Shown in pieces: positions 1-40,109 of a stretch of 40,109 nt of DNA. Within the stretch, counting starts at the first letter, position 1. Each line of letters begins with the position of its first letter. The stretch comes from Hydrolagus colliei (Eukaryota), in contig CM068769.1 in the NCBI GenBank assembly GCA_035084275.1, positions 496,001-536,109 on the forward strand. The letters are read 5' to 3'. The notes below the pieces were generated by a model. That model did no database searches. It was not told the origin of the DNA and saw nothing but the letters and a program-made list of their open reading frames with translations. A program made the position numbers and the translations under genes.

Positions 1-554
1 CCATTCACAGGCTGCAGGTCACCCAAAACTCCGCAGCCCGTGTATTATCCCGCACCCGCCTCCGCGAACATATAACCCCCACTCTCGCCCATCTCCACTG
101 GCTCCGCATCCTCCAGAGGATCGAGTTCAAGATTCTCGTCTTCACCTTCAAGGCCTTACACGACCTTGCCCCGCACTATTTCACCGAATTACTCTCCCCC
201 TACAAGCCCACCCGGACCCTCCGTTCAGCAGGACTTAGCTTGCTCGAAGTCCCCCTGCCGAACCTCCCCACCATCGGAGGCCGGGCCTTCAGTTTTTCTT
301 CTCCGTCCCTATGGAAGTACATCCCCCAATCTCTCCTTCTCGTTTCTTCCCTTTCCTCTTTCAAGGACGGTTTGAAGACTTTCCTCTTCGACCGTGCCTT
401 TTGTTCCACCCCGAATTCTTCGACCTCCCCTACTTGTTTCACCCCTTCCCGTACACTCCCATCTCAGCTCGGGTCACACGCCTCCTGTCAAGCACCTTGG
501 GACGTCCTCCCGACGTGAATGGCGCTTTATAAGTGTAATTTGTTGTTGTTGTTG
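1..554 (+). mobile_element. L2-clade LINE, 3' end of ORF2 plus 3' UTR and (GTT)n tail
   Basis: Translates to ...HITPTLAHLHWLRILQRIEFKILVFTFKALHDLAPHYFTELLSPYKPTRTLRS...GGRAFSFSSPSLW, typical of the L2 ORF2 C-terminus; ends gcaccttgggacgtcc...ggcgctttataagtgtaatttgttgttgttg. Confidence 0.85.
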
Positions 555-899
555 ATGTTTCTCTCTCCCATAAATACACAGTAAAATTACTTGACAATGT
601 ATTCTGTGAAGCGCTTTGAATCGCTTAGAGTAGACGTGAAAAGCGATATAGCGAATGCAAGTATTATTATCATTACTGCTGTTATTATCCACATGTCTTA
701 ATTCTAACAAACATGTATCACAATCTTCTATCGGTTGATTAATAAAAACATATAATACAGAGATAGTGATGCATTTCTTTTTCTTTAATTGTCTTGATAT
801 GAAGTAAATAAAGTGTAAGCTGTGGGGACAGTTAGCTTATGGTTTGTTACATGGTGTCTCACTGCTCTTTACTGATTCCCAGCGTTTGGTTGTGATGAG

Positions 900-938
900 G
901 GTTATTGTACGAGGCTTCCTATGATGTGTATCACTGTG
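900..938 (-). other. 23-bp-spacer recombination signal sequence of the supporting V
   Basis: Minus strand CACAGTG - 23 nt - ACAATAACC, directly after the V coding end. Confidence 0.93.
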
Positions 939-1234
939 GTGCAGACTGACTACACAGTGATACATAGCGGAGTCTGGTAGCTGCAGGCTGGCGATGGTGA
1001 AATGGCTGATTTTTTTGGCAGTGTCAAGAGAAGCAGAAATATGATCTCCAGTGGGGTTTCCTCCCTCTCCCAAAGGGCTTCTGTGGAGAAGGTATATCGG
1101 TGCCTCACCAGGGAACTGACAGTACCAGGAGACAATTAAATCCTGTCCACAGAATCCTGAGTATTGGCATTGTAAATCCACTCTCCCTCCAGCAATAGCC
1201 TTTATTTCAGGCGGTGACTGAGTAATTATCGATC
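939..1234 (-). CDS. TCR-delta V exon, leaderless 'supporting' V of a NAR-TCR cassette
   Basis: Acceptor ...ccacgtag|GA TCG (phase 1); SIITQSPPEIKAIAGGRVDLQCQYSGFCGQDLIVSWYCQFPGEAPIYLLH...ISHFTIASLQLPDSAMYHCVVSL; canonical Cys/Trp/Cys, extra Cys in CDR1; no leader exon found nearby; in frame with the J donor at 5824. Confidence 0.88.
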
Positions 1235-1799
1235 CTACGTGGAGGATATCACAGCATAGTGAGCATTGCAATGTCGTAGCATTGTACAGCAATGAAGGAG
1301 AACATTAGGAGAATTGTTTATATGCCAGCTCTTTGGGGCAACTGTCCAACTTTTCCCACTCCCATTGTTGCCCCATATTCTTGACACATTTTGCTTCTGC
1401 ATTACTCCACCTGTCCATTTCCACTTTAAAATGGATTGTTTAACATGCTTATGCAAGAATATCAGGGAGCGCGTTGCCGATTATCATAACTTTGAAATTT
1501 ATAACAAATTCTCTTGTTCTCCCGTTTGTTTCTTTTTTAAAAAAAACTTTAAAACACATGTCCTTTGATTACTGGCCAATGGAAACAGTTTCTATGCTCC
1601 ACTTTTATCAGATACTATTTTAACATTCATTGCGCTCAAGATAAATTGATCTCTTTGTATATGTCAATTGCTTCTTTGCTGTAACCATTCTATTAAATCG
1701 TCTTTCAATAATGTCCAAGACTTTAATATCCTTCTTACCCTGTCAATAAAAGACACTTTAGATCCACTTTTCATCTAAACCATACAGTTACTCTAATAA

Positions 1800-2230
1800 T
1801 AATACTTGCATTTGTTATAGCGCTTTTCATGTCCTCCAGCCGCCTCAAAAACCTTCAAAGAATATACTGTAAAGTGAATTGACTATACGTGAGTGGACGA
1901 AGCGCGGCACCCGAACAATAATAATACTATTATTACTGTTTTAATATAGGCGCTTTTCGCAACTTATCGACGTCACAAAGCGCTTCACAGAATACACTGT
2001 AAATTGGAATGATTCTATATTTGTGGGACAAACGCGGCAGCGAATTGCGCACAGCAGTGTTCCTCACAAACAGTCGTGGATTGGATTGACCAATGTATCT
2101 TTTTGTGGGATTTTTTCACGGATTATTATTAGACGTGTGGAGAAAGGTAACTTGCCCAAGGTTTCGCCCTAATCTTCCTGGATTCGAACACGGGTCTCAC
2201 GCTTGTAAGTGATTGCGATATCCACTGAGC
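1800..2230 (-). mobile_element. DeuSINE-like SINE copies (one partial, one near full length)
   Basis: Reverse complement of core GCGCAATTCGCTGCCGCGTTTGTCCCACAAATATAG...TGTGAAGCGCTTTG, with tRNA-like head (ttcgaacacgggtctc) near 2180-2230. Confidence 0.7.
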
Positions 2231-2590
2231 AAAAATCCACAATAAAATAGTTTGATTGATTCTATACGGGTTTGCTGTTGTAGATTGCACCCACTGAAGC
2301 CCTGGTTGTCTGTGATCATGGGAATGTTTAGCAGAGAATCAGATGTCGGTGTACACAGTTAACTCCGTTGAATTAAAGTTGAGTGAAATGGAATTCCCCT
2401 CTCTGAATGTCGTTACATTGACATCGCTGCTGGAGGAGGTGAATGAAGTCGCTGGCTTGTTTCCAAAATCAGTTTTGTCTCAGTCTGTTAGCCTCTAAAT
2501 GCAGTTTCATTTGTGCCAGAAGAAAACTGCTTTCCATAAAAAAGTGTTAAATAATTGCTTAAATATTTTTCTTTCTTTGTTTGTTCTTTT

Positions 2591-4878
2591 ATCTAGGGAA
2601 TAGTGACCACAATATCGTTAGATTCAGAATAATTATGGAAAGGGATAAGGAACGATCACAGGTGAGGACACTCAACTGGAAAAGGGCTAATTTCAATGAG
2701 TTGAGGTGGGACCTAGCCAAGGTGGATTGGAAAGAAAAATTGGCAGGTAAGACAACTAACGAGCAGTGGGCAGCGTTCAAAGAGGAGATAGTTCAGGCAC
2801 AGGTCAAAAGCATCCCCACAAAGGTGAAAAGTAAGGCATCCAAACCTCCCTGGATGACTAAGGAAATCGGGGCCAAAATCAAACAAAAAAAAGAGGCTTA
2901 TGATAAGTGTCAGGCTCAAAATTCAGAAGGGAACCAAGCAGAATATAGGAAGTGTAGGATAGAACTAAAAAAGGAAGTTAGAGGGGCAAAGAGACTGCAT
3001 GAAAAACAATTAGCGAGTAAGATTAAGGGGAACCCTAAGGTTTTTTACCAACATATTAAGAGTAAAAGGTTGGTCAAGGAGAGGGTGGGGCCAATTAGGG
3101 ACCTAGGAGGAAATCTCATTGTGGAGGCAGAGGGCATGGCTGATGTACTGAATGAGTACTTCGCCTCTGTCTTCACAAAAGAAAATGATACAGCCAATGC
3201 CATGGTATTAGAGGAGAGGGTAGGAGAAATGGATAGAATAATTATAACCAGAGAGGAAGTGCTAAAAAGGTTGACGTCGCTCAAGGTGGATAAGTCACCT
3301 GGTCCGGATGGGATGCACCCTAGGTTACTAAGTGAGGCACGGGAGCAAATAGCAGGGACTCTGGCCACGATCTTTCAATCTTCCTTGGACACAGGGGTCG
3401 TGCCAGAGGACTGGAGGATAGCTAATGTTACTCCCTTGTATAAAAAGGGGCAGAAGGACAAGCCTGGTAACTACAGACCAGTCAGTCTAACGTCGGTAGT
3501 GGGCAAAATTCTAGAGTCCATAATCAGGGACAAGGTAGATCTTCACTTAGAAAGATATAGGCTAATAAAGGACAGTCAACATGGATTTGTTAAAGGCAAA
3601 TCTTGCCTTACAAATCTGATAGAATTTTTTGATGAGGTAACGGAATGGGTGGATAATGGTAGCGCAGTTGATGTAGTTTACATGGACTTTCAAAAGGCAT
3701 TTGACAAAGTGCCACATGAGAGACTTATTAAGAAATTAAAGGCCCATGGCGTAAAAGGGACAGTGGCAGCGTGGATCCACAACTGGCTGCGAGACAGAAA
3801 GCAGAGAGTTGTAGTGAGCGGCTGTTTTTCAGATTGGAGGGAAGTGAGCAGTGGTGTGCCACAGGGATCGGTTTTGGGACCATTGCTGTTTGTAATCTAC
3901 ATCAATGATCTGGACTTGGGTGTACGGAGTACAGTTTCCAAGTTTGCAGATGACACTAAGTTAGGGAGAATAGTAAACAGTGAGGAGGATAGTAGCCATC
4001 TGCAAGAGGATATAGACAAATTGGTAAAGTGGGCAGACACATGGCAGATGAAGTTTAATGCAGAGAAGTGTGAGGTGATGCATTTTGGGAGAAGAAATGA
4101 AGGGAGGCAATATAGGCTAGATAGTACAATTTTAAATGGTGTGAAGGAACAGAGAGACCTGGGGATTTGTGTTAGTGACTCGTTGAAGGTGGCAGGACAG
4201 GTAGACAAGGCTGTTAAGAAGGCATATGGGATACTAGGCTTTATAAATAGGGGTATAGAGTACAAAAGTCAGGAAGTGCTGACTAACCTCTATAGGACTT
4301 TGGTGAGGCCTCAGCTGGAATACTGTGTTCAATTCTGGTCACCACACTACAGAAAGGATGTGAAGGCATTGGAAAGGGTACAACGAAGATTTACTAGGAT
4401 GGTGCCAGGATTGAGGGACTTCAGCTATGAGGAGAGGCTAGATAGGCTAGGGTTATTCTCTCTGGAGCAGAGAAGATTGAGGGGAGACCTAATAGAGGTT
4501 TATAAGATCATGAGGGGTTTCGACAGGGCAAATAGAGAAAAACTATTTCCACTCGTGGGTGAATCTGTGACTCGTGGTCACAGATTTAAAATAGTTTCAA
4601 GGCGCAGTAGAGGGGAGCTGAGGAGAAATTTTTTCACTCAGCGAGTTGTTCGAATCTGGAATGCATTGCCTGAAAAGGTGGTGGAGGCTGATTCGATAAC
4701 AACTTTTAAAAGGGAATTAGATCTTTATTTAGGAAGAACGGGTCTATTAGGCTATGGGGAGCGGGCAGGGCAATGGGATTGAATCGCTCTTTTCAAAGAG
4801 CCGGCACAGACTAGATGGGCCGAATGGCCTCCTTTTGTGCCGTAAAATTCTATGATTCTATGATTCTATGATTCTATG
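2591..4878 (+). mobile_element. CR1-clade LINE, 5'-truncated, uninterrupted reverse transcriptase region, (TTCTATGA)n tail
   Basis: ORF 2581-4782 with KSPGPDG, NYRPVSLTS, YMDFQKAFDKV, GVPQGSVLGPLLF, KFADD, LEYCVQFWSP; begins at GNSDHN at the end of the endonuclease domain; octamer tail 4849-4878. Confidence 0.96.
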
Positions 4879-4960
4879 TTTATTTGTTTGTTTATTTGTT
4901 TCCTTCTTTGATTCTTTCCGTGTTTCTTTCCGTGTTTCTTTCCGTGTTTCTTTCCGTGTT
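4879..4960. repeat. Simple repeats (TTTG-like, then 12-mer TTTCTTTCCGTG) running into assembly gap 4961-5171
   Basis: Direct reading; N-run of 211 nt follows. Confidence 0.9.
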
Positions 4961-5823
4961 NNNNNNNNNNNNNNNNNNNNNNNNNNNNNNNNNNNNNNNN
5001 NNNNNNNNNNNNNNNNNNNNNNNNNNNNNNNNNNNNNNNNNNNNNNNNNNNNNNNNNNNNNNNNNNNNNNNNNNNNNNNNNNNNNNNNNNNNNNNNNNNN
5101 NNNNNNNNNNNNNNNNNNNNNNNNNNNNNNNNNNNNNNNNNNNNNNNNNNNNNNNNNNNNNNNNNNNNNNNACTCTATCAAATCTATCTCTCTCCCCTTC
5201 CTCTCTCTAATTTACCTTAGATGCTTTCTACACGTGTATTTGCTTACATTTTGGCAAAATACCGTGTTTTCGTATGAATGAATAGTTAGTTGCTTGTTTC
5301 TGTAGAATATGATATAGTTCAGTTGGAACACTCAACTTCCATACAGAGGGGAAATTGGTGAACATTTCAAGTTATCGACCTCGCTTCAGACAAGCCTTGG
5401 TTTGAATAGAACAATTTATAGCATGTTTCATGTTGGAGACATTTCATTGAGAGTTGACTTCTCGATGGAATCGAGGCAGAGAGTGTATATAATATGGCAC
5501 TGGAACTCACGTATCCTGCATCAATCATTTGTCTGAATTTACAGATAAATTATGTATCTAGGCATGTTCCTTTTTAAACCATCTCCAGAAAAAGTGCAAT
5601 GGCATAAAACCAAAAATGGAGTTGATGCAGTTCATCTTAGCGGGAGCTGTCTAGTCTTTTAAAATCACACGCATATCTTTTGTTTTTCAAAAGGCGGTCA
5701 AGGGGAATGTTGGAAAGACACATTTGAAAATAACTAGGCAATTTGTTAAAATTAAGCAGTGCATTTTAGAAATTCAAGTAACAAATGTTTCGTTTTATTT
5801 CGGTAGAATTTATTCTCACTTAC

Positions 5824-5879
5824 GTTTTGTTACTGTGACTTTGGTTCCTGATCCATCTAAGGTATATTCCGCCCAAGGA
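5824..5879 (-). CDS. NAR-TCR J segment
   Basis: T CCT TGG GCG GAA TAT ACC TTA GAT GGA TCA GGA ACC AAA GTC ACA GTA ACA AAA C|GTAAGT = PWAEYTLDGSGTKVTVTK; DGxGT motif as in NAR-type J; phase-1 donor; preceded by RSS heptamer. Confidence 0.9.
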
Positions 5880-5918
5880 CACAGTAACACAGCTCTCGTA
5901 ATACAAGGCGCAAAATAT
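5880..5918 (-). other. 5' RSS of the J, best fit 23-bp spacer
   Basis: Plus strand CACAGTA (5880-5886) - 23 nt - GCAAAATAT (5910-5918); the 12-spacer alternative gives no nonamer (TAATACAAG). Confidence 0.7.
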
Positions 5919-6233
5919 ATTCTATCTGATTATGATTGAATACTGCCACGAAGTAAAAATAAATGGTAACAAGTTAGTTGTTAGTTTCTACATTTCTACC
6001 ACTTTGTCATCAAAATACATGCATCGTGTCCAAATTTGGTTTAATTTCAATGTAATTTCCACCCATCACGAACAAATTGCCTCGCCCAGAAAACATATAT
6101 CAGTAAATAATTCTAGAGTTGTCTGCTTCAAATGGCTAATTCAGAAAGCAAACGTCTGACAAATACAGCGCAATAAAACATGGAACAGCAATTAGTGTTG
6201 ATGTGCAATGTAATTCCATATAAACAGCCGCAC

Positions 6234-6306
6234 GGTATTTGTGCTGATGGATTCCAATGTGGCTTTCCAAATGGCCAGCACAGTATTTGCTGTCAACACA
6301 AATATA
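6234..6306 (-). other. NAR-TCR D segment (6262-6278, CTGGCCATTTGGAAAGC) flanked by two 12-bp-spacer RSSs
   Basis: 3' RSS on minus strand CACATTG-12-ACAAATACC (6234-6261); 5' RSS read on plus strand CACAGTA-12-ACAAATATA (6279-6306); lies between V and J. Confidence 0.9.
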
Positions 6307-6631
6307 GTATTTTGCAAAAACAGTGTAACACTATCTGGTCAAGTACAATTTATCAATAAATAATATCACGTGTACAAATATTTTGAAGATATTCCTATTC
6401 AGATTTGATATGTCGTCTATTCGATATACATAAACTGCGATATATGCCAATTGCACTCACATTCAACGTCTTTTAACACTACCTACATTTTCCTAAGTGT
6501 TCACCAATAATGCTTGTCAGTCGAAGAGAGTGTTAGTAAACACCATTCACATCTCAACACAATGGAAAATGTGCACTGAATTAATTGACAAAGTCACATT
6601 GACTGTGTGTTGTCTTTGAATTGACGAAGAG

Positions 6632-6669
6632 GCTTTTTGTATTGTTGGAAGCCTAGATGCAGCATCGTG
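6632..6669 (-). other. RSS of the NAR-like V (22-nt spacer, 23-type)
   Basis: Minus strand CACGATG - 22 nt - ACAAAAAGC. Confidence 0.8.
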
Positions 6670-6958
6670 TTGTCCCACAGGTAATGAGATGTACATCTGT
6701 AGGTAGCGCTGTCTGCTACTTGCAAATCATTAATTTCCAGCGTGGATGTCTTTGTTCCCACTTTGATAACATCAAACCGGCTTTCGCGAGGGATGGACAT
6801 CCAATCTCCTCCATTTGGAAACTGCCTTTGAAATGCCAAGCTAATGGAGCTGTAGTACCCACGATTCCCTTCTGCAAAGACGCAGTTGATGGTCAAAGAA
6901 TCACATTCTTCTTTGGTAATTGAAGTTGGTGTCTGTGTTAGGGTCTGACTGAAAACAT
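6670..6958 (-). CDS. IgNAR-like V exon (NAR-TCR distal V domain)
   Basis: Acceptor tgtttcag|AT GTT; VFSQTLTQTPTSITKEECDSLTINCVFAEGNRGYYSSISLAFQRQFPNGGDWMSIPRESRFDVIKVGTKTSTLEINDLQVADSATYRCTSHYLWD; QTP-S-TKE--SLTINCV, SI----RF and INDL-V-DS-TYRC match VNAR; short FR2-CDR2 region as in VNAR. Confidence 0.9.
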
Positions 6959-7332
6959 CTGAAACATACACAACATGACATCAGGTTAATACAGGCACAA
7001 CCCTGACCTGTACCATTAGCAGCAAATCCTGATGCTTGGCATGAGTTGAATTGATTTCAATTAATACAATAATTATATAATTATACTATCATGTTTATTT
7101 AATAAAATACAAGCAGAACAGATTAATCGATAGCAATCGGCTGCTTCTTTTCGCCCGCAAAATAAAAAACAAGTACGGTCACTTCGTCATGCAACATACA
7201 CTGTGAAGCGCTTTAAGACGTTTCATCGATGTGACAAGCCTCTGTATCAAAGCAAGCAATAATGTAAATTATTGTAAGGCACAGGGTAACGATGGTATTC
7301 ACTCGTGCCGTGTAATTGGAACAAAAACTCAC

Positions 7333-7375
7333 GTTGTAAGAAGTGGAAGGCGATGGAGACAGAGATGAGATGCAT
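7333..7375 (-). CDS. Probable leader exon of the NAR-like V
   Basis: ATG...MHLISVSIAFHFLQ C|GTGAGT, 43 nt, phase 1, splices in frame to 6958 giving MHLISVSIAFHFLQHVFS^QTLTQ; CRE-like TGACGTGA at 7494-7501. Confidence 0.6.
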
Positions 7376-7499
7376 TCTTTACTCGCTGGACAACTGAATG
7401 ACTGTGTGTAACACAGGGATGTTCTGTAGCAGCTTTAGAGACTAAATTATACTTGTATAGAATCTTTCCCGTCAGGAGAATCACATTATCGTGTGACGT

Positions 7500-8440
7500 G
7501 ATGGCCGGTGATAGCGTAATTGGGGTTGGAGGAGGGCGGGGCGAGAACCTAGTTAAGGAAAGGGTGTACACAAACTGTGTAAGTGGGCAGGGGGCAGAAG
7601 GGGATGATTTGGGGGTGATTGTTGAACAAAATGGGCAATTGGCGAGGGCAGTGATAGGAAAGTAAGTGAAGAGACTTCCAGAGGGTAAACGGCGGCGTGA
7701 TGTAGAGAGGGCCTTTGTTGTGAGTTGGTAAAGACAAATTAGCAACGACAGCAACAAAATTAGATTGATCGAGCACTCTTCACATCGGGAAGAGGTCACA
7801 ATGAGCTGTACATCGAGGTCGGGAACAGCGAATTAGGGCAAAGTATCAGTGTACTTGTTAGCGGAAGAAGAGTAGGAATGAGTGGGAGTGAGGAGGGGGA
7901 GTTGGAGAGAGTTGGGACGGGAGGGAGAGTGTCATGTGGCTTATGAGAGAGTTGGAAGAATTGGTAGAGACTTGGGAAGTGAAGGAGAGAGTTGGCAGAG
8001 GAGGGAGAGAGTTTGCAGGAAGAGAGTTTTGGAAATGAGGGAGAGAATTGAGACGATGAGAGAGGTGGAGGGAGAAGAAGAAAGTTGGGAGCGGAAGAAG
8101 AGTGTTGGGCGGGATGGGAGAGAGTTGTGAGTGGGAGGGAAAGAATTGGGAGGGGAGATAGCAGGGATTGGAGGGAATTGGGAGGGGAGGTAGAGAATTG
8201 TAGAGCAGGGAGAGAGTAGGGCATGGAGGCAGAGAGTTGGGAGGGGAGAGGAAGATATTTGGGAGGGGAGGGGGATTGTTTGCAAGGGAGCGCGAAAGGG
8301 TTGAGAGGGCAGATGATGTGTGAGGAGGTGAAACTAGAAACTAGGGTAAAGGCATTGTGTGTGCGTACAGTGGCTGGAGTCGTATGTGGGAGAGAGAGTA
8401 ATGGAGGGCTGCAGTGGGACACAGTGAAAGAAGATTTGGC
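7500..8440 (-). mobile_element. Decayed L2-like LINE internal fragment
   Basis: Pyrimidine-rich minus strand; fragments such as PKSSPSAPCPLTQ resemble the L2 ORF2 segment before the RT; broken frames. Confidence 0.55.
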
Positions 8441-10609
8441 AGCTAATGGATCAATTGAAACGTTTCAAAACTTATCAGCTGCTGTACCAAGTTAGACCGT
8501 TTGTAGCATAAATATTTATATTAAATCTCGGCCAGTCCATCTCTCTGCCTAAGTCTCTGTCTTTCAAATGGAGGGCAGTTGTGGAGAAAATTATTTACTG
8601 ATTTACCTAGCTGCAATTAGGAACCCGCTTATTTGTCGTTTGTCCAGTGGCTTTGGACGGTAAAAAGCGTCTTCAAAATAATATTAATAATTGCGTGATC
8701 GCTGATTCCACGATTGAGTGTTGGACCTCGATGTTCATAATAGTCGGCAAATTTTGTCCACCAAACACACAACAACAACTTATATTTATATAGCGCCCTT
8801 CAAGCCGGATGGCGTCTCAGAGCGCTTCAGAATAAAGGTATAAGTCAAGGACAGCGGGAGAAAGGTGACCGAATGTGACACATTCAATACTCTTGTAACC
8901 TGTCAAGCGCTTGGAGCCCTCTCGATCAAGTAATCAGCTGGTATATAAAATGTCAGCATTAGGACTATCATGTTGTTTATCCTAACAGAGTGTAATCCAC
9001 TTTCCAACTGGCATTTGTATTAAGTATGGAGATGGTTGAGGGGATGTGAGCAGGAGACGATCGCTTGTGGACATAGACGTTTCACATCATTTTTGGTTTC
9101 ATGATGAAGAGTGAGGAGAATGCAGTTTGCGGCTTTGTGTGTGAAAGTGGTGATATTATCGATGATTCTGGAGACAATTTATTGATGTTAATCATAATAA
9201 TCATTGGATGTCATATTGTGATTTATCACGTACTCGAGACGCCTCCAAGCGCTTCACAGAAAGTGCAGTATAACGGAGTGACTTTGTGTTTTGGGGGTGA
9301 AACATTACGCAATGATTCACTGCAGCATCTCACGGACAGCAGTATATGGAATGATCAAGTTCTTGGATAATATATATTGATTGCATTTTTTGAGCAAATT
9401 ATTATTTCATTTCTTTTCATTGAAATATTTATTTATTTTTGTTAAATTCTTACTTAATTATTCAGAATTGTTGTTGTGTTTTGGTTCACATGCACTTATT
9501 ATTTATTATTTAATGTATTTTTTTCACGTCTGTCTTTAATTATATTTTTATTTAGGAAACAATGACTTTGTTTCTGTGCTTATTCGCCTGATTCGTTTGT
9601 TCGCTTGTTTACTTTTCGAAGGATAATTTCCAGTGGAACATGACTCGCCAATCGACAAACACCGGGTTCCTATTTACTGTTTAGTAAAGGCACGTGTCAT
9701 AACGAAACTTTCTCTAGGTTTCGTCTAGCCTGTGAATCAAACGCAAGACCTCTCGCTTGTGAGATAGGACCTCTCGCCATCAAATTAGAGCACTCCACAT
9801 TATTTGTTAGATGGCGGCATCTAGTGATGGTTCAGGAGAATGACAGCGAATGGTTTGAGTTCATAGATTCATCGAATTTTACGGCTCAAAAGGAGGCCAT
9901 TCGGCCCATCTAGTCTGTGCCGGCTCTTTGAAAAGAGCGATTTAATCCCACTGCCCTGCCCGCTCCCCATAGCCTAATAGACCTGTTCTCCCTAAATAAA
10001 GATCTAATTCCCTTTTAAAAGTTGTTATCGAATCAGTCTCCACCACCTTTTCAGGCAATGCATTCCAGATTCGAACAACTCGCTGAGTGAAAAAATTTCT
10101 CCTCAGCTCCCCTCTACTTCGCCTTGAAACTATTTTAAATCTGTGACCACGAGTCACAGATTCGCCCACGAGTGGAAATAGTTTTTCTCTATTTGCCCTG
10201 TCGAATCCCCTCATGATTTTATAAACCTCTATTAGGTCTCCCCTCAATCTTCTCTGCTCCAGAGAGAATAACCCTAGCCTATCTAGCCTCTCCTCATAGC
10301 TGAAGTCCCTCAATCCTGGTACCATCCTAGTAAATCTTCTTTGTAACCTTTCCAATGTCTTCACATCCTTTCTGTAATGTGGTGACCAGAATTGAACACA
10401 GTATTCCAGCTGAGGCCTCACCAAAGTCTTATAGAGGTTAGTCAACAGTTCCTGACTTTTGTACTCAATACCCCTATTTATAAAGCCTAGTATCCCATAT
10501 GCCTTCTTAACAGCCTTGTCTACCTGTCCTGCCACCTTCAACGAGTCACTAACACAAATCCCCAGGTCTCTCTGTTCCTCCACACCATTTAAAATTTTAC
10601 TATCTAGCC

Positions 10610-11335
10610 ATCTCAGGGATCGTCCGGGCGGGCGGCGAGGACAGGGAGTGGTTGCTGGATGATTGTTGGATGATTGTTGGTTATTGTTTGTTGCTGTTTT
10701 TGTTGTTAATATTATTGCTTTTGTTGTTTATTATTGTTTATTATTGTTGTTTGATTCCCCCCACCCCTGCCCCCATCCTCTTCTTCCCTCACTCCCTTTC
10801 CCCACTTTCTCTCCTCCCTTCTCCCCTTCCCTCCCTCTTCCCTCTTCCTGATCTTGCCCCCACCCATCTTTCCCTCCCTCTTTTCCTTGCCCCCCTTTCT
10901 CCCCCTCTTCCTCCCTAACCCTAACCTATCGCACCTTTCCCTCCCTCTCCCCCCTTACCCTCTTTTCCCCCTTTCTCCCCTGGCCCCATTTTCGCGATTG
11001 TTTGTGGGGACACTGCTGTGCGCCATTTGGCTGCCGCGTTTCGCCCACAAGTATACAGTCGACTTTCCTGCCTTTCTTCCCACTGCCTCGACCCCTCCCC
11101 TTTTGCTTCTTTACCCCCTTTTGCCCCTAGTCCCACTTCCGTGACTGATTGTGGGACACTGCTGTGCGCAATTTGGCTGCCGCGTTTCGACCACTAATAT
11201 ACAGTTACTTTTCCTACTATTCTTCATCCTGCCCTGATCCCTCCCACCCTGCTCTTGTCCTACCTGACTGTACAGCGCCTTGGGATGTCCTCTCGACGTG
11301 AAAGGCGCTATATAAATGTAAGTTTTGTTGTTGTT
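10610..11335 (+). mobile_element. Non-autonomous L2-tailed element nested in the CR1
   Basis: Splits CR1 sequence ctatctagcc|atattgcctccc; two Deu-like cores (about 11020-11060, 11148-11200); ends gcgccttgggatgtcc...ggcgctatataaatgtaagttttgttgttgtt. Confidence 0.75.
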
Positions 11336-13966
11336 ATATTGCCTCCCTTCATTTCTTCTCTCAAAATGCATCACCTCATACTTCTCTGCATTAAACTTCA
11401 TCTGCCATGTGTCTGCCCACTTTACCAATTTGTCTATATCCTCTTGCAGATGGCTACTATGCTCCTCACTATTTACTATTCTCCCTAACTTAGTGTCATC
11501 TGCAAACTTGGAAACTGTACTCCGTACACCCAAGTCCAGATCATTGATGTAGATTACAAACAGCAATGGTCCCAAAACTGATCCCTGTTGCACACCACTG
11601 CTCACTTCCCTCCAGTCTGAAAAACAGCCGCTCATGACAACTCTCTGCTTTCTGTCTCGCAGCCAGTTGTGGATCCACGCTGCCACTGTCCCTTTTACGC
11701 CATGGGCCTTTAATTTCCTGATAGGTCTCTCATGTGGCACTTGTCAAATGCCTTTTGAAAGTCCATGTAAACTACATCAACTGCGCTACCATTATCCACC
11801 CATTCCATTACCTCATCAAAAAATTATATCAGATTTGTAAGGCAAGATTTGCCTTTAACAAATCCATGTTGACTGTCCTTTATTAGCCTATATCTTTTTA
11901 AGTGAAGATCTACCTTGTCCCTGATTATGGACTCTAGAATTTTGCCCACTACCGACGTTAGACTGACTGGTCTGTAGTTACCAGGCTTGTCCTTCTGCCC
12001 CTTTTTATACAAGGGAGTAACATTAGGTATCCTCCAGTCCTCTGGCACGAGCCCAGTGTCCAAGGAAGATTGAAAGATCGTGGCCAGAGTCCCTGCTATT
12101 TGCTCCCGTGCCTCCCTTAGTAACCTAGGGTGCATCCCATCCGGACCAGGTGACTTATCCACCTTGAGCGACGTCAACCTTTTTAGAACTTCCTCTCTGG
12201 TTATAATTATTCTATCCATTTCTCCTATCCTCTCCACCAATACCATGGCATTGGCTGTATCCTTTTCTTTTGTGAAGACAGAAGCGAAGTACTCATTCAG
12301 TACATCAGCCATGCCCTCTGCCTCCACAATGAGATTTCCTCCTAGGTCCCTAATTGGCCCCACCCTATCCTTGACCAACCTTTTACTCTTAATATGTTGG
12401 TAAAAATCCTTAGGGTTCCCCTCAATCTTACTCGCTAATTGTTTTTCATGCAGTCTGTTTGCCCCTCTAACTTCCTTTTTTAGTTCTATCCTACACTTCC
12501 TATATTCTGCTTGGCTCCCTTCCGAATTTTGAGCCTGACACTTTTCATAAGCCTCTTTTTTGTTGTTTTATTTTGGCCCCGATTTCCGTAGTCATCCAGG
12601 GAGGTTTGGATGCCTTACATTTCACCTTTATGGGGATGCTTTTGACCTGTGCCTGAACTATCTCCTCTTTGAACGCTGCCCACTGCTCGTTAGTTGTCTT
12701 TCCTGCCAATATTCTTTCCAATCCACCTTGGCTAGGTCTCACCTCAACTCATTAAAATTAGCCCTTTTCCAGTTGAGTGTCCTCACCTGTGATCGTTCTT
12801 TATCCCTTTCCATAATTGTTCTGAATCTAACGATATTGTGGTCACTATTCCCTAGATGCCACAGAAACCTGTTGAACTTGCCCTACCTCATTTCCGAAAA
12901 CTAGATCCAGCAAGGCTTCTTTCCTCGTTGGACTAGAAACATACTGATCAAGAAAGTTGTCCTGCACACACTTCAGGAATTCTTCTCCCTCCTTGCCCTT
13001 TACTCTACTGTTCTGCCAGTCTATGTTGGGTTAGTTGAAGTCACCCATTATCACTACTCTATTAGCTCTGCATTTCTCCGTGATATGCTTGCAGATCTGC
13101 TTGTCTATCTCCTCCCCACTATTTGGTGGTCTATAGTATACTCCTAACAGTGTAACTGCACCTTTTTTATTCCTCATTTCTAACAAGATATATTCGGTTT
13201 TTAGTCCTTCTTCCACCTCGTTCCTTTCTAAGGCAGTCACTGAGTCCTTAACTAAAATTGCCTCCCCGCCCGCTTTTCTCCCTTCTCTATCCTTCCTGAA
13301 TACATTATAACCAGGAATGTTCAACTCCCATTCCTACCCATGCTGGAGCCAAGTCTCTGTTACTGCTATAACATCATATCGCCTCGCAGCAACCTGAGCC
13401 TGCAGGTCACCAATTTTATTTCTCAAACTTCGTGCATTTACATACATGCACTCTAAAGCACAAATTACTTCCTCTGCACTTTTCTCCCGTCTTACCCTTA
13501 CCCCTGTCCTCTTTGTTCCCCTCCCGTATCTGAACAACTAATCAGTTTCCCACCCTCACCCCCAGGGATTAGTTTAAAGCCCCCCCAACAAAACTCGACA
13601 ACCTCACTGCAAAGAGATTGGTTCCAGCCCTGTTCAGGTGTAACCCATCCATTTTGTACAGGTACCACCTACCCCAGAATTGGTCTTGGTGGAGTGTCAG
13701 GCTCTAGGATGAAACTATCTAAGAAGCTCTCCCCATCCCTGATGCACCGCAATGTCTCCACCTGATACTCCAGCTCAGCTATTCTAAGCTGGAGCTTCCT
13801 CAGGTGCAGACATTTGCTGCAGATGAAGTCACCTTGGCTCTGGTTGCCCTCCATCAACTCCCACGTCCCGCATTCCTCGCACATCACATGCCAGGCCATT
13901 ATCTCGATTTACTTCCCTGGGATATATATAATCTGCACCTACTTCCTCCTCTGCACCTAATTCCCA

Positions 13967-14083
13967 CTCTCACCCAATTCCTTCTCACTCTGTCCTCGCC
14001 TCACTCTCTCACCCAATTCCTTCTCACTCTGTCCTCGCCTCACTCTCTCACCCAATTCCTTCTCACTCTGTCCTCGCCTCACT
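13967..14083. repeat. 39-bp tandem repeat x3 in the CR1 5' region
   Basis: Unit ctctcacccaattccttctcactctgtcctcgcctcact. Confidence 0.9.
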
Positions 14084-15220
14084 CCGTCCGTAGCTCGCTC
14101 TGGCTCTCTGCTCGATGAGTTGATTTAGGAAACATGCAAGTTGGTTTTCAGTTAACCAAGTAACCATTGAATGCCGGATAAGTCGTACAACATTAATATT
14201 AATATTCCGCTCACACCAACACTCTCCTCCACAACAACACCTTCCATACTGACTGATTCGCCGGAGCAAATCTCCGCCTCCCATGCCCTCCCATTCCGTG
14301 TTTCTCCCACGAATCCCCCCACCCCCACATAACTCTCCTCTCTCCATAGCTCTCGCCTCACCACATAACTACCACACTTCTAATAGCGCACCCACCACCC
14401 ACACTCTCCCCACCCCCCCCCCCCCTCTACACACTCCTCAATCTCGCAAAGAGGTTCAAACAATGAATCTGTTGCACCATTGAAGACTCAAATTTGCTCT
14501 CCGCCAAAAGGACGGAAAAGAAACTCAAGTTGTTTTATTTGTTCTTGTCGTTAAAGGCGCAATATATCACAACCTATTTTGCTGTGAAGTAACTTAACTG
14601 TGTAGACATTGGGGAGCGTGACAGCCAGATGGCACTGTTCAAGTGCGGATGGGTTCCAGATATTCTTGTGAATGGAACCAACCACTAGAACACAGTACAC
14701 TTCTTGCAGCATCCTTCACTATGTAAAGTAGTCCAGCGGCGCTGGGCCATGAGGGATTTTGGATTCCAGGCAAAAGTTGGCGTCTCAGTTGGGGTGGAGT
14801 GCTGGGGTGGAGCGGATGGAATGGTGACTAACTCCACCGTCAAGGAGTAGAATTATAACATGATAATCTCATTTTTCTGGAAAATTTCACATCGGGCAGA
14901 GTTCACAGTTTGCTGGACAGCTAGTGTTTCGCACCAGAGTTTGGGCTCGGAAGCGGAAAGGTTGAATGGCAGTGGGAGTTGGAGGTTGACGAGAAGCACA
15001 GTCGATATAGACTGACTGGAGATGGGTCTTGAGGGAAGTGGAAGAGAGAGAGGTCGAGACAAACGGACAGCAATATAGAGCTCCATGGAGTGGGGTCGAA
15101 GAATCAGCCGACCGTCAATGATTTCTTTAGTTTATTGGATCATTTAATCGATTCCCCGCGAGGCCTCCAGGCCTGACCAAGATTCCGCACACTTTCCAAC
15201 AAGATGTACAAAATGAAAGC

Positions 15221-15574
15221 AGTTTCTGTTCGAGCCCTGCAGTGTAATCAACCACTGTGGTGAGACTGAAGGCACAGTGATATACTGCGCTCTCAGATAC
15301 CAGCAGCTCAGAGATGGAAAATCTGGTGAAAGAACTAGATTCCTGCAGCTGAGCAGCGAAACGTTTTCCAAATCCTGTTCGTTTCACTAGATCGCCATCA
15401 CCAGAATATATCTCCGGACTGTAAACTCTGGATGTTTGTCTGGGTAATGTCTGCACCAGAAGAGATAGTAATTGCTTGCAGTAGTGGTGTAGGTACACAC
15501 AAGATAGGCAGCTTCTCCTTCTTTCGTAACCGCCGTGGCAGCTTTCTGACTGACATAATCAGCGTCACAGAATT
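15221..15574 (-). pseudogene. TCR alpha/delta V pseudogene (exon 15260-15574) with intact 23-RSS (15221-15259)
   Basis: EFCDADYVSQK...YLVCTYTTTASNYYLFWCRHYPDKHPEFTVRR / YSGDGDLVKRTGFGKRF...SESAVYHCAFSL; apparent 2-nt TA slippage near 15405-15410; RSS CACAGTG-23-ACAGAAACT. Confidence 0.9.
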
Positions 15575-16015
15575 CTGGAATAAACCAGGAAAAGCACGGC
15601 GAAATATTATTCACCAAATTCACAGTTTTTTAGCAGCAGTTGAACAAGAGTTGGCAATGCGTTTTACACAGCGTGTTACAGCATTGTTGAGACTCATTAA
15701 TGCGTTGTCCGGAATATGCAATCAAGTGATAAACTGTAGATTTTGTCGCCAGAACATGTCAGCCAGTTTTGCACATCAATGCTTCACAAAGACTTATGGG
15801 ATGAGTTACTGAACTATTATTGAAACATACATAAGGCATCATTAGCTTCGGAAAATTTATCTGCCTGTCTAGTAAACAAAGGTTAAAATCGAGAAACACA
15901 ACCTCCACAACCTCGCACCAACCCTACATATGTTACCTCCTATCCCCTTACTAACCTGAACTCCCCCTCAATCCGCTCAGCAGACTCTGGCCTGCTCCAA
16001 CTACTCCAACCAAGG

Positions 16016-16320
16016 GACTGTTTCCCCTGGTAGGAGAATCTATAACCAGGGGTCAGTGTCTTAGAATTTAGCGTCAGCCTTTTAGAACAGATTTGAGGAA
16101 ACATTTCTTCACTTAGAGGTTAGTGAATTGATGGAAGGCTGTAGATGCTGAGTCCTTGAACATTTGCAAGGCTGAGACTGATAGATGTTTGAAAAATAGA
16201 GGGATTGGGGGAAATAGGGATAGGGCAGTTAATCAGAGTTAGGGGAGAAGATCAGCCATGATCTTATTGAATGACAGAGTAGGCTCGAGGTGCTGAATGG
16301 CCTACTCCTGCTCCGATTGG
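16016..16320 (+). mobile_element. Older CR1-type 3' fragment (followed by an L2 3' fragment to about 16600)
   Basis: LFPLVGESITRGQ-like frame and 3' UTR ...gatcagccatgatcttattgaatg...ggctcgagg..gaatggcctactcctgctcc. Confidence 0.75.
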
Positions 16321-17023
16321 TTGTGTTCTTATGTTCAAACCTATCCGCACTACCGTTGACGGCCGAATCTTCAGCCGCTTTGCCCCCAAAATCTGGAACT
16401 CTGTCCTGCAGTCCTCCACGTCGCCCACGCTCCGGCCTCCTTGAAGTCTAGCCTCAAGACTCTCCACTTCGACAGCAACTGATCAGCCTCCCCTTCCAGC
16501 CCAACTCCCAGTCCTCAACATGGGTTTGAAACTGTAACTGTCCAGCGCCTTGAGACACCCTGCTGATGGTAAAGGAGCTATAAAAGTGCAATTTTGGTAT
16601 GGTTGCTGTTGTTTGTTGCACAGTTTCTATAATGCGGGATAGACGGCTGTTTCGTTGTGGAAGACGGTTGAGCTAGAGGTGAAGCTTTGGAGGGGTCTGC
16701 AGCACACTACTGCAAGTCTTGCTTGTTACACTATTGACTATTGGTCCAACGAAATAATAAATGGAAAGAAACATGGTATTTGCAAACTGATATGAGTGAA
16801 TTGCATCTGGATGTGTAGCGCTCAACTCGTTCACTAATTGCTGTCTGCGTTTATTGAACGTATAATGATGTGAGGGTTTAGCTGACAAGCTGATGGGAGG
16901 GGAATGTGGTTTCTTATGAGACTGTCTGATGAAGTGTCTGCTCCCCGCTGGGCCTCAAACACTGACCAAGATTCCGCACACGCTTCAAACACACGGATCG
17001 TCCCCTATGTATAAAATGAAGAC

Positions 17024-17372
17024 AGTTTTTGGACGAGCTCTGCAGTGTAGTCAACCACAGTGGTGCGTCTAAAGGCACAGTAATACACTGCGCTGTCAGA
17101 TACCAGCAGCTCAGAGATGGATAACCTGATGGAAGAACTAGATTTCTGTAGGTGCGCAGAGAAACGGTTTCCAAATCCAGTGCCTTTGACTGGATCATTA
17201 GTCCAAGATTTACTCAGGACTATAAACTCGGGGTGTTTGTCTGGGTACTGTCTGTACCAGTAGAGAAGGTAACTGCTAGCAGTCGTGGAGTGTGTGGAAA
17301 CCAAATCGACAATATCTCTTTCTTGCTTAATCTCGGTAGCTTTCTGGTTGACAGGATCGGCGTCACAGAGTT
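17024..17372 (-). pseudogene. TCR alpha/delta V (exon 17063-17372), open frame but first Cys replaced by Ser; RSS 17024-17062
   Basis: ELCDADPVNQK...VDLVSTHSTTASSYLLYWYRQYPDKHPEF...SDSAVYYCAFRR; TCC where the paralog has TGT; RSS CACTGTG-23-CCAAAAACT. Confidence 0.82.
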
Positions 17373-17405
17373 CTGCAATAAAGCAAGGAAATAACAGCTA
17401 AACAT

Positions 17406-17645
17406 TCATAGAATCATAGAATCTTATGGCACAATCGAGTCTGTGCCGGCTCTTTGAAGTGAGCAATTCTTCAATCCCCAGCTCTCTCTCCCGATAACTG
17501 TACAAAACTGTCCTCCACAAATAAACGTCTTCATCTTTTATAATATATGCATCAGCCTCTCCCACCGTTTCAGGCAATGCATTCAAGATCCCAACAACGG
17601 GATGAATGAAAAAACGTTTCCTCAACTTCCCTCTAATTCTTTAGA
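17406..17645 (-). mobile_element. CR1 3' fragment in the leader intron
   Basis: catagaatcatagaat tail and RFFIHPVVGILNALPETVGEAD frame. Confidence 0.8.
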
Positions 17646-17774
17646 AACTATTAGAGCATCTCGATTGCGGAATGATTTCTCTGTCCACTCAGCTACAGGT
17701 CTCCCTCCAACAATTGTTGTGGAAATGGGGCTGACAATCAGCAGCGACACTGAATTAGCTCAAGACGACCTCAC

Positions 17775-17820
17775 CTGCTGTAAAGGGTTCCAGCACTAGA
17801 CAGAAAAGAAACAGCCTCTT
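17775..17820 (-). pseudogene. Possible leader exon of the V at 17063 with start codon ATG mutated to AAG
   Basis: AAG AGG CTG TTT CTT TTC TGT CTA GTG CTG GAA CCC TTT ACA GCA G|GTGAGG = (K)RLFLFCLVLEPFTA, phase 1; TGACATCA 32 nt upstream. Confidence 0.45.
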
Positions 17821-18129
17821 TGCTGCTTCTCAGCCTTTGCTGTTGTGCCTGTGACATCAGTTTGCTGGGAACCAACCGCAATATTCGTCACTGGCAGATC
17901 CCACAGTCGCACGTCACCTGATTGACATGTCACACTTGCTTCTACAATGGGATCCGATTGGTTTAACACAGCGCAATGAGCAATTGACTGTGTGTATGGC
18001 TGTGGGGGTGGGCGGTGGAGAATTGTGGGGTGGGTGGAGGGCAGGGAATCCTCATACACAGCTCCTGTTATCTCTATTATTAAAACGCAGCATATGGGAT
18101 GGTCATAGTAAAAATACAACAGCGAAAAC

Positions 18130-18560
18130 CTAACTTTATATACCGCTCTCTAATGCAGGATGGCATCTCAGAGCTCTTCTCAATGACAGATCCGAGGCCC
18201 GTGCGAGGGACTGGAGGAGAAAAGTAACCAAATGCTCGGTCAAAACAAACATCTTCATCTGATTCCCAAAATTAGGAAGAGAGGGGGCGAGGTGAAGCGG
18301 TTCCTGAGACTCGGGGCGAAGTGGCTGACGGCACGGCCGCCGATGGTGGAGCGGATGATTTAGGGGACAAGGAGTAGGCCAGAAACGTAGGACTCAAGGC
18401 AACAGTTGCTGTGTTGGGGAGAGAGGTAGGTCAGAGAGGCAGGGGAGGTGGATGCAGAGGAGTGTAGAGACTTGAAAACTAGAGTGACGATCTTGAAATC
18501 GATCCTCTCCGAGCCAGAGAGCCAGTGAAGTCTGGAAAGTACTGGGGTAATCTAAAGGAA
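18130..18560 (-). mobile_element. L2 LINE 3' fragment
   Basis: Reverse complement of PYCP.RTLRS / GGRAVSHFAP region and tail. Confidence 0.7.
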
Positions 18561-18887
18561 ATGCAAGAATTATTATTTTTACTATTATTACTATTATCAT
18601 TATTACAATTATTAATCCCACACACAAGTGCCGTTTGTGTTGACGATCGAGATAATGCAGGGAGACTGGAGAGGGGCTGGCCAAAACAGAATGTTGGGTA
18701 TATTTCTGACTTCCACTTCAACTTTCGCAAAGCAGTGTCTCACAAACAGTCCTTGAATCTGTGACCTAATTAATAATTCGCTTCTCTACATATTGGCTTT
18801 TTTTTACACTTTAGTTCACCTAATTTTGAATGTAATATTACCACCGCCACCGGAATGTGCTCTGCCAATCGACTAACCAATGTTGAG

Positions 18888-19170
18888 CATGTAGCTCAAT
18901 GGTAAGAGCATTAGCTTTACAAGTGAGAGACGTGGGTTCTTTTCAGGCTGGGCAAAAGCATGCGCAGGATACATTATTGTACACACCTGAAAAAAACTCC
19001 GTTTAAAAAAATGATCATTTCAATCCATGACTGTTTGGGGGACACTGCTTTGTGAAATGAGCTACAGAATTTCGCCCACAAATATACAGTCACTTAACAG
19101 TCTATACTGTGAAGTGCTTTGTGATAACTGGATGTCGTGAAAAGCGCTACAAAAAACGCAAGAATTACTG
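18888..19170 (+). mobile_element. tRNA-headed DeuSINE-like SINE, near full length
   Basis: Head gtagctcaatggtaagagcattagc...gtgggttc, core gactgtttgggggacactgc...ttcgcccacaaatatacagtc, tail tgtgaagtgcttt...gtgaaaagcgctac. Confidence 0.75.
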
Positions 19171-19539
19171 TTATTTTCATTGTTAAATTTGTTACTCCTT
19201 GGTGCTAGTTAAACAGAGGTTTCTGCAGGAATTATACTGACTCGTGGTTTGACCCACCCAGGAACCGTATCCAGCTCTGCTCGCTTTCGAGGCTTGTGTT
19301 GTTACTATTTAGCTATAGAACTCCACGGTATTTGCTGTACAACGCAGTAACGAGGCTTCATATTGATGTGAATGTTGCTATAAATGTTTGTTGTATTGTA
19401 TTATTAGATAGCGCCATCTAGCTTCATTTCAGGCAAGTGTCAGTTGATGGGTTTTGTGATGATGATTTGATTAAGATTTACCCATATATCCACTGGGATA
19501 ATTAGTACATCATCAATATTCTTCTCGACAGCTCCCTGT

Positions 19540-20220
19540 TGAACAAGTCCTTGCAAAAGCTTTCCACCACTTCGAGGTACTTACATCTATATCTCCCATC
19601 ACACGACATCCACGACCGCCACCCCCCACCACCCTCGCACCCGCAACACTCCCCCCACCGCCCACCAAGAGAAGCACCCATCTCCCCAGCTCATACCCTA
19701 ACTCACTCCCTCTACAAACCCTCCACTACTACTTACCATCAGTGGACACTGGACAGGCTTTCAGTCTCTCTCCTACCGCTCTCTTGAATTACATCCCAGA
19801 GTCATTTCGCTACCCTTTCTCGCTTGACAAACTACGGCCGGTCTCAACACGGTCCTCTTCGATCTTGCCTGCTGCTGCGCTCCCAACTCCCTCCCATCCT
19901 ACTCGAACTTTCTTCCCTACCCTTCCAAATCTCTCCCCTCCCTTTCCAACTCTCTGCCCCTCTCCTGCCAAATCTAGACTTTTCCTCTCCCAACTCTCTA
20001 CCCTTCCATTCCCAACAATCGCCGTCGATGCCAACACTCTACCTCCCGCACAAATCTCTCCCTCTCCTCCCAACACTCTCCCCATCTTCCACAATCTCTC
20101 TTTCCCCTTCCAACTCACTCCCTTCCCTGCCGGCTGTCCACCACCGCATTTGGATGTACTCCCATCGTCAAATGCGCTATATCAATTTAATTTTGTCGTT
20201 GCTTTATTCTAATAACAACA
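19540..20220 (+). mobile_element. Decayed L2-like fragment ending in an L2/SINE tail
   Basis: Pyrimidine-rich, similar in character to 7500-8440; ends cgtcaaatgcgctatatcaatttaattttgtcgttg. Confidence 0.55.
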
Positions 20221-21636
20221 GCAGTGCATGACAATGATAATATCACGTATTTCATATGATCCACAATATAATATACTTGTGATTCACTATATTTTGTCTG
20301 GAAATGCGGCAACGAACAGACTACAGCTGTGTTCCACAAGTAGTATTGGATATGGTGACTAACACTTTTGTAAGGGAATGACAATCTTGCATTTGATATC
20401 ATGCTTTTCAGGTCTAATCGACGTCTCAAAGCGCTTCACAGAATATAGAGTCAGGTGAATTGACGACATATTTGTGGGCGAAACGCGGCAGCCAATTGTG
20501 CACAATAGTGTCGCACAATTAGTCGTGGGTTGAAATGACTAATTTAATTATTGTGGTTGTTAACAAGTTATTAAGTCTCCCTGAAAAGAAATGCACAGTT
20601 TGACTACCAACAGGCGGCCAATTTATTCCTTGTTAAACAGAGTAATTTGGAAGATGGAAACATGCCGAAAGTTTCTCCTTGACGGTTATCAAAATAGGTG
20701 TCCTCTCTACGGAATCTTTGTTCCACAAATATACAGTCAATTCGCTTGATGGTGTGTAATATGTGAAGTGATTCAAGACGTCGGTAAGATGTGAAACGCG
20801 CTACATCAAATGAAAGGATTATTCTTACATTATTATAACTTTGTCTCACATTCCATTCTACACAGATGGAGCTTGACGTGTTGAGTTCAAGCAATGTCAG
20901 TATTTGTTTCCGTTTAAATTAAGTTTCACTCACAAAACATTAAACTCAACAGAATATGTCGTTGTGTATAATCAACATCCATTGGGATCACTGGCTCGAA
21001 ATTATTTTGCCACAAGAGCAAAGCCATTGAGAAAGTGAGTCATCTCAATAAAGCTGCACATGATACAGTGTGATATCTAAAAGAGGGACATCTACAAGTG
21101 CTGGGCAAGATATAGTGTGATGTGTACTGACAGTTTCTGTCTGCCAACTCGCTGTTAACTCAATTTACATAATATTCGCTGACACACGTTGAGACGTCCA
21201 GCAACATCAACAACAAAATTACAGTCGTACGGCGTCTTTCACATGAGGAGAACGTCCCAAGACGCTGCCTAGTTACTGCTACGGACCCGAGCTGAGGAGA
21301 GGTGGGGATGTGGGGAGGTGGGGTGTTGTGGCGGAGGAGTTCCGATGGATCCATCGAAGAGGAGAGTCTTGGGGCGAGACTCGAGGAAGGCCAGGGAGAT
21401 ATGATAATGCGGCCATAACCAAAATTAAAGATGATTATTGCTAATCTTTCTTGCACTCTTCTCCTATGTATTCGATCACTTGTTCGCCTGTGGTTGGAAA
21501 TTTAGTCACGTGTTTCCTCTGAGAGACACAGCAACAAATGTAGGATACGTCAAATAGGTCAACCGTCAGCAATGACATCTTTGCTGTGATTAAACCCATT
21601 AACTCCCTTTGCAGGTTTATGTTCGGTGGTGCAGAG

Positions 21637-21675
21637 TGTTTTTGTACGAGTCTCAGGCTGGTTCGCATCACTGTG
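21637..21675 (-). other. 23-RSS
   Basis: CACAGTG-23-ACAAAAACA. Confidence 0.93.
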
Positions 21676-21983
21676 TGGACGGAGAGCACAGTAATACACA
21701 GCGCTGTCAGACAACTCCAGCTGGGAGATAGTTAAACTGCTGAGTTTTGTCGAGGTCTGGAGTTCCATAGAGAATCGTTTATCAATAAAATCTGCTCTGT
21801 ATGCACTCCCACTGGAATGCTTCATGAGTATATACTGCGGTTGATTTCCCAGCGGTTCTCGATACCATTGCAAATAATAGCTGCTGAGAGATGTGTCATA
21901 CTGACATTCCATGGTGACACTTCCTCCTTCTTTCTCGGTCACTGGAGCCGCCTTCTGTGTCACAGAGTCCCCTTGGGCCAGGC
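21676..21983 (-). CDS. TCR alpha/delta V exon, apparently functional
   Basis: GLAQGDSVTQKAAPVTEKEGGSVTMECQYDTSLSSYYLQWYREPLGNQPQYILMKHSSG...RFSMELQTSTKLSSLTISQLELSDSAVYYCALRP; all canonical residues; acceptor tttcag. Confidence 0.93.
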
Positions 21984-21994
21984 CTGAAATACAC

Positions 21995-22600
21995 AAACAC
22001 GCAGTCCTATAGATCAAGCGCTCGCTTCGCAAGCGAGAAGACCTGGGTTCGATTCCCGGGCAGGACACAATAAATCGTCAGGCAAGTTTCCTAACAAGCA
22101 TGCGTTTGTTTGCGTAGCATCAACTTGAAACCCAGTTGTTTGGCGATTGGCGGATTGGGTTTACCAAGGGTAATGATCCGTTTGAAAACACAGAAATTAT
22201 TTAGTCATTCAATCAAAGATTGTTTGTGCGACACTTCTGTGAGATCATGGCTTTCCCGTTTCTTCCACAGATTACATTACTCTTCACACAATATTCTGTG
22301 AAGTGATTGTATTATCTCTAACTGATGCTTGAGCCAATGCGTCGATTGTTAGTGATGTTATGAACCCTTTTGCAAGTTTTCTTAATCCACACGCCTACTA
22401 CTAATCCCTCAACAAATACACAGTAATCAAATTGGTCATTTCAATCCACGACTGTTTGTGGGACATTGCTTGCGCAATTGGCTGCCGCGTTTCGCCCACA
22501 TATATACAGTCAATTCAATTTGCAGTTTATTCTTCGAATCGCTTTGGGACGTTGATAAGATGTGAAAAGCGATTCATAAAATGCAAGGATTAGTATTATT
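21995..22600 (+). mobile_element. DeuSINE-like SINE sequence in the leader intron
   Basis: Head ctcgcttcgcaagcgagaagacctgggttcgattcccggg; core and tail at about 22430-22600. Confidence 0.7.
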
Positions 22601-22692
22601 AATAGTATTATCATAATGAAGAGTATACATACACGTAAACAAATCAACGGTTTTGAAAATTGATTAAAATGACCACTGTTACACTATATTAC

Positions 22693-22744
22693 CTATTAAA
22701 ATGGCAACCAGAGGCAGACGCCCATTGAATCTCCATATTGGCAT
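22693..22744 (-). CDS. Probable leader exon of the V at 21676
   Basis: MPIWRFNGRLPLVAILI G|GTAAT, 52 nt, phase 1, in frame with GLAQG^DSVTQ; TGACCTCA and TGACGT motifs 90-115 nt upstream. Confidence 0.62.
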
Positions 22745-24559
22745 CACTCACTGCAAAATTACGATGTTATGTGTGAAGGTATTGTTGTTGATCTGAGACA
22801 TACAGCTCTGCGACAGGTGACGCTTGATGGCGATGACCTCACTTCCAAATCCTGTGACGTGGACATCAACTGATCAGTGTGCTAGCGATGTCAATAAGTC
22901 ACACATCATCGTCTGGGGAAAGAGATGGGGGAGCGTATCTTAATTGAGTTAATTCAGTTTGGCGACAGACATAGCGGCGACACTTAACATTAATCATATA
23001 TCTGATATTTGATATTCCTTCCTGTTTTAACGATGATGAAACTTTAAGCGCTCCACACAATATACTGTCAGGTTTAATGACTTTAGAACATATTTGTGTG
23101 TTGTCATATGTTATATTGAACGACTAACAGTTGAGGAACTTACGCACGATGACATGTGGACTGGATACCAATGGATCCGGGCTGGAAGCCGAGCAAAAAC
23201 CCGTAGAGTCGCGAAACGCGGCAGCCAAATTGCGCACAGTCGTGTCCCACAAACAGTCATGGCAGTGGGTTTAGGGGAAAATGGGGGCGCAAATGGCAAG
23301 GGGAGGTGTCGGGGTAGGGAGAATAAGAGCAAGACCCGAAATCTTGACTCGATGTTCTTTACTCCATAGTTGATGCCTGGTCTGCTGATTGTTCCCAACC
23401 ATTTCTGTTTTCGTTTCAGATTTCCAGCGTCTGCAATATTTTGCGTGTTTATTCAGGCAGAATCTATTGATGGAAGTTCAGCTAGTTGGTCACACATATT
23501 GTGTAGCTATTACTGGATATAATCGGCTACGACTTAAGCGCTCGAGACACCGTCTGGCAGGAAGGACGCTATGTAGATTCAAGTTGTTGTTGTTGATCTC
23601 TTCGTTCATGTCAATTGTGGTCAGCCTCAACTGGGATCTTGGACGCATGTGGAAACCCATGAACTTCCTTAAGCATATCCAAACCAGATAGATCATTCAA
23701 TGTATACCATCATTAATGAAGGATTACTCGACAGTTATTAAGAGGCATGGGTTTGCCTCAGAGCAACGCAAAGGTTGGACAAGTTGATTTACTCTTCTGT
23801 TTTTGCCTCTGTTTAATCAGCAATAGATTGGAACCAGGTTGTTAGTCGATTGGCCGATCACTAATTACGGATTAATAACCACTCAATATAGAACAATGAT
23901 GGAAGCACTGAATCCATAATTGCTCATGGTACACTGCTATCCTCATTTGGCTGCTGCGTTTCGCTCAAACAAATTGCAGTCAATTCATATTATTGTGTAT
24001 TCCGTGTTCCGTTTTGGTGCGTGCCGAAGACGTTATCAGTCGCTATTCTAAACACAAGGATCATTATTGTTGTCATCAATTCTGCGAGACGTCTCAAACG
24101 ACTTCGCAAAATACAATGTAATGCGCATCGACAATATCAGTTTTAAAGTGGTGTGAAGTAAGAAAATCTACATGGTGCATTGTCGCCCTCTATTGCCCAG
24201 TATATGACAATTCAACTCTATCGTAATATTTGATGCATAACGTGAAATAATGCAATCATTGAAACAATAATATTGTGTAGTTGCCCGTGTCTTATGCCAG
24301 CTCAGAATAAGTAAAGTCGTAGCCTGTATATTTCTTGGACGAAACTCGGCAGCCAATTGTGTAGACTACTGACAAGCAAAGTTTAAGGGATGGAGTGAGC
24401 ATTTATTATTTTTTATTTCGTGGCGAATTCTCTGCTGTGGAAAAACTAGTCGACGTACAAATGGATTCCAGCTTCCAGCTAGACACACCGAACATTGAGG
24501 AGTGAGACAATTGGGCCAACGTTTCTTCTAATCAGAGACTCAAGTCTCGGTCCCATTAT

Positions 24560-24800
24560 TGAGGTGAAAGGGGCAGAGTTCTCCTTCAGATTGGATAGAG
24601 CGAAGAGGTTGACGTAGATTTAACGTTTCAGAGCACATAAATTGGGAGAAAGTATAGCACGGAGGACTTTGAAACTGATAATGAGGATTTCGAATTCTGG
24701 GGAATGGGTAAGCAAAAGAGAGGGCGAGTTTCCAATGATAGGTTTATGGAAATTGCGTTGTGGAAAAACATCAGCTGTAGAGTTCTGGATGAATCACATT
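24560..24800 (-). mobile_element. Decayed L2 ORF2 3' fragment
   Basis: LPIPQ-EFEILIISFKVLRAILSP-like remnant of LHWLP..RI.FKIL...FKAL. Confidence 0.55.
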
Positions 24801-25137
24801 TTGTGCACGAAAGAGTTCGGAAGGCCGACACCCATTGAGATAACCGAGCTATAAATAGATGGGATGAACACGTGGGCGTAATGTAAGAAATCTAAAATAA
24901 TTATTCGTTTTATTATATTAGCAAACCCCAATCAATTAATAGCAACTGGACCTGCAGCGAATAATTATTGTCTGCGTTTATCGTGACAGCTAATGAATAT
25001 CTGACGTGATTCAGGGAGGTGAATGTGGACTCCTCTGGGGCTGCCTTTGGCTACCTGCAGCTCACAGGGCTCGAAGACTTTATCAAGCATCCACTTGGTA
25101 TTCAACCAGTGGATCAACCCATGTAAAATGCGTAGGC

Positions 25138-25795
25138 AGTTTCTGCTAGAATTGCTACGACATCTGTCACTGTGGTGAGTTTACAACAACAACAACAACA
25201 ACAACAACAACATTACATTTGTAAAACGACTTTCCCGTCAAGAGGACGTCTCAAGGCGCTTGACAGTAATTGGTTCAGATCCGAACTGAGGAAAAGTTGA
25301 GTGGGGCGAGGAGATGCCGATGGGTTCTTCGAAGAGGAGAGTCTTCAGGCGGATTCTTGAAGGACGCTAGGGAGCGGTCGACGGTTGTGCCTGCGAAATG
25401 GATTTCCAGAGTATTGGGGGGGCAGAGTGGCTGACGGCTAGCCCGCCAACGCTTGTGCGGATGGGTCATGGGTGGTGGAGCAGATTAGAGTTAGCTGAGT
25501 GGATGCGTCGGGCAGTTTGCTAGTGGGATAAGAGGTCAGGGATGTAGGGTGGGGCGAGATTTTAGGGTACTTTAAATGCCAGTGTTTCGCAGCAGTGTCA
25601 GATAGCAGCGGATCAGAGATAACCAAAGTAAGTGTTGGAAGTATCAGAGATGTATAACTGAGCACAGAAACAATTTCGAAATCCCATGGCATTAACTTGA
25701 TTGTTTCCTCGCAGAATATCCATGAATTGTAAATTCCTGCAGCTTTTCTCGCTACCAAAATAGATTTTAATAGCTAACAGGAGTAGAATAAAAAA
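25138..25795 (-). pseudogene. Decayed TCR V (about 25571-25795) separated from its RSS (25138-25174) by an L2 insertion
   Basis: Remnants TPVSY*NLFW*R..QEFTIHGYSA / MGFRNCFCAQL / TLTLVISDPLLSDTAAKH of the 15260/17063 family; orphan ACTCAC|CACAGTG-21-GCAGAAACT. Confidence 0.72.
25184..25570 (-). mobile_element. L2 3' fragment with (GTT)n tail and 4-bp target-site duplication
   Basis: Tail acaacaacaac... at 25184-25210; ttta at 25180-25183 and 25571-25574. Confidence 0.78.
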
Positions 25796-26381
25796 TATTA
25801 GTAGTAACACCAAATATTATCCACTCCAGAAAGAAACACAATAATCAAATTGGTCATTTAAATCCGTGACAGTCTGTGGGACGCTGCTGTGCAAAACTAG
25901 CTGCTGCGTTTCACCCACAAATTTAGTCATAAAACTACACAATACATTATGTGAAGCGCGTTTTGACGTTACAGAAGACGTGAAAACCGCTATTGCAAAT
26001 GCAAGAAATATTACTACAATGTCTGCGTTAACAGTCATGGCACGGCTAACGAATATTCTTTTCCAGAGCGTATGTTTAAGGGAGTTGACTCGATGGTCTT
26101 GTTGTACAACATGCGAGCATTGTCTCACAAACGAAGATTCTTGGTGGAATTATTAACTCGGAAAAAAAGCAGCAACGTTTTGTTATTCTGTATTATTCAT
26201 CTACAACATGTACATTCAAGTCACTTTAAGTAGATACTTTGCAGCCCTTTGGGACGTTTCTGGAAGTCATAGGCGGTATATTAAATACAAGTATAATTAC
26301 CGTTTTATAAATGCGGATTACTTTTCTCTTTCGCTTGACGCAACCGCGCCTCTTGTGGTTTAACTGCATTGGTGCAGTTGA

Positions 26382-26711
26382 CGTATTTGTACGAAGCCCC
26401 CATGCCATACCTACACCGTGGAAAGCTTGGCGCAGTAATACAGGGCACTGTCACCGATCAGGACGGTGTCAATTCTCAGTTCAAAATATTCTCTTATTCT
26501 ATGGACGGTGGAGTGAAAGCGAGCTGGAAAGTTAGGATTCCTGTCATCCTTCCCTGTATGTAGACAGGAGCGTTCCTTGATGCTTGTCTGTACCAGAAGA
26601 GGCTATAGGGATCACTTATTTTCTTCAAGGTGCAGGATATTGTCACGTCTTCTCCCTCTCGTATCAACAGATCAGCAATCGAATGTTTCCCCGTGTTCTG
26701 CAGGCTGTTGC
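26382..26711 (-). pseudogene. TCR alpha/delta V pseudogene (exon 26421-26711, frameshift in CDR2) with 23-RSS (26382-26420); not captured by the ORF track
   Basis: GNSLQNTGKHSIADLLIREGEDVTISCTLKKISDPYSLFWYRQASRNAPVYIQG / DDRNPNFPARFHSTVHRIREYFELRIDTVLIGDSALYYCAKL; RSS CACGGTG-23-ACAAATACG. Confidence 0.88.
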
Positions 26712-27119
26712 CTGTGGCGAAATTGAACAGCCTAGTTGAGCCGCAATCTTATATAAGTTGATATCCTGCATTATATTGCTCAGAACTCTAGTTTCTCAAG
26801 CGAGTGGACCTGGGTTCATTTCTCTAGCATGGCTAACCATAGCTAAATTACCATGCAACCTTTGCCTCAAGCAGTAAGTAGAAATTATTTGTGTCAAGCA
26901 GTAAGTAGAATTTTTTTGTCAGATTGTCTTCCTGGAGCAATTATCCCTTCAGCAATCAATCAATTGCTGCCCCGCCCACAATAAAATAGACACTAATGCA
27001 GTTACTAAATCGAAGATTATTCTTGTAATACTGCTCTACACAGTTGGCTGTTGTGGTTCATCCCTGAGTTATACAGCCAATCCATTTCTTCAATGTAATA
27101 CACTTGAAGACATTTGAGA

Positions 27120-27400
27120 CGTCTTGAATAGGTGGTCACCTGGCTCCACACTCTGGAACTCCATCCCTCAATCCCTTGGCCTCGCTTCCTCCCTTTCCTC
27201 CTTCAATGCCGGTCTCAAAAACTTCCTATTCGACCTTGCCTTCTGCTCCCATCCTAGCTCTTCACCCTTTCCTACTCTCTTTCTCCCTACCCGACATTTG
27301 CCCCCACCCCCACTCGGTTCCCGACTTAACGTTTCAGCACCAAGGGACGTCCTGCCGACCTCAATGGTGCTATTTTCATATAATGTTGTTGTTTTTCTTG
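27120..27400 (+). mobile_element. L2 3' fragment
   Basis: STLWNSIPQSLGLASSLSSFNAGLKNFLFDLAF, paralogous to 240-518; same 3' UTR. Confidence 0.8.
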
Positions 27401-27714
27401 TGGTAAAGAACGATACGACATGCAACGATTATTAACATGATACTTTTGTAAAAAGAATAAATAAGGTATTAAAAAATCAATTTTTTGAAATGTCTTACGG
27501 CAAAGCAAAGCGAGCGTTATTGAAAGCATAGTCCACATCTCCCAGATAATCATTGTGATCCTTTGTCTGACATTAACTCTCTAGCTCACGGCTGTTCATT
27601 GTGAATGTTGATGAAATGGAGAGACTTGCAGACATTGCTCCACCCACACGCAGCCTGGCTTACCCAATCACTGCTACGACCATGCAAAGTCACGCCCAGA
27701 AAGTCATTGAACCA

Positions 27715-28128
27715 AACACACAGAGCCCGGCCCACTCAGACACTTCCACGCCCACACAGCGCCCCGCCCACCAGTCACTGCCCCGCACACACAGCGCCCC
27801 GCCCACCAGTCACTGCCCCACCTACACAGAATCCAGCCTACACAGCAACTTCACCGCCCACACAGAGTCCCGCCGACTCAGTCACAGCCCCGCCTACACA
27901 GAGCCCCGCTCAATGAGTCGCTACCCCGCCTACACAGAGTCCAGCCTACTAAGCAACTTCCCCTCCCACACAAAGCCCCGCCCACCTAAAACCTCGCCCA
28001 CCCTCTCACTGCCAGTTGCAGAGACAGCCCCTCCCACCCAGAGCCACGCCCACAGTCTCTGCGCTAAAATCACGTAGCGCCGCCCACACAGACAGGGCCA
28101 CGCCCTCACATAGCCCCGCCCACACAGA
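27715..28128. repeat. Degenerate GC-rich minisatellite (cacacagagccccgcccac / cagtcactgcccc motifs)
   Basis: More than ten imperfect copies by eye. Confidence 0.8.
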
Positions 28129-28436
28129 CGCAGAATCTGGAAGTCTCACTTGGGATATAATTAATGGCACGGTTCTCTCCGCTTTATCCACCTTCGTTGA
28201 AAAACGTTCTTCTGGGAAATCTGCATGACGATGGTCTTTGCTTCTGGAGTGTATCTGAACGATATATCCTGGAAGTTGTTTGGGATAGAGACGATACCAT
28301 ATCAGCTAAGGATTGCTGTCGCTTGTTGTGAAATTACGCTGCAGATGCACATCTTCGCCTTCGTCCATTGCCACATTGCCACAGTTGATTGGGGCTGTTG
28401 ATTGGGGCTGTGATACACTATCTCCTACACACTGCC
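28129..28436 (-). pseudogene. TCR alpha/delta V pseudogene, 3'-truncated before YYC, no RSS
   Basis: GQCVGDSVSQPQSTAPINCGNVAMDEGEDVHLQRNFTTSDSNP*LIWYRLYPKQLPGYIVQIH...RFSTKVDKAERTVPLIISQVRLPDSA; TAG at 28306-28308; first Cys is Arg. Confidence 0.85.
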
Positions 28437-28565
28437 CTGGAAACCAGACACACTTGAACGTTCAGCAAAATAAGAACAATAATAAAAATTGAACATGTGG
28501 ATGTGGCGTCTCACTTCTTCTAGACCACTCAAACTCGCGGTTCAGTAAAAACAACAATGAGTGGG

Positions 28566-28605
28566 GGTGATACGTGAGGCGAGTAAACTCGCCTCACGTA
28601 TCACC
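28566..28605. repeat. Perfect 19-bp inverted repeat with 2-nt loop
   Basis: ggtgatacgtgaggcgagt-aa-actcgcctcacgtatcacc. Confidence 0.95.
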
Positions 28606-28784
28606 TTGTTTGACGCGTGAATCGAACCCACATAATCACGCTTGTGAGGCGAATACTCTAACTTTTTACGTACAGGTCTCGACAAATCCATGAGTAATGA
28701 CACGTATTGGTTACTTTGTTCAAGAAAAGATGGGGTGGATAATATATCTTGTCAGCAACATTCTATAATTCGTGTGTGTCTTAC

Positions 28785-28830
28785 CTGACAAGGTAATGAA
28801 GACTGATACCATGTATATATACATTGCCAT
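28785..28830 (-). pseudogene. Leader exon of the V pseudogene at 28129
   Basis: MAMYIYMVSVFITLS G|GTAAGA, phase 1. Confidence 0.8.
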
Positions 28831-28879
28831 ATGTATTTAATGCCCGGAGTGATAAGAGAGTGATGATGCTGTAGTTGCA

Positions 28880-29110
28880 AATGTTGGACGGGAAGCAGTG
28901 AGATGCTGTGAGGAGGGCTGAACAGTAAATTACTTACACAAGTTGCCATACACTGTGAGGGAGCACGTCTGCGGTTTATGTGTAACAAGGTTTTCTATGT
29001 CATTAAGCGTCATTTACTCTGCTCTGCCATCTCGCTCCTCCATTGGTTCTCCACCAACCCTGACATGTCTTTGATCAACCAGGTGTCTGACACATGCACC
29101 AAATTACACC
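28880..29110 (-). promoter_or_regulatory. Conserved V-promoter region (paralogous to 38720-38945)
   Basis: 30-nt block ctctgctctgccatctcgctcctccattgg identical at 29017-29046 and 38859-38888; contains CCAAT, with a TGACGC half-CRE beside it. Confidence 0.6.
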
Positions 29111-30139
29111 AATAATCCTGTTACAATTCGTCCAAATATATGATATTAACGCAATTGTACTACCTGCGGATTCCTATAGCTTAGTGGTATCAACACTCAC
29201 CCCACAAGCAACGTGCCTGTGTTAGATTATTGCAGGGCGAATTCTTAGCTAAGTTTCCTATCTCTACCCACACAATTCTATTTGCACTGCAATCAGTAGC
29301 AGTTCGATTATTTCTCGATTGATCTGGTTGTGTTTCATTGTTAACAATCATTCATAAAATAAGCTATTGAATACAACACTGTTTGTGTGACATTCCTGTG
29401 CAGAATTGGTAGCCTGGTTTCGCCTGCAAATCGCCGAGTCACAATATTTTACAATATAGTATGAAGCGATTAGTGATGTCTCAAGTTGGACATGGTATTC
29501 AGTGGAATACGCTGAGTGTATACACAAGGCTAGATAGTGAAGTAATCTGTGATGGTTTCACATTCCCTGGGACAGCTGGCAATTTGGTAAAGAGGTGAAA
29601 CAATCGTTTGGGTGTGAGTTGGGTGGTGGTGGGGGGTTCAAAGCCAACGGGGAGGAGCCATGTGGCGTCAGCAGTTTCTCAGATGTCTCTGCCCCAGTTA
29701 GTTGAACTTTGCCTTCGTGCCCCGTTTCCGCTCCAAGCTTCTGGGTTTGGGCAATAAACAAATTTTTCTAGCATAACTCGTGCGTGCAAGATAGGTTCTG
29801 TGTATTTTAATTCGCTGAATTCAGCTTCATATATTAACATCACTATTTGCAAAGCGTGGCGATGAAGCATTGGGAAAGCCATCCAGATACTTGTGAGTAT
29901 TCAGATCAAACTGTGTTCAGTATTTATGACTGTATTTGCTAAAGCAGCTTATTATGGAAGAGTCTCTAAGTGTTTGATTTGATGTAACATAACGTCTACC
30001 GATGGTATATTTTGTACCAGAGAATTCCACATCACATCATATTGCAAACATTAATGCATAGAAGTCCATCCACCAATCGATTATCAACCAGAATCCAACT
30101 TGCTTCTCGGCAGAGAAACCCCAATCATGCTAATCATTG

Positions 30140-30540
30140 CTTTTTATATAGTGCTTTTGACATCATATTAACGTCCAAAAGCGCTTCTCAGTGTATACCG
30201 TTAAGTGAAATGAACACAGAAGTTACTGGGAAACGCAGTAGGTTAGGAACATCAATGGAGAAAGGAAAATGAGTCGAGCTTTCGGGTCCACGACCCTTCG
30301 GCTGAATTTTGCAGTTTTTTTTTGTATACAGTAAAGTGAATTGACTGCATATTTGTGGGCGAAACCCGGCAGCTGATTGAACACAGAAGTGTCCCTCGAA
30401 GCGCCGTGGGTTGCAAATGACCAATATATATTATTTGTCGGCCGGATTATTATTGGGGAATTAGGACAAGGAAGTTTGCCCCAGGTTTCTCCGTGGTCAG
30501 CCTAGTCTCACTCTTGTAAGTTGAGTGTTCTAATCACAGA
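30140..30540 (-). mobile_element. DeuSINE-like SINE, near full length
   Basis: Reverse complement of tail, core (gtgggcgaaacccggcagc) and head (ctcactcttgtaag..ttctaatcacagagc). Confidence 0.7.
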
Positions 30541-30919
30541 GCGCAAGGAGTAGTTGGAACTAATCACGTCTTCCAGATGCTACTAAATCTGTACTGGTTG
30601 TACAGTGATGTGGAATGACTGTGTATGTTTCCTGCTGAATGTAGCAGCCACATTTGCACAGCAGTGTCCCTCAAACAGTCATCGACTGAAGAGGAACACT
30701 TTTTAAAATCAATAATTATTCCCATGAAAGCGATCCGCCATTCGACGAAAAACTGTATTCCTACTTAATGCTATGTAAATATATGTATGTGTGTGTGTGT
30801 GTATGTGTTTGTGTGGAGTAATGTAGCACGTCTAGTATGTCGCCATGTGGCGAATGAAACTCAGGTCGGCTTGTTTACGAGGCGAGTGATCTGAATGTTG
30901 AGCTACAGTAACCTCAGCA

Positions 30920-30958
30920 TGTTTTTGTACAGGATCCTCTTAGACACGCAGCACTGTG
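30920..30958 (-). other. 23-RSS
   Basis: CACAGTG-23-ACAAAAACA. Confidence 0.93.
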
Positions 30959-31241
30959 CTCTCTGCTGCGCAGAAGTACGTGGCGGTATCTGTCAATCGC
31001 GCGTCTCTCATTGTCAGTGTGCTGTTCTTCTCTTTTCTGTCAGCCAAAGCACTTATCCTCTCCTCCGCCTTGATCTCTCTACTTCCCTTCACCAGCAAAT
31101 GGATGGAGCCGTTTTCATACTGTTTGTACCATTGGAAGGCTGGGCTGAGTAGAGTCGTGTTGCAATCGATGGATACATTTTCGTTTTCATTCCCTGTCAG
31201 TATCTGAGGACTCTGTGACACTTCTCGTTCAGCCAGGACAC
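30959..31241 (-). CDS. TCR alpha-type V exon, apparently functional
   Basis: VLAEREVSQSPQILTGNENENVSIDCNTTLLSPAFQWYKQYENGSIHLLVKGSREIKAEERISALADRKEKNSTLTMRDARLTDTATYFCAAES. Confidence 0.92.
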
Positions 31242-31357
31242 CTGGGGAAAAGACATGGACATTCTTGGAAACAAATTCGGAAAATATCTAGAACAAAACT
31301 TGTCATTATTTAGTCGGAAAACAAGGATGCGTTTATCCAAACTTGCACTCAACTTAC

Positions 31358-31415
31358 AGAAGAGCGAAATCATGAAATTAAAAGTAATAGGTGTTGCTTG
31401 GCAACTTGGCTTCAT
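31358..31415 (-). CDS. Leader exon of the V at 30959
   Basis: MKPSCQATPITFNFMISLF T|GTAAGT, 58 nt, phase 1, 116-nt intron, in frame (…FCVLA^EREV). Confidence 0.78.
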
Positions 31416-32546
31416 TCTCAATCCTCGTCGTTTCATGTCAGAATCTCCGGGTGAAATGCAAGGAGACACCAGCTAACTGCTGATAAACGTTCATGAATGT
31501 TTGTCGAGTGCCGCTAACTGTGTAGTTTGTAACTATACTTTCGGTGACGCCACGACTGACGTCTCATTTCCTGTATGTTTGCTTGCGGGACATTCATTTC
31601 CCAATCGACTACAAGCAGCGTTCGTTTATTCCAGAAGATAGGAAGTGACTGCACTTTTCAATATAGTCTTGCAATCACTTTGAATCAGTTGAATTACGTA
31701 ATCTGTTGCTGCATCTCATGCAGCAACAGATTCACCCACAAATATATACAGTCAATTCACTTTACAGTGTATTCTGTGAAGAGCTTTGGGACGCTGATAA
31801 GATGTGGAAAGCGCTATATCAAATGCAAGGATTATTATATTATATTTTATATAAGCAAACATAGCTATTACTGTTCGTAATATTATTATAGGTTCTAATT
31901 GGAATGTCTTATCGGAAGAACTGTCCATATATGCATTTAATTAGCTATAAAAGTTACTTCCATGCATTATTATGTCAAGTCATTGAGGCGTCTCATAGGT
32001 CGACATAGATTTTACTCTCGAGGGCAGACACAGAATATTTGGCAAACTCAGCATTTAGTTTGTGTAACACAATGTCCCACGATCACATGTGAAGTGACCG
32101 CACAATTGTGCTGATACAATGTGTGCCAAGGCACCAGTAGAAACTCTGTTCACCCTGGAGCAAAGCCATGAAATCATTATTGCTTCTTGCTTCAAGTCAC
32201 GTGAAACTCCCTTTCGTGTCTCCATGGATTGACAGCTTCTCCGACACTGCAGCCACCGCCAGGACAAGCGACCCACTAACTGGCTAACAGACAGGTTACA
32301 ATGTACTGCTGTAACCTGCTGTAAACGTGTATTTTTATGCCGAGTATGGGACCATGCATAAGGATTTGGGACTCGGACTGGGAATGCAACTCAGATCCAC
32401 TCGGTTGCAAGGTGAATACTCAATCCACTGTCCTGCTGGACTCCTCAGACTCTGCACAACATCCCCACTGTTGTACTCGTGTAATCACATAAAATTACTG
32501 AAAGCGCCAAGTTCAATGTGTGAGAGGAACTCATGAGTATCTAGTG

Positions 32547-32585
32547 AGTTTTTGTACGAGGACTCTGCCCTTCTGTAACAGTGTG
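32547..32585 (-). other. 23-RSS
   Basis: CACACTG-23-ACAAAAACT. Confidence 0.88.
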
Positions 32586-32883
32586 GGCTCCAGGGCACAG
32601 AGATACACGGCGCTGTCACTCACAACCACCCTGAGAATCTGCAAGTTAATTAGTTTCTTCCCCTTGTGCACCTCAGCCGTGAAACGGTCAGCAATTCCAA
32701 TAGCTTTATCTACCTTTCCCGAGGCATATATCCTGAGGACATACTGAAGAGCTCCATCGGGATGTTGCCTGTAGCACAATATAGTGTCTATGCTTGAAAC
32801 GTTCATTCTTATTGTCACGTTTTGTCCTTCAAGTTCTGTTATCTCAGGGGGGGTCTGGTATATGACAACACTCCCATTGGCCA
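32586..32883 (-). CDS. TCR alpha/delta V exon, open frame but lacking the first Cys and with Trp41 replaced by Cys (ORF-type or pseudogene)
   Basis: VANGSVVIYQTPPEITELEGQNVTIRMNVSSIDTILCYRQHPDGALQYVLRIYASG...RFTAEVHKGKKLINLQILRVVVSDSAVYLCALEP; leader not found. Confidence 0.75.
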
Positions 32884-33709
32884 CTGGAAAAACAATACAT
32901 TTCTAATTAAAAATATGAGTCAATTCTCTTTACTATGTATATTATGGAGAGCTTTTGCACGTCTAAAATGTCAATATGAAACGCAAGAGTTGCTGTTTTT
33001 ACTGCAAATTTGCTGGGGAACGCTAAACGATCAATAGTGTTTTGGTGCTGATAGAGTTTCTGTCTGTGTTTGTAAATGTTAGAACTGCTTATAATTGCGA
33101 AGTTGTTCCATTCAACCTTTATCCTTGATTTTCTGTAGCTCGTGAAATAATTCATTAAAAGCTACTTCCAAGTTAAAAATACACATCTCTTGGGTTTGTG
33201 TGTTTGCATTATCTCGTCTTCTCGCCGTCTCCAATCGCTTCAGTGATCTGAAGCGAATTTAAAGTATGTTCTGTTGGAGGAAACTTGGCATTCCACTGCG
33301 GGTAACCGTATCCCAAAGTCATTTGTGGATTGATCGATCAAACTAATATTGTGTAAAAATTCTTTTTAGAAAGCGATTCGTTAATTAAATAACAACAACG
33401 ACAATATTAAACCCATGTGCGCAGCATGCATTGGTCATGTCCAAACATACTTACTGGTTAGAATGAGAATTACTATCAGTAACTGGCAGTGGGCTGCCAT
33501 GCTGGCTGCTGAGGTGTGGACAGATAATAGCGTCTCTTCATGTATAAATGGCTGCTTTGCTGCTTCAGTTGAATGTTGTGAGGCAGCGGTGGGTCTGCCG
33601 TGTGCAGTGAGCTATTGTCTGCATGTGTAGGCGTTGCCCACCAACCAGTGGATCTTGAACTTGATCCACCGCAACTTGGGACTTCCTCCCGACGTACGAC
33701 CTTTGCTGC

Positions 33710-34010
33710 ACAGTGGTTAGAGCTCTCTGCTTACAAGCGTGAGACCTTTGTCTGAATCTAGGCACATGAGGGCGAAACCTTGGGCAAGTCTCCTTACTCC
33801 ACAAACACATAACTAATAATATTCCGTTCAAAAATACACAATAATAAAAATGGGTCTTTATTACGACTGTTTGTGAGGACGATGCTTGCTGTGTGCAATT
33901 GTCTACTGTGGTATGCCCATAACCACACAGTCACTTGCTTGGCAGTATATTCTGTGAAACGCTTTGAGACGTCGAGAAAATGTGAAAAGCGCTAAATCAA
34001 ATGTAAATAT
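33710..34010 (+). mobile_element. DeuSINE-like SINE, near full length
   Basis: Head cagtggttagagctctctgcttacaagcg, box ttgggcaagtctccttactccac, core and tail. Confidence 0.7.

Positions 34011-40109: not shown

What the first reader, a model, noticed from the sequence alone, without database searches (positions are those of the whole stretch)
900..7375. Complete NAR-TCR cassette: antibody-type V-D-J spliced onto a leaderless TCR-delta V (two-V-domain receptor needing two rearrangements)
Seen: on the minus strand, leader (7333-7375), VNAR-like V (6670-6958), D (6262-6278), J (5824-5879) with a phase-1 GTAAGT donor, then a TCR V exon (939-1234) with a phase-1 acceptor, its own 23-RSS and no detectable leader. 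The J-to-V splice is in frame (…GSGTKVTVTK-R-SIITQSPP…). Established: NAR-TCR chains of cartilaginous fish carry an IgNAR-like V on a leaderless supporting V-delta, each built by its own V(D)J event. Inference: this is one germline NAR-TCR unit inside the TCR alpha/delta V array. D and J are invisible in the ORF track. The class is known; whether this cassette or species has been described needs a search.
Basis: partly seen in the sequence, partly recalled or inferred. Interest (0 to 1): 0.9.

Follow-up and report, generated by a model that had tools for sequence, protein, structure and literature searches.

The report
Germline NAR-TCR cassette of a chimaera
This is one unrearranged copy of the known two-V-domain "NAR-TCR" delta-chain gene of cartilaginous fish, from a chimaera related to but apparently distinct from the elephant shark; it is a clean example of a known receptor type, not a new kind.

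Summary
These are a leader (7375-7333), a NAR-type V (6958-6670), one D (6278-6262), a J (5879-5824) and a leaderless V (1234-939). The V has a 22-nt-spacer RSS, the D has 12-RSSs on both sides, the J has a 23-RSS and a phase-1 GTAAGT donor, and the leaderless V has a phase-1 acceptor and a 23-RSS.

All five published NAR-TcR hallmarks are present. In a tree the first V falls in the NAR clade but outside IgNAR. The second V is sister to the elephant-shark NAR-TcR-associated delta Vs.

Five gap-free cassettes from sharks and a sawfish have the same order. Where called, they share the RSS pattern and splice phases and an almost identical V-D-J spacing.

The 211-N gap lies inside the 4,589-nt J-to-V intron, 652 nt from the donor and 3,726 nt from the acceptor. 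It abuts the simple-repeat tail of a young antisense LINE. Frame is therefore not at issue, but physical continuity rests on the scaffold.

The genome is holocephalan and probably not Callorhinchus milii. Expression and function were not testable.

The parts
7333..7375 (-). Leader exon of the NAR V (MHLISVSIAFHFLQ plus 1 base; donor GTGAGT at 7332-7327)
   Evidence: It is hydrophobic and 10/14 identical to the C. milii leader MSLLGVSISFLFLQ (P0009).
6670..6958 (-). NAR-TCR-type V exon (phase-1 acceptor; a-b loop Cys; no FR2 Trp; short C'-C'' region)
6632..6669 (-). RSS of the NAR V: CACGATG, 22-nt spacer, ACAAAAAGC
6279..6306 (-). 5' 12-RSS of the D: TATATTTGT, 12 nt, TACTGTG
   Evidence: The spacer motif TGTTGAC is shared with the bamboo shark.
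6262..6278 (-). Single D segment, CTGGCCATTTGGAAAGC (17 nt)
   Evidence: It sits at the same position and has about the same length as the D in four shark cassettes.
6234..6261 (-). 3' 12-RSS of the D: CACATTG, 12 nt, ACAAATACC
   Evidence: The nonamer is identical to the bamboo shark's and differs by one base from those of the catshark and smooth-hound.
5880..5918 (-). 23-RSS of the J: ATATTTTGC, 23 nt, TACTGTG (weak nonamer)
5824..5879 (-). J segment (..EYTLDGSGTKVTVTK plus 1 base), followed by the GTAAGT donor at 5823-5818
   Evidence: The DGSGT motif is shared with NAR-TCR Js of other species.
1235..5823 (-). J-to-supporting-V intron, 4,589 nt as assembled
   Evidence: The same intron is about 1.9-4.6 kb in five gap-free cassettes.
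4961..5171 (.). Assembly gap (211 N) inside the intron
   Evidence: One side abuts a 12-nt tandem array (4897-4960); the other side is GA-rich low complexity.
2591..4878 (+). 5'-truncated CR1-like LINE inserted antisense in the intron (733-aa open RT ORF; (ATTCTATG)n tail)
939..1234 (-). Leaderless supporting TCR-delta V exon (phase-1 acceptor; CDR1 Cys; extra FR2 Cys in WYCQ)
900..938 (-). 23-RSS of the supporting V: CACAGTG, 23 nt, ACAATAACC
   Evidence: Its read-through translation HHSDTHHRKPRTITLITTK is identical in C. milii gene models.

Best explanation
This is one germline (unrearranged) NAR-TCR unit of a holocephalan, lying at the D/J/C-proximal end of a run of TCR alpha/delta V segments that all sit on the minus strand.

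Inferred mechanism, following the published nurse-shark model:
1. In a developing gamma/delta T cell, RAG joins the NAR V (22/23-RSS) to the single D (12-RSS on both sides).
2. RAG then joins that D to the J (23-RSS). The 12/23 rule forbids a direct V-J joint.
3. Independently, the downstream supporting V (23-RSS) is joined to TCR-delta D and J segments that lie beyond window position 1.
4. Transcription starts at the NAR V leader.
5. The rearranged NAR VDJ exon is spliced from the J's phase-1 donor to the phase-1 acceptor of the supporting V. That V has no signal peptide of its own and so can reach the membrane only as the second domain.
6. The supporting VDJ is spliced to C-delta.

The product is a three-domain delta chain. 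An unpaired VNAR-like domain sits on a conventional V-delta. It is probably tied to it by a disulfide between the a-b-loop Cys of the NAR V and the CDR1 Cys of the supporting V.

Shown here: the segments, RSS types, splice phases, diagnostic residues, phylogenetic placement, and the same architecture in other species.

Inferred: rearrangement, splicing, the disulfide, pairing with TCR-gamma, and function.
For: - Anatomy and coordinates.
- RSS pattern 22/23 | 12-D-12 | 23, plus a 23-RSS on the second V.
- The top 30 PDB sequence matches of the first V are all VNARs.
- FR2-to-Cys2 distance is 46 residues, against 47-48 in the IgNAR and NAR-TCR Vs compared and 53-59 in conventional Vs.
- The five hallmarks listed in PMC1845163 are all present.
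- Nearest proteins in 1.8 billion representatives are two-V proteins of C. milii and eight elasmobranchs.
- C. milii P0009 has the same ...KVTVTK-R-... junction onto its supporting V.
- Tree: NAR clade 98/93, IgNAR clade (100/99) excludes the window V, supporting-V clade 100/99, window V sister to C. milii supporting Vs 100/98.
- Five gap-free cassettes (L001, L003-L006) have the same order. A phase-1 donor and acceptor were both read in three of them.
- No credible leader lies in 3.7 kb upstream of the second V.
- No IgNAR or TCR C exon lies in the window.
- Neighbouring Vs are TCR alpha/delta-type.
Against: - No transcript evidence is available.
- The J-to-V linkage crosses an unread gap.
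- Several RSS elements are off-consensus: V heptamer CACGATG, D 5' nonamer TATATTTGT, J nonamer ATATTTTGC.
- The supporting V has an extra, probably unpaired Cys in FR2 (WYCQ where the 14 relatives compared have WYRQ, WYSQ, WYRL, WHSQ or SYRQ).
- A 2.3-kb young LINE sits antisense in the obligatory intron.
- The cassette could therefore be a recently disabled copy in a multigene family.
- The leader scan's positive controls were imperfect. Only the NAR V and two conventional Vs gave convincing leaders.
Confidence: 0.9

Rival explanations
1. It is the same kind of cassette but a non-functional (pseudogene or recently disabled) copy of a multigene family. It is neither rearranged nor expressed.
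For: - Off-consensus V heptamer, and weak nonamers at the D 5' RSS and the J RSS.
- An extra FR2 Cys in the supporting V.
- A LINE insertion in the intron.
- Five of the seven RSS-flanked conventional Vs in the window are defective.
- C. milii has at least six supporting-V paralogues.
Against: - Both V exons are open, with canonical Cys pairs.
- All four splice sites are good, and the ATG leader is intact.
- CAC is conserved at every coding-proximal heptamer end.
- The diagnostic Cys residues are retained.
- Introns of 4.6 kb occur in the catshark cassette too.
Confidence: 0.2
2. A scaffolding join across the gap links the V-D-J of one NAR-TCR cassette to the supporting V of another cassette, or hides extra sequence. 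Under this reading, the unit as drawn is not one physical unit.
For: - The gap at 4961-5171 sits in repeats.
- The last 507 bp of LINE before the gap is 100% identical to another copy in the window.
- The family is multicopy in holocephalans.
Against: - Strand, order and splice phases agree with five gap-free cassettes.
- Intron length, with or without the LINE, is inside their 1.9-4.6 kb range.
- The gap sizes (211 and 497) are specific estimates rather than a fixed placeholder, which suggests spanning reads. This last point is inference only.
Confidence: 0.1
3. It is an IgNAR (antibody) V-D-J cluster that merely lies next to an unrelated TCR V.
For: The first V's best solved-structure matches are IgNAR VNARs.
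Against: - It lacks the FR2 Trp and has the a-b loop Cys, both NAR-TCR features.
- It lies outside the IgNAR clade, which has 100/99 support.
- It has one D, not the three of IgNAR clusters (PMC4279169).
- No IgNAR C exons are in the window.
- IgNAR was reported absent from the C. milii genome (PMC3964593).
- The J donor is in phase with a leaderless V of the NAR-TCR-associated clade.
Confidence: 0.01

Closest known systems
NAR-TcR of Callorhinchus milii (elephant shark; Venkatesh 2007, PMC1845163; XP_007909367.1 = P0001; UPI0004576186 = P0009)
   Same: - Leader, NAR V with a-b loop Cys and no FR2 Trp, a J ending ..KVTVTK, and the same -R- junction codon.
- A leaderless supporting V with ..QYSGFCGQD.. 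in CDR1.
- A supporting-V RSS whose translation is identical.
- The window's supporting V is sister to the C. milii copies (100/98).
   Different: - Only 46-51% (NAR V) and 65-73% (supporting V) amino-acid identity.
- Conventional Vs are at most 75% identical to C. milii.
- Shared repeats and V flanks are 67-82% identical at DNA level, while copies of the same LINE within the window are 97-100% identical.
- So this is probably another holocephalan species.
- The window's supporting V has an extra FR2 Cys.
NAR-TcR of elasmobranchs (nurse shark, Criscitiello 2006; here the gene models and loci of Chiloscyllium, Scyliorhinus, Hemiscyllium, Mustelus, Pristis)
   Same: - Order L-V-D-J-supporting V on one strand, seen in all five loci.
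- RSS pattern 22-24 | 12-D-12 | 22-23, in the four loci where a D was called.
- A phase-1 donor and acceptor, both read in three loci.
- The DGSGT-type J motif.
- V-D spacing 383-392 nt and D-J spacing 370-386 nt, against 391 and 382 here.
   Different: - Elasmobranch NAR-TCR Vs form their own clade (99/96) that excludes the window's V.
- The linker is ..TVTA-DS.SL.. rather than ..TVTK-R-S..
- No DNA similarity outside the RSS, D and J.
IgNAR V (VNAR) of sharks
   Same: The same short single-domain V fold family. Shared motifs include QTP..TKE..SLTINCV and L.INDL.V.DS.TYRC.
   Different: IgNAR has the FR2 Trp, has no a-b loop Cys, has three Ds, and is followed by IgNAR C exons. It is an antibody, not part of a TCR chain.
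TCR-mu of marsupials and monotremes; VH-delta of frogs, birds and coelacanth (from PMC3457774 and PMC7615758 titles/abstracts, and general knowledge)
   Same: They work alike: TCR-mu also stacks an antibody-like V on a second V in one TCR chain.
   Different: They arose independently. Their Vs are VH-related. The second V of TCR-mu is pre-joined in marsupials. They are not members of the same family.

Membership tests
NAR-TCR (doubly rearranging TCR-delta of cartilaginous fish) | The N-terminal V is of the NAR single-domain type (short C'-C'' region; groups with NAR Vs) | tested here: met
   VNARs are the top 30 PDB matches. FR2-to-Cys2 is 46 aa, against 53-59 in conventional Vs. NAR clade 98/93.
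NAR-TCR (doubly rearranging TCR-delta of cartilaginous fish) | The NAR V has a typical leader peptide exon | tested here: met
   MHLISVSIAFHFLQ, GTGAGT donor, 374-nt intron.
NAR-TCR (doubly rearranging TCR-delta of cartilaginous fish) | A Cys in the a-b loop of the NAR V (criterion from PMC1845163) | tested here: met
   KEECDSLTINC. EC[QED] is present at this position in all 15 NAR-TCR Vs compared, and absent in all 6 IgNAR Vs.
NAR-TCR (doubly rearranging TCR-delta of cartilaginous fish) | The canonical Trp of WYRK is absent from the NAR V (PMC1845163) | tested here: met
   AFQRQ at that position.
NAR-TCR (doubly rearranging TCR-delta of cartilaginous fish) | Own D and J with RSSs that obey the 12/23 rule | tested here: met
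   22 | 12-D-12 | 23. The same pattern is seen in four shark cassettes.
NAR-TCR (doubly rearranging TCR-delta of cartilaginous fish) | The J ends in a splice donor that is in phase with the acceptor of the supporting V | tested here: met
   Both are phase 1, and the product reads ..KVTVTK-R-SIITQ... Both sites were read as phase 1 in L001, L005 and L006.
NAR-TCR (doubly rearranging TCR-delta of cartilaginous fish) | The supporting delta V lacks a leader | tested here: met
   The exon begins 2-3 codons before ITQSPP, whereas conventional V exons carry 4-6 leader codons. No hydrophobic ATG exon with a usable phase-1 donor lies within 3.7 kb. A leader hidden in the gap cannot be excluded.
NAR-TCR (doubly rearranging TCR-delta of cartilaginous fish) | A conserved Cys in CDR1 of the supporting V | tested here: met
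   QYSGFCGQD. YSG.C is seen in 12 of the 14 supporting Vs compared.
NAR-TCR (doubly rearranging TCR-delta of cartilaginous fish) | The supporting V belongs to the NAR-TCR-associated delta-V lineage and has its own 23-RSS | tested here: met
   Clade support 100/99. RSS CACAGTG-23-ACAATAACC.
NAR-TCR (doubly rearranging TCR-delta of cartilaginous fish) | It lies in the TCR alpha/delta locus, upstream of D-delta, J-delta and C-delta | tested here: inconclusive
   It is flanked upstream by TCR alpha/delta-type Vs on the same strand. The window ends 938 nt after the supporting V, so no delta D, J or C is in view.
NAR-TCR (doubly rearranging TCR-delta of cartilaginous fish) | Two independent V(D)J joints and one three-domain transcript in T cells | not testable with these tools
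   This needs thymus or spleen RNA or DNA from this species.
IgNAR heavy-chain cluster | FR2 Trp; three D segments; IgNAR C exons downstream of the J | tested here: not met
   No Trp. One D (three Ds are expected per PMC4279169). No C exons. Excluded from the IgNAR clade.

The most novel reading that the evidence does not exclude
The cassette may be the first germline NAR-TCR unit seen in a chimaera outside Callorhinchus. An early Southern blot in a different chimaera had suggested that the family was absent from chimaeras.

Its V-D and D-J distances (391 and 382 nt) match those of four sharks (383-392 and 370-386 nt). The overall V-J distance (790 nt) matches all five elasmobranch cassettes, sawfish included (769-798 nt). 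The spacer sequence itself has diverged completely over about 400 million years.

That pattern would mean the spacing itself is under selection. Possible reasons are nucleosome phasing or RAG synapsis within the mini-cassette.
Probability: 0.3. Interest if true: 0.5.

Novelty: new member of a known kind. Interest (0 to 1): 0.3.

Why it matters
NAR-TCR is the clearest natural case of an antibody-like single-domain V fused onto a T-cell receptor. It is also central to the argument that the IgNAR V arose in a TCR context (PMC3964593, PMC12227049).

A clean germline cassette from a second holocephalan lineage adds a deep calibration point. It shows that the diagnostic residues, the RSS pattern, the splice phases and even the segment spacing predate the chimaera-elasmobranch split.

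It does not change the picture. The class, its mechanism and its presence in holocephalans are already published.

Tried and rejected
- A word-indexed protein search with the NAR V alone found nothing, which reflects the index limit and not absence. The exhaustive HMMER search and a search with the conceptual spliced product did work.
- The original NAR-TcR paper (PMC1458790) and the Ott 2021 review (PMC7909615) are not held. The defining features were taken from PMC1845163 instead.
- P0009 has no contig on record, so no C. milii NAR-TCR locus could be fetched. A C. milii conventional-V contig (L002) was used only for species comparison.
- PDB matches of the supporting V are dominated by scFv constructs and do not discriminate TCR from Ig. 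The tree was used instead.
- ARAGORN and Rfam found nothing in the window.
- The leader scan's positive controls were weak. A convincing leader was found only for the NAR V, V30958 and V32585. 'No leader' therefore also rests on where the exon starts and on the orthologues.
- A second D was looked for in the window and not found. A possible extra D in the bamboo shark (10719-10738) has no counterpart here.
- Structure prediction was not run, because the tool returns no coordinates and so could not test the proposed interdomain disulfide.
- The gap was not filled or looked up anywhere.

Full report
**1. Observation**

I read 800-7500 on the minus strand and cut out each claimed element.

- The leader runs 7375-7333. 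It encodes MHLISVSIAFHFLQ plus one base and is followed by GTGAGT.
- After a 374-nt intron ending tgtatgtttcag, the V exon runs 6958-6670. It is open and has both canonical cysteines.
- The V exon is followed by CACGATG, a 22-nt spacer and ACAAAAAGC.
- A relaxed scan for recombination signals between V and J finds exactly one segment flanked on both sides. This is the 17-nt D at 6278-6262.
- The D has TATATTTGT-12-TACTGTG on its 5' side and CACATTG-12-ACAAATACC on its 3' side.
- The J (5879-5824) is preceded by ATATTTTGC-23-TACTGTG. It encodes ..EYTLDGSGTKVTVTK plus one base and is followed by a consensus GTAAGT donor.
- The second V exon (1234-939) begins right after ccacgtag, with two bases that complete the split codon. 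The spliced reading is ...KVTVTK-R-SIITQSPP...
- The second V exon ends at CACAGTG-23-ACAATAACC.

The pattern 22/23 | 12-D-12 | 23 obeys the 12/23 rule and forbids a direct V-J joint.

**2. The assembly gap**

The gap is 4961-5171, 211 N. It lies wholly inside the 4,589-nt intron between the J donor and the second V's acceptor. It is 652 nt from the donor and 3,726 nt from the acceptor.

No exon abuts it. The only ORFs that cross it are translations of a tandem repeat. Frame across the gap is therefore not an issue, because the frame is fixed by two phase-1 splice sites.

On the V side the gap abuts a 12-nt tandem array at 4897-4960. That array follows the (ATTCTATG)n tail of a 5'-truncated CR1-like LINE at 2591-4878, on the plus strand and so antisense to the gene. 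The LINE has a 733-aa open reverse-transcriptase ORF. On the J side the flank is GA-rich low complexity. So the gap is an unresolved simple repeat.

Continuity cannot be proven here. Three things argue for it:
- Both flanks have the strand and order seen in five gap-free cassettes of other species.
- The intron length is inside their range (section 5).
- The non-round gap sizes in the window (211 and 497) suggest estimates from spanning reads. This last point is inference.

I did not look up or fill the gap.

**3. What the first V is**

Against all PDB chains, the top 30 matches are shark VNAR domains (E 1.7e-12 to 2.5e-6), ahead of every conventional antibody V. Pfam gives only a borderline V-set match (25.7 bits, just under the 26-bit gathering threshold).

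The distance from the FR2 motif to the second Cys is 46 residues. It is 47-48 in the IgNAR and NAR-TCR Vs compared, and 53-59 in the conventional Vs of the window. So the domain has the short C'-C'' region of NAR domains.

PMC1845163 states what separates NAR-TcR V from IgNAR V: a leader, a Cys in the a-b loop, and loss of the Trp of WYRK. The window has KEECDSLTINC and AFQRQ.

In my collection of domains, all 15 NAR-TCR Vs have EC[QED] and F/L in place of W. All 6 IgNAR Vs have E(T/A)GES or DIGES, and W.

An exhaustive HMMER search of 1.84 billion representatives returned 51 proteins at E <= 0.001. I looked up ten of the best. They are all chondrichthyan: Callorhinchus milii and eight elasmobranch species, plus one unnamed MetaClust entry (P0009) that groups with the C. 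milii supporting Vs. All ten carry a NAR V followed by a second V.

**4. What the second V is**

It is 65-73% identical to a tight family of C. milii V domains. Four of the five C. milii copies used in the tree have ..QYSG(F/I)CGQD.. in CDR1. All five carry an RSS that translates identically (HHSDTHHRKPRTITLIT..).

PMC1845163 gives the hallmarks of NAR-TcR-associated delta Vs as no leader and a Cys in CDR1. The Cys is there (SGFCGQ).

For the leader there are two lines of evidence:
- The exon starts only 2-3 codons before ITQSPP. Conventional V exons in the window carry 4-6 leader codons after their acceptor.
- A scan of 3.7 kb upstream finds no hydrophobic ATG exon with a usable phase-1 donor. 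The only candidates lie inside the antisense LINE and have poor donors.

The positive controls for this scan were imperfect, so I also rely on the orthologues.

One oddity: FR2 reads WYCQ, where the 14 relatives compared have WYRQ, WYSQ, WYRL, WHSQ or SYRQ, none with a Cys. This is an extra, probably unpaired Cys.

**5. Tree and orthologous loci**

I built a maximum-likelihood tree of 43 V domains.
- The window's first V falls inside the NAR clade (98/93).
- It falls outside the IgNAR clade (100/99) and outside the elasmobranch NAR-TCR clade (99/96).
- It sits in an unresolved group with the C. milii NAR-TCR Vs.
- The second V is sister to five C. milii supporting Vs (100/98), inside an all-species supporting-V clade (100/99).

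I fetched five gap-free genomic cassettes and mapped them. Each has one NAR V, then a J, then a supporting V, all on one strand.

A D flanked by 12-RSSs was called in four of the five, but not in the sawfish. Both the phase-1 donor and the phase-1 acceptor were read in three (bamboo shark, epaulette shark, smooth-hound). The scan found only the donor in the catshark and only the acceptor in the sawfish.

| Cassette | V-D (nt) | D-J (nt) | V-J (nt) | J-to-supporting-V intron |
|---|---|---|---|---|
| Window | 391 | 382 | 790 | 4,589 nt (includes 211 N and a 2.3-kb LINE) |
| Chiloscyllium | 392 | 386 | 794 | 2,788 nt |
| Scyliorhinus | 384 | 370 | 769 | about 4.6 kb |
| Hemiscyllium | 383 | 378 | 777 | 2,455 nt |
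| Mustelus | 392 | 376 | 785 | 2,418 nt |
| Pristis | D not called | D not called | 798 | about 1.9 kb |

The two approximate intron values are estimated from motif positions, because the scan did not report them. Without the LINE, the window's intron would be about 2.3 kb.

An alignment of the window's V-D-J interval with the bamboo shark's shows conservation only at the RSSs, the D and the J.

**6. Context**

All other V segments of the window are on the same strand with 23-RSSs. They lie at about 15.3, 17.1, 21.7, 26.4, 31.0, 32.6 and 35.8 kb, with a partial one at 37.9 kb.

Two intact ones find C. milii V genes first. They also find proteins named T cell receptor alpha chain or alpha variable.

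No IgNAR or TCR constant exon is in the window. The cassette is thus the last unit before the low-coordinate end of the window. The delta D, J and C segments would lie beyond that end.

**7. Species**

- No protein is more than 75% identical to any V of the window.
- Against a C. milii TCR-V contig (L002), 8.8 kb of the window aligns at 67-82% DNA identity. The aligned parts include the same LINE family at 72%.
- Copies of that LINE within the window are 97-100% identical to each other.
- Against the bamboo-shark locus there is no DNA hit at all.

So the genome is holocephalan and most likely not C. milii. Chimaerids diverged from Callorhinchus about 187 million years ago (PMC12952989). I cannot name the species.

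**8. Mechanism**

This follows the published model (PMC1845163, PMC5931798, PMC12227049). There are two independent RAG-mediated assemblies on one chromosome:
- NAR V-D-J within the cassette.
- Supporting V to delta D and J segments downstream.

One transcript from the NAR leader then splices J to the leaderless V and on to C-delta. The result is a three-domain delta chain with an unpaired VNAR-like tip. The literature proposes that the a-b loop Cys and the CDR1 Cys form an interdomain disulfide. Both residues are present here, but the bond is not tested.

**9. Rivals**

- A disabled copy (about 0.2). This rests on the off-consensus RSS elements, the extra Cys, the LINE in the intron and the many pseudogene neighbours.
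- A scaffold mis-join across the gap (about 0.1).
- An IgNAR cluster (about 0.01). It is rejected by four tested features.

**10. Verdict**

The class, its mechanism and its presence in holocephalans are published, so this is a new member of a known kind.

The only mildly new points are the likely non-Callorhinchus source and the near-invariant V-D-J spacing across the chimaera-elasmobranch split.

Noticed in passing
window 5880-6669; L001, L003, L004, L005, L006: V-D and D-J distances in NAR-TCR cassettes are almost invariant: 383-392 nt and 370-386 nt in the window and four sharks. The V-J distance is 769-798 nt in all six cassettes, including a sawfish. The spacer sequence is not conserved, and the downstream intron varies from 1.9 to 4.6 kb.
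   Followed up: partly
window 2591-4878 (+), 9861-12857 (-), 37128-37634 (+): There are three copies of one young CR1-like LINE family with an (ATTCTATG)n tail. The intronic copy has a 733-aa open RT ORF. It is 97% identical to the second copy and 100% identical over 507 bp to the third. The same family in C. milii is only about 72% identical.
   Followed up: partly
window 1093-1104 (minus strand, codon TGT in TGG TAC TGT CAG): The supporting V reads WYCQ in FR2, where none of the 14 relatives compared has a Cys. This is an extra, probably unpaired cysteine. It could be an allele, a sequencing error or a defect.
   Followed up: partly
window 15259-15575, 17062-17372, 26420-26711, 32585-32883, 35806-36101: Five of the seven RSS-flanked conventional alpha/delta-type Vs look defective. 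15259 and 26420 have frameshifts or stops, 35806 has an in-frame stop, and 17062 and 32585 lack the first canonical Cys. The Vs at 21675-21983 and 30958-31241 look intact. A V fragment lies at 37843-37992.
   Followed up: partly
window 606, 1988 (-), 7203, 20439 (-): A short interspersed repeat with the core GTGAAGCGCTTT occurs at four places. One copy is in the J-to-V intron and one is in the leader intron of the NAR V. Related copies in the C. milii contig are 70-82% identical.
   Followed up: no
window 7904-8279: A GA-rich array of about 20-nt units (13 copies of GGAGAGAGTTGGGAGGGGAG-like sequence) lies about 530 nt upstream of the NAR V leader.
   Followed up: no
window 39501-39997: A second assembly gap (497 N) sits inside a tandem repeat array. 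It is far from the finding.
   Followed up: no
L001 10719-10738: The bamboo-shark cassette has a possible extra D (TTGTTTTGT-12-CAATGTG | 20 nt | CACAGTT-11-GCAAAAATT) upstream of the conserved D. No counterpart was found in the window.
   Followed up: partly
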